64,000 nucleotides of DNA from Sumerlaeia bacterium (lineage in GTDB: Bacteria > Sumerlaeota > Sumerlaeia > SLMS01 > JAHLLQ01): the NCBI GenBank assembly GCA_040219255.1, contig JAVJSW010000042.1, forward strand, positions 96,001 to 160,000, written 5' to 3'. The notes under the pieces are model-generated. The model searched no databases, had not been told where the DNA came from, and saw only the letters and a list, made by a program, of their open reading frames with translations. Both the position numbers and the translations under genes were made by a program. This document shows positions 1-64,000 of this stretch, in pieces (within the stretch, counting starts at the first letter, position 1; every line of letters starts with the position of its first letter).

Positions 1-1
1 A

Positions 2-3000
2 CCGAGCCCGGCGGAAGACCGCGATCCGGTGATTTCCCCCGACGACAAGTGGATCGCCTGGGTTTCCACGCGCGAGGATGCGTTCGGCGACATTTACGTG
101 CAGATTCTGCCCTTTGCCGAACCGTTCTTCCGCATTCCGTTCAACCTGCCTTTCATACCTGTTCTTGGCAAGGAAGGAGCCGCGCGTGTCAGCGAACGCG
201 GCTGGCGCGACCGCAATCCGCGCTGGGAAACTCGCGACGGCGACCTTTACCTCGTCTGGGACGCGGAATCGCCGGACGGTACGGTGGTGGTCAAGGAGGC
301 GCGGCCTGGCCGCTGGCGGGTACAGGAACGGCCTTCCGAGGCGGCGACAAGCGTGCAGAACCTCGTTCCCCCCTTTGGCGCCACGGTGGTCGAACCGCCC
401 GAGCGTGGCACGGAAACCTGGGTCCTGGCGGCCGACGACACGGACGGTGACGGCAGCCTGACCGCCGAAGACGCCCGAGGCGTCTGGGTTTACGATGAAG
501 AGCGCGCGATCTGGCGCCAATTGACCCCGCCCCTGCCGGGCGTCACGACACCCCTGGTGGGAAACCTCGGCAGCCTGGTGATGAGTGTAAACCTGCGAGG
601 AAACCGCGACCTGGTGGAGGTCGAGCGTCCCTACTTCGTGTCGCGCGTGGAGTCGGCGGGCGAGGCCTTGGAGCGTGGCCGCCAGATGCAGGCGAACTCG
701 CCGCTGAACATCTGGCCCGCCGTGGCCGTGTTCCGCCAGGGCTACCTGCTGGGTCCGGAAACCACGCCGGGCCAGCAGGCGCTGCTGGAGGCGCTGGGCA
801 TTCTCGATCTGGCGGAACGGCCCGAACAGGCCCTAGCCATGATCGGCGAAGCGCGCACGCGGGGCGGGCTGCAAGGTGAGGAGCGGCAACTGATCGAGAT
901 TTTCGAAGTGGCCTTCCGAGTCTCCGCGGCGGACCGCGGCAACCGCACGCCCTCGGAAACCCGCCAAGTCCGGCGGGAGGCGATCACGGAACTGGAAGCT
1001 CTGATCGCCGGTGGCGGGCTGACGCCCCGGGCTCGAGGACGGGCCTTGCTGGTGGCGGCGAGGGTCGCGGAAGAGAACGGACAACCCAAGCAGGCACTGG
1101 ACTTCGCCCAACTCGTGGAGGCGGACAACGCCATCCCGGTCGAGTTGCGCGGCGAATCGGCGCTGCTGCGGGCGGGAATTTACCGAGGGCTGGGGCTGCC
1201 GGACGATGTGCAACGGGTGCTGCTGAACATCCTGCGCGAGTACGCGACGCTGGAAACGGCGGAAGAGCAGGCGGCGCTGATGCTGACCGAGGTGGCGCTG
1301 GAAACAGCCACGGGAGCGTCCCTCGATGAAAAGCTTCGCCCCGTGCGGGCGTTGGCCTCCGCCCATCCCGATCTGGATTCGGTGCAGGTGGCGGCGTCGC
1401 TGGCGGCGGGCAACCTGCTGGCGGACGAAGTACGCTTCGAGGAGGCGGAGGAGGCGCTGCGGACAGCGATGACGTACACCCGCTCCGAGCCCCGGCTGGC
1501 GGCCCGCGCCGCTTTCGATCTCGCCCAGGTCCTCTCGCGCCAGAACGAATTCGCCGAGGCCATCGAGACCTACGAATCGGTCTCGGCGGACATGCGCAGT
1601 CAATTCTTCGCCGGCGCCCCGAGCTTCATCCGCCGGGCGCGGGAAGCCCTTATCAACGAGTACCTGCAAAAGGGCGACTACGAGCTGCGGGTGGGCGATC
1701 CGGCTCTGGCGCTGCGCACCTTCAGCGATCTGCTGGAGCTGGAGCCAGAGCTGACGGAAGGCTGGCGCGGATTCATCGACGCGCAGTTCCGCCTCGGCAT
1801 CCTGGATAGCGCGGCCAAGGCCCGCTACCGGCGCGAGGCGCTGGCGAACTTGCGCAGCGGACTCGCCCAGTACAAATACGGGCTGGCGATCACCTATCCG
1901 GAACCCACCGGCGCCTCGCGCGACATCCTGGAGCGGGCCATCGTCCTCGACGGCGCCAATCCCTATTTCCACCAGACCTTGGGTTTCGTGCTCGAATGGC
2001 AGGGCCGGCGAGGCGACCGCGAGAATCTGGCGCGGGCCCTGACGGCGAACCAGCGCGCGCTGGCGCTCCTGGACCGCCGGTCGCGCCCGGCGGACTACGC
2101 CAACTTGCTCCTGAACGCGGGCAACGTGGCGGGGGCGCTGCAAAGCTACGGCCGCGCGGCCGATCTCTACACGCAGCGCGTCGATTCCGGCGTTCCCTTC
2201 CGCGATACGCGAACGGAATTTCTTTTCTATTACAACTACGGCGAGGCGCTTTTCCAGGCTTCCCGTCCGCTCGATGCGGCGGAGGCGTGGCAAACGGCTC
2301 TGGTGCTGATTCCGGCGTTGGTGAACTACAACATTCTGACCCCCGAGCAGGGCGAAGAACGGCAGCTCGAACTGTACGACCGGCGGGCGCTCGCTTTGCG
2401 CGAGGCGGGCCGGCGGCGCGAGGCCGCGGAGCTGTTCGATCTCGTGGCGCAAGCCAATCTGCCGCAGTCCTTCAACCGCGCCCGCGCCTACCGCAACAAG
2501 GGATTCACGTTGCACCTGCTGTCCCAGCGGCAAACCGGCGCGGCCCGCCGCGACACGCTGCTGCAGGCGAAAAAAGCGCTGGAGCAAGCGCTGGCGATCG
2601 TAACGTCGGAGGGGCTGACACTGACTTCTCTGACCGGCACGGACCTGACACCGTCGTTCCAGTTCGGCTTCGACATCACCATCTCGGCCGGGGGCTCGGG
2701 CGCGGCGCTGCAAGACTTCTCGCCCGAGGAGGAAGAGCAACTGATCCGCGCGGGACTCGCGCGCGTCACCCAGGACCTCGGCCAGCACGCGGAGGCCATC
2801 GCCCAATTGCGCCAGCAGCTCAGCAACCGCCCCAAAGTCAACGCGGCGAACAAGGGCTATTATCGAACTGTGCGTCTGGTGAATTATGAAAGCCTGGCGA
2901 ACGAGTACCTCAAACTCGGCGAGCGCGAGGAAGCGGCCAAGGCCCTCGTGCAGGCCATCGACGAAGCCTACTTCACCGTGAAGGACCTGCCCCAGGTGAA

Positions 3001-6000
3001 CGGGGCGGGGTTGTCGCTGGTGCTGGGGCGGTTGACGGAAATGGCGCTCGACGGCGAGCCCTTTCCGGTTTCCGCCGACGAGCTGAAGGAAACATGGCTG
3101 GGAGAGCGATTCCGCGGTGAGGACCCGGTCGAGGCACTGGATTGGTGCCTGGAGCAGGCGCTGGCTCTGCGGGGCGAGGAGACCGGCGAGTACATCGTTT
3201 TCCGCTATGAGTATCGCGGCCGGCTGCAACTGGCGCGGGCGCTCCTGGCCGAACGTTCAGCGGTGAATCTTGGCGAGGAGGGACTGCCGCTGCTGCGATC
3301 CGCGGTGGATGGCGAGCGGGCTCGCATCCTGGCGCAGCAGCTCATCGACAACTCGCTGACGTCTGAGGAGGGGGGCTCGGTAGAGAAACTGGCTCTCTTC
3401 GCCCACGCCGTTCTGATCCGGGCAGCGGCCCGCAGCGGCTCGGTGGAGGACACGGAAGCGGCGGTCGAATCGGCGCTGAACTACGCCCGGCAGGCGGGCT
3501 GGGAGCACTTCCAATGGTGGCTGGCGGCGCAACCGGCGTTGATCGCGGGCTATCCGCAGACGGTCGAATCGGTCCGGTTGGCGCTCGAGCAGCTCGAAGC
3601 GCAGACACCCGGCGTCGCGACGCAGGAAACTCCCGTGCCCTACGACTTGCTGGCGTACTGTGAGCAGGTGGCCGTTTCCGCCGCCGCGCGCGAGGGCGAT
3701 TGGAACGAGGCTTGGGGCTTGGCGGAGCGCTGGCGCGCCATGCGGTTGCAACTCGGATTCACGGAAAGCCTGCCCCCCGCCCGCGAGTCCGACACCGCCG
3801 GGGCCGAGTGGCTGGCCACGGCGCGGACGCTAAAGCGCGCCACCCGCGACAAGCTGGTGCGGCTGCGCGATCTCCCCTACCTGGACCCGAACGTGGCCCA
3901 GGCGCGGCGAGAACTGGCGGAAGCCCGCAATGCCTGGGTCGCCCATTTGAACGAAGGCCGCGACGCCGGTATCGCCGCGGCTCTGATGATCGCGCCACGC
4001 GCGTCCTACGGCGATGGCAACACGCCGATCGAATTCGCCTCGCAGCTCTTCGACTTCGGACTCGCGCTGCCCGGTCCGCCGGCGCTGGTGCTTGTGACGC
4101 GGGAAGGCGCCGCCGCCTGGGCGGACCCCGAGAACCCGACGCAGGCCCGCCCCCTCGCATCTCCGGCTGACTGGGATTGGCTCGCCCGCCAGGCCACGGT
4201 CTGGTTCGTCAGCGGCGAGCCGCTGTCACCGGGAGCCGCTCCGGAGACGGTGACAGTCAGCCGGCTGCTGAACGCGGAAATGACGGCGGAGGCGCTGCGA
4301 ACCTACCGCTTCGACGTCTCGCCAGAGCCGGTCGCGGTCGCTGCGCCGGAGCGAACACTGACCTCGTCGGAACTCCGCCAGAGACTTCTCGACGGGCCGG
4401 ACATCGAACTGACGGCGCCGATCCTGACAAACGCGAGCGATCCGCTGGCATGGACACTGGAGGGTTCCGAACTGCAACTACGCGGGCTGGTGGCGGCTTT
4501 GCCGGACGTGGCGATTCTTCGCGCGACCTTGAAGGAAGCCACAGGAACCCGCAAGATCACGGCGAATCTTTCGCTGCGCCATCGCATCAACCAAGAGTTC
4601 CTGGCGGCGGCGATGTTCTATGGCGGCGTGACGGAGGCGATGATCGACGGCGAGCGCTGGCTCGGCGCGATCTTCAGCCCGGTCGAGTTGCGAGAGTTGG
4701 CCGAGCAGCAGGACGATGCGGATGTCGGCACCGTGATCGGCCGGCTGGAAAGCGGCGAAACAGCGGAGGCCCTGGCGCCGGCGCAACGCCTCTTCTCGAT
4801 TCGCCAGACCCTGGAGAAAAGCCCGCAGGACGTGGCCGAGGCGGGGCTGGTTCTCGCCCAGATCGAGGCGGACCTGGACCGTTACGCCCAAGCAGCGGAC
4901 GCGGCGGCGCGTGTCGTGAACGTGCTGGAGGGACAGGACGCGGAGCCGGCGACACTGGTGAACGCGCTGGATACGCTGGCGAGCTACGCGACGCGGGCCC
5001 GGGATTTCGATCAGGCGCTGGAGGCCAAATCGCGCTCCGCAAGTCTTTATGAACAACTGGGTGCTCTGGACTTACAGACAGAGGCCATCGCGGAGATGGG
5101 CGTTCTGGAGGAAAACCGGGGCAATTACGAGGAGGCCCTAAGCCAGTTCCGCCGTGCGCGGCAAATGGCCGCCGATTTCGGCGATCCGTACCTGGAAGCC
5201 AAGCAGTATCAACGCATCGGGCGCATCTACCTGCTTCGCCAGAACGATTATGTCAAGGCGGGCGAAGCCTTCGCCCAGGCCCGCGAGCTGGCCAGTGCCG
5301 CGCAGGCGCTGGAATTGGAGCTGGAGTCGCGCCTCGATCTTGCGCGCGTCGATGCCCGGCTGGGGCGGTTCGATGCCGCCATCGAGACGGCGAGGGCCGT
5401 TCGCGAGGACTCCCGCGATGCCAGCCTGCCCGTGGTAGAGACGGACGGGCTCCTGGTGGAGGGTGAAACCCATTGGGCCAAAGCGGATTACTTCGAGGCC
5501 TTCCAGCGCCAGCGCGAGGCGTTGCTGCTGGCCCAGGAGACGGACGACCAGCCCAACCGCTTCCGCGCGCGGAACTTCGCGGGGCTGATCTATTGGGCCC
5601 TGAACGATACGGAGGCGGCGCTCGCCGAATTCGACGAGGCCCTGAGACTGGCCCGTGAAATGATCTTCGACCTGGAAGTGGCCACCGCCCACAACAACCG
5701 CGGCCTGGTCTTCCGGTCCATGAAGCAATACCCGCGCGCCCTGGTGGAATTCAACGCGGCGCTGGCCATCGACCGGCGCCAGGGCAATGACTGGGGCGTG
5801 GCCTATGCCCAGCGCAATATCGGTCTGACGCATCTGCAAGACGAAAAACCCGAGCAATCCGTGGCTCCGCTGGAGGAAGCGGTGGCTCTGACGCAGAAGA
5901 TCGGCGACGAGCTGAATGGCGCCAAGGCGCTCGTGGCGCTGGCGGATGCGCGGCGGCAGCTCGGCGAGACGGAAGCGGCAAGCGACCTGTACGACCGGGC

Positions 6001-7552
6001 GCTGGAGAAATCCCGCACCGTGATCGTTCCCGAGGTCGAATGGCGCGCGCTTTATGGCATGGCGAAGCTGGCCATGGAAGCCGGTGAACCGCAAGAAGCC
6101 CGGGCCCGCCTGGGCGAGGCCATCGACGTGGTGGAGCGCCTGCGCGCCCGAATCCGCATCGAAGAATTCCAGGACGGTTTCCTGCTCGATAAGCAGGAAC
6201 TCTATGACGACATGGTGCGGCTGCTGTTGGACCAAGACGACGTGGCCGGGGCGTATAACTACAGCGAGCGGTCGCGCGGACGGCAGTTCCTGGACTTGCT
6301 GGGCAACGCCAGCATCGACTTCCGCAACCCGCAGGACACCGCCACCATCGAGCGGGAGGCCGCTCTGAGATCGGACATCGAGTCCCTCGAGCGCCAGGTA
6401 GCCGGGGCGGAGGACGAGGCCGCGCGCGAGCGGCTCGCGGGGAATCTGGAGTCGGCGCGGCGCGATTACAGCGCCTTCCTTATCGAGCTGCGGGCCCGCG
6501 ACCCGAAGCTGTCGAGCTTTGTCGAGGTCCCGACGCTCGATGTGGCGGAGTTGCAGCGGCTCCTCGAGCCCGGCACCCGCATCGTCGAGTACCACGTGCT
6601 GCCGGACGAGCTGGTGGCCTGGGTAGTCGGGCCGAACGATTTGCGCGTCGTCCGAACGCCGGTGACGCGGGATGAGCTGACACAAGATATCGGCGTTCTG
6701 CGCCTGAGAATGCAGGACTTCCGGTCCGTGGCGAACGATCTGATGGGCCTGTCGGCTTTGCTAATCGAGCCGGTGCTGCCGCTCCTGGACGGGGACGTGA
6801 AGCGCCTGGGAATCGTGGCCCACCGCGAGTTGCACACGATGCCGTTTTCCGCTTTGCCGGCCGGCCCCGAGTCCGACCTGATCGACCGCTTCGCGCTCTT
6901 CAACGCGCCCAGCGCCAGCGTTCTGCGCTACACGTTCGGGCGCCGTGGAGAGGGTCGCGGCGACCGCGTCCTGGCTCTTGGCAATCCAAACCTGGGCGAC
7001 GAGCGCCTCGATCTGCCCTTTGCGCAGAAGGAGGCGGAGCGCCTGCTCTGGCAGTTCCCCAACGCGACCCTTCTGACCGGCGAGGAAGCTTCGGAAACCT
7101 ACGTCCAGAACACCTCCGACGAATTCGCCATCCTGCACCTCGCCACCCACGGCGAGTTCGACCCCCAGATGCCCCTGCTGTCCGGCGTCCGGCTGACGCC
7201 GGACACGGAAAACGACGGCGTGCTCAGCGCCCAGGAGGTTTTCGGCCTTAGCCTGCGGGCCGATATGGTCGTGCTGTCGGCTTGCCAGACGGGCCTCGGC
7301 CGCGTCTCCAACGGCGACGACGTGGTGGGCCTGAACCGGGCGTTCTTGTTCGCTGGCACGAGGCAATTGCTCTCGACGCTGTGGCGCGTCGACGACGTTT
7401 CGACGGCGGTGCTGGTGAAGCACTTCTACCGCAATCTATCGGCCGGGATGGATACGGCGGAGGCTCTGCGACAGGCGCAACTGACGGTGCGGCAACGCTT
7501 CGACCACCCGGCCCACTGGGCCGGCATGAACCTGACGGGCGACTGGAAGTAA
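2..7552 (+). CDS. Giant TPR + CHAT (caspase HetF-like peptidase) protein with N-terminal PD40/TolB-like repeats; 5'-truncated by window edge
   Basis: Frame open from base 2 (PSPAEDRDPVISPDDKWIAWVSTRE, a PD40-like repeat); many TPR-like helices; C-terminal CHAT motifs HLATHG and VLSACQTG, ending HPAHWAG. Confidence 0.9.
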   Translation, partial: PSPAEDRDPVISPDDKWIAWVSTREDAFGDIYVQILPFAEPFFRIPFNLPFIPVLGKEGAARVSERGWRDRNPRWETRDGDLYLVWDAESPDGTVVVKEARPGRWRVQERPSEAATSVQNLVPPFGATVVEPPERGTETWVLAADDTDGDGSLTAEDARGVWVYDEERAIWRQLTPPLPGVTTPLVGNLGSLVMSVNLRGNRDLVEVERPYFVSRVESAGEALERGRQMQANSPLNIWPAVAVFRQGYLLGPETTPGQQALLEALGILDLAERPEQALAMIGEARTRGGLQGEERQLIEIFEVAFRVSAADRGNRTPSETRQVRREAITELEALIAGGGLTPRARGRALLVAARVAEENGQPKQALDFAQLVEADNAIPVELRGESALLRAGIYRGLGLPDDVQRVLLNILREYATLETAEEQAALMLTEVALETATGASLDEKLRPVRALASAHPDLDSVQVAASLAAGNLLADEVRFEEAEEALRTAMTYTRSEPRLAARAAFDLAQVLSRQNEFAEAIETYESVSADMRSQFFAGAPSFIRRAREALINEYLQKGDYELRVGDPALALRTFSDLLELEPELTEGWRGFIDAQFRLGILDSAAKARYRREALANLRSGLAQYKYGLAITYPEPTGASRDILERAIVLDGANPYFHQTLGFVLEWQGRRGDRENLARALTANQRALALLDRRSRPADYANLLLNAGNVAGALQSYGRAADLYTQRVDSGVPFRDTRTEFLFYYNYGEALFQASRPLDAAEAWQTALVLIPALVNYNILTPEQGEERQLELYDRRALALREAGRRREAAELFDLVAQANLPQSFNRARAYRNKGFTLHLLSQRQTGAARRDTLLQAKKALEQALAIVTSEGLTLTSLTGTDLTPSFQFGFDITISAGGSGAALQDFSPEEEEQLIRAGLARVTQDLGQHAEAIAQLRQQLSNRPKVNAANKGYYRTVRLVNYESLANEYLKLGEREEAAKALVQAIDEAYFTVKDLPQVNGAGLSLVLGRLTEMALDGEPFPVSADELKETWLGERFRGEDPVEALDWCLEQALALRGEETGEYIVFRYEYRGRLQLARALLAERSAVNLGEEGLPLLRSAVDGERARILAQQLIDNSLTSEEGGSVEKLALFAHAVLIRAAARSGSVEDTEAAVESALNYARQAGWEHFQWWLAAQPALIAGYPQTVESVRLALEQLEAQTPGVATQETPVPYDLLAYCEQVAVSAAAREGDWNEAWGLAERWRAMRLQLGFTESLPPARESDTAGAEWLATARTLKRATRDKLVRLRDLPYLDPNVAQARRELAEARNAWVAHLNEGRDAGIAAALMIAPRASYGDGNTPIEFASQLFDFGLALPGPPALVLVTREGAAAWADPENPTQARPLASPADWDWLARQATVWFVSGEPLSPGAAPETVTVSRLLNAEMTAEALRTYRFDVSPEPVAVAAPERTLTSSELRQRLLDGPDIELTAPILTNASDPLAWTLEGSELQLRGLVAALPDVAILRATLKEATGTRKITANLSLRHRINQEFLAAAMFYGGVTEAMIDGERWLGAIFSPVELRELAEQQDDADVGTVIGRLESGETAEALAPAQRLFSIRQTLEKSPQDVAEAGLVLAQIEADLDRYAQAADAAARVVNVLEGQDAEPATLVNALDTLASYATRARDFDQALEAKSRSASLYEQLGALDLQTEAIAEMGVLEENRGNYEEALSQFRRARQMAADFGDPYLEAKQYQRIGRIYLLRQNDYVKAGEAFAQARELASAAQALELELESRLDLARVDARLGRFDAAIETARAVREDSRDASLPVVETDGLLVEGETHWAKADYFEAFQRQREALLLAQETDDQPNRFRARNFAGLIYWALNDTEAALAEFDEALRLAREMIFDLEVATAHNNRGLVFRSMKQYPRALVEFNAALAIDRRQGNDWGVAYAQRNIGLTHLQDEKPEQSVAPLEEAVALTQKIGDELNGAKALVALADARRQLGETEAASDLYDRALEKSRTVIVPEVEWRALYGMAKLAMEAGEPQEARARLGEAIDVVERLRARIRIEEFQDGFLLDKQELYDDMVRLLLDQDDVAGAYNYSERSRGRQFLDLLGNASIDFRNPQDTATIEREAALRSDIESLERQVAGAEDEAARERLAGNLESARRDYSAFLIELRARDPKLSSFVEVPTLDVAELQRLLEPGTRIVEYHVLPDELVAWVVGPNDLRVVRTPVTRDELTQDIGVLRLRMQDFRSVANDLMGLSALLIEPVLPLLDGDVKRLGIVAHRELHTMPFSALPAGPESDLIDRFALFNAPSASVLRYTFGRRGEGRGDRVLALGNPNLGDERLDLPFAQKEAERLLWQFPNATLLTGEEASETYVQNTSDEFAILHLATHGEFDPQMPLLSGVRLTPDTENDGVLSAQEVFGLSLRADMVVLSACQTGLGRVSNGDDVVGLNRAFLFAGTRQLLSTLWRVDDVSTAVLVKHFYRNLSAGMDTAEALRQAQLTVRQRFDHPAHWAGMNLTGDWK

Positions 7553-7565
7553 CCGCCGAGAAGGC

Positions 7566-10500
7566 TCACTCTTCGACCGAGAAGACTTTGACGCTTTCCA
7601 GGAAGAGTGCGCCATTCGCGGCGTCGCCGTTGCCAGCGATGTCGAGCAGATCGAAGGAAATCAGCAACTCGCGGCCGGATTCGTTCAACGGCGGCAGAAT
7701 CACACGGTACGTCTTCGACTCCGTGGGCTTGGGGCCGTTGACGGGCATATCGGTCGTCGAGGTGATCTGGGTGTAGCGGGACATCTGGAATTCGCTCTCG
7801 TTGAGCCGCATGCGGAAGGCGGGCACTTCGGCGGGAACGGCCACATCGGTGCCTACGGTGAACTCCACGATGTAGAGCCTGCCGATCTCGATGGGAACGC
7901 GATCGGCGGCGGGAACTTCCCACCACCCGACGACACCCTGGCCATTGGTGGGCTGGGTACGCAGGGAAAGTCCCTGACTTGTCGAGGCGAAGGACGGTGC
8001 CTCGAACGCCCCTTCGATGGTGTTGCTGGTCCAGCCATGGTCCATGGAGGCAGTGAAATCCCACTGGCGCTCGAGCCGGCCCGCCGCAGGGACTTCCGTG
8101 CGTGCGATCCAGACGGTATCGAGAAACAGAGTCACCTGACTAGCGTCTCCACCACCCAGGTTCAAGAGATCGAAGGCGGCCTGCAAGACGTCGGACGCCT
8201 CGGCCATTTCGAGATAAACGGTGTAGGTCGAGGCTCGTTCGCCCAAGACTGGCGAGAGCACACCCTGACCGGTGGACTCGAGGGTCAGAACGTCGTCCCG
8301 CTCATTGTCGCGGCTGGCGGTGCGCAGGCGGAACTGCGGAACGGTGTCGCGGTTGGGCGCATTGGAGGCGACGGCGAACTCGGCTTTGATGAGGGAAAGG
8401 GAATCGCTGGCCGCCGCGTCGTCCAAAACCGCTTCCCAAGGCGAGTGCCAGAATCCGAAATCGGTCCGGTTATCGCCGGTCTGGATGGCGAGGCTCGACA
8501 CCGGCTCGGTGGTGACAAATCCCGCAGGTTCGGAGAAGAATCCGGGCAAGGTGACGAATGTCCATCCGGAGGAGGCGCCGGGTCCTTCGAAGGAATAAGA
8601 AGCGACGGGGCCCTTCGGGTCCGCGGCGATCCCCCGCAACCGGACGATGAAAGCGTCCGCGCCGTTCGCCTGGACCGGAATGGTCATCGCGCCTTCATAA
8701 ACGCCCGGTTCGGTGGACTTGAGGATGAGCGCGATTTCGGTCTGCTCACCGGGGGCGAGGCTGCCTGCGTGCGAACCGAGTTCGGAGAAAGGCGGCGTCA
8801 CTTCCACCGCGTCCAAAGGGATGGCGGTGCCGCCGTTGTTGAGAATCTGGAACACGACGGGGGGTGCGTCCTCCGAACGGAGGCGCAGCGGGTCGAACTC
8901 GACGACTTGCCCGGAAACGATCGGCTGTCGCGTGGACTTGTCGAGAACGGCATAGGAGGGCGCGGCGGGGCCTTCGCATTCGTAATCCCGCACGAGCGGC
9001 CGCATTTCCACCGAGAGCAATTCGCCGCCGTCCTGGAAAGCGGAATCGGTGATCCGCAAAGTCCACTGGCCGGCGAGCCGTTTCCCGTTCAGCGACGAAA
9101 GCGCGCCCTCCGGGCGGAAGGAACCGCTGAACGGAGCATTGCCGTTCGCGATTGCGATTCGGGCTTCGTCGTCAAAGACCGTGCCGTTCATATTGTCTCC
9201 CGAGTCGCCCCGCTGATCGATCAGCGACACTTGGGTTCCGTCGGGATGGATCAGGGTGATACTCACATCGTCCATGAACGTGTGCGTCAGGTTGATTTGG
9301 ACGTTCAGGTCGGTGAGAACTCCGTCCTGGGCGACCGCCATCGGCACATTCACCGATCCCGGGTCCGGTCCGATGGAGACATCGGTGAAGGTCAGCGGGA
9401 GGGTGAGTCGCTGCTCGCGCGCGGTGCCGACGGGCAAGGCGAGTGGGAACTGCTCGCCTCCCTCGTCGAAGGTCAAGTCGACCGAGAAAGCGACGACTTC
9501 GCCGCAGATCGCATCCCCAGCCAGATCGAACACGAAGGCCGCATCGGGCAAAACCGTTTCGCCCTGGGGGATCGTCCCGTAGGAAACCGTCGCGTTGCGG
9601 ACGACCACACTGGGCGTGGCGGTAGAGAGTGTGGCGAGGACGTTGGTGGCGCTCCGCCCCTCGTTTTCGATCGCCAGAGTGAGACTCAAACCCGTTTCGC
9701 CTGGATCGGCGGCGCCGTTACCGTTGCCGTTTTCCGCGCTGTCGGTCAGAGCGGCGGAGGCGACGCCGAGGTGGGGGATGAAATCGCAGACCGGACCGGT
9801 GGGCAGTTCGAAGCGGATCACCTGATCCGGCTGGCCGGAAACGGTGGCGACCAGTTGCAAGAAGACTGGCGTGCCACAGGCGAAGTCCTCGCCGATGCGA
9901 ATGGCATAAGGGGCAAGGCTTTCCCCCGTTTGGCCTCCGGAGATGGAGGGGAAGGCGATGGGTCCGGCGGTTTGCACGGACACCTGCGCGGAAACCGCTT
10001 CGAGGCGGGCAGTGAAGGCGGGGACGGGACCCGAGGCGTTATTGACGAGGCGCACGGTGAATGCCAGACCCGCCTCGCCCGGTTCCGCGACCCCATCGCC
10101 ATCGCCGCCCGCCGAATCGTCAAGCGGTCCCAGGGAGGCGAACACGAGGGAGGGCAAGTCCGTCCCATCGAGGGTCAGGACACCCGTGTTCAGGGGATCC
10201 AGCCAATCCTTGAGGCGCGTCTGCGGAGTTCCGCCGCCCTCCCAAGACACCGCGATGCGGCCGTACCAATCGGGGTCGTCGTTGCCGCAGGCTGCGAACC
10301 CGCCGGTCAACTGTCCGACGATGCGCTTGTTCGGATCGAAAAGGGCCGAACCGGAGGAACCGGGCTCGGTGGTGCCCAGATTCCAATCGGCCACGCGAAT
10401 ATGGGTCGTTCCCGAACCGGCGTCGCCCAAATAGGCGGAAAGGGCGGTCGGGTCGTCTTCGAAGGAAATGCGCTTTTCCTCGACGTTCGGATGATGGATC

Positions 10501-11543
10501 CCGACGGCGGAGGCGGGAGCGGCGTCCTGTCGGGACCAACCGGCGAAATAGGGATCGAAGGCGGAGGAAACCGGCTCCTCCAATTCCAGCAGGGTGAAGT
10601 CCGAGGGCCCATAGCCGGCGCGGAATATCGTGCCGCTGTTGAACATGTTGAGGGGACCGTCGCCGCCCGAGCCGCTGGCGCTGCTGCCCGGCGGCCGGCA
10701 CAGGGAATTTTCGTAGTTCCAATAGACGACGACCGACTGATCGTTGCCCGCGTCGAGATCGCAGTGATCGGCCGTGAGAAAGTACGGCCGGCCATCCTGG
10801 GCCGTGTTGTTGATCAGAGTACCGGAGCAGGCGAAGATTCCGCTGACCGAATAGGCGCCGACGGCTCGAATTTGATCCCGCCACGCGGTGCCCTCGGGGC
10901 AAATGACGTCCACATTGCAGGAACCGGACTGGAAAGCGGCGGCAGCGCGCTCGAGCGCCGCCCCCAGTTCGCGATAGCCGTGATTGATGGTGCCCAGACG
11001 CAACGGCACGCTGCGGGCCGAACCCCGCGGCAAATGAAGTTCCAGCACCCCGCGGTCGCCCGCGATGACCGGAGTCCACAGTTCGCCATGGGGCCCATTG
11101 TCCGCCGCCGTAAAGGGACCGTAGGCCTGATTGCCGCCATCGGCGTAGAGGTACAGGCTGCCGCCCTTTGGCATGGTATATTCGGTGAAGCCAAAATTCA
11201 GGCTGACGACGCCGGGGGACTCGACAACAAGGCGCCAGAGCAGACTGCCGTCTTCGAGCGTTTCCCAGGTTCCGAAATCCGACGGCCGCACATCGACCGG
11301 TTCCGGGTCGGCGAAGTGGTACGGCCCGAGGACGTCGAGTTTCAGCGCCTCGGCCCGCAGCGCGACATTGTCACGCGGGGCGAGGGCGATGGTTTCCAGT
11401 TCGTCCAGCGGGAAAGTGAAGGCCGCCATGCGGGAGGGTAGACGGTCGACGGCAACGACGCGCTGGGCCAAAGCGGAAGCCGGCGGCGCGAGCGCCAGGA
11501 CAAGCAGGAGGCAATTCAAGAACAGGAGGGAACGAGGGGTCAT
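7566..11543 (-). CDS. Secreted trypsin-fold serine protease (lysyl endopeptidase/Achromobacter protease I-like) with Ig-like repeats, proprotein-convertase P-domain and tandem C-terminal domains
   Basis: Signal peptide MTPRSLLFLNCLLLVLALAPPASALA; triad motifs YFLTADHC, SDFTLL, EPGSSGS; P-domain signature NLTHTFMDDVSITLIHPDGT...GQWTLRITD; ATG at 11543 preferred over the longer ORF. Confidence 0.85.
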   Translation of the reverse strand: MTPRSLLFLNCLLLVLALAPPASALAQRVVAVDRLPSRMAAFTFPLDELETIALAPRDNVALRAEALKLDVLGPYHFADPEPVDVRPSDFGTWETLEDGSLLWRLVVESPGVVSLNFGFTEYTMPKGGSLYLYADGGNQAYGPFTAADNGPHGELWTPVIAGDRGVLELHLPRGSARSVPLRLGTINHGYRELGAALERAAAAFQSGSCNVDVICPEGTAWRDQIRAVGAYSVSGIFACSGTLINNTAQDGRPYFLTADHCDLDAGNDQSVVVYWNYENSLCRPPGSSASGSGGDGPLNMFNSGTIFRAGYGPSDFTLLELEEPVSSAFDPYFAGWSRQDAAPASAVGIHHPNVEEKRISFEDDPTALSAYLGDAGSGTTHIRVADWNLGTTEPGSSGSALFDPNKRIVGQLTGGFAACGNDDPDWYGRIAVSWEGGGTPQTRLKDWLDPLNTGVLTLDGTDLPSLVFASLGPLDDSAGGDGDGVAEPGEAGLAFTVRLVNNASGPVPAFTARLEAVSAQVSVQTAGPIAFPSISGGQTGESLAPYAIRIGEDFACGTPVFLQLVATVSGQPDQVIRFELPTGPVCDFIPHLGVASAALTDSAENGNGNGAADPGETGLSLTLAIENEGRSATNVLATLSTATPSVVVRNATVSYGTIPQGETVLPDAAFVFDLAGDAICGEVVAFSVDLTFDEGGEQFPLALPVGTAREQRLTLPLTFTDVSIGPDPGSVNVPMAVAQDGVLTDLNVQINLTHTFMDDVSITLIHPDGTQVSLIDQRGDSGDNMNGTVFDDEARIAIANGNAPFSGSFRPEGALSSLNGKRLAGQWTLRITDSAFQDGGELLSVEMRPLVRDYECEGPAAPSYAVLDKSTRQPIVSGQVVEFDPLRLRSEDAPPVVFQILNNGGTAIPLDAVEVTPPFSELGSHAGSLAPGEQTEIALILKSTEPGVYEGAMTIPVQANGADAFIVRLRGIAADPKGPVASYSFEGPGASSGWTFVTLPGFFSEPAGFVTTEPVSSLAIQTGDNRTDFGFWHSPWEAVLDDAAASDSLSLIKAEFAVASNAPNRDTVPQFRLRTASRDNERDDVLTLESTGQGVLSPVLGERASTYTVYLEMAEASDVLQAAFDLLNLGGGDASQVTLFLDTVWIARTEVPAAGRLERQWDFTASMDHGWTSNTIEGAFEAPSFASTSQGLSLRTQPTNGQGVVGWWEVPAADRVPIEIGRLYIVEFTVGTDVAVPAEVPAFRMRLNESEFQMSRYTQITSTTDMPVNGPKPTESKTYRVILPPLNESGRELLISFDLLDIAGNGDAANGALFLESVKVFSVEE

Positions 11544-11632
11544 GAGCGCTCGGCGGTAGAGAGAAAATAGCACCCCCGAAATTTGGGACACAGACCGCTC
11601 CCCCGCCAAGCAAAACTCTGCCTCCTGGAGGC

Positions 11633-12958
11633 TTACTCGTAGGCGGCGATAACTTCCGTGCCGGAATAATAATGGGTCAGAATCTGGCGGAAATCCTGGC
11701 CTTCCGTCGCGCGCGCCATGGCGCCGGTCTGGCACAGGCCAACACCGTGGCCATAACCCGCGCCCTCGATCAGGAACATCTCCGGCGGGCCATCTTTCCG
11801 GTCGGGCTTCACTACAAACGCCGAGCTTTTCAGCGGCGACTCCCACACGCGGCGAATCGCGAGTTCCGGACCGACGGTCACGTCCTGGCCGTACATGCCG
11901 ACGAACTTGACGCGGTTCAGGCGGCCCGACACGCCGCGCTCGAGGGGTTCGATCCGCACGATGCGGCCGATGTCTTTGCCTAGCGTGGCCACCCGCTCGC
12001 CCAGCTCCACCGCCGAAATCTCGCGCGTCCAGCGGAAGTTCTTCTGCGTCCATTCCGGCAGTTCCGGATAGGCGTCGCGGTTGCAGTAAACCGCCGGGCG
12101 GCTCGCCACCCACTGCGCGAAAACAGCGGAGTCGGACAGATCGCCGGGGTCGTTGCCCGGGCCCTCGAACACGCCGTCCCAGCACGGGATTCCCCGGTCA
12201 CGCTCGGGCCAGACGTTTTCAATGTTCTCCGAGTGCCCGCCGCAATTCGACGCATAGTAGGCCGGGATTGAGGCACCCTCATACGCGATCACCAGCCCCC
12301 GCGTGGCGCGGATAGCGGCGTCCGTGGCTTCGTTGCGCCGGCCGATTCCGGCGTACACTTGGCAATTCACATCGGCGCAGATATCATGGTGCGGACCGGC
12401 ATACACGCGCTCGCGCAGCGCCGTCATGGTCTCGGAACGCGCGGCGACGGCCTGGGCCTTCAGCGCTTCCTCCGGAGCCGTGGGCCCGATTTCCGACGGC
12501 ACCACGCCCCGCAGGTACTCCTCGACGGGCAGTTGCACGATCACGTCGATCGCGTTCGATTCGGTGCGGCGGAACTCCACCAGCCCATCGTAGGAGCGGT
12601 CCTCCGTTCCCGCCCACCACCAACCCACCCCATAGGGCACGTCGGCCATTTCCAAGAGCCCGTCCGGGTCCACCGGGCGGAACTGAATCACCTCGGCTGT
12701 GGTCCGGGCCAGGGTCTCGGACGTCGCACGGCTGACGATCCGGATGCCCGCCGAACGCGAGGGCGCAACGACGAGCGCTTCGCCCGGCGCGGCGACGCGG
12801 ATTTCGCCCGCCTCGCTGCTGACCGAAAACGCGTTGCGCGGCGTCAGGTGCAGCGACTTGGCGCCCTCCACCACGAGGACGCGCACGTCTGGTTCGGCCG
12901 TGGCGGAAGCGGCGAAGAAGAGGGAAACGGCGATCAACAGGCCGAGAATTCGAGACAT
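11633..12958 (-). CDS. SpoIID/LytB domain protein (lytic transglycosylase family)
   Basis: Signal peptide; EEYLRGVVPSE, EALKAQAVAARS, CQVY, GYGHGVGLCQTGA, ILTHYY motifs. Confidence 0.9.
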   Translation of the reverse strand: MSRILGLLIAVSLFFAASATAEPDVRVLVVEGAKSLHLTPRNAFSVSSEAGEIRVAAPGEALVVAPSRSAGIRIVSRATSETLARTTAEVIQFRPVDPDGLLEMADVPYGVGWWWAGTEDRSYDGLVEFRRTESNAIDVIVQLPVEEYLRGVVPSEIGPTAPEEALKAQAVAARSETMTALRERVYAGPHHDICADVNCQVYAGIGRRNEATDAAIRATRGLVIAYEGASIPAYYASNCGGHSENIENVWPERDRGIPCWDGVFEGPGNDPGDLSDSAVFAQWVASRPAVYCNRDAYPELPEWTQKNFRWTREISAVELGERVATLGKDIGRIVRIEPLERGVSGRLNRVKFVGMYGQDVTVGPELAIRRVWESPLKSSAFVVKPDRKDGPPEMFLIEGAGYGHGVGLCQTGAMARATEGQDFRQILTHYYSGTEVIAAYE

Positions 12959-13078
12959 GGCGGGACTCGCTTGGGGGGAAAAAGATGGGCTTTGATGACA
13001 CAAATGGCCTCGCGCCGGGGGGGCGGCGCAAACAATAGTTTGCCGCTGAACGACCCAAGCAAGGAGTTGCGGCCAACT

Positions 13079-13627
13079 ATGAAGCAGCCGTTCCTGATCG
13101 GCGACGGGTTCACCCTGCGCCCCGTCGAACCCGCCGACGCCCCCATCGTCGCCGCCTGCAACAACCACCCCGACATCCGGGCCACCTTCTTCACCCACAC
13201 GCCCCTCTCGGAAGAAGCCGCCTCCGCCCGCATCCGAGGCTACTACGCGCCCGGCGCCGATTATATTCCCCTCGCCATCTGCGACGCCGAGACCGACGCC
13301 GCCATCGGCATCACCGCCCTGCACCGCGTCGATCTGGTCAGCCGCGCCGCCGTCTATTCCATCTGCATCGCCGACCCCGCCCACTGGGGCCGGGGCCTGG
13401 GGCGTAGCGTCACGGAGATGATGCTGCGATACGCCTTCGACATCCTCAACCTCCACCGCATCCAACTCCACGTCTGGACCGGCAACACGCGGGCCGTCCA
13501 GAGCTACGAAAAGTGCGGTTTCATCAAGGAAGGAACCCTGCGCGAAGCGATGAAGCATCAGGGCGAGTGGTGTGATTTTTATGTGATGGGGGTGTTGGAG
13601 GGGGAGTGGCGGGGGCGGAGTCAGTAG
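13079..13627 (+). CDS. GNAT family N-acetyltransferase (RimJ/RimL type)
   Basis: HWGRGLG acetyl-CoA motif; YAFDILNLHRI, YEKCGFIKEGTLRE; AAGGAG upstream. Confidence 0.9.
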   Translation: MKQPFLIGDGFTLRPVEPADAPIVAACNNHPDIRATFFTHTPLSEEAASARIRGYYAPGADYIPLAICDAETDAAIGITALHRVDLVSRAAVYSICIADPAHWGRGLGRSVTEMMLRYAFDILNLHRIQLHVWTGNTRAVQSYEKCGFIKEGTLREAMKHQGEWCDFYVMGVLEGEWRGRSQ

Positions 13628-13637
13628 AACTCACAAC

Positions 13638-13724
13638 TGGTGCCCGGGGCGGGACTTGAACCCGCACGTCCTTACGGACCCAAGATTTTAAGTCTTGTGC
13701 GTCTGCCGATTTCGCCACCCGGGC
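13638..13724 (-). tRNA. tRNA-Leu (anticodon TAA)
   Basis: Reverse complement GCCCGGGTGGCGAAATCGGCAGACGCACAAGACTTAAAATCTTGGG...GGTTCAAGTCCCGCCCCGGGCACCA; anticodon arm CAAGA-CTTAAAA-TCTTG, long variable arm, encoded CCA. Confidence 0.96.
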
Positions 13725-13793
13725 ACGGGGAGGAAACATCCGCGCTCACCCTTTCCCCGTTGCCCCGCCCGCGTCAAGCCGCAGTCGTGGCGC

Positions 13794-14555
13794 ATGAGCG
13801 AGGAACTGTACCACACGCCCGATCTGTACGAACTGGCCCTGGGCGCGGAGGCCGACGGGGAGGAGGTGGCGTTCTATGCGCGGTGGCTGGCGCGGGGTCC
13901 GGGGGCGGAGCGGGTGCTGTCGCTGGGGTGCGGCGGCGGGCGGCTCGAGGCGCCCCTGGCGCGGCTCGGCGTGCGGTTTGTGGGGGTGGACGCGGCGGCG
14001 GAGATGGTGGCGCTGGCGGGAGGGCGCGATCCGGGGGGGCTGTATCTGCGGGGCGACATGGCGCGCGGGGCGGTGCGGGGGCCGTTCGCGGGGGCGATCA
14101 GCGGGCTGCTGAGTTTCGCCTACCTGACCCGCCGTGGCGAGGCCGAGGCGTGCCTGCGGTGGGTGGCGGAGACGCTCGCGGCGGGGGCGCCGCTGCTGCT
14201 GGATGTGCCGCTCTCGCACCGGCCGCGCCGGTTGCAGGGGGTCGAGGAGTCGCTCGCCGGTGAGGGCTGGACCTACCGGTTTCGGTATCTGGATTGGGAG
14301 CGGTCGCTGCCCGCCGGCGAGGTCCTGCACACGCGCATCGAGGTGGAAGCGGGCGGGCGCCTGGTGCGGCGCGACGCACCGCTGCTGGTCTTCACGCCCG
14401 AGGGCGCGCGGAGGTTGCTGGAGATGTGTGGCTTCGGGGACGTGCGGTTCTTTGCGCCCCACGACGCGGAGAGCGGTAGCGAGGAGCCGCCGGAGGGGTG
14501 TTTGCGCGGGGTGGTGGTGGGGCGGAGATTTTTAGCCGCGGATGAATGCGGATAA
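13794..14555 (+). CDS. Class I SAM-dependent methyltransferase
   Basis: VLSLGCGGGR motif I, GVDAAAEM, GDM motif. Confidence 0.85.
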   Translation: MSEELYHTPDLYELALGAEADGEEVAFYARWLARGPGAERVLSLGCGGGRLEAPLARLGVRFVGVDAAAEMVALAGGRDPGGLYLRGDMARGAVRGPFAGAISGLLSFAYLTRRGEAEACLRWVAETLAAGAPLLLDVPLSHRPRRLQGVEESLAGEGWTYRFRYLDWERSLPAGEVLHTRIEVEAGGRLVRRDAPLLVFTPEGARRLLEMCGFGDVRFFAPHDAESGSEEPPEGCLRGVVVGRRFLAADECG

Positions 14556-14657
14556 ATAGGATTTTCTGTCTGGTAGCGATATAAGAGAGACGCGGAATCT
14601 TAACCCATACATAACCGCTGGCTTCTTATCCGATTCACCCGATTCATCTGCGGCCAA
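14532..14657. repeat. Intergenic inverted-repeat element A (about 30-bp periodic arms, 65-bp AT-rich core)
   Basis: Left arm TTAGCCGCGGATGAATGCGGATAAATAGGAT; right arm reverse complement TTGGCCGCAGATGAATCGGGTGAATCGGAT. Confidence 0.8.
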
Positions 14658-14667
14658 TTCAATCAAC

Positions 14668-15249
14668 CTACCGCTTCTTCACCAACCGCCGCCACCACGT
14701 CAATTCGCTCGGGGCGGTGGCGCCTCCGGTCTTGAAGAGGCTGGTGCCGCCGACGATGCTGCGGACGTCTTCGATGGTGAGGAAAGCGCGCGGGCAATAT
14801 TCCAGGATGGCCGCGGTGGCCGTCTGGCTCTTCTTGCGCGGCACGATCAGGAAGACGATTTCGACGGCTCCCATGGCGCCTTTGCCCTGCACTTCGGTGA
14901 CGAGGTAGCCCCTCTCGCGCAAGAAGGCGGCGAGGTATTTGTGGGCCTCGATGTTGACGACGCGGATCAATTGTTCGCCCAAGGCGAGGCGGCTCTCAAT
15001 CCACATGCCGACCAACGTGCCGGCCGCGAAACCGCCGCTGTAGCCGACGACGTTCAGATAGTTTTCCGTCACGTTCGTCACCACGGCGGAGACGGCGAGG
15101 AGCCAGATGGTGACCTCGATAAAGCCGAGGAAGGCGGCGAGAATACGCTGGCCCCGGATGACGAACATGATGCGCACCGTGCCGATCGACACGTCCACAA
15201 GCCGGGCGAAGAAAATAATGAGGGGGGTGAGAAGATCGAGGTTTTCCAT
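14668..15249 (-). CDS. UPF0316/DUF2179-type membrane protein
   Basis: IFFARLVDVSIGTVR, GFIEVTIW, YSGGFAAGTLVG, C-terminal PRAFLTIEDVR. Confidence 0.85.
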   Translation of the reverse strand: MENLDLLTPLIIFFARLVDVSIGTVRIMFVIRGQRILAAFLGFIEVTIWLLAVSAVVTNVTENYLNVVGYSGGFAAGTLVGMWIESRLALGEQLIRVVNIEAHKYLAAFLRERGYLVTEVQGKGAMGAVEIVFLIVPRKKSQTATAAILEYCPRAFLTIEDVRSIVGGTSLFKTGGATAPSELTWWRRLVKKR

Positions 15250-15259
15250 AAATGACAAA

Positions 15260-16621
15260 TCAGAAGAGCCGCAGTCGAAACGGCAGATTGAGGAGGCGGT
15301 GGGTGACGATGATTCCCGCGATGGAGGCGGCGATCTGGGCCAGGCTGCCCCCGGCCACCGCCAGGACCGGTCCGCCGAAGCGAGCACCGAGCCAAACCGC
15401 CGCGACGTTCACCACGCCCGTCGCCAGCGACACCCACAGCGCCGCCTTGGGATGGCCACCCTGGACCAGGATCGCCCCCGTGGCAACGTAGGATAACCCG
15501 AGCAACGGTAAGCACCAGCCGAGCCACTGGACCATCTCCGTAGCGTCGGTGTACTGGGGAAAGAGGGGCCGGATCACCAGGCCGTTCAAGAGAAAGGCGG
15601 CGGCTAACGGAAAAGAAACCGCCAGCACCAACCCATAGGTCCGATGGGTCATCGCCCGCAACCCCTCCTCGTCGCCCGTGGCCTTCAGCGCCGCCACGCG
15701 GGGGGACACGGCGTTGACGATGACGCCGTAGAGCAAGAGCGGAACGAGCAGAACGCGCTCGGCCAGACCAAAGTGCCCGGCCGCGGCTTCGCCGAAAAAA
15801 GCGGCGAGGATCACGGTGTTGACCTTGAAGTGAAAGTACCCGAGCGCCCCGCGGGGCAGGAGCGGCACGGCGTAGGCGAACACCGACGCGAGCGTGGCCT
15901 GGGCCGGTTCGGCGGGGGCGCGAAAGTACTGACGCGCGTAGGAAAGCGCCAACAGCCCCATGTTCAGCGTCTGGAACCCGCCCATCACCATCAGGTACCA
16001 GAACGGCCCGTAGCCCTTCATCGCCAGGACGATCAGCGCGGCGGCCTGGAGCGGCGCCAGCAGACACGCCCAGAGCGCCGGAATCGCGAAGTTCCTCAGG
16101 CCCCGGAAGGCGGCTTCGATCGCGTACTTGCCCAGCCGCGACACGGCCACGAAGACGGCGGCGGCGATTTCCGGCCACCAATCGGTCAGCAGTTCCAACC
16201 GCCACAGAAAAACCCCGAGCACCAGAAGCAGAGACAGCGCCAGGCTCAGCCCCAGCGCCCCTCCGACGCACCGCCAGCCGACTCGGGCGGCGGCTTCGAT
16301 CTGGCGCGTCGCTTCCTCGGCCACGGCCCGCATCTGCGCGATGATGAAGCCATCGACCACCATGGAAATCCACTGCGCGCCTGACAGCACCAGTGCCAGA
16401 ATGCCGAACAGGTGCGGACCATAGATGCGCGCCACGACCAGACTGACGAGGGTCAACGCGCCGACCTCCACGCCGGTCTGGATCAGGTTGTACGACAGAT
16501 GCCGCCCGAATCGCCCGGGAGCCAAGTGGGCCTTGATGCGGCCAATGAGGCCTTGGGGCGGAGGGTTGGCGGCGCTGGCTGTGGGATCGGGTGACGACAA
16601 CGGGCGGGCGGGTCCTTCCAA
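15260..16621 (-). CDS. Oligosaccharide flippase / polysaccharide biosynthesis protein (Wzx/MOP superfamily)
   Basis: About 12 hydrophobic segments; VARIYGPHLFG, FFGEAAAGHFGLAER patterns; start uncertain. Confidence 0.75.
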   Translation of the reverse strand: MEGPARPLSSPDPTASAANPPPQGLIGRIKAHLAPGRFGRHLSYNLIQTGVEVGALTLVSLVVARIYGPHLFGILALVLSGAQWISMVVDGFIIAQMRAVAEEATRQIEAAARVGWRCVGGALGLSLALSLLLVLGVFLWRLELLTDWWPEIAAAVFVAVSRLGKYAIEAAFRGLRNFAIPALWACLLAPLQAAALIVLAMKGYGPFWYLMVMGGFQTLNMGLLALSYARQYFRAPAEPAQATLASVFAYAVPLLPRGALGYFHFKVNTVILAAFFGEAAAGHFGLAERVLLVPLLLYGVIVNAVSPRVAALKATGDEEGLRAMTHRTYGLVLAVSFPLAAAFLLNGLVIRPLFPQYTDATEMVQWLGWCLPLLGLSYVATGAILVQGGHPKAALWVSLATGVVNVAAVWLGARFGGPVLAVAGGSLAQIAASIAGIIVTHRLLNLPFRLRLF

Positions 16622-16690
16622 CGAGGCGCCAGTCTGAAAAGGCGGCGGATTTGGGCAACGGAAAAGGGAGGGGGCGGCGGTGGGAGGAAA

Positions 16691-16891
16691 TCACCGCAGA
16701 GGCGCGGAGGACGCGGAGTAAAGCGGGCGAGGAGCTTATTGGTTTTCGTAGTTGGGCGACAAGGAATTCATTCCCAAATGGTGCCACAGATGATTCTTTA
16801 TAATTTATCTGCTCATCACGATTTCCAGGATTAAAAATCCGCTCATCCCCCATTCTTTGCACCTTTGCCCCTTCGCACCTTCGCGCTAGAA
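16691..16891. repeat. Intergenic periodic-arm element B
   Basis: Left CACCGCAGAG-GCGCGGAG-GACGCGGAG; AT-rich core; right CTTTGCAC-CTTTGCCC-CTTCGCAC-CTTCGCGC-TAGAA. Confidence 0.75.
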
Positions 16892-16909
16892 GCCATCAAC
16901 CAACCGTCC

Positions 16910-17620
16910 CTAAAGCAGCGCCACCGGGTCGTCCACTCTGAGGGTATCCTGGCTCAGGTACGCCTCGCCGTACTTCACGCCGATCAACGACCCGAAGTAC
17001 ATTCCGCGCGCTTCGATCATGCGCCAGGCGAGGTCGCTGGAAACAAAGGTATCGGCGCCTTTGTAGTTGGGATTGTGGAGTTGGGAGGTGTAGGACCGTA
17101 GCGATTCCATCTTCGTTTCCCAAACATCGGACACGTCCGCCACAAAGCTCACACGCTCTGGCAATTCCGTCCGCCGCCCCACCATGTACAAGAGCCGATG
17201 GACCCGGTGGCGTTCCTGGCCGGTGTCGTACTTGACCGTGTAGGAGGAAAAGATGGCGCGCTTGACAGCTTCGGCCAAGGCGTTGTGATCGGGGTGGTGG
17301 TCGCCCGGTTCATGGGTGATGACGAGGCGGGGGCGGTGCTCGCGGATGGCGTGGACGCAGGCGTGAACGGCCTGTGGCAGTTCGTCCGCGATCCGGCCGT
17401 CGGGCAGGCGCAGGTTGAGGCGCTTGGCGATGCCGAGAACCTCGCCGGCCGCGGTGGCTTCGCGGCGCCGTTCCTCGGGCGTGCCCCGGCTGCCCATTTC
17501 GCCGCCGGTGGCATCGGCGATCACAACCTTATAGCCGCGCCGCACGAGGCTCGCCACCAGGCCCCCACCCAGAATCTCCACGTCATCGGGATGGGCTCCG
17601 ATAAACAACACATCAGCCAT
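16910..17620 (-). CDS. bshB1: PIG-L family deacetylase, BshB1-like (N-acetylglucosaminyl-malate deacetylase)
   Basis: GAHPDDVE, TGGEMGSRGT, HPDH, IEARGMYFGSLIGVKYGEAY. Confidence 0.75.
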   Translation of the reverse strand: MADVLFIGAHPDDVEILGGGLVASLVRRGYKVVIADATGGEMGSRGTPEERRREATAAGEVLGIAKRLNLRLPDGRIADELPQAVHACVHAIREHRPRLVITHEPGDHHPDHNALAEAVKRAIFSSYTVKYDTGQERHRVHRLLYMVGRRTELPERVSFVADVSDVWETKMESLRSYTSQLHNPNYKGADTFVSSDLAWRMIEARGMYFGSLIGVKYGEAYLSQDTLRVDDPVALL

Positions 17621-17643
17621 GGCAGTGCTCCTTCCGCCGTCCT

Positions 17644-20600
17644 TTAGTCTTTCACCACGCGGTCGAAGATCGCGCGCATGCGCCTCATGTTCGCGGCGAG
17701 CGTGTCCAGCTCGCCGCTCACGTCGGGTTCCTGGCCGAGAAGCCCACGCCGCAGCGCTTCGACTTTTTCCGGAAGAGGCGGAAAGGCGTCGCGCGCGGTA
17801 TCGAAGAGCAGCCGCTGCGTGCGCTGAATCCGCCGAAGCACCAGGTAATGGGCCCTTGTGAACTCCGCGTCTTCGGCGGGAATCAAGCCCCGCTCGGCGA
17901 TGCGGATCAGCCCCGCCGTCGCGTCGGGGGTCATCAGCGCCTCGTCCTCCAGACCCTCGCGGAGCTGGAAGTACTGCACCAGGAACTCCACGTCGATGGT
18001 GCCGCCGGGGCTTTGTTTGATGTCAAAGGGGCTGCGGCGCGGGATGCGATGGGCGGCTTCCATTTTGGCGCGCATGCCTCGCACCGCCTTGGCGAGATCC
18101 GGCATCGGCGAGCGCTCGCGCAGGGCTTCGTCGAATGCGGTCAAGGCGCCGGTGCTGATTTCCGTCGAGCCACAAGCCGCACGCAACCGCATGCCGGAGA
18201 GGAACTCCCAGATATCCGCCTCGTTGCCATAGTACCGCCGGATGCGGTCGATCGACGCGGCCAGGGGGGCGTTCGCCCCGTCGGGCCGAAGGCGAGCGTC
18301 CACTTTCCAGAGTTGGCCCTTGGGCGTCACGGAACTCATGGCGCTCAGCACTCGCGACGCGAACCGCGCCACGGCCTGGCTTTCGCTCGCGTCGCCGCAA
18401 ACCACCGCGATGTCTAAATCCGACACGAAATGGACCCGCCCGGCGCCGTAGCCGCCCATGGCCAGGAACGCCCAGGGCTCGGCCACGTCGCGGGCCAGGA
18501 CGGTGCTGACTTCCCGCAGGCAAAGGTCCGCCAGCGCCGTTGCCCCCGCCCGCGCTTCCTCAAGCGTCGAAACGCCCATGATGTCTTTCACCGCCAGAAA
18601 GAGCGCCTCTCGGGCCTTGAAGATGCGGATCATTGTCAGCGCGTCGTCCTCGCTGGCATTCGCCACGCGTGGGGCGACTTCCTGGGCGAAGATCCCTTCC
18701 AAGTCGCGATTGGGCGCCATGCCGCCTTCGCGCAGCATCACTTCCAGCCATTCCGGATGGGCGACGAATTCCCGCGCGGGCATGGGACCGAAACCCAGCG
18801 TCTGGATGAACAGCCGCAGAATCGGCGGGTGGGCGCGGATCAAATCGTAGGAAACGCCCAGCCCGCCCTCGGCCCGCAGCACCGACGCCAAGTGCCGCAC
18901 CGACGATTGCGGGTCGCTGGAAAACTGAAAGGTCTCGAGCAACTCAGGCAGGAATCGCTCGAAAGTCCGCTGGCCACGCCGCCCCAGCGCCGCCTCGCTG
19001 GTCCCCCGGGCCAATTCGCGCAGCGCCGTGAAGCCCCCCGGTGTTCCGAGGCCGTACGGCTCCAACTGCTTCAGAACTTCGTCCGGCGGCGTTCCTCCGG
19101 CATCCAGCGCGTCCAGCAAACTCGGTCCCGACCCGGTGTCTTCGCCTTCATGGAACAGCGCCTCAAAGCAGCCCCGCACCGCCGCCCGCGACTCGTCGAC
19201 GCGGCGCCAGAACGCCGTCGGATTCGATTCGCCGCACCGCATCGCCAGCGCCCGCCTCTCTCGCGCGTCCGTGGGCAGGATCTGCGTTTGCTGGTCGTTC
19301 ATCATCTGGAGCCGGTGCTCCACGATGCGGTAGAACAGATAGGCCTCGCGCAGCTTCTCCGTGTCCTCCGCCGGCAGATGTCCCGCCTCGCGCAGCCGCG
19401 CCAGGGCTTCCAGCGTGGGCCGCGTCCGGAATTCCTCGTGCGACGCCCCGTGCAGGATTTGCAGCGCCGTCACCACGAACTCGATTTCCCGGATGCCGCC
19501 GGGCCCACGCTTGATGTCGCGCTCGCGGCCCGCTTCGTCCAGCCTTTCGGTGTCGATGCGCCGCTTCAATCGAGCGATCTCCGACAGGATCGTCATGGGG
19601 CTGCTGCTGCCGAAAACGAAAGCGCGGCGGATTTCCTCGAACTTGCGGTCCACCTCCGGGTCCCCCGCCACGGTGCGGCCCTTCAGGTAAGCCACCCGTT
19701 CCCAGGCCCGCGCGGTCGTCGCCAGGTATGTCTCGAAGGACGTCAGCGAGCGCGCCATCTCGCTGCCATCGCCCTCGGGGCGCAGTCGCGCGTCCACGCG
19801 AAAGAGCATGCCTTCGCTCGTCGAATCGCCCAGCACGCGGCAGATATTCGTCGCCAGTCGTCCGTAGAACTCGCGATTGCTCAGCCGGCCGGTGCGCAAC
19901 CCGCCAGCGTCCTGCACACCGCTCGTCTCGCCGTCTTCGGCGTAGCAAAAGACCAGATCGATATCGGAGGAAAAATTCAGCTCTCCCCCGCCGAACTTGC
20001 CCATCGCCAGGACGATGAATCCGGTGCCCGCGCCCGCTCCTTCGGGGCGGCCAAAGCGCGGTTCCAGCTCGGCCCAGCAAAGCTCAATCGCGCTCTCGCA
20101 GCAGGCCTGGGCGAAGTCCGACAGCTCGCCGCACAGCGTCATGATGTCGCCATAGCCTTCCATGTCGCGGATGCCGATGCGCAACATTTCCCGGCGCCGG
20201 AATCGCGCTAGAGATTTGCGCTTGGCCTCCGGCGAACGGCGCTTCGACGCGAAGCACGCGCGCACTTCCTCGCGATAGGCGGCGAGGGTCTTGCGTTCCT
20301 TCAGGTCCGGCGAGGTCAGCACCGCTTCCAGGTATTCCGGGCTGCGGACGATGACATCGGCGAAAAACTGAGAAAACGCCAGCAGTCGCATCAGCAGCCG
20401 CCGGTATTCGGCATTGGCGTTCAGCAGCCGGAAGAACGCCCCGCGGTCGAAGACCGCATGGGCGTAGCGCGAGAAGTTCGACATCGCCATGGGAGGATCG
20501 GCGGTGACCACGACCTCGGCCAAAAGCTCCGCCGCGAAAGCCGAGACCCTCTCGAAATACAGCGGATCGCGGGCGAATTCCAGCAGTCGCTCCGTGGCGT

Positions 20601-20703
20601 CTTCCCGGTTTTCCGCCGGCCATTGGACCCGCGCAAGCGCCTCGCCGATTTCGGCGCGGAATTGGGCGAGGGCTTTGGTCTGCTGGGGCGTCAAGTCGGC
20701 CAT
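17644..20703 (-). CDS. glnE: Glutamine synthetase adenylyltransferase / adenylyl-removing enzyme
   Basis: Two nucleotidyltransferase halves: AMGKFGGGELNFSSDIDL...VDARLRPEG...IKRGPGGIREIEF and AMGGYG...SDLDI...VDARLRPDG...GGTIDVEF. Confidence 0.92.
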   Translation of the reverse strand: MADLTPQQTKALAQFRAEIGEALARVQWPAENREDATERLLEFARDPLYFERVSAFAAELLAEVVVTADPPMAMSNFSRYAHAVFDRGAFFRLLNANAEYRRLLMRLLAFSQFFADVIVRSPEYLEAVLTSPDLKERKTLAAYREEVRACFASKRRSPEAKRKSLARFRRREMLRIGIRDMEGYGDIMTLCGELSDFAQACCESAIELCWAELEPRFGRPEGAGAGTGFIVLAMGKFGGGELNFSSDIDLVFCYAEDGETSGVQDAGGLRTGRLSNREFYGRLATNICRVLGDSTSEGMLFRVDARLRPEGDGSEMARSLTSFETYLATTARAWERVAYLKGRTVAGDPEVDRKFEEIRRAFVFGSSSPMTILSEIARLKRRIDTERLDEAGRERDIKRGPGGIREIEFVVTALQILHGASHEEFRTRPTLEALARLREAGHLPAEDTEKLREAYLFYRIVEHRLQMMNDQQTQILPTDARERRALAMRCGESNPTAFWRRVDESRAAVRGCFEALFHEGEDTGSGPSLLDALDAGGTPPDEVLKQLEPYGLGTPGGFTALRELARGTSEAALGRRGQRTFERFLPELLETFQFSSDPQSSVRHLASVLRAEGGLGVSYDLIRAHPPILRLFIQTLGFGPMPAREFVAHPEWLEVMLREGGMAPNRDLEGIFAQEVAPRVANASEDDALTMIRIFKAREALFLAVKDIMGVSTLEEARAGATALADLCLREVSTVLARDVAEPWAFLAMGGYGAGRVHFVSDLDIAVVCGDASESQAVARFASRVLSAMSSVTPKGQLWKVDARLRPDGANAPLAASIDRIRRYYGNEADIWEFLSGMRLRAACGSTEISTGALTAFDEALRERSPMPDLAKAVRGMRAKMEAAHRIPRRSPFDIKQSPGGTIDVEFLVQYFQLREGLEDEALMTPDATAGLIRIAERGLIPAEDAEFTRAHYLVLRRIQRTQRLLFDTARDAFPPLPEKVEALRRGLLGQEPDVSGELDTLAANMRRMRAIFDRVVKD

Positions 20704-20780
20704 GGTGCGAGGGTCATAGGACGAGCGGGGGGCGGGGAGCACGGGAAAAGTGGACTGGAAGTGTCGGGATGAAGGATTCT

Positions 20781-20969
20781 CGACGCAAGGCAGCGAGGGT
20801 GCAAAGTTTGGGCAATGCGGAACACAACGAATGTTTCATGCATATTTATTTCCTTCTGAGTATCCAGGACGAGCCCAACATACCCACTTGTTGAAAACCT
20901 CAGAAGACGGCCGCCATGGAAGCAGAACCACGCACTTCGCGTCTCTGCTCGTTTGCACCTCTGGGTTAA
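20781..20969. repeat. Intergenic periodic-arm element C
   Basis: Left ACGCAAGG-CAGCGAGG-GTGCAAAG; right CTTCGCGT-CTCTGCTC-GTTTGCAC-CTCTGGGT-TAA; AT-richer core. Confidence 0.7.
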
Positions 20970-22171
20970 TTCCCTTTTCCTCCCACAGCGATATTATACC
21001 ACAACACCCTCACCGCCGGGCGGCTGTCTTTTCTGCCCCAGCCCACGATGCCCCACAGTGGGCCATGGGCCGCGTAGGTGCCGTCGCTGTCTTCACCGCC
21101 GGGCGTGCGATAATCCATCCACAAACTGCCCAAACCCACGAGACGGGTGGCTCCGGTGGGCTTGCCGGGGCGGCGCGGGTTCGCACCGTCCTCCCATTCC
21201 TTGTACGAGAGATAGAACGGCACGCCCCAGAGCGGACCGTGAACGGCGGCTTCGGTGCGTTCGCCGGGCTCCGTTTCCTGGAACATCGCCGTCGCCCAGA
21301 GAAGGCCGGAAAGCGCCGCGTTCAAGTTCACCTTGGACGCTGTGGTCGGCTGATCGTCCCCGGCAGTGGCGAATTCGCTCTCGTCAATGTGGAAGCCCAC
21401 GTAGCCGAGCAACCCGAGGGCGGGGCCGTGCAGGTCCACGCTGCCTTTGCTTCGTTCGTGTTCAATGGCGTCGTCGATTGACAGGTGCGCGCTGGACCAA
21501 ACAAATTCTCCCATAACGACCGGTAACCCGGGGGTCACAAACCATGCGTTGAACCGTTCGTGCCCGTCGCTGGTGACTTGGTCTCCACGCCCGCAGATTC
21601 CGCGCGGTCCCAAGTGCCACAAGGTCTGCCAAATCCGCGACCGCTCGCCGCCACCGGCGCGCCGAATGTCGATGCTGGAAAAGAACAGTGGTACACCGCC
21701 ACCGCTGAATATCGAATAGTCGTCATAGGGCGGCGAACCCGTGCTGGATGCGGTCGCATAGAATGGATTCCAACGCACTTTCCCCACCGCATCCGGCTCG
21801 CCTGGTCCATCGTAGGTATATTCGGTGTAATTGACCCAGAAAGGAGGAATCAAAGGCAGCGGATTCATGAAGCTCGACCTCGCACCCACGACATAGGGCG
21901 CCCGATCTACCCGCTTGGCCAGGAGTTCCTTCGCGAACCTGTTCAACGGAATGGGCCAAAATCTACCCGTGAGGAGTTGACTGGTCAGCGTGTCGAAGTC
22001 ATAGCCCGGGTCCCGATCAACTTTCTCCCACTCCGCCTCGGTGATCGCCCCCCCATGGCTGACTCGTTCGACCAATTCCGGATCGTCGAATTTCCGGTAG
22101 TCATCGCTCTTGATTGCGCAACCGCTCAAGACACATGCTATTAAAAGGGGAATCAGGACACGGAGAGTCAT
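20966..22171 (-). CDS. Hypothetical lipoprotein with C-terminal HGP(L/A)xG repeats
   Basis: Lipobox VLSG-C after hydrophobic stretch; no family recognised. Confidence 0.65.
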   Translation of the reverse strand: MTLRVLIPLLIACVLSGCAIKSDDYRKFDDPELVERVSHGGAITEAEWEKVDRDPGYDFDTLTSQLLTGRFWPIPLNRFAKELLAKRVDRAPYVVGARSSFMNPLPLIPPFWVNYTEYTYDGPGEPDAVGKVRWNPFYATASSTGSPPYDDYSIFSGGGVPLFFSSIDIRRAGGGERSRIWQTLWHLGPRGICGRGDQVTSDGHERFNAWFVTPGLPVVMGEFVWSSAHLSIDDAIEHERSKGSVDLHGPALGLLGYVGFHIDESEFATAGDDQPTTASKVNLNAALSGLLWATAMFQETEPGERTEAAVHGPLWGVPFYLSYKEWEDGANPRRPGKPTGATRLVGLGSLWMDYRTPGGEDSDGTYAAHGPLWGIVGWGRKDSRPAVRVLWYNIAVGGKGN

Positions 22172-22344
22172 CGCCCACACCTAACCTGGGATTGCGCCGA
22201 AGCGCCTTGTGCCGCATTCAACCGCCCAGTCCCCCCGAGTCCGCAAGCCGAGACCCCGCCCCCGCCGTGCTCTTTCACCGGAAAACCACCGCCCCGCCGC
22301 CGCCCAAGCCGCCGACGCCCCGTCAGCGGTCCGTGGATCGATTC

Positions 22345-23757
22345 ATGAACCACACGGCCACCAGCGTCGCCGTCGTGCTTCTGATCATTGCCAGCGTGGT
22401 TCTGCTTTTCTGCGAGTCGATTTTCGCCGACCGCGTCTGGGTTTACTGGATCGTGGTGGCGGGCGACGCGATCACGTTCCTGTTCATCATCGAACTGGCG
22501 GCGCGCTACTATGGCGAGGCGGACCGGCGCCGGTTCTTCGCGCGTCACTGGATCGACGTTCTGGCGGTCCTGCCGCTGGCGCCCTTCCGTGTGCTGCGGG
22601 TGCTGCGGGTTCTTCGTATTTTCCAGGCCATCAACCTGCTCAGCCGAAGCAACCGCAAGATCCGTGGCGTCTTTCGCCAGAGCCTCGGCACCCAACTGCG
22701 CGTGCTTATTGTGATGGTCACGATGATCCTGGTGGTCGCCATGGCGCTGGTGGCGGTCGAGGGCAAGAACGGCCCGCCCGATTTCCAGGACATCAACGGC
22801 GCCCTCTGGTGGTCGTTCTTGAGCATGATCGCCGGCGAACCCATGGGCGCCATGCCGGAATCGATCGTCGGCCGCTTTCTCACCGCCATCGTCATGATCG
22901 GCGGCCTGACGGTCTTCGCCTTTCTGACCGGCACCGTGTCGGCGCTGATGATCGAACAATTTCAAACCGCACTGGGAAGCGATCAAATGGACTTGGACAA
23001 ACTCGACGGCCACATTCTCATCTGCGGCTGGAATCGCAGCGCCCCCGTGGTGCTCGAAGAATTCGAAACCAGCGATGAAACCGAAGGCGTTCCCGTCGTC
23101 GTCGTTGCCGAAATCAAACCCAAAGGCTTCGACGCGCTGGCCGCCAAATTCCCGAACGTCGAGTTCATCCTCGGCGATTACACGCGCATGGAGATCCTCA
23201 AGAACGCTGGCGTCGAGCGCGCCAGCCGCGCCATTCTCCTGGCGGACAAATCCAAAATCGACCGCAGCGACCAGGACCGCGACGCCCGCACGGTGCTGGC
23301 CGCCCTGATGATCGAGAAGCTCCACCACGGCATTTTCACCTGCGCCGAACTGCTGCTGCGCGACAACGTCGAACTGCTCCGCCACGCCGGCGTCGAAGAA
23401 GTCATCGTCGGCGACGAATACAGCGGCGTCATGCTCGCCGCCAGCGCCCGCATCCGCGGCGTGGTCGAGATCGCGGCGGAAATCTTCAGCAACCAGACCC
23501 GAAACAAACTCTTCAAGTGCGACCTGCCGCCGAACTGGGACGGCGAGTACTTCGTCACCGTCGCCGGCCGCATCCACACGCACCATCACGCCATCCTGAT
23601 CGCCGTGGAACGCGCCGGAGGCCCTGGCGACGCCCCCACCGCCCCCGGCCAGCCAACGCCCTCGACCCGCCGCACCGAAACCAACCCGCCCGCCGACATG
23701 GTCCTGCGCAAGGGCGACCGCCTGATTGTGATCGGGGAGAAAAAGCCGCCGTTTTGA
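22345..23757 (+). CDS. Voltage-gated-type ion channel (6TM) with RCK/TrkA-N domain; atypical pore motif
   Basis: S4 helix FRVLRVLRVLRIF; pore ALWWSFLSMIAGEPMG; RCK GHILICGWN...GDYT...AGVERA; start could be slightly upstream. Confidence 0.85.
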   Translation: MNHTATSVAVVLLIIASVVLLFCESIFADRVWVYWIVVAGDAITFLFIIELAARYYGEADRRRFFARHWIDVLAVLPLAPFRVLRVLRVLRIFQAINLLSRSNRKIRGVFRQSLGTQLRVLIVMVTMILVVAMALVAVEGKNGPPDFQDINGALWWSFLSMIAGEPMGAMPESIVGRFLTAIVMIGGLTVFAFLTGTVSALMIEQFQTALGSDQMDLDKLDGHILICGWNRSAPVVLEEFETSDETEGVPVVVVAEIKPKGFDALAAKFPNVEFILGDYTRMEILKNAGVERASRAILLADKSKIDRSDQDRDARTVLAALMIEKLHHGIFTCAELLLRDNVELLRHAGVEEVIVGDEYSGVMLAASARIRGVVEIAAEIFSNQTRNKLFKCDLPPNWDGEYFVTVAGRIHTHHHAILIAVERAGGPGDAPTAPGQPTPSTRRTETNPPADMVLRKGDRLIVIGEKKPPF

Positions 23758-23872
23758 GGAAGTTGGCGGACGATGAGCTTCCCGCCCCGCCCGTTTTTCC
23801 TTGTCCTTGTTCCTCCTTTTCGCCATCGGGAGGGGAGAATTCCGCCCGCGCACGACTGAGCCCTCCCGTTTT

Positions 23873-26050
23873 ATGCCGCCAACCTGGTCCGCACCTTATC
23901 GATTGCCGCTACTTGTCAGCCTGATGGTGGCGCTCGCCTGGGCGGCGGCGCTCTTCGGATCCGTGTGGCAGCAAAGCGGCGGCCATTTCATGCTGCCGCT
24001 CGACGATGCCTACATCCACCTGCAATACGCGAAGATGGCGGCGAAGGCCCAGCCGCTGGCCTACACCACCGGCGCCGCGCCCAGCGGCGGAGCCACCAGC
24101 CCGCTCTGGGTGCTCTCCCTGGTACCCGCGTTCCTCATTGGGTTGTTGGGGGTCAAGGGCGCGCTGGCGGCATTCCTGCTGGGCGTGCCGCTTTTCGCGG
24201 CGGGGGCGTTCCTGTGTCATCGGCTGACGACCGCCCTGACGGGCCATAGTGGGCTCGGCTATCTGGCGCTGGCTCTTTTTGCACTTAACGGTCATGCCGC
24301 GTGGGCCTTCTTCAGCGGCATGGAAACCGGTCTCTTCACCGTCCTGCTGCTCGGGGTGTTCGCGGGTCAGGCGGCGTGGTTCGGCGAAGAACGGCGAGGC
24401 GGGCTGGTCTTTTCCATCGCCTGCGCCGCGCTGCTGCCGCTCGCCCGGCCAGAAGGCGCGGGCATCGTGCTGCTTCTCATTCTGCTCAGCCTCTTCCGCC
24501 GCCGGGGCCCGACGCCGCTGAGCCCCCTCGGCTACCTGCCGGGCCTCGCACTGTTCGCGATCTGGATCGTGCTGCTGGGCCTGGCCACAGGCACCTGGAA
24601 GCCATCCGGCGCCGCCACCAAGGGCCTCTTCAGCGACCCCGAAACGACACCCTGGATCGCCCTACGGCTCGTGGGGCAGAACCTCGCGGCCATCGCCACC
24701 GATTTCTTCGCCAACCGTATCCCGGACCCAGCCTATACGGCTTTCAAGGGCAACCCGGTCATGCCCTACGTGGCCCTCGGTCTGGGCTTTCTAGCGGTGT
24801 TCGGAGGCGGATCGGCCATCATCACCGACTGGCGGACGCGGCGGCCAAGCCTTCCCTCGCTCATGGCGATTCTTTGGCTGGCGGGCCTGCTCTCCGTCAC
24901 AGCGTCGCGCTACCCCTTCATTCATCATCAGCGCTACCTCGTTCCCTGGAGCGTTCTCGCCATTCCCCTCGCCATGCTCGGTATCCGCCGCATCAGCGCC
25001 CTCTTCGGCCAGAACGACGGCCCCGCCGCCGGAGCCCTCGGCCTGCTCCTCGCAGCCACCGCCCTGCCTGCCGTCCCATGGTGGGCGGCGGAGTTCGGCC
25101 GCAATGGCCGCGACCTCTTTCATCAACACCGGGTCCTGAGCTTCGCCCTCGAAGGTCTCCCCCGCGACCAAATCCTCGCCGTCAGCGACACCGGCATCCT
25201 GATCTACTACAGCGATCTGCCCCATGCCGACGTTATCGGACTCACGTCCTCCGAGTTCACCCCCGTGGCCGCGCTCGGCGAAGGTGCGATCCTCGAACGC
25301 CTTTCCTCCTTGCCTCAGCAGCCGACCCGCATGGCCACCTACGACGAATGGTGGAGCGAAGGCTTCCCCCTCGGCGACGTGCTGACCGCCGCGGCCATCG
25401 CGGACAACAGCATCACCTCCGGAGCCGTGCTGACTCTTCGCTTGCTGCCCGCCTACTCCCCTGCCGACGCCCCCAGCACCCCCGGTCTGCGGGTAAACTG
25501 GGAACTCGATCATCTCGATCCCGCTTCGGAAGCCGTCGCCGATTACCGCTACGATCTCGATCCTCAGGATCGGCGCTACGACGTTTGGCCTTCGCCCAAT
25601 CGCCCGGCGCGAACGTATCTTGTGGATGACGATGGCTCGACCGTCACGCTGCCCGTCGCCGTCAGCGAAGGCGCCCGCTGGGTTCGCTCTGAAGAATTTC
25701 GCATTCCCGCGACAGCCATCGTCGGACTCTCGTCGCCAACCTTGCACCTGCGCATCGCCAGGGACGCCGAAGACATCGAGCCAGGACGGATTTCTTCGCG
25801 TACGCTGGTTCTTTCCTACCTTTCCGAGAACCGGCAAGGACGGGCGTGGCAGGACCTCCCACTCTCACTGCAAGGCGACGGCTGGCTGGGGGCGGCCGTC
25901 CCGCTCTCGTCGCTGGGTTTCGAGAGGGGCCAGACCGGCGGGGAGGGATCAGGCGGGCCGTTGCGAATCCGGCTGCGCTCGGCGGATCCGCGGTTCCCGG
26001 GCTGGTATGGGGCCCGCTACTGGATTGAAGGCCCAGCCGCCGCCCCATGA
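23873..26050 (+). CDS. Polytopic membrane protein, GT-C-fold glycosyltransferase-like
   Basis: LDDAYIH acidic motif after TM1, GATSPLW, SGMETGLF, LARPEG, RYLVP, DVIGLT; soluble C-terminal domain. Confidence 0.7.
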   Translation: MPPTWSAPYRLPLLVSLMVALAWAAALFGSVWQQSGGHFMLPLDDAYIHLQYAKMAAKAQPLAYTTGAAPSGGATSPLWVLSLVPAFLIGLLGVKGALAAFLLGVPLFAAGAFLCHRLTTALTGHSGLGYLALALFALNGHAAWAFFSGMETGLFTVLLLGVFAGQAAWFGEERRGGLVFSIACAALLPLARPEGAGIVLLLILLSLFRRRGPTPLSPLGYLPGLALFAIWIVLLGLATGTWKPSGAATKGLFSDPETTPWIALRLVGQNLAAIATDFFANRIPDPAYTAFKGNPVMPYVALGLGFLAVFGGGSAIITDWRTRRPSLPSLMAILWLAGLLSVTASRYPFIHHQRYLVPWSVLAIPLAMLGIRRISALFGQNDGPAAGALGLLLAATALPAVPWWAAEFGRNGRDLFHQHRVLSFALEGLPRDQILAVSDTGILIYYSDLPHADVIGLTSSEFTPVAALGEGAILERLSSLPQQPTRMATYDEWWSEGFPLGDVLTAAAIADNSITSGAVLTLRLLPAYSPADAPSTPGLRVNWELDHLDPASEAVADYRYDLDPQDRRYDVWPSPNRPARTYLVDDDGSTVTLPVAVSEGARWVRSEEFRIPATAIVGLSSPTLHLRIARDAEDIEPGRISSRTLVLSYLSENRQGRAWQDLPLSLQGDGWLGAAVPLSSLGFERGQTGGEGSGGPLRIRLRSADPRFPGWYGARYWIEGPAAAP

Positions 26051-26184
26051 GTGGGTAAATAGGGTAACACCTGGGCCGTGAAAGGAGCATCTGAGCGCTC
26101 GGAAGGCCCCGAGGTTCACATTCAGATTTGATTTTGTTCAGTGCTATTCAAGCCCCCATCAAGGGTTGACGATTATTTGCCGCC

Positions 26185-28965
26185 GTGGATGGTGATGGAC
26201 CAGAACTCGCTTGCTCGAAACTTCAAGCGGTTCGTGCACCCGGGCGGACGGGGCGGATTCTATTGGTTCTGCGAGGCAATCCTGTGGCTCAAACTTTTGG
26301 CGTCGGTCCCTATCGCGTTCTCCTGGACGCCCGTGGCATTCGGCTCTGGCGCGAAGGCGCATCCCCCGAGGGCATCAACGGTCTGCTGATCTTCACCGTC
26401 GCCTTCGAGAACGGCGAAACGGTCGATTGCTCGGTTACGGACCTGCGCCCGCGCGATGAAGGTCTGCTCGAATTCAGCGGCCATTACCTCGACCGCATCG
26501 CGATCGAAGGCAAACTCTTCTACGATCCCGAACTCCAGGCCTTCGACATCGAGTTCACCGGGCGCCCCACAGCCCGCCGGACGCGCATCCGCCTGGGTCT
26601 CCACATGGAATTGATGGGCGAGGCGGAGCCCCGTTGGCTGATCCCCGGCCTGTTCTACAACGACAACCGGCTGCGCGATTGCCAGCGCATGTACCCCGGC
26701 TTTTCCGAAATCCACCGCGACGCCAAGCGCTTCCTGTCCAATCACTGGTGCTTTCGCAGCGACCGCGCCGCTCTTCCCGCCGTCATTTGCAGCACCTACG
26801 GCACCTGTGGCTTCCTGGCCACCGAGGGCGTCCTGCCCGCGCCCAAGGCCAGCCTGCCCCCCGGTTCCTGGGTCAGCGAAGCGATGACCGGCCTGGGCAT
26901 CGACTCGGAAGGCGGCGCGCCCAAGCTGTCCGCCTTCTTCCCCTATCTCGAAGAACCGGTGAAGTACTCCTACTGCCGCGACGACAAAACCGAACCGGAT
27001 CATCAGTTCCTCGCCGCCGACCCGGACATGCGCATCACGCTCAAGGCCAAGGCCGGTTTCATGCCCTACAAGGACGACGCCTGGATCGGCGTGTACCGCC
27101 GGCTCTACCGCGCCTCAATCCGCAAACACGGCCTGATGCCCCACGTCTCGCCCGAGGTGGCCGAAGCCGTTTCGATGGAAGGCCTGATGCGCTATCACGT
27201 CGATACGGAATCCGGGATGATTTTCGAGACCACCTGTCTCGATAAACACTACGGCCGGCGCGGGACTTTCGTGGAGCGCGATCAGATGCACTGCGGCTGG
27301 CTCGGCGGCGCTTTCCCCGCATACACGCTGCTCTGGAAGGGCCGCGAAAGCATGGAACCGTCCTGGGTGCGAGCCGCCCACCGGGTCATCGACCGCATCT
27401 GCATGGAAATGGCGCCCTGCGGAACGCTGTGGCCCCTGCACGATCTGGAGGATGGCGGCCTGCCAGGCGTCGGCCCGGACGCCGGACTCGCCCACGCCCG
27501 CACCATCGCCGAAGCCATCCTCTTCATCGTCCGCTCCATCCGCCTCGACATCTCCGTGTCCACGGTCCACTCGCGCTGGACCGACGCCATTTCGAACACA
27601 CTGGACTTCGCGGTTTCCAAGCAGCGCGAGGACGGGGCTTTCCCGGCCTACTGGAACGTGGAATCGGGCGAACCTTTCACTTACGATGGCGCCGCCGGCA
27701 TGGCATGGATCCCGGCCCTGATCGCCAGCAGCAACCTGCTCTTCCGTCCCGATTTCCGCCAGGCCGCCATCATGGCCGGCGAGTACTACTCCTCCTTCAT
27801 CGAAGATGATTTCATCTGCGGATGCCAGGAAGACCTGCCCCTCGTTCCCTCAGCGGAAGACGGCCACATGGCCGTGATCGCCTACATGCTGCTCTACGAA
27901 ATGGACCGCGACGAGCGCTGGCTCCAACTCGCACGCAAAGCCGCGGACTGGGCCCTGACCTTCCGCATGGCCTACAACGTTCAGTTTTCCCCCTGGTCCA
28001 TGCTGGCACAGGGCAACTTCCAAACCCGCGGCGGCGACATCTCCTCCGTGGCGACGCCCGTCCTCGGCGCCAGCGGCCTCCTCAGCTACCCGGAAATGCT
28101 CAAGCTTTCCGCCCTGACCCGCGACACATACTACCAGGAACGAGCCCATGAAGCCCGCCTCTTCGCAGCCCAACTCGTCGCCTGCGCCGACGGCCACTAC
28201 AACGCCCGCCAAGGCCAGACCCTCGGCCAGATTTTCCACACCGACTGGTGGCAGCCCAAGGGCAAAGCCCTCTCCCTCGCCTATGCCTGGAGCAGTTGCC
28301 TCCTGCTCTACGCGGGGTTGGTGGACCGGAACCTCGAAATCCCCGCCGCCGCTCTGGAGGGCGATGTGGACAGTATCCTCGCCGCTTCCTCCACCGCCGC
28401 CGTCGCCATAATGGGCGAGGAAGAAATGCCCGTCAGCGCTGAGGAACTACTGCGCCGCCGCAGCATGTCTCAGGTCGGGGTTCAAAAACTCAACGCCCCG
28501 CGCTCACGAACGAATGTCCAGCGCCTCGGCACCAACACACCCTTTCCCTCCTCGATCGCGGAAGCCACCCCACCGCCTACCCCCATGGCTCCCCTGCCCT
28601 CGATGCACGACCTCACGCCCGAGGACTTTGGCACCGCCACGCCGATGCCCTTCGAACGGTCCTCCAGTCCCCGCAACAAGAAGCCCCTCAGTGACCGGCA
28701 TACACCCCTCGAACGCAGCGACACCGAGGACATCGAGATCCGCTGGAACGACGCCTTCGACGACGAAGCCATCGCCCGCGAGCAGGAGGATAAGGCACCG
28801 GCCGCCAAACCGCGCATCAGCCCGGAGCTTCAACAAGAATTCTCCGGCGGCAATCTTCTCAGCGGCCTTCTCGACGAACTCAAATCCGCCAAGAAGCATA
28901 CCACCCTGTCCGAACTCGGAGACGAACCGACCGGCCACATCGACCGGTCGAAGTTTATCGAGTGA
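26185..28965 (+). CDS. Uncharacterised protein; probable beta-sandwich + (alpha/alpha)6 glycosidase-like fold with disordered C-terminal tail
   Basis: Helical repeats such as QREDGAFP, LYEMDRDERWLQLARKAADW, LSALTRDTYYQERA; Pro/Thr-rich tail; coding-like codon bias. Confidence 0.6.
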   Translation: MDGDGPELACSKLQAVRAPGRTGRILLVLRGNPVAQTFGVGPYRVLLDARGIRLWREGASPEGINGLLIFTVAFENGETVDCSVTDLRPRDEGLLEFSGHYLDRIAIEGKLFYDPELQAFDIEFTGRPTARRTRIRLGLHMELMGEAEPRWLIPGLFYNDNRLRDCQRMYPGFSEIHRDAKRFLSNHWCFRSDRAALPAVICSTYGTCGFLATEGVLPAPKASLPPGSWVSEAMTGLGIDSEGGAPKLSAFFPYLEEPVKYSYCRDDKTEPDHQFLAADPDMRITLKAKAGFMPYKDDAWIGVYRRLYRASIRKHGLMPHVSPEVAEAVSMEGLMRYHVDTESGMIFETTCLDKHYGRRGTFVERDQMHCGWLGGAFPAYTLLWKGRESMEPSWVRAAHRVIDRICMEMAPCGTLWPLHDLEDGGLPGVGPDAGLAHARTIAEAILFIVRSIRLDISVSTVHSRWTDAISNTLDFAVSKQREDGAFPAYWNVESGEPFTYDGAAGMAWIPALIASSNLLFRPDFRQAAIMAGEYYSSFIEDDFICGCQEDLPLVPSAEDGHMAVIAYMLLYEMDRDERWLQLARKAADWALTFRMAYNVQFSPWSMLAQGNFQTRGGDISSVATPVLGASGLLSYPEMLKLSALTRDTYYQERAHEARLFAAQLVACADGHYNARQGQTLGQIFHTDWWQPKGKALSLAYAWSSCLLLYAGLVDRNLEIPAAALEGDVDSILAASSTAAVAIMGEEEMPVSAEELLRRRSMSQVGVQKLNAPRSRTNVQRLGTNTPFPSSIAEATPPPTPMAPLPSMHDLTPEDFGTATPMPFERSSSPRNKKPLSDRHTPLERSDTEDIEIRWNDAFDDEAIAREQEDKAPAAKPRISPELQQEFSGGNLLSGLLDELKSAKKHTTLSELGDEPTGHIDRSKFIE

Positions 28966-28968
28966 CCC

Positions 28969-30429
28969 TTATCCGGGTGAGGATTCCGTTTCGCCTCCCT
29001 CGCCCTTGTCCTTAAGTAGCTCGTCGCGCGCCGAATCCCAGGCGGCCAGCCGCTCGGATATACGCGACTCCATCCCGCGATTCTTGGGTTCGTAGATGCG
29101 GGTGCCCGCCAGAGCGTCCGGCAGACCCTGCTTGGGGACGAAGGCCCCCTCCGCATCGTGATCGTAGGAATACCCGGCGCCGTACCCAAGGTCCTTCATC
29201 AGTCCCGTGGGCGCGTTGCGGATTTCGAGTGGTACCGGCAGCGTCCCAGTCTCCTCGATGAGGGCCCGGGCCTTCTTGTGCGCGGCGTAAACGGCATTGG
29301 ACTTCGGCGCGCAGGCCAGGTAGATCGCCAACTGAGTCACGAAGATATCCCCCTCTGGAGAGCCGATTTTCTCGTAGGCCTGCTGGCAAGCGACCGCATG
29401 CGTCAGCGCCCCCGGATCGGCGAGTCCGATATCCTCCGCCGCGGCACGCACCAGCCGCCGCAGCAGATAGCGCGGGTCCTCTCCACCGGCCATCATCCGC
29501 ATCGCGTAGTACGCCGCGCCGTGCGGGTCCGACGAACGAATCGTCTTGTGCAGAGCACTGATGACGTTGAAGTGCTCTTCGCCTTGCCGGTCGTAGATCA
29601 AGTGTCGCTGTGAGACGCCCTTGACCATTTCTACGGTCAGCGCGCTGGCTCCGCCGGCACCGGTTTCCCCGCCTTCCCGCGTCCGCGCGAGGTCGACCGC
29701 CAGTTCCAGCAAGCCGAGCGCCCGCCGCGCGTCGCCGTCGCTCATGCCGACGATGGCCTTCAGCGCATCCGGCGCCGCTTCCACCGGAGCATGACCCTCG
29801 GCCCCGGCTGTCGCATTGAGTTCCCCCAGCGCCCGCTCCAGAAGCCGCGTCAGGTTCTCCTCATCGAGCGAGGAAAGGACGAACACCCGCGACCGCGACA
29901 GCAACGGAGCCACCACCGAGAAGCTGGGGTTCTCCGTCGTGGCGCCGATCAACGTCAACAGACCGCTCTCCACGTGGGGAAGGAGCGCGTCCTGCTGGGT
30001 TCGGCTGAAGCGGTGGATTTCATCGAGGAAAAGCACGGTCTTCCGGGCATATTGCCGGTTGACCTTGGCGTTGTCCACCACGCGGCGGATGTCTTTGACG
30101 CCAGCGCTGACGGCCGAGAGGATCAGGAAATCGGCTTGCGTGTGTTGCGCGATCAATTGGGCGAGCGTGGTCTTGCCGCTGCCCGGCGGGCCCCACAGCA
30201 TCATTGAAGGAATGCGGTCCCGATCGATCAGGCGCCTGAGCGGCGCACCTTCGCCCACCAGCTTCTCCTGGCCGAGAAAGTCATCGAAGCGGCGGGGCCG
30301 CATCCGGTCCGCCAGGGGCCGCGAGCCACCCATGCGGCCGCCGTCCACCGGCACGGGGCCGGGCTGGCCGGAGAGGCTCCGGCGCCGTTCCTCATCGAAT
30401 CCGTCTTCACCAAATAAATCGTCGCTCAT
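28969..30429 (-). CDS. rarA: Replication-associated recombination protein A (MgsA/RarA)
   Basis: PLADRMRP, GPPGSGKTT, DEIHRF, ATTENPSF, EDIGLADP, PKSNAVY, LRNAPT-like IRNAPT. Confidence 0.95.
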   Translation of the reverse strand: MSDDLFGEDGFDEERRRSLSGQPGPVPVDGGRMGGSRPLADRMRPRRFDDFLGQEKLVGEGAPLRRLIDRDRIPSMMLWGPPGSGKTTLAQLIAQHTQADFLILSAVSAGVKDIRRVVDNAKVNRQYARKTVLFLDEIHRFSRTQQDALLPHVESGLLTLIGATTENPSFSVVAPLLSRSRVFVLSSLDEENLTRLLERALGELNATAGAEGHAPVEAAPDALKAIVGMSDGDARRALGLLELAVDLARTREGGETGAGGASALTVEMVKGVSQRHLIYDRQGEEHFNVISALHKTIRSSDPHGAAYYAMRMMAGGEDPRYLLRRLVRAAAEDIGLADPGALTHAVACQQAYEKIGSPEGDIFVTQLAIYLACAPKSNAVYAAHKKARALIEETGTLPVPLEIRNAPTGLMKDLGYGAGYSYDHDAEGAFVPKQGLPDALAGTRIYEPKNRGMESRISERLAAWDSARDELLKDKGEGGETESSPG

Positions 30430-30573
30430 TCTATGCTGGCTCCATCCCGCCGTTTCTGCTCCGATTCCAGCAAAGGACTCCGGCAGGATCAAGGCAGCCT
30501 TGACATCCTAGACGAGTCTCCTCAGATTTCAGCGAAATCAACCATTCCGCATGCGAGTCAGGTTGCGCTATCC

Positions 30574-32283
30574 GTGGCTACCCAGCAGAAACTCCGATTG
30601 GTCGCCCGCTCCGGACCTCAACAAGGCCGAATCTTCTCTCTCTGCGAAGAGCGCATCGCCCTCGGCCGCGACGCCTCCTGCGAACTGCGCCTCGACGACC
30701 CGAAGGTCTCGCGCATTCACGCCTTCTTCGAACGAAAAGACGACGAAGTTTACTTCCGCGATAACCGGTCGACCAACGGCTCGCTCATCAACGGCGTCCG
30801 CGTAACCCAGCAGAAAGTCAACCCGGGCGATATCGTCCAGGTGGGTGGCACCGAATTCGCCGTCATGGAAGACGACGAGTTCACCACCATCCAGTTCATC
30901 TCCGGCGAATCGGTCGTCACCCATTCGGTCGAGGCCAACTCCGTCACACCTGACAAACTGGCCGAGAAATTCGCCAGCGTGTTCGCCCAATACTCGGACA
31001 TCCGGCCCAAGCCGGGCCAGGAAATCCCGCGTCAAATTCGCCTCGTCGGCGGTATCAAAGCCCTCTTCCGCATGTCCCACAAACTGTCCCAACTCTTGCC
31101 GATGGAGGAGTTGATGCATGTGGTGGCGGATGGCGTTTTCGAGATGTTCCCGGGAGCGGAGAACGTGGCCGTGCTGCTGCGCGATCCCGACGCGGGCCGC
31201 ATCACGTCGCGCTTCGCGCGCAATCGCTCGGGCGAGCAAACCCTCACGCTCCAAATCTCCTCCACGGTTCTCAACCGCGCCATTCAGGACAAGAGCACCG
31301 TCCTCGCCAATGACGCCAGCAGCGATCAGCGCTTCTCGGCCAGCGAGTCGATTCTCGGCTTCGAAGTCAAATCCGTCGTCTGCGCGCCGCTCGTTGCCGC
31401 GGATAAGGCCATCGGCGCCATCTACCTGGACAACCGCGCGAAGGAAATGCGCTACGACGAGTTCGACTCCGAACTCATCACCGCCTACGCCAACCAATGC
31501 GCCGTGGCCGTCAACAATTGCCGCCTTTGTGACGATCTGCAGGAATCCTATCACCAGATGCTCCAATCGCTGGTGAATGCCATCGAAGCCAAAGACCCCT
31601 ACACCGCCGGCCACACCCAGCGCGTGAAAGAGCACACCATCGGCATCGCCCAGGAACTGGATTTCGAGCCCGACCGGCTGGTGCGCCTGGAGATGGCCGC
31701 CGAACTGCACGATATCGGCAAGATCGCCCTGGAGGACGGCCTGATCAACAAACCCGGCCGCCTGACCGAAACGGAATTCCACACCATCAAATCGCATGTG
31801 GAAATGGGCGAGAAAATCCTGCAGCCCATCACATACCTGCGCGACCTGCTTCCCTGGATCCGCGGCCATCACGAACGCTGGGACGGCAAAGGTTATCCCG
31901 ACGGACGCAGGGGCGAGCAGACGCCCCTGGAGGGACGCATCCTCGCCGTTGCCGACTCCTTCGACGCCATGACGTCCCAGCGGTCCTACAACAAACCGAT
32001 GACCTTCCAGGAAGGCTTGCAGCGGGTGAAAGCCGACTCGGGCAAACACTTCGATCCCGCCGTCGTGGAAGCCTTCGAGCGCTACATCCGCCGCCGCATC
32101 GAAGCCGACGAAGCCGACTCGGACCCCGAAGGCGGTACGCTGGAAACCATGCGGGCCAAGGAAGCGGCCCGCGTCCTTCAGCGCCTCAATGAACAGGAAC
32201 CCACCCCACGCGACGGCATCGCCCCCAATACGGAGCCTTTCAAGCGTCCCATCCCCGACCCGCAGACCCACCCGACTCCCTGA
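30574..32283 (+). CDS. FHA + GAF + HD-GYP domain protein (putative cyclic dinucleotide phosphodiesterase)
   Basis: FHA LGRD...VSRIHA...STNGSLING; GAF SVVCAPL...GAIYLDN; HD-GYP LHDIGK, HHERWDGKGYPDG, VADSFDAM; GTG start inferred. Confidence 0.88.
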   Translation: MATQQKLRLVARSGPQQGRIFSLCEERIALGRDASCELRLDDPKVSRIHAFFERKDDEVYFRDNRSTNGSLINGVRVTQQKVNPGDIVQVGGTEFAVMEDDEFTTIQFISGESVVTHSVEANSVTPDKLAEKFASVFAQYSDIRPKPGQEIPRQIRLVGGIKALFRMSHKLSQLLPMEELMHVVADGVFEMFPGAENVAVLLRDPDAGRITSRFARNRSGEQTLTLQISSTVLNRAIQDKSTVLANDASSDQRFSASESILGFEVKSVVCAPLVAADKAIGAIYLDNRAKEMRYDEFDSELITAYANQCAVAVNNCRLCDDLQESYHQMLQSLVNAIEAKDPYTAGHTQRVKEHTIGIAQELDFEPDRLVRLEMAAELHDIGKIALEDGLINKPGRLTETEFHTIKSHVEMGEKILQPITYLRDLLPWIRGHHERWDGKGYPDGRRGEQTPLEGRILAVADSFDAMTSQRSYNKPMTFQEGLQRVKADSGKHFDPAVVEAFERYIRRRIEADEADSDPEGGTLETMRAKEAARVLQRLNEQEPTPRDGIAPNTEPFKRPIPDPQTHPTP

Positions 32284-32311
32284 CCGGCCCTCTCGCGGAC
32301 TACCCCCGGCT

Positions 32312-33418
32312 TCAGTTCTCTCTCAAGCGCACCCGATAGGTCTCTGTACGGTCGCGTTCCAGACGAACGATGCGTTCGTAATCGCGATAGCCGGGCCGCC
32401 GCAAAACCAGTTCGTAGCGTCCCTCTGGCAATTCGAACGTCCGGGGGGTGCGCCCGAAATAGATCCCATCGATGAAAATCTCGGCGGCCGTCGGTTCCGA
32501 GCGAAGCACCAGTTTGCCATAGTCCCCTCGGTCGTCCGCCGGTGGCGCATAGTGACCCGGGTAGGGATAGTAAGGCTCGCGGTCCGGCGGCGGCGGATAA
32601 TATGGATCGCGGTAGGGCGGACGACCGTCCGGGTAGGCCGGATAGGCGGGTTCACCGGTGAATCCCTGCCGGTGGATTTCCACCGGCACCTGCGTCCAGC
32701 CGGTCAACAATTCCTGGGGCTGGCCGTACCGGGCGATGGTGGACCGGCTGCGTTCGAGGCGCGCCAGGAAGTCTCCCGGCCGATCACGATGGACTGGGAA
32801 GGCTTCGCGCTGGAGCGCCAGACCCATGTACTCACGCTCGACCCAGTCATAGATGGCGTTCGTCGCGACGAGGGAGAACACCTCGCGCCCCGCCGGTTCG
32901 GACGCCACCAGTCCGTATTCGCCCCGGTCCGGAATCGTGTAGGTCACGCCCGCTCGCAGGTAGTTCTGGCGGTCGTAGGCGTTGGGAAAGAGCTGGCGCG
33001 TCCGCCCCTGGCCATCGGTGCTGAACAGGAATACGTAAGCGTCCTGATCCACCCGGAAGGTGAAACCGACACGTTCGCCGATGGTGTAGGTGCGCTGATT
33101 CGGCAGCAAATACGCCTGGATTTCCGAATCGTAGGCGCCGCCCGCCGTGCCGCCATCCGCATAGTAGCTGCCGCGGGGAATGGGCGTTACCTGGGGCGAT
33201 GTGACCACCGGCTCATTGAGCACCGATTCGCCAGGAAGGCGGCGCCGTTCCGACACGCGGTTGAGGTTCGGTGTGTCATTTTCCGAAACGCGTTCGCCGG
33301 CTTGCTCCGAACGTCGCGAAGGGTCCTGGGGCGTGGTTGGGTCCTGCGCCGCCGCCATTGTGGGCACCCCCAAGGCCAAAGCCATCAGAAGGGTGAAAAA
33401 GAGCCGCATCCATTTCAT
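32312..33418 (-). CDS. Secreted DUF4384 + PEGA domain protein
   Basis: Signal peptide; YTIGERVGF...DAYVFLF...LFPN (DUF4384); C-terminal SEPTAAEIFIDG...GRTP...PGYRDY (PEGA). Confidence 0.8.
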   Translation of the reverse strand: MKWMRLFFTLLMALALGVPTMAAAQDPTTPQDPSRRSEQAGERVSENDTPNLNRVSERRRLPGESVLNEPVVTSPQVTPIPRGSYYADGGTAGGAYDSEIQAYLLPNQRTYTIGERVGFTFRVDQDAYVFLFSTDGQGRTRQLFPNAYDRQNYLRAGVTYTIPDRGEYGLVASEPAGREVFSLVATNAIYDWVEREYMGLALQREAFPVHRDRPGDFLARLERSRSTIARYGQPQELLTGWTQVPVEIHRQGFTGEPAYPAYPDGRPPYRDPYYPPPPDREPYYPYPGHYAPPADDRGDYGKLVLRSEPTAAEIFIDGIYFGRTPRTFELPEGRYELVLRRPGYRDYERIVRLERDRTETYRVRLREN

Positions 33419-33618
33419 CGCTCGATCTTCCTTTCGTCGGACGTGGTGGCGGGGCCGGCGAGGCCCTATGACGCCCAAAACATTGACAACCCCGCTGCAA
33501 GATCGGTTCCCTTGCCCGTTCCGCCTTGCGGTTTGCCGCGCCGCCGGATTATTCCCTACGCGCCAGACGCCGTGCTCGCCTCCCGCTCGGCCAATCCGTC
33601 CGAAAGTCTTTGCCTCGA

Positions 33619-35253
33619 ATGCCTCAGCCCCTTGGTTACCTCAGCCTCGTTCTCCATGCCCACCTGCCCTTTGTCCGGCATCCAGAGTACGACGAGTTTC
33701 TGGAGGAAGATTGGCTCTACGAGGCCATCACGGAAACTTACCTTCCCCTCATCATGATGATGGAGACCCTCGAGCAAGACGGCTGCGACTTCCGCCTGAC
33801 GATGTCGCTGACGCCGACGCTCATCTCCATGCTCCAGGACGAACTGCTGCAAACCCGCTACGTTCGCCATCTCGAGCGCCTGATGGAACTGGCCGACCGC
33901 GAGGAGCAGCGCACTCGCCTGCAGGACGATTTCCACCCTCTGGCTCAGATGTACCAGGAGCACTTCGCCGCCTGCCACGAAGTGTACGAAAACCATCTCC
34001 ACCGCGACGTGGTCGGCGCCTTCGCCAAGTTTCAGAAGAAGGGCAACCTGGAGATCATCACCTGCGGCGCCACCCACGGCTTCCTGCCGCTGATGCAAAA
34101 CCAGCCTGAAGCCGTCAACGCCCAGGTTGCCGTCGCCGTCGATCACTACACCAAGACCTTTGGCCAGGCGCCCCGCGGCATCTGGAACGGCGAGTGCGGC
34201 TTCTTCCCCGGCCTGGACAAGATTCTGGCGAAGCATGGGCTCAAATACTTCTTCGTCGATACGCACGGCGTGCTCTTCGCCAACAAGCGCCCCAAGCGCG
34301 GCGTCTTCGCGCCCCTCCAGACCCCTGGCGGGCCCTACGCCTTTGGCCGCGACATGGAGTCCAGCAAGTCCGTCTGGAGCGCCGAGGTCGGCTATCCCGG
34401 CGACTTCCGCTATCGCGAGTTCTACCGCGACATCGGCTACGACCTGGACGGCGAGTACCTGCGCCCGTTCCTCGGCGAGCTGGGTCTGCGCAAAGCCCTC
34501 GGCATCAAGTACCACCGCATCACCGGCAAAGGGAACCTGCGCGAGAAAGAACCCTACGTCCCCGAAGACGCCACGGAAGCCGCCGCCAGCCACGCCGGCC
34601 ACTTCCTGTTCTGCCGCCAGCAGCAAGTCCTCCACCTCCAGGGACTCCTCGATCGGCCGCCGCTCATCACCTCGCCCTACGACGCCGAGCTCTTCGGCCA
34701 CTGGTGGTTCGAAGGACCCCAGTTCCTCGACTTCCTGCTACGCAAAATTCACTACGACCAGACCGATGTGGCGCTCATCACGCCGAGCGAATACCTGGAA
34801 CGTTACCCCGACGCCCAGGAAGCCATGCCAAGCCTATCCTCCTGGGGCAGCGGCGGCTACAACATGGTCTGGCTGGAGGGCTCGAACGACTGGATTTACC
34901 GCCACCTGACGAGCTGCGGCGCGCGCATGATCGACTTGGTGAACAAGACCGCTGAAGCCGGCGAACCGGACGCTCTGACGGAACGCACCCTGAACCAGGC
35001 CGCCCGCGAACTGCTCCTGGCGCAATCGAGCGACTGGGCCTTCATCATGAAAACCGGCACCACGGTTCGTTATGCGGTCAAGAGGACCAAGGAACACCTC
35101 AATTACTTCATCGCCCTCGTCGAAATGGTCGAACGCGGAGACATCGTCGAATCCACCCTCGCCGACCTCGAACACCGCGACAACATCTTCCCGGAAGTGA
35201 GCTGGCGGGTGTATATGACGGAGGCGCTGGGGGGCGTGACGACGAAGGTGTGA
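33619..35253 (+). CDS. GH57 1,4-alpha-glucan branching enzyme (DUF1957 type)
   Basis: HAHLPFVRH, WLYEAITETYLP, GATHGFLP, GIWNGECG, YDAELFGHWWFEG, ELLLAQSSDWAF. Confidence 0.92.
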   Translation: MPQPLGYLSLVLHAHLPFVRHPEYDEFLEEDWLYEAITETYLPLIMMMETLEQDGCDFRLTMSLTPTLISMLQDELLQTRYVRHLERLMELADREEQRTRLQDDFHPLAQMYQEHFAACHEVYENHLHRDVVGAFAKFQKKGNLEIITCGATHGFLPLMQNQPEAVNAQVAVAVDHYTKTFGQAPRGIWNGECGFFPGLDKILAKHGLKYFFVDTHGVLFANKRPKRGVFAPLQTPGGPYAFGRDMESSKSVWSAEVGYPGDFRYREFYRDIGYDLDGEYLRPFLGELGLRKALGIKYHRITGKGNLREKEPYVPEDATEAAASHAGHFLFCRQQQVLHLQGLLDRPPLITSPYDAELFGHWWFEGPQFLDFLLRKIHYDQTDVALITPSEYLERYPDAQEAMPSLSSWGSGGYNMVWLEGSNDWIYRHLTSCGARMIDLVNKTAEAGEPDALTERTLNQAARELLLAQSSDWAFIMKTGTTVRYAVKRTKEHLNYFIALVEMVERGDIVESTLADLEHRDNIFPEVSWRVYMTEALGGVTTKV

Positions 35254-35277
35254 GGCGGGGTAGTGGGTTAGACTTTC

Positions 35278-35480
35278 AACCACTGAGAGTACAAAGGTTG
35301 GTGGTTTCACGGAGTGCTTCGCTTGTCACGGATAAGCAGGGATAGGAAGCAGGTTTGTATTATTTAACTCTGATTTTCCTCGGTTTGGGCGTGTTCCTTC
35401 AGGACTGATGTTCGATCCGGGGAGTGGCCCTCTGGAATGATTTTTCGATTCCAAGTCTCCTGCATTTCTCTGTTGTTTTC
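35278..35480. repeat. Probable degenerate periodic-arm element D
   Basis: Left arm AACCACTGAGAGTACAAAGGTTGGTGGTTTCACGGAG aligns with the left arm of element E; AT-rich core; only a weak right arm (CTCTGTTGTTTT). Confidence 0.5.
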
Positions 35481-35560
35481 TTGGGATGGCGACCCCAATA
35501 AAAGTCTCAAACCCAAATACGTTTCCAAATTTCAGCTGCTGGTACAGGGCAGGACCCCTA

Positions 35561-38500
35561 TTAGCGCAAAGTGGAAACCCCGCCCCCCTTCGCCGCCTCA
35601 TAATTCCCATCCAACCCCGGCCCCAGCAGCAGCAACTCCGCGATCCGCCGCACCATCGCCGTGACGTGGCGCGCCTCCTCTGGGCGCAGGGCGCGGCCCA
35701 GGACCTTTTCTTCGCGGTAGGAAAGCCACTTCTTCACCACCAGATAACCCCCCAGCGTGTAGTCCCAGACCTGCTCCGGCACGTTGCGCCAAGTGGCGGC
35801 GTCGGAGAGGAACACGTCGTGGGTGCGATGGCCCAGCAGCGCCAAGGCCGTGTCGAGATCGAGGCCCGCCGCCTCTGCCCCGGTGGCGAGGGCGGCTTGC
35901 TCGTCGAGGGCGAAGTCGCGCTCCTCGGAGCGGCCCTTGGCGGGCATGATGGCGCCCTTGGGAGTGCGGTAGCCCCAGTTCGCCCGAACGGCGAGGTCGC
36001 GGTCCGGGTCCAGGCGGTCCTTGCCGCGCGGCGTCAGCACCCCCATCTCCCGCAGGTGCGCCGCGATGGCGCCCGATGTGACCCCCTGCACGTCCGCTTC
36101 CGGGTCCAGCAGCGCCGCCACCCGCCGCCCCAGGGCCTCCGACGCCTCCAGCACGGCGCGGTCGCGGGGCAGCGGCACCCGGGGCCAGTCCTGCCGCAAC
36201 GCCCCGGCGTTCTCCTGCCGATAGCGCGGGCTGTGGAGGATCGCCAGCGCGTGGAAGAACAGCGCCTCGGGCCCGGCGCCGAGGCCGGCGAGGTAGCGGG
36301 CGGCGGCGTCGGAGAGGTTGGTGGAGGGCTCGGCGGTGGGAGTGTCGAAGAGGTCGCCGGTGTCGGTCGGGGCGAGGCGCAGAGGGAAGAGGAGACTGCA
36401 ATTCTCGATCAGGTGGAAAGAGCAAGGGGAACGTGAAACGAGCGGCGGATAGAAGCCTTTTCTCGGACGCTGCCCCGACACGAGCCAAAGGTTGTCCAAT
36501 GTAAAATGCGGAAACGACTCGCTCCGCTTTTCTTCCACAAGCTTGGTTTCTGGCTCCCAGTAGAGGGAGCGGAGATCGAACGGGCGGTGTAGGTAGGAAC
36601 GCACCCGGTCGGGAAGAAAGCCTCGTTGGAGAAGCTGGCTCCTTGCATCCTTCGCTGGAAATCTGCCCGTCTCCTTCGCCGCACAAGGAACCTGGGCCGC
36701 AAGTGCTGCGTCGTCAACTTCCGGGTCGAAATACATCTCCATGCGTTCGACTAAAGCCTCCTGGTCGTGATCCACCAAAAGCTCGTCTCGCGCCGTGATG
36801 ATGCCCGGGAAGGACACCGGGAACAACTCCGGCAGCTTCGGCCACTCGAAATACCCCTCGCTCGTCTGCGAGGGCAGGAAGGGGAAGCCAAGAGGGGCTT
36901 CCGGTTCCACCCGCCGATAGCCGCCTTCGCCTGTCTCTTCCAGACTGCGCAACATGGCATCGCGGCGGTCCGAAGCGCGGGCCTCGTGGAAGTCTCGATA
37001 ACGGACCTCCGCACCATTGCTTCCTCCCGGCTCTTTGCGAACCAGAAGTCCGATTCCCGTCCCCACCTTGATTCCGAGGGATTGCCCCTGGATGGCGAAG
37101 ACCGTCTCGCTGATCTTGCCTTCCGGGTTGTATTCCGAAATGATCCGGTTGCCGTGAAGATTGTCGATCCACACCCGGTCGAACACGTCCAGGTAGCGGT
37201 GGCGCATCACCGGGAACGAAAGGCCATCGAGCCAGGAGTAATTCGAGATGTAGCAGACGATCCCTTGGCCGCTGTCCTCGACGATCTTGTGCTCGGCCAT
37301 GCGGAAGAAGCGGACGTAGAGGTCGTTGAGGCCCTGGCCCTGGGGTTTGGGCACGTCGCGGGCGGGCGGGGTGCGATAGGCTTCCGAGAGGTCGCGCTCC
37401 TCCTCCATGCGGGCGATGCCCGCAAAGCCGTTGTAGGGCGGGTTGCCGAGGATGACGAGGATCTGCTTGTCGCGCTTGACCGCGTTGGCGGCGTCCCGCT
37501 CGGAGGCGAGTTCGGGGAAGGCGGCGAGGTCGTCGAGGCGGGTCTGCTGGGCGATGCGCTCCTCCGCCTTGCCCTCCTTGCCGCGCACCAGGACGCGCTT
37601 CTTCGCGGCATCCGGCGGCGCCCAGCCCGTCAGGGCGTTGGTGAGGAAGATGCCCGCGCGCTCGTTGTCGTCCTGGCGCAGCGCGGCGCCGTGCTTCTGC
37701 AATTCCAGGCCGATCTGGAGGTGGGCGACGACAAAGGGGGCGGGCAGCAGCTCGAAGCCGAAGACGCGCTCGCAGGCGGCGCGGCGCAGGTCGGTGCCGA
37801 GGAGGGCGTCGTCCTCGCCGTTGGCCTCCAGCGTGTGGCGGATGGTCCGCAGCACCTCGACCAGGAAAGCGCCCGTGCCGCAGCAGGGGTCCAGCACCGT
37901 GACGCGCGGGTCGGCGAGGCCGCTGGCGATGCCCAGTTCCTCGCGCAGCGCCCGGTCCACCCGGGCCACCATGTAGCGGACGATCTCGCGCGGGGTGTAC
38001 CAGACGCCGAGGTCTTTGCGCAGGTCCGGGTCGAACGCCTGGAGGAACGGCTCGTAGAAGTATTGGACGGCGTCCTCGTCACGAAAGCGGGCGAAGAACT
38101 CGGACCGGTCCACGCGATTGAGGGCGGCGGCGGTCCAGTCGAGGACTTCCTCAAGGTCCAGGGGCCGAAGGCTGGTGGGCGAGGCGATCTGGCCGAAGAG
38201 GGCGGAAATCATGGGCACCCGCAGGGTCCAGCCCGCCAGGCGCCAATCGAAACGGGCTTCGCGCCCCGGGTTCTCGCGCGACCACAGCACCCAGGCGGAG
38301 AAGATGCCGTAGAACAGCGTCTGCACCAGGGTGGAGCGAAAGAAGGCGTCGCCCTTCTCGTCCTCGAAGCGGATGCCGAGGGCGCCTTCCATGGCTTTGC
38401 GGACGTGAACCAGGGCGTCCAGATGGGCCTTCGCATCGACGCGGGCCTTGGCGTCGCGGGCGTAGCTGGCGAGGAACCAGGCGAGGTCTTCCGGCGAACG

Positions 38501-39049
38501 CAGCGGCGCGTTGTGCGAGAGGACGCGGCGGAGGAACTCCAGCAGCAGCGGGCCGCGCTCCTCTGCGGTGGCCCGGGCGCGGGCGGCGCATTGCCAGAAG
38601 TCGCGTTCGGAGTCGGCGAACTGGAAGCGTTCGAGGACGCGCGGCTTGGTGTCCGGCCCCCGGCCGACCAGCAGGAAGTCGCGGAAGTTGGTGACGAGGA
38701 CCGTGCCGTAGGCGTCGAGGTACTTGGCGACCTGGGGGCTGGCGGCGGTGGTGGTGGCGTCCTCGAAGGGGCTCTTGACCTCGATGGCGCCGCGTTCGGG
38801 GGCAGGGGCGGTCTCGGCGAACGCCTGCAAATCCTCGCCCTTGCGGAACTGCTGGGCCGTGAAGAGGCCGCCGTCGGGAATGCCCGCGCCCCGGCTGCGA
38901 AGCTGCATCACGGCCTCGACCTTCGGCGAGAGGTCGCGGCCCACGGCGGAGAGAAGCGCCTGGAGCGGGCCATAGAAGGAGGTTTCCTTCGTGCCGCCAG
39001 CGGCGCGGGCGTGGGAGATGTCTCGGAGGAATTGCTCGACGGGCGACAC
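35561..39049 (-). CDS. Single-chain restriction-modification enzyme (Type IIG/IIL-like: PD-(D/E)XK nuclease + N6-adenine MTase + Type ISP-like specificity domain; no helicase)
   Basis: N-terminal IPDG...AIEVK; GVWYTP, LDPCCGTGAF (motif I), ILGNPPY (motif IV); C-terminal DWPRVP, VWDYTLGGYLVVKKWLSYR. Confidence 0.88.
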   Translation of the reverse strand: MSPVEQFLRDISHARAAGGTKETSFYGPLQALLSAVGRDLSPKVEAVMQLRSRGAGIPDGGLFTAQQFRKGEDLQAFAETAPAPERGAIEVKSPFEDATTTAASPQVAKYLDAYGTVLVTNFRDFLLVGRGPDTKPRVLERFQFADSERDFWQCAARARATAEERGPLLLEFLRRVLSHNAPLRSPEDLAWFLASYARDAKARVDAKAHLDALVHVRKAMEGALGIRFEDEKGDAFFRSTLVQTLFYGIFSAWVLWSRENPGREARFDWRLAGWTLRVPMISALFGQIASPTSLRPLDLEEVLDWTAAALNRVDRSEFFARFRDEDAVQYFYEPFLQAFDPDLRKDLGVWYTPREIVRYMVARVDRALREELGIASGLADPRVTVLDPCCGTGAFLVEVLRTIRHTLEANGEDDALLGTDLRRAACERVFGFELLPAPFVVAHLQIGLELQKHGAALRQDDNERAGIFLTNALTGWAPPDAAKKRVLVRGKEGKAEERIAQQTRLDDLAAFPELASERDAANAVKRDKQILVILGNPPYNGFAGIARMEEERDLSEAYRTPPARDVPKPQGQGLNDLYVRFFRMAEHKIVEDSGQGIVCYISNYSWLDGLSFPVMRHRYLDVFDRVWIDNLHGNRIISEYNPEGKISETVFAIQGQSLGIKVGTGIGLLVRKEPGGSNGAEVRYRDFHEARASDRRDAMLRSLEETGEGGYRRVEPEAPLGFPFLPSQTSEGYFEWPKLPELFPVSFPGIITARDELLVDHDQEALVERMEMYFDPEVDDAALAAQVPCAAKETGRFPAKDARSQLLQRGFLPDRVRSYLHRPFDLRSLYWEPETKLVEEKRSESFPHFTLDNLWLVSGQRPRKGFYPPLVSRSPCSFHLIENCSLLFPLRLAPTDTGDLFDTPTAEPSTNLSDAAARYLAGLGAGPEALFFHALAILHSPRYRQENAGALRQDWPRVPLPRDRAVLEASEALGRRVAALLDPEADVQGVTSGAIAAHLREMGVLTPRGKDRLDPDRDLAVRANWGYRTPKGAIMPAKGRSEERDFALDEQAALATGAEAAGLDLDTALALLGHRTHDVFLSDAATWRNVPEQVWDYTLGGYLVVKKWLSYREEKVLGRALRPEEARHVTAMVRRIAELLLLGPGLDGNYEAAKGGGVSTLR

Positions 39050-39157
39050 GGCGTGGGGGCGGCTCCTGGAAGGAGAAGAATCAGGAGCGACTTTGAAACC
39101 GGGAACGCAACCGGCGCAAGCGTTCCCGCCGCCGGATGAATTCGCGGTGGGACAAAC

Positions 39158-39189
39158 GAAAAACGCCGCCTGAAACCGGGCGGCGAAAA
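39158..39189 (-). terminator. Rho-independent terminator after tRNA-Thr
   Basis: Minus strand CGCCGCC-cggtttca-GGCGGCG followed by TTTTT. Confidence 0.7.
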
Positions 39190-39210
39190 GTTCTGTCAGT
39201 TGAAGTTGCG

Positions 39211-39285
39211 TGGAGCCGATGGTCAGATTCGAACTGACGACCTACGCATTACGAGTGCGTTGCTCTACCCCTGAGCTACATCGGC
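39211..39285 (-). tRNA. tRNA-Thr (anticodon CGT)
   Basis: Reverse complement GCCGATGTAGCTCAGGGGTAGAGCAACGCACTCGTAATGCGTAGGTCGTCAGTTCGAATCTGACCATCGGCTCCA. Confidence 0.96.
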
Positions 39286-39376
39286 TCGCTGTCCCGTCAA
39301 CTTGGGGGTTGGACTGACGGGGCCGTGGAGTGAACGAAAAAAGCCGGGGGGCTGTCAAGCGCGGAGTGAGGCCGAA

Positions 39377-40381
39377 TCACAAAATCTGTTCGACGTCGAT
39401 GTGGGCCGTTGAGAAGATGTGGTTGAGCACCGTGGCCATGGAGCCGACGGGGCCGCTTTCGGGGCCGAGGTCGCAGGTGGCGACTTCGATGGAGTCTTGC
39501 AGTTTGAGTTTCTTGAGCTGGCCGTGCAGTTCCTTGATCGATTCGTCGAGGTTTTCGTTCTTCGAGGCGCTGAAGATGATGGCTTCGGGATCGAAGAGGG
39601 GAATGAGTTGGGCGATGGACTTGGCCAGTTCTTTCGGATTGGCGGCGCCATCCAGTGTGCCGGCGCCCCCGGAGACGCCTTTGTAAATGCGCTTGTTGAT
39701 CACGAGGACGGCTTCCGCTTCGCCATCGGTGTCGGCGTAAATGAAGGTCTGGTAGGACTTCGCGGCGCCGAACCAGAGGGAGCCGAGGGCCATGACGCGG
39801 GCGCGGGTTTCGTGCAGCACGGGAACGCCGAAGCTGCGGCCGAGGGCGACGCGGACGGCGTTGCCGCTTTCTCCGGAGATTCCGAGGCCGATGCCGGAGA
39901 GGGGCGGGATTTCCTCCTCGCCTTTATAGGACGAGGCGGCCTTCTGGGCGATTTCGCAGATCGCGTTTCCAAAGCCTTCGCCGCTGCCGCTGGGGCGGGG
40001 GTGGCTTTCCCGGACCAGGACCTCGCCGTTGAGATCGGCGTAGATGCAGGTGACCTTTTCCGGCCCGACATCGATGCCGAGCACCATGGCGGCCCGGGCG
40101 TTGAGGGTGCACGGGATGGGGCGCCGGCCGCGGGCGGTTTTCTTCGCTTCGCCCTGAATCACCAGACCCGCGTCGACGAGTTCGTCGACCAGGAAGGTGA
40201 CGCTCGGCAGGTTGTAGCCGATCAGTTTGGCGATGTCGGCGCGGGAGAGCGGGCCGAAATCGCGGATCACGCGCAGGACGCTGTGCTTGCGGATGCGCTT
40301 CTTCTCGATGGAGCGGTCCATCGGGGTGTCGGTCCGGGGGACCAGGATGAGATCGGGGCGGATGGAAACTTCGGTCATCAC
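39377..40381 (-). CDS. ROK-family transcriptional regulator with shortened effector domain
   Basis: HTH GPLSRADIAK...VDELVDAGLV, RGRRP, VLGIDVG; lacks ExGH and CxCGxxGC. Confidence 0.8.
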   Translation of the reverse strand: MMTEVSIRPDLILVPRTDTPMDRSIEKKRIRKHSVLRVIRDFGPLSRADIAKLIGYNLPSVTFLVDELVDAGLVIQGEAKKTARGRRPIPCTLNARAAMVLGIDVGPEKVTCIYADLNGEVLVRESHPRPSGSGEGFGNAICEIAQKAASSYKGEEEIPPLSGIGLGISGESGNAVRVALGRSFGVPVLHETRARVMALGSLWFGAAKSYQTFIYADTDGEAEAVLVINKRIYKGVSGGAGTLDGAANPKELAKSIAQLIPLFDPEAIIFSASKNENLDESIKELHGQLKKLKLQDSIEVATCDLGPESGPVGSMATVLNHIFSTAHIDVEQIL

Positions 40382-40522
40382 GGTTCGGGCAGCCTCGGAA
40401 AAGGAAATCGGAAATTTAATTCCACAGTGGCTAGTGGCACCTATTCTCCGACATATTACACCCTTTTTCTAACCATCCCCCCATGTGGGGAAAGGTTTTT
40501 TTCGAAAAAAGGACGGCCCAAG

Positions 40523-42199
40523 TCAGGAAGCACTGAGTTTTCTGTACCTGGCGCGTCGGTTCTCGAAGAGCCCGCTACCCAGTTCTTTCTTCCGCCACTC
40601 CTCGTAATCGCGGAAATTCCCTTCGAAGAACCGAACCTGGCCCTCGCCTTCAAACGCCAGGATGTGCGTGCAGATCCGGTCGAGGAAGAAACGGTCGTGG
40701 CTGATGACCATTACGCAGCCGCCGAAACCGAGAATGGCTTCTTCGAGAAGCCGCAGGGTGTTGACGTCGAGGTCGTTGGTCGGTTCGTCGAGCAGCAGGA
40801 CGTTGCCGCCTTCTTTCAGGAGTTTCGCCAGATGGACGCGGTTGCGTTCGCCGCCGGAAAGGTCGGTCACCGGCTTTTCCTGGTCGCCGCCGCTGAAGCC
40901 AAATCGCGAGGCGTATTTGCGGGCGTTGACCACTTGTTTGCCGAGGGAGATCTCGGTCTTGCCGCCGCTGATCTCGGCAATCACCGAATTCGCGCTGTTC
41001 AGGTCGTCGCGGCCTTGGCTGACGTAGGACAGCTTGACCGTCGAGCCGACCTTGACCTCGCCAGCGTCGGGTTTTTCTTCGCCGACGATCATGCGGAACA
41101 GCGTGGTCTTGCCCGCCCCGTTGGGGCCGACGACGCCGACGACGGCGCCGGGAGGCAGGTTGAAGTCCAAGCCATCGATCAGCAGTTGATCGCCATAGGA
41201 TTTCTTGACGTTCTTGAATTCCACGACCTGATCGCCCAGGTGTGGGCCCGGCGCCACGGTGATGACGCGTTCGTCGGTTTCCTGGGCTTCCTGGGCGACC
41301 AGGCGCTCGTAATCGGCCAGGCGCTGGCGGCTCAGATCGCGGCGGTCCTTGTTGGACATCTTGATCCAGCCCAGCTCGTTCTCGAGAGCCCGGCGCTTGG
41401 CCGAGGCTTTCTTCTCGCCCTGCGCCATGCGGCCCAGCTTCTGCTCGAGCCAGGAGGAGTAGCTGCCCTCGAAGGGGATGCCTTTGCCGTGGTCGAGTTC
41501 GAGGATCCACTTCGTGATGTTATCGAGAAAATAACGGTCGTGGGTCACCACGATCACGGTGCCGGGGTATTCCTTCAGGCGCTCTTCCAGCCAATCGACG
41601 GTTTCCGGGTCGAGGTGGTTGGTGGGTTCGTCGAGAAGGAGCAGGTCAGGCTGCTCGAGAAGGGCGCGGGCCAGGGCCACGCGGCGCTTCTCGCCGCCTG
41701 AGAGGTGCTTGACCACACGGTCGTCGGGCGGCAGAACGAGCGCGTTGCTGGCTTGGGCGAGTTTCTGGTCGAGGTTCCAGGCGTCGGCGGCGTCGAGCTT
41801 GTCCTGAAGAACGCCCATGCGCTCCATGGCGTCGTTCATGTCGTCATCGGAAAGGTCCGGGTCGCTCATCTTCGCGGTGCAGTCGTCGTACTCGGCCATG
41901 AGCTTGACGATGTCGGCGAAGGCCAATTCGAGATTCTCGCGAACGGTCTTGTCTTCGTCGAGCTTTGGCTCCTGGGGAACGTAGCCGCGCTCGTAGCCGC
42001 GGGAGAGGTCCGCCCTGCCCTGGAAATCGTCGTCCCGGCCGGCCATGATGCGCAGCACCGTGGTCTTGCCCGATCCGTTTTCGCCGACGATGCCGATTTT
42101 GGCGCCGGGAAAGAAACAGAGGTTGATGTCTTTGAGAACCTGCTTCTGGCCGTAATACTTATTCAGGCCGAGCATGGTGAAGATATACTGATCTGCCAT
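40523..42199 (-). CDS. ettA: Energy-dependent translational throttle protein (ABC-F)
   Basis: MADQYIFTM, FFPGAKIG, two ABC cassettes (GENGSGKT, GPNGAGKT), LSGGERNRVHLAK, ISHDRFFLDRICTHILAFEG. Confidence 0.95.
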   Translation of the reverse strand: MADQYIFTMLGLNKYYGQKQVLKDINLCFFPGAKIGIVGENGSGKTTVLRIMAGRDDDFQGRADLSRGYERGYVPQEPKLDEDKTVRENLELAFADIVKLMAEYDDCTAKMSDPDLSDDDMNDAMERMGVLQDKLDAADAWNLDQKLAQASNALVLPPDDRVVKHLSGGEKRRVALARALLEQPDLLLLDEPTNHLDPETVDWLEERLKEYPGTVIVVTHDRYFLDNITKWILELDHGKGIPFEGSYSSWLEQKLGRMAQGEKKASAKRRALENELGWIKMSNKDRRDLSRQRLADYERLVAQEAQETDERVITVAPGPHLGDQVVEFKNVKKSYGDQLLIDGLDFNLPPGAVVGVVGPNGAGKTTLFRMIVGEEKPDAGEVKVGSTVKLSYVSQGRDDLNSANSVIAEISGGKTEISLGKQVVNARKYASRFGFSGGDQEKPVTDLSGGERNRVHLAKLLKEGGNVLLLDEPTNDLDVNTLRLLEEAILGFGGCVMVISHDRFFLDRICTHILAFEGEGQVRFFEGNFRDYEEWRKKELGSGLFENRRARYRKLSAS

Positions 42200-42317
42200 G
42201 GAGCATTCCTAATCCTTGGATAAACCGTCCTCGATTTCGAGGCGTCGGAGGTTGCGGCAAGCCGAGGCTGGGCTTCAAGGCTTTCGATGACGGTTTTCGA
42301 CGCAGTGGGAAAATGAC

Positions 42318-42788
42318 TCACGCGACGCCGGAATGGCCGAAGCCACCGGCGCCCCGGGCGGTTTCTTGCAGGTGGCCCGCCTCGCGCGCGTCCATCGCGG
42401 CCACGCGAGCCAGCACCAACTGCGCGATGCGTTCGCCCCGGCGGATGACGAAGGGCCGCTCGCCCAGATTGATCAGCAAGATGCCCAACTCGCCCCGGTA
42501 ATCGCTATCGATGGTGCCGGGAGAATTGGTAAGGCCGATTCGGAACCGGCGGCTCAGGCCGCTGCGGGGGCGGACTTGGATTTCGTAGCCCGGCGGCACC
42601 GCCAGGCGAAGCCCCGTGGGGATGGTGTCCGCCTGACCGGGCAGAAGAACCCGCGGCGCCAACACCGCGGCCCGCACATCCGCCCCGGCGCTGCCGTCCG
42701 TGGCCAGGCTCGGCAGTTCCAGACCGGCCCCGTGGGGCAGACGCTCGAACGGCACGACGATTCCTGTTTGTCCGCCAGCGTCAGCCAA
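42318..42788 (-). CDS. dut: dUTP diphosphatase
   Basis: Five motifs: AGAD, RPRSGL, GTIDSDYRGE, GERIAQL, RGAGGFGHSG. Confidence 0.95.
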   Translation of the reverse strand: MADAGGQTGIVVPFERLPHGAGLELPSLATDGSAGADVRAAVLAPRVLLPGQADTIPTGLRLAVPPGYEIQVRPRSGLSRRFRIGLTNSPGTIDSDYRGELGILLINLGERPFVIRRGERIAQLVLARVAAMDAREAGHLQETARGAGGFGHSGVA

Positions 42789-43875
42789 TGATGCCGCCCT
42801 TGTCGCCGGAGGACGTGATGCCGGCGATGAATCTCTTCATGGCGTAGAAGTCGTTGCAGAAATGCCGGCCTTCGTCGACGCTGATGCGCTTCTCGCGAAT
42901 CAGATCGGCGAGGGCTTGATCCATCGTCTGCATGCCCTCTTCGCGCCCACCCATCACCGGACCGATGTCGGAAATGCGATCCTCGGAAATAAGCTTCTTC
43001 ACCGTCGCGGTGCAGACCAGGATTTCCAGAGCGGCGGCGCGCCCCTTACCATCCAGCGTCTTGGTCAGGCGCTGGGTGATGGCGGCGTTGAGGTTGAGCG
43101 ACAACTGCTCGCGCAGCAGATCGTGTTCTTCCTGCGGGAAGTTGCCGATGATGCGCTGAATCGTGTGCACCGCGCCGGTGGTGTGCAGGGTCGAGAAAAG
43201 CAGGTGGCCCGTTTCCGCCGCCTTGATGGCGATACGGATAGTTTCCCGGTCGCGCATTTCGCCCACCAGAATCACGTCCGGGTCCGAGCGCATCGCTTGC
43301 TTGAGGGCGGTGTCGAAGTTGAACACGTCCTGGCCGACTTCACGCTGGCTGATGACGCACTTCTTGTTCGAGTAGCGGAACTCGATCGGATCCTCGATGG
43401 TGATGATACGGCGCGCTTCCGTCGTGTTCAAATGGTTGATCATCGCGGCCAGCGTGGTGGACTTGCCCGAACCGGTAATGCCGGTGACCAGCACCATGCC
43501 GCGGTGGTCCGAAGCGATCGTCTTGAGCGTGTCCGGCAGACCGAAGTCCTCGATGGTCGGAATCTGCAGCGGAATGTTCCGCAGCGTCGCACACAGTTTA
43601 CCGTCCGTGTAATAGACGACGACGCGGAAGCGGGCCATGTTCTCCAACTGATACGAGCAGTCCACGCCGCGCTCTTCCTCGAGCCTGTGGCGCAGATGCT
43701 CGGGCATGATTTCTTTCAAAACGTCCTGCATGTCCTTGTGGGTCATGGGGGGCGTTTCCACATGTTTGAGTTCGCCGCGGATCCGGAAAACGGGTTTGTT
43801 GCCCTCCATGATGTGGATGTCGGAGGCTTTGTTCTGAACGGCTCCCGCGAAGAGGGCTTTGAAATTGATCGGCAT
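42781..43875 (-). CDS. pilT: PilT/PilU family type IV pilus retraction ATPase
   Basis: ASDIH, GITGSGKSTT, TIEDPIE, DPDVILVGEMRD, AETGHL, STLHT, GMQTMDQ. Confidence 0.85.
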   Translation of the reverse strand: MPINFKALFAGAVQNKASDIHIMEGNKPVFRIRGELKHVETPPMTHKDMQDVLKEIMPEHLRHRLEEERGVDCSYQLENMARFRVVVYYTDGKLCATLRNIPLQIPTIEDFGLPDTLKTIASDHRGMVLVTGITGSGKSTTLAAMINHLNTTEARRIITIEDPIEFRYSNKKCVISQREVGQDVFNFDTALKQAMRSDPDVILVGEMRDRETIRIAIKAAETGHLLFSTLHTTGAVHTIQRIIGNFPQEEHDLLREQLSLNLNAAITQRLTKTLDGKGRAAALEILVCTATVKKLISEDRISDIGPVMGGREEGMQTMDQALADLIREKRISVDEGRHFCNDFYAMKRFIAGITSSGDKGGIIG

Positions 43876-44044
43876 GAAGTGATTCGCCTTTGAGTGATTG
43901 AAGAATTGAGCGGCAAATAAATAGACCTGAACTAATGGAGACGACGGCCACCACGGGCAAGGGAAACCCTGACCCGGAGCCGAAAACCCGGCGGCTCCCA
44001 TCCCCGGCCGCGACTCCCCGATGAAACGGCCTATGACGCGATCC

Positions 44045-44067
44045 TGACACTCGCCCGCGAGATGTCA
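44045..44067. promoter_or_regulatory. Palindrome overlapping a TTGACA -35 box (minus strand) in the divergent pilT / wecA-like intergenic region
   Basis: TGACA-CTCGC-CC-GCGAG-A-TGTCA. Confidence 0.35.
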
Positions 44068-44176
44068 AATCCGAATCCGGCGCCACGATCTGGCGATTGA
44101 CGCATCCGGGCAATTGTCCACCCTTGCACCCGGATCGCCGACTTTCGGTGCCGGACCTGACCAAAGATTACGCCTC

Positions 44177-45334
44177 ATGCCTTCGATCGTGCTCTACGTT
44201 CTGCCGCCCGCGCTCTTTTTCGCCGCCGCTTGGGCGATTTCCAACTTCTTGACCGATCGCTCCATCGCCCTGGCCAATCGCCGGGGCCTGCTGGCGCAGG
44301 TCAACGAACGTTCAAGCCACCGCGTTCCGACGCCCCGCGCGGGCGGCATCGGACTCTTCGGCGCCTTCGTTCCCCTGACCCTGCTCCTCGGGTTCCTTTA
44401 CGTCGTCATCCAGGAAAAAATCGTGCGCCTCTCCCCCGCCGAGCCCTTCGACTGGGCCGGCTATGGCGGCATGCTGGCGGCTGTGGCGCTGGCCTTCGCC
44501 CTCGGGCTCTGGGACGATCGGGGCGATCCGCCGGCGTTGGCGAAGCTCGCCGGTCAGCTCCTCATCGCCGCCATCGTGCCGCTCTCCGGCCTTTACCTCC
44601 GCCAGATTCAGATCCCCTTCGCCGGCGAGGTGGGCCTCCTCGAGGTCCCCAAAATCCTCGGCATCGCCGCCGCCTTCGTCTGGGTCCTCGTCATGATGAA
44701 CGTCGTGAACTTCATGGATGGCATCAATGGGCTGGCGGGGAATTTCGGATGGCTGGCGGGGCTGGGCATTCTGGTCTTCGCCTTCAACCTCCCCTTCGCC
44801 TACGACCTCGTCGTCCTCGGAGCGATCCTTTGCGGCGCGTCGCTCGGCTTTCTGCGGTGGAACGTGCCGGAAGCGAAGACCTTCCTGGGCGATTGCGGCA
44901 GTCAGCCGCTGGGCGCCATGGTGGCGGCAGCGGCCCTTCTGTTCAACAAACAGTGGTCCGGCAGCGTGTATCCGCAAAGCGGCCAGCAGATCCAGCTCTC
45001 CTTTCTCGCCCTTCTGATTCTGGCCAGCCCGCTGATTTTCGACGTCGCATTCACGCTGGTCAAACGGCTCGCCTCGGGAAAGAACGTCCTCCAGGCGCAC
45101 CGCGAACACCTCTATCAGCGCTACCTGATCGCCCGCGGGGAGAGGCACGAAGAGGCGCTGGCGCTGGTGCTCTCGACGCTCTATGGGGCGGGCATCTGCG
45201 CTTTGATCTGGGCGCGTTTCAGCGAACCGCATCAGGGAGCGTTTCGCGTGCTGGTTTTGTTTGCGCTATCGATAACTCTCTGGCTCTACTGGTTCCGCAC
45301 AGTCAAAGCGGAGCGGCAGGCCCGCCCGATCTAG
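44177..45334 (+). CDS. MraY/WecA family polyprenyl-phosphate sugar-1-phosphate transferase
   Basis: RSSHRVPTPRAGG, LGLWDD, NVVNFMDGINGL, FLGDCGS, AHREHLYQ. Confidence 0.9.
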   Translation: MPSIVLYVLPPALFFAAAWAISNFLTDRSIALANRRGLLAQVNERSSHRVPTPRAGGIGLFGAFVPLTLLLGFLYVVIQEKIVRLSPAEPFDWAGYGGMLAAVALAFALGLWDDRGDPPALAKLAGQLLIAAIVPLSGLYLRQIQIPFAGEVGLLEVPKILGIAAAFVWVLVMMNVVNFMDGINGLAGNFGWLAGLGILVFAFNLPFAYDLVVLGAILCGASLGFLRWNVPEAKTFLGDCGSQPLGAMVAAAALLFNKQWSGSVYPQSGQQIQLSFLALLILASPLIFDVAFTLVKRLASGKNVLQAHREHLYQRYLIARGERHEEALALVLSTLYGAGICALIWARFSEPHQGAFRVLVLFALSITLWLYWFRTVKAERQARPI

Positions 45335-45747
45335 AGCATACCCGAACCCTTGATGTCCGGCTCCTTGATTTCCAGAATGGCGTCGATGCAAACGCGGCAG
45401 CCACCGGGAAGGCCGGAAACCTGAACGGTGGTGCGGGCCGGCGGCAGGAAGAAAAAGTAGTCCTTGCTGACGGCGTCGAAGATGGGGAATTCGCGCAGAT
45501 CGACGAGATAGAGGCGAGTCGAGAGGATATGGCTCATTTCCGCCCCTGCTCCCTGGACGACAGCCGCCAGATTGTCGAGTGCCCGCTTGCACTGGGCTTT
45601 CATGTCGCCCTCGATGGGCCGCCCGGTTTTGGGGTCGAGGGGCAACTGACCGCTGATGTGGACCGTGTGGCCGAATTTGACGGCCTGGGCGAAATGTCCA
45701 AATGGAGCGGGAGCCAGTTCGGCGTGAATGGAGATTTTCTCGGGCAT
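45331..45747 (-). CDS. RidA/YjgF family protein
   Basis: APFGHFAQAV, ISGQLPLDP, PPARTTVQVSGLP. Confidence 0.88.
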   Translation of the reverse strand: MPEKISIHAELAPAPFGHFAQAVKFGHTVHISGQLPLDPKTGRPIEGDMKAQCKRALDNLAAVVQGAGAEMSHILSTRLYLVDLREFPIFDAVSKDYFFFLPPARTTVQVSGLPGGCRVCIDAILEIKEPDIKGSGML

Positions 45748-45986
45748 GGGTGGCGAACCTCGAACGGCGGGAAGTGAGAACCGAGTATGGGCGGGAGAAT
45801 GCCTGGGGGCAAGGATTTGTGACGGCGGGGCGGCAAGAAGCGCGAGTTGGGCTTGCGGACCGCAAAGCGCTTCAACATGGTCCTTGCCAAGAATACTTCC
45901 GATAAGAGAGAAGACTTTTTAAAAGGACGAGAAGAATCCCTCTTTTCGTCCCACTCTTTCGGCAACACGAGAAGGTGAATGCTTCC

Positions 45987-47108
45987 ATGGCACAGGTCAT
46001 CCTGAAGAACATCGAGAAAATCTACCCCGGCAACGTGAAGGCCGTGGACAACGTGAATCTGGAGATCCAGGACAAAGAGTTCATCGTCCTGGTGGGTCCA
46101 TCCGGCTGCGGCAAGTCCACGACGCTGCGCATGGTCGCCGGTCTCGAGGAAATCAGCTCTGGCACCATCACTATCGGTGACCGGGTGGTGAACGACGTTC
46201 CGCCCAAGGATCGCGACATCGCGATGGTTTTCCAGAACTACGCCCTCTATCCCCACATGTCGGTCTACAAGAACATGGCCTTCGGCCTCAAGCTGCGCAA
46301 GTTCCCCAAGGACCAGATCGACAAGCGCGTCAAAGAAGCGGCGGAAATCCTCGGCATCACTCACCTTCTCGACCGCAAGCCGAAAGCCCTGTCCGGCGGC
46401 CAGCGCCAGCGCGTCGCCGTCGGCCGCGCCATCGTCCGCCAGCCCCAGGTCTTCCTTTTCGACGAACCGCTCTCCAACCTCGACGCCAAACTCCGCGTCC
46501 AGATGCGCGTTGAAATCAGCAAGCTCCACGCCCGTCTCAACTCGACCATGATCTACGTCACCCACGACCAGATCGAGGCCATGACCATGGGCGATCGCAT
46601 CGTGGTCATGAAGGACGGCATCATCCAGCAGGTCGCCGATCCGATTACCCTCTACGATCAGCCGGTGAACAAGTTCGTCGCCGGCTTTATCGGCACTCCG
46701 CCCATGAACTTCCTCGAGGGCGAACTGACCGGCGACGGCGACAATCTGACTTTCACGGAAGCCTCCGGCCCCGTCATCGCCATCCCGCCCGCCCTTCAGG
46801 CCAAGCTCAAGGAAGCCAACGTTCCCAAGGGCCCGATCACCATGGGTGTGCGTCCCGAGGACTTCCACGACGAGAACGAACTGACCGCCGAACGCGACCG
46901 CGAAGGCTTTCAGGAAATCAAGCCCCGCGTGGAAATCATCGAGCCCATGGGCTCGGAAATCTATCTCTACCTGACCACCGGCAAGAACCCCTTCGTCGCC
47001 CGCATCGGGCCGCACGTGAAGTGCGAAATCGACGAGGTCAAGCCGCTGCTCATCAACATGAACAAGGTCCACTTCTTCGACCCGGAGACGGAAAAGACCC
47101 TGACCTGA
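45987..47108 (+). CDS. Sugar ABC transporter ATP-binding protein (MalK/MsmX/UgpC family), stand-alone
   Basis: GPSGCGKST, VFQNYALYPH, LSGGQRQR, DEPLSNLD, VTHDQ, FVAGFIGTP. Confidence 0.93.
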   Translation: MAQVILKNIEKIYPGNVKAVDNVNLEIQDKEFIVLVGPSGCGKSTTLRMVAGLEEISSGTITIGDRVVNDVPPKDRDIAMVFQNYALYPHMSVYKNMAFGLKLRKFPKDQIDKRVKEAAEILGITHLLDRKPKALSGGQRQRVAVGRAIVRQPQVFLFDEPLSNLDAKLRVQMRVEISKLHARLNSTMIYVTHDQIEAMTMGDRIVVMKDGIIQQVADPITLYDQPVNKFVAGFIGTPPMNFLEGELTGDGDNLTFTEASGPVIAIPPALQAKLKEANVPKGPITMGVRPEDFHDENELTAERDREGFQEIKPRVEIIEPMGSEIYLYLTTGKNPFVARIGPHVKCEIDEVKPLLINMNKVHFFDPETEKTLT

Positions 47109-47137
47109 TCGCCCAGCGCTCACGGCTCCTTTTCACG

Positions 47138-47175
47138 CAAGCGTCCCTCCACCGCCGAGGGGCGCTTGTTCCTTT
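47138..47175 (+). terminator. Putative intrinsic terminator
   Basis: CAAGCGTCCCTC-caccgcc-GAGGGGCGCTTG then TTCCTTT. Confidence 0.55.
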
Positions 47176-47264
47176 AAGACCAAAGTGGAGCTGACGCCGA
47201 ACGCGCCGCGTCCCAAACTTTCCCTTCCCGGCACAGTCCCATTCCATATCCAAATCCTGCTGGA

Positions 47265-48776
47265 GTGCTCCGCCCCTTGCGTACAATCCTCACTCTTCTC
47301 GCCGCTCTCCTTCTTCCCGTGGCCGCCCTCGCCCAACCCTCGGCGGCGCGCACCGCTCCGATTCTCGGCATCGAGCACCGCCCCCCCGTGTCGCGAGAGG
47401 ACCTCACCCGTCTGCCCCCGCCCCATGCAGTGCCCACCTGGCAAGCTCCCCTTCCTTTCGCACCCGATCACCTGTGGGTCGCGGGGGGGCACGTTTTCCT
47501 TTTGAGCGAAGCGGCCGGCGGCCAGGCGCGGCTGGCCACTGCCCCCCTCGGCGAGTCGGGTCCACTCGAGCCCGTCGATGGCGAGCCGCTCTGGAAAGCC
47601 GACACGCTGGATCGGCCTTGGCCGGAATCCGCCACCATTCTCCCGGCGGGCGGTTCGCTCTGGGCCTTCGACCCGGAGCGGGGCACCGTCGCTCGCTCGA
47701 ACGCCCTCGGCGTGGGCAGGGGCCAGCAGGGGGCGCCGTCCCTCGCTGAATGGAAAACCGTGAACGAAAATCTGCCCTTTCAGTCCGTCGAAGCCGCAGA
47801 GGTCGCGCTCGATACGCTCTTCGTCCTGGGCCGGGTCCAGGGCGATCCGACAGTCGGGGCGCTGCCGCTCCACCAGACCGGCGGGCCGTGGCGTCTGAGC
47901 CTTCCCCTCCCAGGCTATCGCTCCGCAGCCGGGTTGATGATCACGGACAATCGCCGCGTTTACGTGGTGGGAGGAAACACCGAGACCAGCGTGGGGTTTC
48001 TCGCCCACATGGACTCCTATTACGCCGAGGTCGAACCGGCCACCGCGGCGCTGAGCAGTTGGGCTCTGGCGCCACAGCGCCTGCCAAATCGCTCCGGCGC
48101 GACCGCCTTGCGGCAGATGAACGCGCTCTACGTCGCTCTCGGGGACTATTCGAAGACCCTGGACGACGAGACCAAGACGTCGCAAACGCTGGTCTACACG
48201 CAGCTTCGCGGCGGCGAGACGCTGGCCCTTTGGAAGGAAGTTCCTCTCGCCTCGGCGCCCCTCGAGACGATCCGCATGGCGCTCGATCCTCAGAACCACC
48301 AACTCCTTCTCGTGGAACCGGGCGAGGACGAGGAACCGGTCCTGCGCGCCTACACGATGCCCCGCACGCAAGCGATGGTGACCGAAGCACTGACCGAGTT
48401 GCCCGAGCCCGAAGTCCTGAAAAAAATCAAGTTACCTCTCGTCGAGTACGAGACAGCGCTCCGCCGCGCCGCCGGCCAGGGCCAGCACGTCTTCGTGCTG
48501 CTGCTGCCCGGCACGAGCGAAGAGGTGCGCGAGGCCGCGGACTGGTACATCAATTTCCGCGACACGCGCGCCATGCTCGAAGGCACCGTCTGCACGGCTC
48601 CCGCCGGTGAGACGCGCGATCAGCTGCAGAAGGAATGGGCCCTGCCGGAATTACCCGCTTACGTCCTGATCAATCCCGAGGGCGAGCGTGTCCAAACGCA
48701 CCGCGGGGACCTGGAACCGCCCGGCCTGTTTCAGATGCTCCAGCCGATGTGGCTGGGAAAGACGACAGACCGCTAA
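47265..48776 (+). CDS. Exported protein with Kelch-like repeats and C-terminal thioredoxin-like fold lacking CxxC
   Basis: Signal peptide ending AALA; RVYVVGG Kelch-like motif; YETALRRAAGQGQHVFV...LPAYVLINPEGE. Confidence 0.55.
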   Translation: MLRPLRTILTLLAALLLPVAALAQPSAARTAPILGIEHRPPVSREDLTRLPPPHAVPTWQAPLPFAPDHLWVAGGHVFLLSEAAGGQARLATAPLGESGPLEPVDGEPLWKADTLDRPWPESATILPAGGSLWAFDPERGTVARSNALGVGRGQQGAPSLAEWKTVNENLPFQSVEAAEVALDTLFVLGRVQGDPTVGALPLHQTGGPWRLSLPLPGYRSAAGLMITDNRRVYVVGGNTETSVGFLAHMDSYYAEVEPATAALSSWALAPQRLPNRSGATALRQMNALYVALGDYSKTLDDETKTSQTLVYTQLRGGETLALWKEVPLASAPLETIRMALDPQNHQLLLVEPGEDEEPVLRAYTMPRTQAMVTEALTELPEPEVLKKIKLPLVEYETALRRAAGQGQHVFVLLLPGTSEEVREAADWYINFRDTRAMLEGTVCTAPAGETRDQLQKEWALPELPAYVLINPEGERVQTHRGDLEPPGLFQMLQPMWLGKTTDR

Positions 48777-49372
48777 AGATCCTGAGTCGCGGTGATCAAC
48801 TCGCGAACCACCCGCAGTGGCTCCTCCGCGTCCTTCAGATCGTGAAAAGCCACCGGACCCGCCAAGCCCTCAGGCAGCAGCGCGTCCACGCCGGAATGGT
48901 CGAGGAGCGCCTGATACGGCTTCACATCGCCAAAGCGAAGCGTTTCCCTCCGCTCCGGTTCGACGATCCGGTGGACGTTGCGCAAGCTGGCCGCTTCGAC
49001 CCGCCGCACTCGCCGCCGGGGCGACAGAGTCACCGACAGCACGCCCCGGTCCGTGATACCGTAGGCGGTGTTCTCCGCGGCGATTCGCTTCACCGTGAAC
49101 CGGCCCCACACCATATAAGCCGCGATCACCACAAACGGCAGCCACAGCAGCGGCAGGAACAAGAATCGCCCCTGTGTGAGGAAGACCAGCACCACCGCCC
49201 CGAACCACAGCAAGCCGACTCCGGCCGCGATGGTCTGGCAGAATGGCACGAAGACCGCGTCCACTTTGCGGAAGCGCGCCCTTGGGTCGGGCTGCCCGGC
49301 CCAGAGCAATTCCTCTCCCGGGGCGAGATGGGGTTCGAGTCGTCGTCGCGCGGCGCGCAGGGGATCGGTCAT
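48773..49372 (-). CDS. Membrane protein, bacterial PH-domain-like
   Basis: LAPGEELLWAGQP, two TM helices, TAYGITDRGV. Confidence 0.65.
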   Translation of the reverse strand: MTDPLRAARRRLEPHLAPGEELLWAGQPDPRARFRKVDAVFVPFCQTIAAGVGLLWFGAVVLVFLTQGRFLFLPLLWLPFVVIAAYMVWGRFTVKRIAAENTAYGITDRGVLSVTLSPRRRVRRVEAASLRNVHRIVEPERRETLRFGDVKPYQALLDHSGVDALLPEGLAGPVAFHDLKDAEEPLRVVRELITATQDL

Positions 49373-49444
49373 GGGCGGGAGGCCAACGGCGGGCTGAGTA
49401 TCGTTTCGGACACCCCACCTGAAAACCGCCACCCCACCACCGCG

Positions 49445-50839
49445 TCAAGCCTGCCGCGCCGCCGGAGCTTCGGCGGCGATGCGTTCCTGTTCGCGAAGGC
49501 CCGTGGCCTGGGCCTGGCGCGAAGAGGAGCGATGCAATCCGAGTTGCACATAATCGTGCGGAAAAATCGCCGACAACGTCCAGTCCACGAACACGCGGCT
49601 GCGGCGCGACCACGTTGGCATCAGCGACAGGTAGGCCATCCGCCACAGCAGCCACGCGAAGAATCCGGAAAACTGCGCGCCCTTCAGGTCCGCCACGGCG
49701 TTATGATTGCCGATGGCCGCCATCATGCCCTTGCTCTTGATGTCGGTCGTTTCCGTGGGCTGACCCCTGAGCGCCAAGGCGATATTCGCGGCGCACTGCT
49801 TGCCCTGGCGCGTCGCGTGCTGAGCCGTCGGGGGATAGGCGTTCCCTTGCGCGTCCTTGATTTGCGCCGAGTCGCCGATGGCCCACACGTTCGGATAGCC
49901 CACTACGCGGCAATCGCGCTCGCAGAGCACGTACCCCCTCGGCGACTTCGGAAAGCCCATCTTCTCGATCATCGGGCTTGGCTGAATCCCCGCCGCCCAC
50001 ACCACGGTGCGCGTCTCGAGCCGGTCGCCGTCCTTGAGGATCACATGATCCTCCGCGATTTCCGTGGTGGTGTTTTCCAGCCGGAACCGGATGCCGCGCT
50101 TTTTCATCGCCGCCATGGCCTGGCGTGCCAGTTTCGGCTCCATCGTCGGCAGAATCTTGTCCGACAGCTCGATCAGCGTCGTCTTGATTTCATCCGGCCG
50201 GATCGACGGATAGCGCTTCTTCACCGCCTTGCGCATGAAGGCGTTCAGTTCGCCCGCCACCTCGATGCCGGTGTAATTCCCGCCCACCACCACGGTGTGC
50301 AGCAGCGCCTCGCGCTTGACCGGATCGCTGATGTTCTCGGCCATCTCCAGGCGCCGTATGGCCCCATCCCGCAGCGCCACCGCGTCGCCGAGCGTCTTCA
50401 TTTCGAAGGCGTGCTCCTTCAGCCCCGGAATGCCCTTGGGCATGCGGGTGACGCTGCCGAGCGCGAACACCAAGTGGTCGTAGTAAAGCCGGAAATCTTC
50501 CTCCACCCCCACCAGGCGGTAGGTGATATATTGCTCCTCCAGATCGGCGTTCATCACACGCGCCATCTTGAATTCCGTCCCCTTGACGAAATGCCGGATG
50601 GACACGGTGGTGTGGCGTGGCTCGATCTCGCCCGTGCTGGCTTCGAACAGCAGCGGGTAGAAGATGAAGTAGTTGTTCATGTCGATCAGCGTCACCTCCG
50701 CGTCGAGGCCCTTGAGCTTCTTGCGGAGATGCTGGGCGCAATACGCCCCGGCGAATCCGCCGCCGATGACGACGATTCGCTGCGTTCCCGAGTCGTTCCC
50801 GCGGCCCGTGGCCGCTGTCGGTTCTTGCTGAGTGCTCAT
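49445..50839 (-). CDS. ndh: Type II NADH:quinone oxidoreductase
   Basis: VIGGGFAG, FYPLLFE, YDHLVFALG, VWAAG, WAIGD, PPTAQHA, SGFFAWLLWR. Confidence 0.88.
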   Translation of the reverse strand: MSTQQEPTAATGRGNDSGTQRIVVIGGGFAGAYCAQHLRKKLKGLDAEVTLIDMNNYFIFYPLLFEASTGEIEPRHTTVSIRHFVKGTEFKMARVMNADLEEQYITYRLVGVEEDFRLYYDHLVFALGSVTRMPKGIPGLKEHAFEMKTLGDAVALRDGAIRRLEMAENISDPVKREALLHTVVVGGNYTGIEVAGELNAFMRKAVKKRYPSIRPDEIKTTLIELSDKILPTMEPKLARQAMAAMKKRGIRFRLENTTTEIAEDHVILKDGDRLETRTVVWAAGIQPSPMIEKMGFPKSPRGYVLCERDCRVVGYPNVWAIGDSAQIKDAQGNAYPPTAQHATRQGKQCAANIALALRGQPTETTDIKSKGMMAAIGNHNAVADLKGAQFSGFFAWLLWRMAYLSLMPTWSRRSRVFVDWTLSAIFPHDYVQLGLHRSSSRQAQATGLREQERIAAEAPAARQA

Positions 50840-50937
50840 TGATCGCTTCCTTACAGTCGGTTGTCTAACCGATGGAAAATCAGTACGGAAGCGATAGAAT
50901 GCAAGACCCGTGCAAAGCGGATCGATGGGGGCCGGAA

Positions 50938-52077
50938 TCAGGCCAGGGCGGGGGTTTCTTCGGCTGCCGGGGAGACGAGATCGTAGGTGCTGGTGCGTTC
51001 GACCGGTTCCCGGCCGCAATCGTGGATCAGACGGCGCATGTCGGCCACGCTCAACGCCTGCGGGGTTTCCGCCCCCGCGTCATGATAGATTTCCTCGTGC
51101 GTCACCGTGCCGTCCATATCGTTGGCGCCAAACCACTGAGCCAACTGGGCTTGCTTGATCCCCAGCATGATCCAGTAGGCCTTGATGTGCGGGATGTTGT
51201 CGAGGAGCAGCCGGCTGACTGCGATGTTGCGCAGCTCGTCGAAGCCAGTCGGCCCCGGCAGATGGCTCAGCACCGTGTTGGCGGGATGGAAACTCAACGG
51301 AATGAAGCACTGAAAACCCGGGCCACCGCGCTCCACATCGGCGCCGAACTCGTCCTGGTGGGCCCGCAGACGCAGCAGGTGATCGACTCGGTGGCGCGGT
51401 TCCTCCACGTGCCCGATCAGCATCGTGCAGTTGCTCCGCAACCCCCGCCGGTGCAACGCCCGGTGCGTGTCGAACCATCCCGTGGCATCGCACTTGTGCT
51501 CGCAAAGCTGATCGCGCACTTCGTCGTCGAAAATCTCCGCCCCGCCGCCCGGCATCGAATCCATCCCGGCCTCGTGCAGCCGCTCGATGACCTGATCGAT
51601 GGTCAGCTTGCTCATCTTGGCGATGAAGACCACCTCCACCGGCGTCAGGGTTTTGATGTGGATCTGCGGGAAGGCGGCCTTCAGGGCGCCGATGTAACCG
51701 CAGTAATACTCGATCTTCAGCCGCGGATCGAGCCCCCCGACCAGGTGAATCTCCGTGCAGCCCCGGGGCATCTGGGCCCGGGCGCGTTCCACGATTTGCT
51801 CCGGCGTCAGGATGTAGCTCTTCTCGTCGAAGGCCTTTCGCCCGAACGCGCAGAACCGGCACGACATGAAGCACGTGTTTGTCGGGTTGATGTGCATGTT
51901 GATGTTGTAATAGGTCGTCCGGCCGTGGCGCTTTTCCCGGACCCAGTTGGCCATCGCCCCCAGGCTCGGCAGGTCGTGGCTCGCGTACAACGCCAGCCCG
52001 TCCTCGAACGTCAGACGCTCTCCCGCCAGGACTTTGGCGGCGATGGGCTCGAGCTGGGGATCGGAAACGGGAATCAT
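50938..52077 (-). CDS. mqnE: Aminofutalosine synthase (radical SAM, futalosine menaquinone pathway)
   Basis: TNTCFMSCRFC, EIHLVGG, MPGGGAEIF, HIKAYWIMLG, EEIYHDAGA. Confidence 0.88.
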   Translation of the reverse strand: MIPVSDPQLEPIAAKVLAGERLTFEDGLALYASHDLPSLGAMANWVREKRHGRTTYYNINMHINPTNTCFMSCRFCAFGRKAFDEKSYILTPEQIVERARAQMPRGCTEIHLVGGLDPRLKIEYYCGYIGALKAAFPQIHIKTLTPVEVVFIAKMSKLTIDQVIERLHEAGMDSMPGGGAEIFDDEVRDQLCEHKCDATGWFDTHRALHRRGLRSNCTMLIGHVEEPRHRVDHLLRLRAHQDEFGADVERGGPGFQCFIPLSFHPANTVLSHLPGPTGFDELRNIAVSRLLLDNIPHIKAYWIMLGIKQAQLAQWFGANDMDGTVTHEEIYHDAGAETPQALSVADMRRLIHDCGREPVERTSTYDLVSPAAEETPALA

Positions 52078-52144
52078 GGACGGGATGGGTCACTCCGGAA
52101 GTCGGACTTTGTGAAAGTTTTCACGAGCAAGAACAGGACCGGCC

Positions 52145-52801
52145 TTAGCCCGCCGCCATCACCCGCGCCAGCATCGGCTCCACCTCGGCCCGCACCCGCT
52201 CGGTGATCGCGTCCAGCGGAGCCTCGGCGTCGATGTGGCGAAAGTGGGAGCCTTCCAGCCCATCGAAAATCTCGCGCACGCGCACCAGCGACTCGCGCTT
52301 CTCGAACAGATCCTGACCCGATGCATGCCGCGAGCAGACCCTCTCCAGCGCCACATCCACCGGCAGCGTGAACACCAGCACGAGGTCGGGGCGCGGGGCG
52401 ATGGCTTCGTTGGCGCGAAGGATTTCCGCCGGGTCCAGGCCCAGCGCCCCCTGATACGCCATCGATGAAATGTAGTAGCGATCCATCAGGACCACCTCGC
52501 CGCGGGCGAGGGCGGGACCGATGCGCTCGCGCACGTCCCACGCGCGGTCCTCCAGAAACAACTCGAACTCGCGCCGCGGCGTCAGCTCATCCCGCCCCGC
52601 CTTGGCCAGGCGCCGGATCTCCAGGCCGACGGGCCCGGGCGTCGGTTCGTGAAACACGGACACGGGAAAACCTTTGCTCCCCAGCCACTCCGCCAGCAGT
52701 TTGGCCTGGGTCGATTTTCCGGCGCCGTCGATACCCTCGAACGCCACCAGCAACCCCCGGCGTTCTGAGGCGTGATGGGCTGCGGAAGCGTCGATGTCCA
52801 T
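52145..52801 (-). CDS. tmk: Thymidylate kinase
   Basis: FEGIDGAGKSTQ, HEP, MDRYYISSMAYQG, PDL. Confidence 0.93.
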   Translation of the reverse strand: MDIDASAAHHASERRGLLVAFEGIDGAGKSTQAKLLAEWLGSKGFPVSVFHEPTPGPVGLEIRRLAKAGRDELTPRREFELFLEDRAWDVRERIGPALARGEVVLMDRYYISSMAYQGALGLDPAEILRANEAIAPRPDLVLVFTLPVDVALERVCSRHASGQDLFEKRESLVRVREIFDGLEGSHFRHIDAEAPLDAITERVRAEVEPMLARVMAAG

Positions 52802-52892
52802 GAATTCTCCGGCCGGGGGCGAAAGTCCGAAGGACTGTGCGCGGCGGGCCTTGGGCACGTCAAGCGGACAGCACGCCCCGTTCCGGGGGCAA

Positions 52893-53117
52893 AACCACAG
52901 CGTGTCACAGAGGGCAGAGGTTTCACAGAGTTTTCAAAGAAGAAGCTCCCATGAGTCGAACACGCAGACCAGTTAATTCAATATTCATGAAAATGTATCG
53001 CAGGTGAGGAAAACGATCTTGAATTTCCAACGCATCTCACTTAAATCGACATTCTACTCCGGGGATACACCCTCGCCCCCCTTTGCACCTTTGAATCTTT
53101 GCTTCTTTGCGTTAGAA
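52893..53117. repeat. Intergenic periodic-arm element E
   Basis: Left AACCACAGCGTGTCACAGAGGGCAGAGGTTTCACAGAG; AT-rich core; right CTTTGCAC-CTTTGAAT-CTTTGCTT-CTTTGCGT-TAGAA. Confidence 0.75.
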
Positions 53118-53161
53118 TCCTGCCACCCCCAACGCCAATGCCTCCCGGCCAGCGCCCCGCG

Positions 53162-54067
53162 ATGAAAGTCACCCTGATTCTCAACGGCAACAGCCTGCGC
53201 GGCAAGAGCGACGGCCTACCCCAGACCTTGCGGTCCATCTGCGAGAACCGCGGTCATCGTGTGCGCCTCGGCGTGTCCCGGTCTCTCCCCCATTTTCGCG
53301 AAATGATGCGCCGCGCCATCGCCGGCCGGCCGGACGTGATCCTGGTCGGCGGCGGCGATGGCACCTTCCATCATGCTATCAACGTCCCCGGCGCCGAGAC
53401 GGTGCCCATGGCCCCCCTGCCTATCGGCACTATCAACGCCTTTCAGCGCGCCGCCGGGCTGACCGCGCTCAAGCCCCCCGACGCCTTGCGGGCGTTGCTC
53501 GGGGGCGCCATCGTCGAGGGCTGGTGCGGAATCCTGGCGGACAAGCGCTTCGCCTGCTTTGCCAGCCTCGGCTTCGACGCCCGCGCGATTCATCGCAACC
53601 CGTTGTGGCTCAAGGACATGATGCGCGCCGGCAGCTTCCTCGTCACCGGCACCCGCCTTCTCGCCAGCAGCGTCCGCGACTCCTGCCCGGGCACACTCTC
53701 CTTCGACCGGCGCGACCTGCGATTCCCGGCGGCGTCGGTGCTGATTTCAAAGATTCAGAACTACGCCGGGTTCTCCTGCTTCGGCGCCAGCTTCGAAAAG
53801 CCCCGCCTGGAAGCCGTCTTCACCGCCACCGACTCCGCGAAAACCTTAATGCAGATGGCGTCCTACCTGGGGGCTCGTGGTCCCGTGTATGGCGACCCAG
53901 TGCCCAACGGCTTGGTCCACGTCCGCCGGTTCCGCGAAGCCCGCTGGCGATCGCCCTGCCCGACCCTGGTACAGCTTGACGGCGAGGCCATCCTTTTCGA
54001 AGACACCTGCCGCCTGAAAATCGGCCTCGACCCCAGGCGCCAGCGCTACCTTGTCCCCGCCGATTGA
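53162..54067 (+). CDS. Diacylglycerol kinase (YegS/DAGK) family lipid kinase
   Basis: GGGDGT, PIGTINAF, GFDA, QLDGE. Confidence 0.85.
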   Translation: MKVTLILNGNSLRGKSDGLPQTLRSICENRGHRVRLGVSRSLPHFREMMRRAIAGRPDVILVGGGDGTFHHAINVPGAETVPMAPLPIGTINAFQRAAGLTALKPPDALRALLGGAIVEGWCGILADKRFACFASLGFDARAIHRNPLWLKDMMRAGSFLVTGTRLLASSVRDSCPGTLSFDRRDLRFPAASVLISKIQNYAGFSCFGASFEKPRLEAVFTATDSAKTLMQMASYLGARGPVYGDPVPNGLVHVRRFREARWRSPCPTLVQLDGEAILFEDTCRLKIGLDPRRQRYLVPAD

Positions 54068-54092
54068 TCCCGGCCCGAAGCAGCCCCCGCCT

Positions 54093-54623
54093 ATGCCCCT
54101 CCGCACCTTTGGCCCCGAAGACCTCGACGCCCCGCAGACCGAAGCGGAGCGCCAGGAAATGGTCGCGATCGAGCGCCTCACGACCAACGCCCAGCTCCTC
54201 AAGACTTTCGATATCCTCGACAAACAATTGAACGCGCTGCACCTGCGCGGCACGGCTGTCATCACCATCGTCGGCGTCGTGGTCACCGTTACGGGCTTCA
54301 GTGGCCGCATCATCGCCGGCACCAGCACCTTCGCCCAAACCTGTGTCATCGGCGGTCTCGCGCTCTGCATCGCCGCGGCGGCCGTCACCTTTGCCTTCGT
54401 CATGCCCATCCGCTGGATCACGTCCTACCTCCATCTCGGCCAGCACCAATGGCTCCTGACCGCTATCCGCCGCCGTAACCGGAAAACCAGAGCCTTCCGC
54501 TTCGCCGCCTTTCTCCTCATCATCGGCATCGCCCTCTATGGCATCGCCATCGCACAGATGCTTGCCTTTCCCTTTGCCTACGAAAACCTGAACGCCCGCC
54601 TGATTTTGCCCGAGGGGGAGTAA
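54093..54623 (+). CDS. Hypothetical 3-TM membrane protein
   Basis: Three hydrophobic segments, coding-like codon bias; alternative TTG start at 54051. Confidence 0.65.
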   Translation: MPLRTFGPEDLDAPQTEAERQEMVAIERLTTNAQLLKTFDILDKQLNALHLRGTAVITIVGVVVTVTGFSGRIIAGTSTFAQTCVIGGLALCIAAAAVTFAFVMPIRWITSYLHLGQHQWLLTAIRRRNRKTRAFRFAAFLLIIGIALYGIAIAQMLAFPFAYENLNARLILPEGE

Positions 54624-55036
54624 CCCCTCCCCCCAGGCGCGGAGAGCGCTGAGACAGCCCCGCTTCCCGATGATTCAAGATTAACTTCAGTCCCTCGCCC
54701 GATGTCTCTTTTGTCTTTCTTGCTCCTCAGTCTCCACATGAGGGGACAAACGCCAAGCCCTGTGAGAGGCTCCGCCCACTTCCCCACCAGACGTGGGCCG
54801 CGGGAGTCACCGCCATGCAAACGATCGCTCTTCCCATCCTGCCCAGCCCTCGCCGGAACTCGTCCGATTCTCAGCATTTTCCGCGTCTCGGCGGGGACTT
54901 TCGAGCCTCACCGAACCCCAACAATCGCCCCTTGACCCGAGGGGGCCCTCGGGCGGAGCACTCTCTCCCGAACAGCGAACCTGGGAGGAACCATTCGCCT
55001 TATGAACCCCATGGTCAGAAAGGCGGGCCCGCCACG

Positions 55037-56023
55037 ATGAGCACCGACGCTCCCGCTCCCCCGCCCGAGCCTTCGGCCGCCGCCCTTGCCAGCAAGGACT
55101 TGCTCGGCATCGAACCGCTTTCCGCCGATGAACTGACTCTGATTCTCGACAACGCTGTCGGATTCAAAGAAATCGTCACCCGAACCATCAAGCGCGTCCC
55201 GACCCTTCGCGGCCGCACGGTGGTGAATCTTTTCTTCGAGAACTCGACCCGCACCCGCACCAGCTTCGAACTCGCCGCCCGCCGTCTCTCCGCCGACGTC
55301 ATCAACTTCGACGTGGCGACGTCTTCGGTCAGCAAGGGCGAAGCGCTCCTCGACACCGTCGAGACCATCGAGGCCCTCGGCGCCGACTACATCGTCGTGC
55401 GCCATTCCTCGTCCGGCTCGGCGGAATTCCTGGCCCGTGCGGTCAAGTCGTCTGTCATCAACGCCGGCGATGGCGCTCACGAGCACCCCACCCAGGCGCT
55501 CCTCGACGCCTTCTCGATCCGCGAACGGCTCGGCCGCATCGCGGGTCTGAAGGTCGCCATCGTCGGCGACATCCTGCACAGTCGCGTCGCCCGGTCGAAC
55601 ATCCACGCGCTCAAAAAACTCGGCGCCCGGGTGGCTCTCGTCGGGCCTCCGACCCTGGTGCCGAAGACGTTTCGCACGATGGGTGTCGAAGTTCACCACG
55701 ACCTCCGCGACGGCCTGCGCGGAGCCGATGTGATCTATCTGCTGCGCATTCAGCTCGAACGCCAGCAGAAGAACCTCTTCCCCAGCCTGAACGAGTACAA
55801 AGCCCTCTACGGCATCACACCCGAGCGCGTCGGCTGGGCCGCGCCCGACGCCATCGTCATGCACCCGGGTCCCGTGAACCGCGGCGTGGAAGTCACCACC
55901 AGCGTGATGGAAAGCGACCGCTCGCTGATCCTCGACCAAGTCACCAACGGCGTGGCGGTCCGCATGGCCGTCCTCTACCTGTTGCAAGGAGCGCGCAATC
56001 GTGCAGCGGATTCTCATACATAA
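55037..56023 (+). CDS. pyrB: Aspartate carbamoyltransferase catalytic subunit
   Basis: [45 protein letters not shown]. Confidence 0.96.
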
Positions 56024-57320
56024 CGGCATCGTGGCCGATCCGTCGCAGGGCCTCCACGACCGGCTGGACCTGCTGATCGAGGACGGGCGCATCGCTGAGG
56101 TGGCCAAAGACATCCCCCGCGATCGGGCGGACCGCCTGATCGACGCCCAGGGCTTCACCATTTCCCCGGGCTTCATCGATCTCCACACGCACCTGCGGGA
56201 ACCCGGCGGCGAAGGCTCGGAAACCATCGAAACCGGCAGCCGCGCCGCAGCCGCCGGCGGCTTCACCACGATCTACTGCATGCCGAACACCAACCCGGTC
56301 TGTGACACGCGCACCGGCGTCCAGTTTGTCGTGTCCCGCGCCGAGACCTCTGGCATTATCCGAGTCATCCCGGTGGCTTCCGTCACGCGGGGCCAGAAGG
56401 GCGAGGAGCTGGCCGAGTTCGGCGCCCTCCTGGAAACCGGCGCCGGAGCCTTCAGCGACGACGGCCACCCGGTCATGAACGCCAACATCATGCGTCGGGC
56501 GCTGGCCTGTACGCGGATGCTTGGCGTGCCGATTTTCGACCACGCGGAAGACATGGACCTGACCGGCGCCGGCGTGATGCACGAGGGCCCGGTCAGCCTG
56601 CGCCTGGGCCTGCCGGGAATTCCCCGCATCAGCGAATCGACCATCGTGGCCCGTGACATTGCCCTGGCCGACGAAACCGGCGGCCACATCCACATCTGTC
56701 ACGTCAGCGCCCGCGAAAGCGTGGAAGCGATCCGCGAAGGCAAACGCAACGGCATCCGCGTCACCGCCGAAGTCTCTCCCCATCACCTGACCATGACCGA
56801 CGAAGCCGTGATCGGCTATAACACGCACGCCAAGATGAAGCCTCCGCTGAATGCCGAGGAGGACCGCCAGGCCCTCATCGCCGCCCTGGAAGACGGCACC
56901 ATCGATTGCGTCGCCACCGATCACGCCCCCCACGCGGCCACCACCAAACTCAACGTGTTCGATGGCGCGCCCTATGGCATCATCGGCATGGAGACGGCCT
57001 TTCCCGTGCTCTACACGGATTTCGTGGCGACGGGTCAGTGGTCGCTCGAGTTCCTGATCGAGAAGATGGCTCTGGCCCCCGCCCGCATCATGGAACAACC
57101 CTGGGGCACCCTGCGCCCCGGTTCCCTGGCGGACCTGACGCTGCTCGATCTGAATTGCGAATACACCTTCGAGGAGCGCCATCTGCGGTCCAAGAGCAGC
57201 AATTGCCCCTGGCTCGGCAAGACCATGAAAGCCCGCATCGCCGCGACACTGCTGGGCGGCGAAATCGTCTTCACCAACCCCGATTGCTTCAGCGTCGAGC
57301 GGGAAGGAGCGGCGCTGTGA
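56001..57320 (+). CDS. pyrC: Dihydroorotase (class I)
   Basis: [27 protein letters not shown]. Confidence 0.95.
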
Positions 57321-58117
57321 GTCTCACCACCCCCGCCTCGAAACTCTTTACGGGCGAATTGCCCCTCCTATCCTCCGACAGCTACGGCCCCGTCTCCAGC
57401 GGCGAGGACGTGGCCATTCGGCTCAAGACCTTCCTCCTGCCGGAAGAAGCCCCCGCCCCCCAGCCAGGTCAGTTCTATCTCGTCTCGCCCTTCGGCGAGG
57501 GCTCCGGCGTGACCTTTCCGGCGGTCGTGGTGCATTTCGATGCGCCCAGCCGCCACCTGAAGCTCGCCGCCTATTCCAGTGGCCTTGAGCAGGAAGACCC
57601 CCCGACCGACGCCCTCTTCTTTTCGGAACCCGAAGGATTCGAGCCGGACCCCTGGCTCGCCGGTCCCCTCGGCCACGGCATTGTCCTGCCGCCCGAGCCC
57701 ATGCCGATCGGCCTGCTCGCCTGCGGGCCCCAGGGCGTCGTGCTCGATGGCTTTGCCCGCTCCCTCTCCGAGGACGTGGACCTGACCGCCTGCTGGGTGC
57801 GCGATGCCGGAAGCGACGAGGCCACCCCCCCGCCAGGCCATCCCTTCACCCCCTTCCACAGCACCACGCTGGACGAAGCGCTGGAGGAATTGGAGTGGGC
57901 CGAGTGGATCGCCGTCGCTGGACCCAAGGCCTTCCTGAAGGAGGTGCAGCAGCGCCTCTCCGGAACCGATCAGGTGCTGCGCGCCTACTTCGGTAGCGAC
58001 TTCGGGGGCTGTGGCGTGGGCGCCTGCCTGCTCTGCCCGGTGAAAACCCAGAATGGCTACGCGCGCCAATGCGCCGACGGGCCGGTCTTCGACCTGAGAG
58101 AGTTGGTGTTCGAATGA
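57317..58117 (+). CDS. pyrK: Dihydroorotate dehydrogenase electron-transfer subunit (divergent)
   Basis: PGQF, GPLGHG, C-terminal GCGVGACLLC...CADGPVF Fe-S motif; GTGA/ATGA overlaps with pyrC and pyrD. Confidence 0.7.
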   Translation: MSLTTPASKLFTGELPLLSSDSYGPVSSGEDVAIRLKTFLLPEEAPAPQPGQFYLVSPFGEGSGVTFPAVVVHFDAPSRHLKLAAYSSGLEQEDPPTDALFFSEPEGFEPDPWLAGPLGHGIVLPPEPMPIGLLACGPQGVVLDGFARSLSEDVDLTACWVRDAGSDEATPPPGHPFTPFHSTTLDEALEELEWAEWIAVAGPKAFLKEVQQRLSGTDQVLRAYFGSDFGGCGVGACLLCPVKTQNGYARQCADGPVFDLRELVFE

Positions 58118-59067
58118 GCCAGGACGTGTTGCAACAGACCAGCGTGGACCTCGCCGTCGAGGTGGGGCCGCTGAAGCTGAAGAACCCGGTCATGACGGCG
58201 TCGGGCACCGCCGGCTATGGCACCGAGTACGCCGGGCTCTATGACCCGGGGCTGCTCGGCGCCATCGCCATGAAGGGCCTGACGCGCCACCCGCGCGAAG
58301 GCAATCGCCCCGCGCGCTGGGCGCCGACACCGGGCGGATTGCTGAATTCCGTGGGGTTGCAGAACATTGGCGTCGAGGCCTTTGTGGTGGAAAAGGCCGC
58401 CATCTGTGCCGAACTGGCGGAGAAGGGTTGTCAGCCGATCATCAATCTGGCGTGCGCCACGCAGGAAGATTTCATCGAGTCGGTGGAAATCCTTGAGGAA
58501 GGCTGCCCCGCCGCGGCCGCCTACGAAGTCAACGTCTCTTGTCCCAACGTGAAAAAGGGCGGCTGCGCCATCGGCGCGGACCAGAACGCCCTCGCGTCGG
58601 TCGTGCGGGAGCTGCGGTCCAGGACCACAAAGCCATTGATCGTCAAACTTCTACCCCTCGTCACCGATATCGTGGCGATGGCCAAGGTAGTGCAGAACGA
58701 AGGCGCCGATGGCATCACACTGGTGAACACGATCCCGGCCATGGGCATCGACGCGAAGACGCGCCGGCCCAAGCTGGGCTCCGTCACCGGCGGCCTCTCC
58801 GGCCCGGCCATCAAGCCCCTCGCGCTGCGTTTGGTTTACTTGACTTATCAGGCCACGAAAATGCCGATCATCGGCCTCGGCGGCATCCAAACGGGCGAAG
58901 ACGCCATCGAGTACATGCTGGCCGGGGCCAGCGCCGTCGCCATCGGTTGCGGTCAATTCTCGAACCCACGAGCGCCGCTGATGGTGCTGGAGGAAATGGC
59001 GGCCTATTGCGAGGAGCAAGGCGTCGGCTCGATCCGTGAGCTGACCGGGGGGCTGATCCTGGAATGA
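58114..59067 (+). CDS. pyrD: Dihydroorotate dehydrogenase, family 1B catalytic subunit
   Basis: NPVMTASGT, NSVGLQN, NVSCPNV, GGLSGPAIKP, IIGLGGI. Confidence 0.95.
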   Translation: MSQDVLQQTSVDLAVEVGPLKLKNPVMTASGTAGYGTEYAGLYDPGLLGAIAMKGLTRHPREGNRPARWAPTPGGLLNSVGLQNIGVEAFVVEKAAICAELAEKGCQPIINLACATQEDFIESVEILEEGCPAAAAYEVNVSCPNVKKGGCAIGADQNALASVVRELRSRTTKPLIVKLLPLVTDIVAMAKVVQNEGADGITLVNTIPAMGIDAKTRRPKLGSVTGGLSGPAIKPLALRLVYLTYQATKMPIIGLGGIQTGEDAIEYMLAGASAVAIGCGQFSNPRAPLMVLEEMAAYCEEQGVGSIRELTGGLILE

Positions 59068-59912
59068 AGCGTCCCTGCGCCGCCACGCGAAAACTGGTCG
59101 AGGCCTGGAAACGCACGGGTTCGCTGCTGTCGGTGGGTCTCGAACCGGCGCCCGAATACCTGCCCGACCGGTTCCCCGCCACCATCGCGGGGCACGAGGA
59201 GTTTCTCCGCCTCCTGATCGAGGCCACCGCCGAGCACGCCGCCGCCTATAAGTTCAACCTCGCCTTCTTCGAGTCTCTCGGGCCGGAAGGCTGGGCGCTG
59301 CTTTTTCGCCTGCGCGAGGCCCTGCCGGACAACGCGCTGATCCTGGCGGATGCGAAGCGGAGCGACATCGGATCGACCGCGAAGCATTATGCCAAGGCGC
59401 TTTACGAGACGCTGGCGGCCGACTCGGCGACGGTCAATCCGCTGCTGGGCCGCGACGCCTGCGAGCCATTTCTGGAGTTCACCGACAAGCTGACGTTTTT
59501 CCTGGTCCTGACCAGCAACCCGGGCGCCGAAGACTTCATTCTGCCGGGCGATTTCTGGCGCCGTGTGGCAGAGAAACTGCCCACCTGGACGGACGCCGAC
59601 AACCTCGGCTACGTCGTCGGCGCAACGCGGGGCGAACTGGTGCGCCAATGCCGGGCGCTCTGCCCCGCCGTGCCGTTCCTGATCCCCGGAGTGGGCAAGC
59701 AGGGCGGCGACGTGGAGCAAACCGCCCGCGACGGCCAGGCCACCCGTCAGGACGGGTTTCCCGGCACCCTGTTCCACGTCACGCGCGGCATCCTGCCGCC
59801 GAAGGACGGGCAGGGCGATCCGCTGAAGGTGATGCGGTCGCGGACCGTCCACTACCACAGCATGATCGCGAAGGCCCTGCCGGCCACCGCGACGGAGCAA
59901 GCGCATGGCTGA
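59064..59912 (+). CDS. pyrF: Orotidine-5'-phosphate decarboxylase
   Basis: YKFNLAFFE, DAKRSDIGST, TSNPG, VVGAT, LIPGVGKQGG. Confidence 0.93.
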   Translation: MKRPCAATRKLVEAWKRTGSLLSVGLEPAPEYLPDRFPATIAGHEEFLRLLIEATAEHAAAYKFNLAFFESLGPEGWALLFRLREALPDNALILADAKRSDIGSTAKHYAKALYETLAADSATVNPLLGRDACEPFLEFTDKLTFFLVLTSNPGAEDFILPGDFWRRVAEKLPTWTDADNLGYVVGATRGELVRQCRALCPAVPFLIPGVGKQGGDVEQTARDGQATRQDGFPGTLFHVTRGILPPKDGQGDPLKVMRSRTVHYHSMIAKALPATATEQAHG

Positions 59913-60483
59913 CATCCTGGAAGTTCTGAAAGAAACGGGTGCGTTGAAGGAAGGCCACTTCCTGCTGAGCAGCGGCCTCCACAGCGGCAACTACTGCCAG
60001 TGCGCGGCGCTCTTTGAACACCCGGACAAAGCCGAACTAGCGGCGCGCGCGATGGCGGAGAAGCTCGCGGGTTTGCCGAAGCCGGACGTGGTGCTGGCGC
60101 CGGCGCTGGGCGGGGTGCTTTGGGGGTACGAATTGGCGCGGGCGCTGGGCGTGCGGTCGATTTTCGCCGAGCGTCCCGACGGGATTTCCTTCGCCCTGCG
60201 GCGCGGCTTTGTGCTGGAGAAGGGCCAGCGGGTGCTGCTGGCCGAGGACGTTATCACAACCGGCAAATCGGTCAGCGAACTGCTACCGATCATCGAGGAC
60301 GCCCAATGCGAAGTCGTGGGCTTCGCGGCCGTGGCGAACCGAAGCGGCGGAAAATTCGCCCCCGGGCATCCGGTTTTCAGTCTGGTCGATTTGAATTTTC
60401 CTACTTACCAGCCGGCGGATTGCCCGCTGTGCCGCGAAGGCAAAGGCCCCGCCATCAAACCCGGCAGCCGCGCGAACGCCTGA
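59905..60483 (+). CDS. pyrE: Orotate phosphoribosyltransferase
   Basis: GHFLLSSGLHS, AEDVITTGKS PRPP motif, CPLC...KPGSR. Confidence 0.95.
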   Translation: MADILEVLKETGALKEGHFLLSSGLHSGNYCQCAALFEHPDKAELAARAMAEKLAGLPKPDVVLAPALGGVLWGYELARALGVRSIFAERPDGISFALRRGFVLEKGQRVLLAEDVITTGKSVSELLPIIEDAQCEVVGFAAVANRSGGKFAPGHPVFSLVDLNFPTYQPADCPLCREGKGPAIKPGSRANA

Positions 60484-60515
60484 GAACCCGCGCCTGAGAG
60501 CCGGGTCGCCGGGAC

Positions 60516-61922
60516 TCAGTCCCGAACGCGGGCGTTCATCTTCTCGAGGATGCGTTTGTCGAGGGCGGCCTGGATGCTTTCCAGCGCGGCTTCCGGAGTT
60601 TTCTTGCCCGAGAGGACGAGTTGGAACTCGGGGTTGAAGATGTCGCTTTCGAGCGTGCCGTAGAGCGGAATCCGAGGCAGCGCCTCAGCGTGCTTGAGCT
60701 GCTCCATGAACTTGGGCAGGTAGGGGTACTTGCTCATGTCCAGGTCTTCCCAGGCGGACAAGCGGGTCGGGATCTGGCCGAGCGTTTCAGCCCAATAGCG
60801 CTGCTCGACTTCGCCGGTGAAGTATTCGAGAAACTCGTAGGCGATTTCCGGGTGTTCGCAGGTCTTGAAGATGACGCCGGATTGGCCGCCGATATTGGAC
60901 GAGGATTCGGGTTCGATGCCCAGTTCGCGCGCTTCTTTTTCCGGCACGGCGGGAATCAGGGAAATGTCGAAGTCGAGGCCGTTGGCCTCGAACTTCTCGG
61001 TGTTCCAGGGGCCGGTGAAGATCATGGCGTACTTGCGGTTCTGAAAGCCCTGATCCGGGCCGGTGGCGCCCGGTTTCCAGGCGCCGGCTTCCACCTGGCT
61101 GTCGAGAACGAGGCCGGCGAGACGCTCCATGGCGGCGAGTCCGAGGGCACTGTCGACGGTGGGGACGGCGCGGCCGTTGGCTTCGTACTGCACCCATTCG
61201 ACGTTGTACTGATTGAAAACGGGGAATTGGAACCAGAGGCTGCCGGACATGGCATAGCCGTAGATGTCGTCGCCTTCGAGGACCTTGGAGTAGGCGATGA
61301 GTTCGTCCCAATCTTTGGGGGCGCGGTTTGGATCGAGGCCCGCGGCGCGGAGTTCCTGACCCTTGGCGCGGAACATTTCCCGGTTCCAGAAAAGCGCCAG
61401 CGTCGTCGTCTGCACCGGCAGACCGAATTGATGCTGGGTCAGTGGCGAATCGTCGTCGTCACGCATGAAGACGGTGGCCTGATCGAAGGAGGCGTTGACG
61501 AACTCGCTTCGGGCATCCTGGATGGAATCGTAACGCCAGTTGTCGAGTGTATCGAGAGGGACGAGGGTCTGGCCGTAGGTGAGTTCGATGACCTTCTGGG
61601 CGTCCACGAATGCGATGTCCGGGGTCCGGCGGGCCAGGGCGGCGGTTTTCAGCTTGGTGGTCATGTCGTCGAAACTGACGCGTTCGAGGATGATGTCGAG
61701 GGTCTTGCCGGGATTTTCCTCCATCCACTTCTGCTCGAAGCGGTTGGTGATTTCCTCCATCACGGTGACTTCTTCGAATTTGAAGCCCTGCCAGACGACG
61801 AGGGTGATCTTGTTGTCGTCGGCCGCGAGGACATCGGCGCCGCACCCGGCCCCGAGAATGGCCGCGAAAGCGAGAGTGACTGCGAAGAGGAATGGCCGCA
61901 TGGCTCTTGAAACGTCTCCCAT
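60516..61922 (-). CDS. Carbohydrate ABC transporter solute-binding lipoprotein
   Basis: Lipobox GAG-C; PDIAF, ALFWNREMF, APKDWDEL, AMIFTGPW; TAATG overlap with the upstream permease. Confidence 0.9.
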   Translation of the reverse strand: MGDVSRAMRPFLFAVTLAFAAILGAGCGADVLAADDNKITLVVWQGFKFEEVTVMEEITNRFEQKWMEENPGKTLDIILERVSFDDMTTKLKTAALARRTPDIAFVDAQKVIELTYGQTLVPLDTLDNWRYDSIQDARSEFVNASFDQATVFMRDDDDSPLTQHQFGLPVQTTTLALFWNREMFRAKGQELRAAGLDPNRAPKDWDELIAYSKVLEGDDIYGYAMSGSLWFQFPVFNQYNVEWVQYEANGRAVPTVDSALGLAAMERLAGLVLDSQVEAGAWKPGATGPDQGFQNRKYAMIFTGPWNTEKFEANGLDFDISLIPAVPEKEARELGIEPESSSNIGGQSGVIFKTCEHPEIAYEFLEYFTGEVEQRYWAETLGQIPTRLSAWEDLDMSKYPYLPKFMEQLKHAEALPRIPLYGTLESDIFNPEFQLVLSGKKTPEAALESIQAALDKRILEKMNARVRD

Positions 61923-63307
61923 TATTCTTTCACCGCTCCGGCCGTCAGGCCTTCGAGCAAGTATTTCTGCGTAACGATAAACAGCACAGTGATCGGCAGG
62001 ATCGAGAAGCAGGCGCCCGCCATGACACGCTCCCAGTCGGTGCCGTACTGGCCTTTGAAGGCCTGGAGACCGACCGGCAGGGTCGTCACCGGCGATGCGG
62101 GTTGTGTGACAATGAGTTGCCACAGAAAGTTCGACCACTGACCCACGAAGGTCAAAAGGAACAGAGTGACCATGATCGGCATGCACAGCGGAATGACGAT
62201 GTTGCGGAACACGTTCAATTCGGAGGCGCCATCGATCTGGGCCGCGTTGAAGAGGTCCTTGGGGATCTGGCCAACGTATTGTCTCAGGAGGAAGAGACCG
62301 AAGACGTTGGCCACATGGGGCACGATCAGCCCGGGGAAGGTATCGATCCAACCGAGCTTGAGGGTGATGGCGAACTGGGGCACCATGTAGATCATGCCGG
62401 GCACCAGCATGGACGCCAGCAGGCCGGCGAACAGGACATCACGGAAGTGAAACTGCTTCACCGCGAAGGCGTAACCGGCCATGGTGCAGAAGAGAACCGT
62501 CAGCAAGGCCGCCATCGTCGCCACGATGAAGCTGTTGAAGATGTACCGTCCAAAGGGAAAGTCTTTGTTGCCGAGGATCGCGGTGAAATTCTCTAAGGTG
62601 TAGAGGTTGCCGATGGCTTCGCCGAGAGAGTATTCGCGCACGACCTGAAAGGTTTCGACGGCGCCGGGGAACTCGCCGCGGTGGGCTCCGTTTTCGAAGC
62701 GCAGGGCGACCGACTCGCCCTGGGACGAGAGAACGGAGTAGCTTTTTTCTTCGGGCAGGCGAAGCGCGACTTTCGTGGTCTCGCCATCGATACGCGTTTC
62801 GTTGAAGAGGGGGCGATTGGAAGTGAGAGTCGACCCTGGCTCGATCCGCAACATGGAAACGCCGGACTCGTCCTCGGCGGGATTGTCTGGATCGCTGACC
62901 GTATTGGAGTTATTGACGACGAACTGATACGGCAGGAGTCCCGCCTCCACGCCTTCCACTTCGGCGACCCAAAGGCCCTCGACGGTGCGAGACATGACTC
63001 GGCGCGATTCCTCTTCACCGCCGGGACGCAGCAAGAGGGTGACTTCGGTGGCGGCGGCGTCGGTATACTCAAAGACGGCGCTTTGGCCTTCGCCGTCGCG
63101 GCGAACGACCAATTCCTGGTCGAAAACCTCGGACCTTTGGGGCATGAACTGGAGGGTCTGGGCTTTGCCCTGGACCTTGAGCGCGGTGAGGATCATCCAC
63201 ACGAGCGGGAGTTGAACGAAAAGCAGCAAGCCGGTGAGCAGCACGAAGAGGAGAGTCGTGCGCACACGGCGCGTCATGAATGGCTGGGGTTGCCAAGGCT
63301 GGTCCAT
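61922..63307 (-). CDS. Carbohydrate ABC transporter permease (MalG-type) with large extracytoplasmic insert
   Basis: FNSFIVA, AGYAFA, IPKDLFNAAQIDGAS (EAA loop), WSNFLWQL, TLPVGL, EGLTAGAVKE. Confidence 0.9.
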   Translation of the reverse strand: MDQPWQPQPFMTRRVRTTLLFVLLTGLLLFVQLPLVWMILTALKVQGKAQTLQFMPQRSEVFDQELVVRRDGEGQSAVFEYTDAAATEVTLLLRPGGEEESRRVMSRTVEGLWVAEVEGVEAGLLPYQFVVNNSNTVSDPDNPAEDESGVSMLRIEPGSTLTSNRPLFNETRIDGETTKVALRLPEEKSYSVLSSQGESVALRFENGAHRGEFPGAVETFQVVREYSLGEAIGNLYTLENFTAILGNKDFPFGRYIFNSFIVATMAALLTVLFCTMAGYAFAVKQFHFRDVLFAGLLASMLVPGMIYMVPQFAITLKLGWIDTFPGLIVPHVANVFGLFLLRQYVGQIPKDLFNAAQIDGASELNVFRNIVIPLCMPIMVTLFLLTFVGQWSNFLWQLIVTQPASPVTTLPVGLQAFKGQYGTDWERVMAGACFSILPITVLFIVTQKYLLEGLTAGAVKE

Positions 63308-63313
63308 GGATAA

Positions 63314-64000
63314 TCAGTCCTTCGGGGCGAGGAACTTGAAGTTGATCACGCTGACAACGAGCGCGATGGCGAGAAGGAAGAAGCTGATAGCGGCCGCCTG
63401 ACCGTAGAACGAGTCGTCGAAGACGCGGTAGAGGTGGTAGCCGGAGACGCGGGCGGCCTGGAGCGTCTGCCCTCCGACGTTCACACCGGGTCCGCCGGTG
63501 TTGTCGGTCATCGAGTAGATTTCGCTGAAGGCGTTGAGCGTGGCCACTAAGCCGGTGATGCTGAGGAACAGGATGATGGGCCGCAGCAGGGGCAGTGTGA
63601 TATGGGTGAGCTGCTGCCATTTCGTGGCGCCATCGACTTCCGCGGCCTCGAAGACCGAGGTGGGAATGTTGTTCAACGCCGTGAGGAAAAGGATCATTCC
63701 GAAGCCGGCGTTCTTGAGCACCATGGCCAGCGCGATGCACGGCAGGGTGAGGTAGGGGTTGCTGAGGAAGCCGTCCTGGACCAGCACGCCGAGGCCGACC
63801 CATTCGAAGATTCTGAGGAAGAGGCCTTCGTTGGGGTTGTAGAGCAGCAGCCAGATGACGCCGACGACATAGATGTCGAAGACGTTCGGCAGGAAGAATC
63901 CGCTGCGGTAGAAGCCGAGGCCCTTCATCTTGCGATTGAGGGTGATCGCGAGAAACAGGGAGAGGATCATGCCCGGAATGATGGTCAGCGTCGCGTAGAC
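63314..64000 (-). CDS. Carbohydrate ABC transporter permease (MalF-type), 5'-truncated by window edge
   Basis: FYRSGFFLP, IPTSVFEAAEVDGATKWQQLTHITLPLLRP, GQAAAIS. Confidence 0.9.
   Translation of the reverse strand, partial: VYATLTIIPGMILSLFLAITLNRKMKGLGFYRSGFFLPNVFDIYVVGVIWLLLYNPNEGLFLRIFEWVGLGVLVQDGFLSNPYLTLPCIALAMVLKNAGFGMILFLTALNNIPTSVFEAAEVDGATKWQQLTHITLPLLRPIILFLSITGLVATLNAFSEIYSMTDNTGGPGVNVGGQTLQAARVSGYHLYRVFDDSFYGQAAAISFFLLAIALVVSVINFKFLAPKD

Follow-up and report, generated by a model that had tools for sequence, protein, structure and literature searches.

Three intergenic regions in a stretch of bacterial DNA raised the question of what kind of unit they represent, and whether they serve the host or only reside in it. 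The stretch, called here the window, comprises 64,000 nucleotides of a Sumerlaeia bacterium (G000:C42:96001-160000, where G000 denotes this genome and C-numbers its contigs); the genome assembly is 5.35 Mb in 83 contigs, with 63.6% G+C, and is 92% complete. An earlier note on this DNA had described the regions as periodic arms of 8-nt words enclosing AT-rich cores. The data presented below place them, with high confidence, in a family of cassettes built around a GxxExxY nuclease gene, and it is quite likely that they are selfish or neutral rather than regulatory. The more specific reading that we favor, and consider probable, is that they are gene-less, non-autonomous or decayed members of a small selfish cassette family and not host control signals.

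The three elements occupy positions 16686-16891, 20783-20969 and 52893-53117 and share one layout, in which a purine-rich periodic arm is followed by a unique, AT-rich core of 116-150 nt and then by a (CTYYGCNN)x4 arm that ends in TAA or TAG. In element 1, the left terminus (GGAAATCACC) and a purine arm of three units with the CGCAGAG/CGCGGAG flavour were found at 16686-16718 (plus strand), reading TCACC-GCAGAGG-CGCGGAGG-ACGCGGAG; the regular-expression search returned this arm at 16696-16718 as a minus-strand match. The core at 16719-16854 has 43% G+C and is single-copy (measured over 16720-16854, 135 nt), and the pyrimidine arm CTTTGCAC CTTTGCCC CTTCGCAC CTTCGCGC with the terminus TAGAA closes the element at 16855-16891 (plus strand, nhmmer E 4.8e-9), the right end reading GC-TAGAA. 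Element 2 begins with a degenerate purine arm (ACGCAAGGCAGCGAGGGTGCAAAG, 20783-20806, plus strand, two mismatches), continues with a unique single-copy core at 20807-20934 (48% G+C, measured over the 123 nt of 20812-20934), and ends with the pyrimidine arm CTTCGCGT CTCTGCTC GTTTGCAC CTCTGGGT and TAA at 20935-20969 (plus strand, nhmmer E 9.1e-7), where the right terminus reads GGGT-TAA. The left terminus and purine arm of element 3 lie at 52893-52930 (plus strand), are of the CACAGAG flavour (ACCACAGCG..CACAGAGGGCAGAGG..CACAGAG) and are followed by a unique, AT-rich, single-copy core at 52931-53080 (45% G+C, measured over 52935-53080, 146 nt) and by the pyrimidine arm CTTTGCAC CTTTGAAT CTTTGCTT CTTTGCGT with TAGAA at 53081-53117 (plus strand, nhmmer E 5e-10); its left terminus is AACCAC and its right one GCGT-TAGAA.

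The right arms were present exactly where and as the earlier note had written them (16855-16886 followed by TAGAA, 20935-20966 followed by TAA, and 53081-53112 followed by TAGAA). The complementary purine arms that it had seen at each left end are clear in elements 1 and 3, and that of element 2 is degenerate; a full pair of inverted arms, each with RCRRAG/CTYYGY as the core of at least three units about 8 nt long, is therefore present in elements 1 and 3 only. Outward termini, which in the wider family are (T)TCACC beside the purine arm and, beyond the pyrimidine arm, GGTGA(A) or GTTAA, were also found in the window elements. That the cores are AT-rich and unlike each other was borne out as well (43-48% G+C against 63.6% for the genome, each single-copy in the genome). 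The count of five or six elements in 64 kb had to be lowered, as the scans gave three, plus one possible solo arm remnant of 18 nt (GGCGCGGAGAGCGCTGAG, 54636-54653, plus strand), an 18-mer which, compared by eye, occurs unchanged in the left arm of the C59 cassette described below and for which a partner arm was looked for and none was found. A different repeat of 58 copies, at 54701-54751, may have been included in that count.

The frequency of the motif in the window was compared with that in shuffled DNA, as the earlier note had proposed. With at most two mismatches allowed, (CTYYGCNN)x3 matched ten times against an expectation of 0.53 (sd 0.74), and none of 100 dinucleotide shuffles reached ten. 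Seven of these ten matches fall inside the three elements; the others, at 4747 (minus strand), 52672 and 54091 (both plus strand), carry two mismatches each and lie outside them.

To cover the whole genome, arms were searched for with the general unit CTYYGY and spacers of 1-3 nt, and two order-2 Markov genomes with the same size and trinucleotide make-up were used as controls. The search returned 120 arms of at least three units, while 0 and 7 were obtained in the two simulated genomes. CTCTGTG, with the terminus GGTGAATTT, is the commonest flavour, and it is accompanied by CTCCGTG, by CTCTGCG/CTCCGCG and by a CTTTGC type which has four units and the terminus GTTAAA; about 24 CTTTGC-type arms ending in GCGT-TAA were recovered with nhmmer (E <1e-3). 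When strong arms had a neighbour within 600 nt, the termini faced outward in 17/17 pairs, indicating that arm pairs are units. A relaxed partner search gave 48 pairs and 55 solo arms, with cores of 57-260 nt in 42 of the pairs and a core that clustered with nothing else in 29. The flavour class differed between the left and right arms in 16 of 46 pairs, as it does in elements 1 and 3. One gene-less form, with sharply defined ends, occupies at least six unrelated sites; its arm flavours are mixed, and its arms are somewhat better conserved than its core (91.4% and 85.6% pairwise identity, respectively). Gene-less units therefore do multiply, and the aligned ends of the six copies showed no target-site duplication. 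The REPIN- or MITE-like interpretation offered earlier agrees with these dispersed arms, outward pairs and multiplied gene-less copies.

The earlier note had also suggested that similar arrays flank GxxExxY (TIGR04256) genes in other bacteria, and this link was verified in the same genome. Five TIGR04256 genes are present in G000, and arms of the same kinds flank four of them. The copy at C46:145548-146031 lies between CTTTGC-type arms (TTTAACGCAAAG...GTGCAAAGG-ATG ... CCTTTGCACC...CTTTGCGTTAAA), and the one at C59:7330-7770 between TCACCGCAGAGGCGCGGAG-type arms of the CGCAGAG/CGCGGAG flavour; the left terminus and arm of element 1 are those that flank the C59 gene, and many further copies of them occur in G000 and in a second genome, G012. 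Two arm types of the window thus flank a GxxExxY gene, and in these two intact cassettes the left and right arms are near-identical. Two more copies lie on C35, at 25589 with CACGGAG arms and at 23830 with a CAGATGAAT-type arm. The left arm type of element 3 was also found on C55, C37, C1 and C73 and in the six-copy gene-less family. A complete cassette accordingly opens with the terminus (T)TCACC or TTAAC and a purine arm in which the core RCRRAG is repeated in 3-4 units, each about 8 nt long; then come a GxxExxY gene of about 125 aa (TIGR04256/PF13366, PD-(D/E)XK fold) and the complementary pyrimidine arm with its terminus. In GxxExxY genes, the purine arm places GGAG/AAGG about 8 nt ahead of the start codon ATG. 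The fifth copy (C49:77714-78049) is arm-less and host-like in composition (60% G+C, GC3 83%), sits on a tree branch 4.66 long, and may be domesticated or diverged.

In order to see how general this association is, flanking inverted repeats scoring at least 30 were sought around GxxExxY genes, with the reversed sequence as the control. They were found at 4/5 loci in G000 (control 0/5), at 17/25 loci in other genomes of the order (control 0/25; 25 of 26 loci had enough flank), and at 67/77 loci in a one-genome-per-species collection (control 4/77), where the loci came from the best 80 matches of 592 relatives and 77 had enough flank. Almost all arms in this last set are of the periodic TCACC-(ACAGAGNC)n kind, and their carriers include Acidobacteriota, several proteobacterial classes, Chloroflexi, Planctomycetota, Verrucomicrobiota, Cyanobacteria, Bacteroidota, Gemmatimonadota, Chlamydiota and an archaeon, a Methanothrix. 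GxxExxY proteins of 55-67% identity were found across phyla, which points to horizontal spread. The cassette family appears to occur in most bacterial phyla and is apparently undescribed: our literature search, which did not extend to database comments or paywalled papers, found nothing that describes the arms or the function of GxxExxY (PF13366), and in the 2012 PD-(D/E)XK survey the function of the family is given as 'Unknown' (PMC3424549). At two loci in the comparison, L096 and L100, a complete gene-less arm pair including its core stands on each side of the GxxExxY gene, an arrangement resembling a RAYT gene flanked by REPINs.

The abundance of arms was also followed through 75 genomes of the phylum, in which it ranged from 0 to 157 per genome (mostly 0-3 in the reversed-pattern controls). 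Within the order, arm counts rose with GxxExxY counts (rho 0.51, n=25, the related genomes not being independent), and six genomes of the order carry a GxxExxY gene and had no match to the fixed arm pattern. G012 gave 56 arm hits, and its sole GxxExxY match is broken, a 75-aa frame with an internal stop, in an assembly that is 80% complete. Likewise, CACAGAG, which is the commonest flavour in G000, is without a resident GxxExxY gene in this 92%-complete assembly. When arm flavour was mapped on the protein tree, which is poorly resolved, 31 changes were needed, against a mean of 39.8 and a minimum of 34 for shuffled flavours; such weak tracking argues against strict recognition of one arm by one enzyme. 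A simple one-enzyme-one-arm model is opposed by this result, by the mixed flavours within pairs, by the CACAGAG arms and by G012.

The enzyme itself looks catalytically active, judging from its conserved residues and its predicted structure. D62, E72 and K74, together with G17, G19, E22 and Y25, are invariant in 14 GxxExxY sequences, and the structure model is confident (pLDDT 94.4). The best fold matches obtained with VIA-align were AF1548 (Z 7.8), a Cas4 (7.4), NucS (7.0) and Hjc (6.4), all of PD-(D/E)XK type; since these represent the generic fold, a specific functional relative does not emerge. No match was found among solved structures searched by sequence, and the best Foldseek E-value was 0.049. 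Broken GxxExxY genes, with stops inside the matches, were observed in relatives.

We then turned to the contents of the cores. Neither a GxxExxY gene nor a remnant of one was found in the three window cores, which makes these elements gene-less forms, and the best six-frame HMM match in gene-less cores had an E of 5.5, as compared to 0.68 for shuffled cores, a result counted against descent from full cassettes. No further copies of the window cores were found in G000; being single-copy, these three show no sign of having multiplied. Across the genome, 55 of the 120 arms have a frame of 60 aa or more following on their inner side; read by eye, two of these frames are GxxExxY and the others look like host genes or chance frames, and no other recurrent cargo was seen among them. 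The mean G+C of cores was 47.5% (n=42), versus 59.1% for arm-less spacers (n=725), of which 5.8% have 48% or less, and the arm-flanked GxxExxY genes, at 47-53%, are near the composition of the cores.

When cores 1 and 3 were searched for in the 24 other genomes of the order, nothing beyond marginal matches was obtained, of 19-25 nt for core 1 (E 0.003-0.01, in two genomes) and, in a single case, of 31 nt for core 3 (E 0.004). The element 1 region (16550-16950) contained no promoter or terminator consensus. The suggested comparison with phage and plasmid collections, made with element 1, gave no match. None of the three elements matched an Rfam 15 covariance model at E <=1, and a scan of the window at Rfam gathering scores returned two tRNAs and nothing else. 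As RNA, the elements folded little better than shuffled sequences (z -1.79, -1.36, -0.61 and +0.59); the arms of element 1 can pair in the fold of either strand, and no G-U asymmetry between its strands was detected.

All three elements adjoin housekeeping genes. Element 1 is situated between a PIG-L deacetylase gene (16910-17620), from the stop of which its right end is separated by 19 nt, and a polysaccharide-synthesis gene. Element 2 lies between a gene of unknown kind and glnE; a minus-strand frame of 404 aa without a Pfam match (20966-22180) has its stop, TTA/TAA, inside the TTAA terminus of the element (20966-20968), and the element may abut this frame or may have replaced the end of that gene. 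Element 3 separates the divergent tmk (52145-52801, minus strand) and DAGK-type kinase (53165-54067, plus strand) genes, where it accounts for 225 nt of a 363-nt spacer. The nearest genomes available for comparison belong to other genera, at 65-72% DNA identity. In one of them, G010, which belongs to the same family but to another genus, the orthologues of tmk and of the kinase gene also lie side by side in divergent orientation, and the spacer of about 90 nt between them is without arms. PIG-L orthologues in relatives have neighbours different from those at the element 1 locus, and arms were found downstream of 0/7. No DNA-level orthologues of the element 2 flanks were found in 30 relatives, a 29-nt flank had 0 matches among metagenome contigs, and three DNA runs gave no joint across any element, the contigs that end at the left arm of element 1 being of low depth, which carries no information on presence or absence. 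According to a rough gene call, 26 of 46 elements genome-wide occupy tandem, 10 convergent and 9 divergent spacers. Taken together, the low G+C of the cores, the weak folds, the lack of Rfam matches and, in element 1, of a promoter consensus, and the element-free orthologous spacer in G010 argue for inserted selfish or neutral DNA.

How might such units have spread? The arms would serve as cis-acting ends, which a nuclease supplied in trans by resident copies may recognise or cut, the C46 gene acting on CTTTGC arms and the C59 gene on CGCRGAG arms. The substrate would probably be a hairpin, a cruciform or a single-stranded form, and copies would enter intergenic spacers without target duplication, in the manner of REP/REPIN sequences with their RAYT enzyme. 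Gene-less pairs could either have been mobilised in trans or be what remains of full cassettes. That the GxxExxY nuclease is the mobilising enzyme seems to us nearly an even matter, tilting slightly towards no. The window copies, with their mixed flavours and weak stems, would most likely be old, having spread gene-less or decayed in place, and they are probably inert where they now lie among housekeeping genes.

A rather unlikely variant is a homing-type system, in which gene-less arm pairs would be landing pads rather than dead copies. The GxxExxY nuclease would cut arm pairs that lack the gene, repair from a gene-bearing copy would turn these empty sites into cassettes, the periodic arms would provide short, register-tolerant homology, and cores and arm flavours would be shuffled between sites as by-products. 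If true, the family would be a mobile element of a new class, with a PD-(D/E)XK enzyme as its driver, ends made of 8-nt words and a presence in most bacterial phyla.

Apart from the gene-less or decayed selfish cassettes that we favor, the most serious account of the window elements is that each arose from a separate insertion of a full cassette whose gene was then lost in situ by deletion or drift, and that none ever moved without its gene. The three single-copy, mutually different cores, the 29 of 48 genome pairs with singleton cores, the G+C that cores share with arm-flanked GxxExxY genes and the broken genes in relatives would all be expected from such relics; yet gene-less cores hold no protein-level trace of GxxExxY, 42 of 48 are far shorter than a gene of about 400 nt, the family of at least six copies does multiply gene-less, and the arms of elements 1 and 3 differ in flavour where those of intact cassettes are near-identical. 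We consider this history a minority possibility, though one of real weight. A role in host control is improbable by comparison: functions of the kind proposed for some REP/BIME sequences, such as stem-loops that stabilise or terminate mRNA, insulators or sites bound by proteins, would suit the strictly intergenic position close to gene ends, the pairing of the element 1 arms on either strand and the better conservation of arms in the six-copy family. Such signals are, however, hard to reconcile with weak fold z-scores, with the lack of promoter or terminator consensus in element 1, with the occupation of tandem, convergent and divergent spacers alike, with the absence of the elements from the G010 spacer and from downstream of seven PIG-L orthologues, and with the occurrence of identical arm kinds beside a nuclease gene across phyla.

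Conserved arms around unique cores, and the different flavours of left and right arm in 16 of 46 pairs, which crossovers between elements would produce, could also be read as recombination sites of a cassette-exchange system, an alternative raised in the earlier note, with the cores as exchanged cargo, similar to integron attC. We regard this as very improbable, because the elements are dispersed and single, no cassette arrays were seen, no integron integrase scored above the family cut-off, and GxxExxY is the only recurrent cargo among frames starting inside arms (read by eye). Still more remote is the proposal that the cores encode small RNAs or micro-proteins for which the arms are processing or expression signals. 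With GGAG/AAGG at the spacing found about 8 nt before the GxxExxY ATG, the purine arm could drive translation of whatever follows it, and by eye a short open frame does start after the arm of element 1; cores 1 and 3 are nevertheless not conserved among the other 24 genomes of the order, the three elements lack an Rfam match at E <=1 and their folds are weak, and we give the proposal hardly any credence.

Among known systems, REP/REPIN sequences with their RAYT transposase are the closest analogue, yet the arm family is not a member of them. REP sequences are short and abundant intergenic repeats whose inverted doublets behave as non-autonomous units (PMC3116915, PMC3733652), and the sections of these two papers that could be consulted contain no mention of the present arms. 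Both systems combine abundant short intergenic repeats, inverted doublets and a small gene flanked by the same repeats, and in both target duplication is not visible. They differ in that RAYT has an HUH Y1 fold and the GxxExxY enzyme a PD-(D/E)XK fold, and in that REP units are self-palindromic hairpins, whereas the arms are strand-asymmetric purine or pyrimidine runs of 8-nt units which pair only left with right; unlike REP/RAYT, the family is also represented in a genome by several copies of the gene and by arms of several flavours. In the RAREFAN preprint, RAYTs are described as mostly vertically inherited, in contrast to the horizontal spread indicated for GxxExxY proteins. No periodic arms were found within 5 kb of the two Y1_Tnp (PF01797) genes of G000, at C68:109316 and C56:126591.

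MITEs of DDE transposons share with the elements terminal inverted repeats, a short non-coding core, multiple copies and an enzyme encoded elsewhere, but their ends are simple inverted repeats and not periodic arrays, and no DDE transposase was linked to the arms. A DDE-type MITE was rejected because no target duplication was present at the ends of the six-copy family. Integron cassettes resemble the elements in having imperfect inverted repeats that bound variable cargo, and differ from them in forming arrays, the elements being dispersed singly between housekeeping genes; this identity was also rejected, since the best TIGR02249 integrase match reached 66 bits versus a cut-off of 265. The intervening sequences of 23S rRNA carry a gene for a four-helix bundle (TIGR02436/PF05635) whose complementary flanks can form a stem, and genomes of similar kinds harbour the TIGR02436 and GxxExxY families. 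Both systems have a small gene placed between complementary flanks; the present elements, however, lie between protein-coding genes and not in rRNA, and no match to TIGR02436 was found in G000. PF05635 is described in PMC10053308.

On its own, the window is a modest result, and the interest lies in the wider family. If the reading as gene-less members of a selfish cassette family is true, the literature has overlooked a very common and very small selfish element, consisting of a nuclease gene of about 125 aa and two arms of 8-base words. The large family of 'GxxExxY proteins' would then gain a function, many of the odd AT-rich spacers bounded by repeats and of the spurious small ORFs met in genome annotation would be explained, and a second system, independent of REP/RAYT, would be at hand in which to study the persistence of short repeats in compact genomes.

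Several other repeats were noticed in the same genome. The Y1_Tnp (RAYT-like) gene at C56:126150-126960 is flanked by its own inverted palindromes (GAGCGCGAGCGTCCCGCTCGCA...), with a score of 51 against 25 for the control, and would be a separate REP-like system in G000. The unrelated dispersed repeat at 54701-54751 of the window (...TTGTCT(A/T)TCTTG(T/C)(T/C)CC..AAGCTCCACATGAGGGGACAAAC) recurs in the genome at 57 further positions. Its features are a GTCCCC/GGGGAC stem and an 18-nt core with 58 matches at up to two mismatches, and the window copy lies about 60 nt upstream of a frame starting at 54815. CTTTGC-type arms on C17, C39 and C54 stand about 100-130 nt from a copy of this repeat. Finally, near-identical CTTTGC-type arms at C33:46329-46377 and C34:5266-5314 directly adjoin frames that by eye resemble pieces of a tyrosine recombinase; here the arm may interrupt the recombinase gene, or a mobile element that comprises the entire region may have been duplicated.
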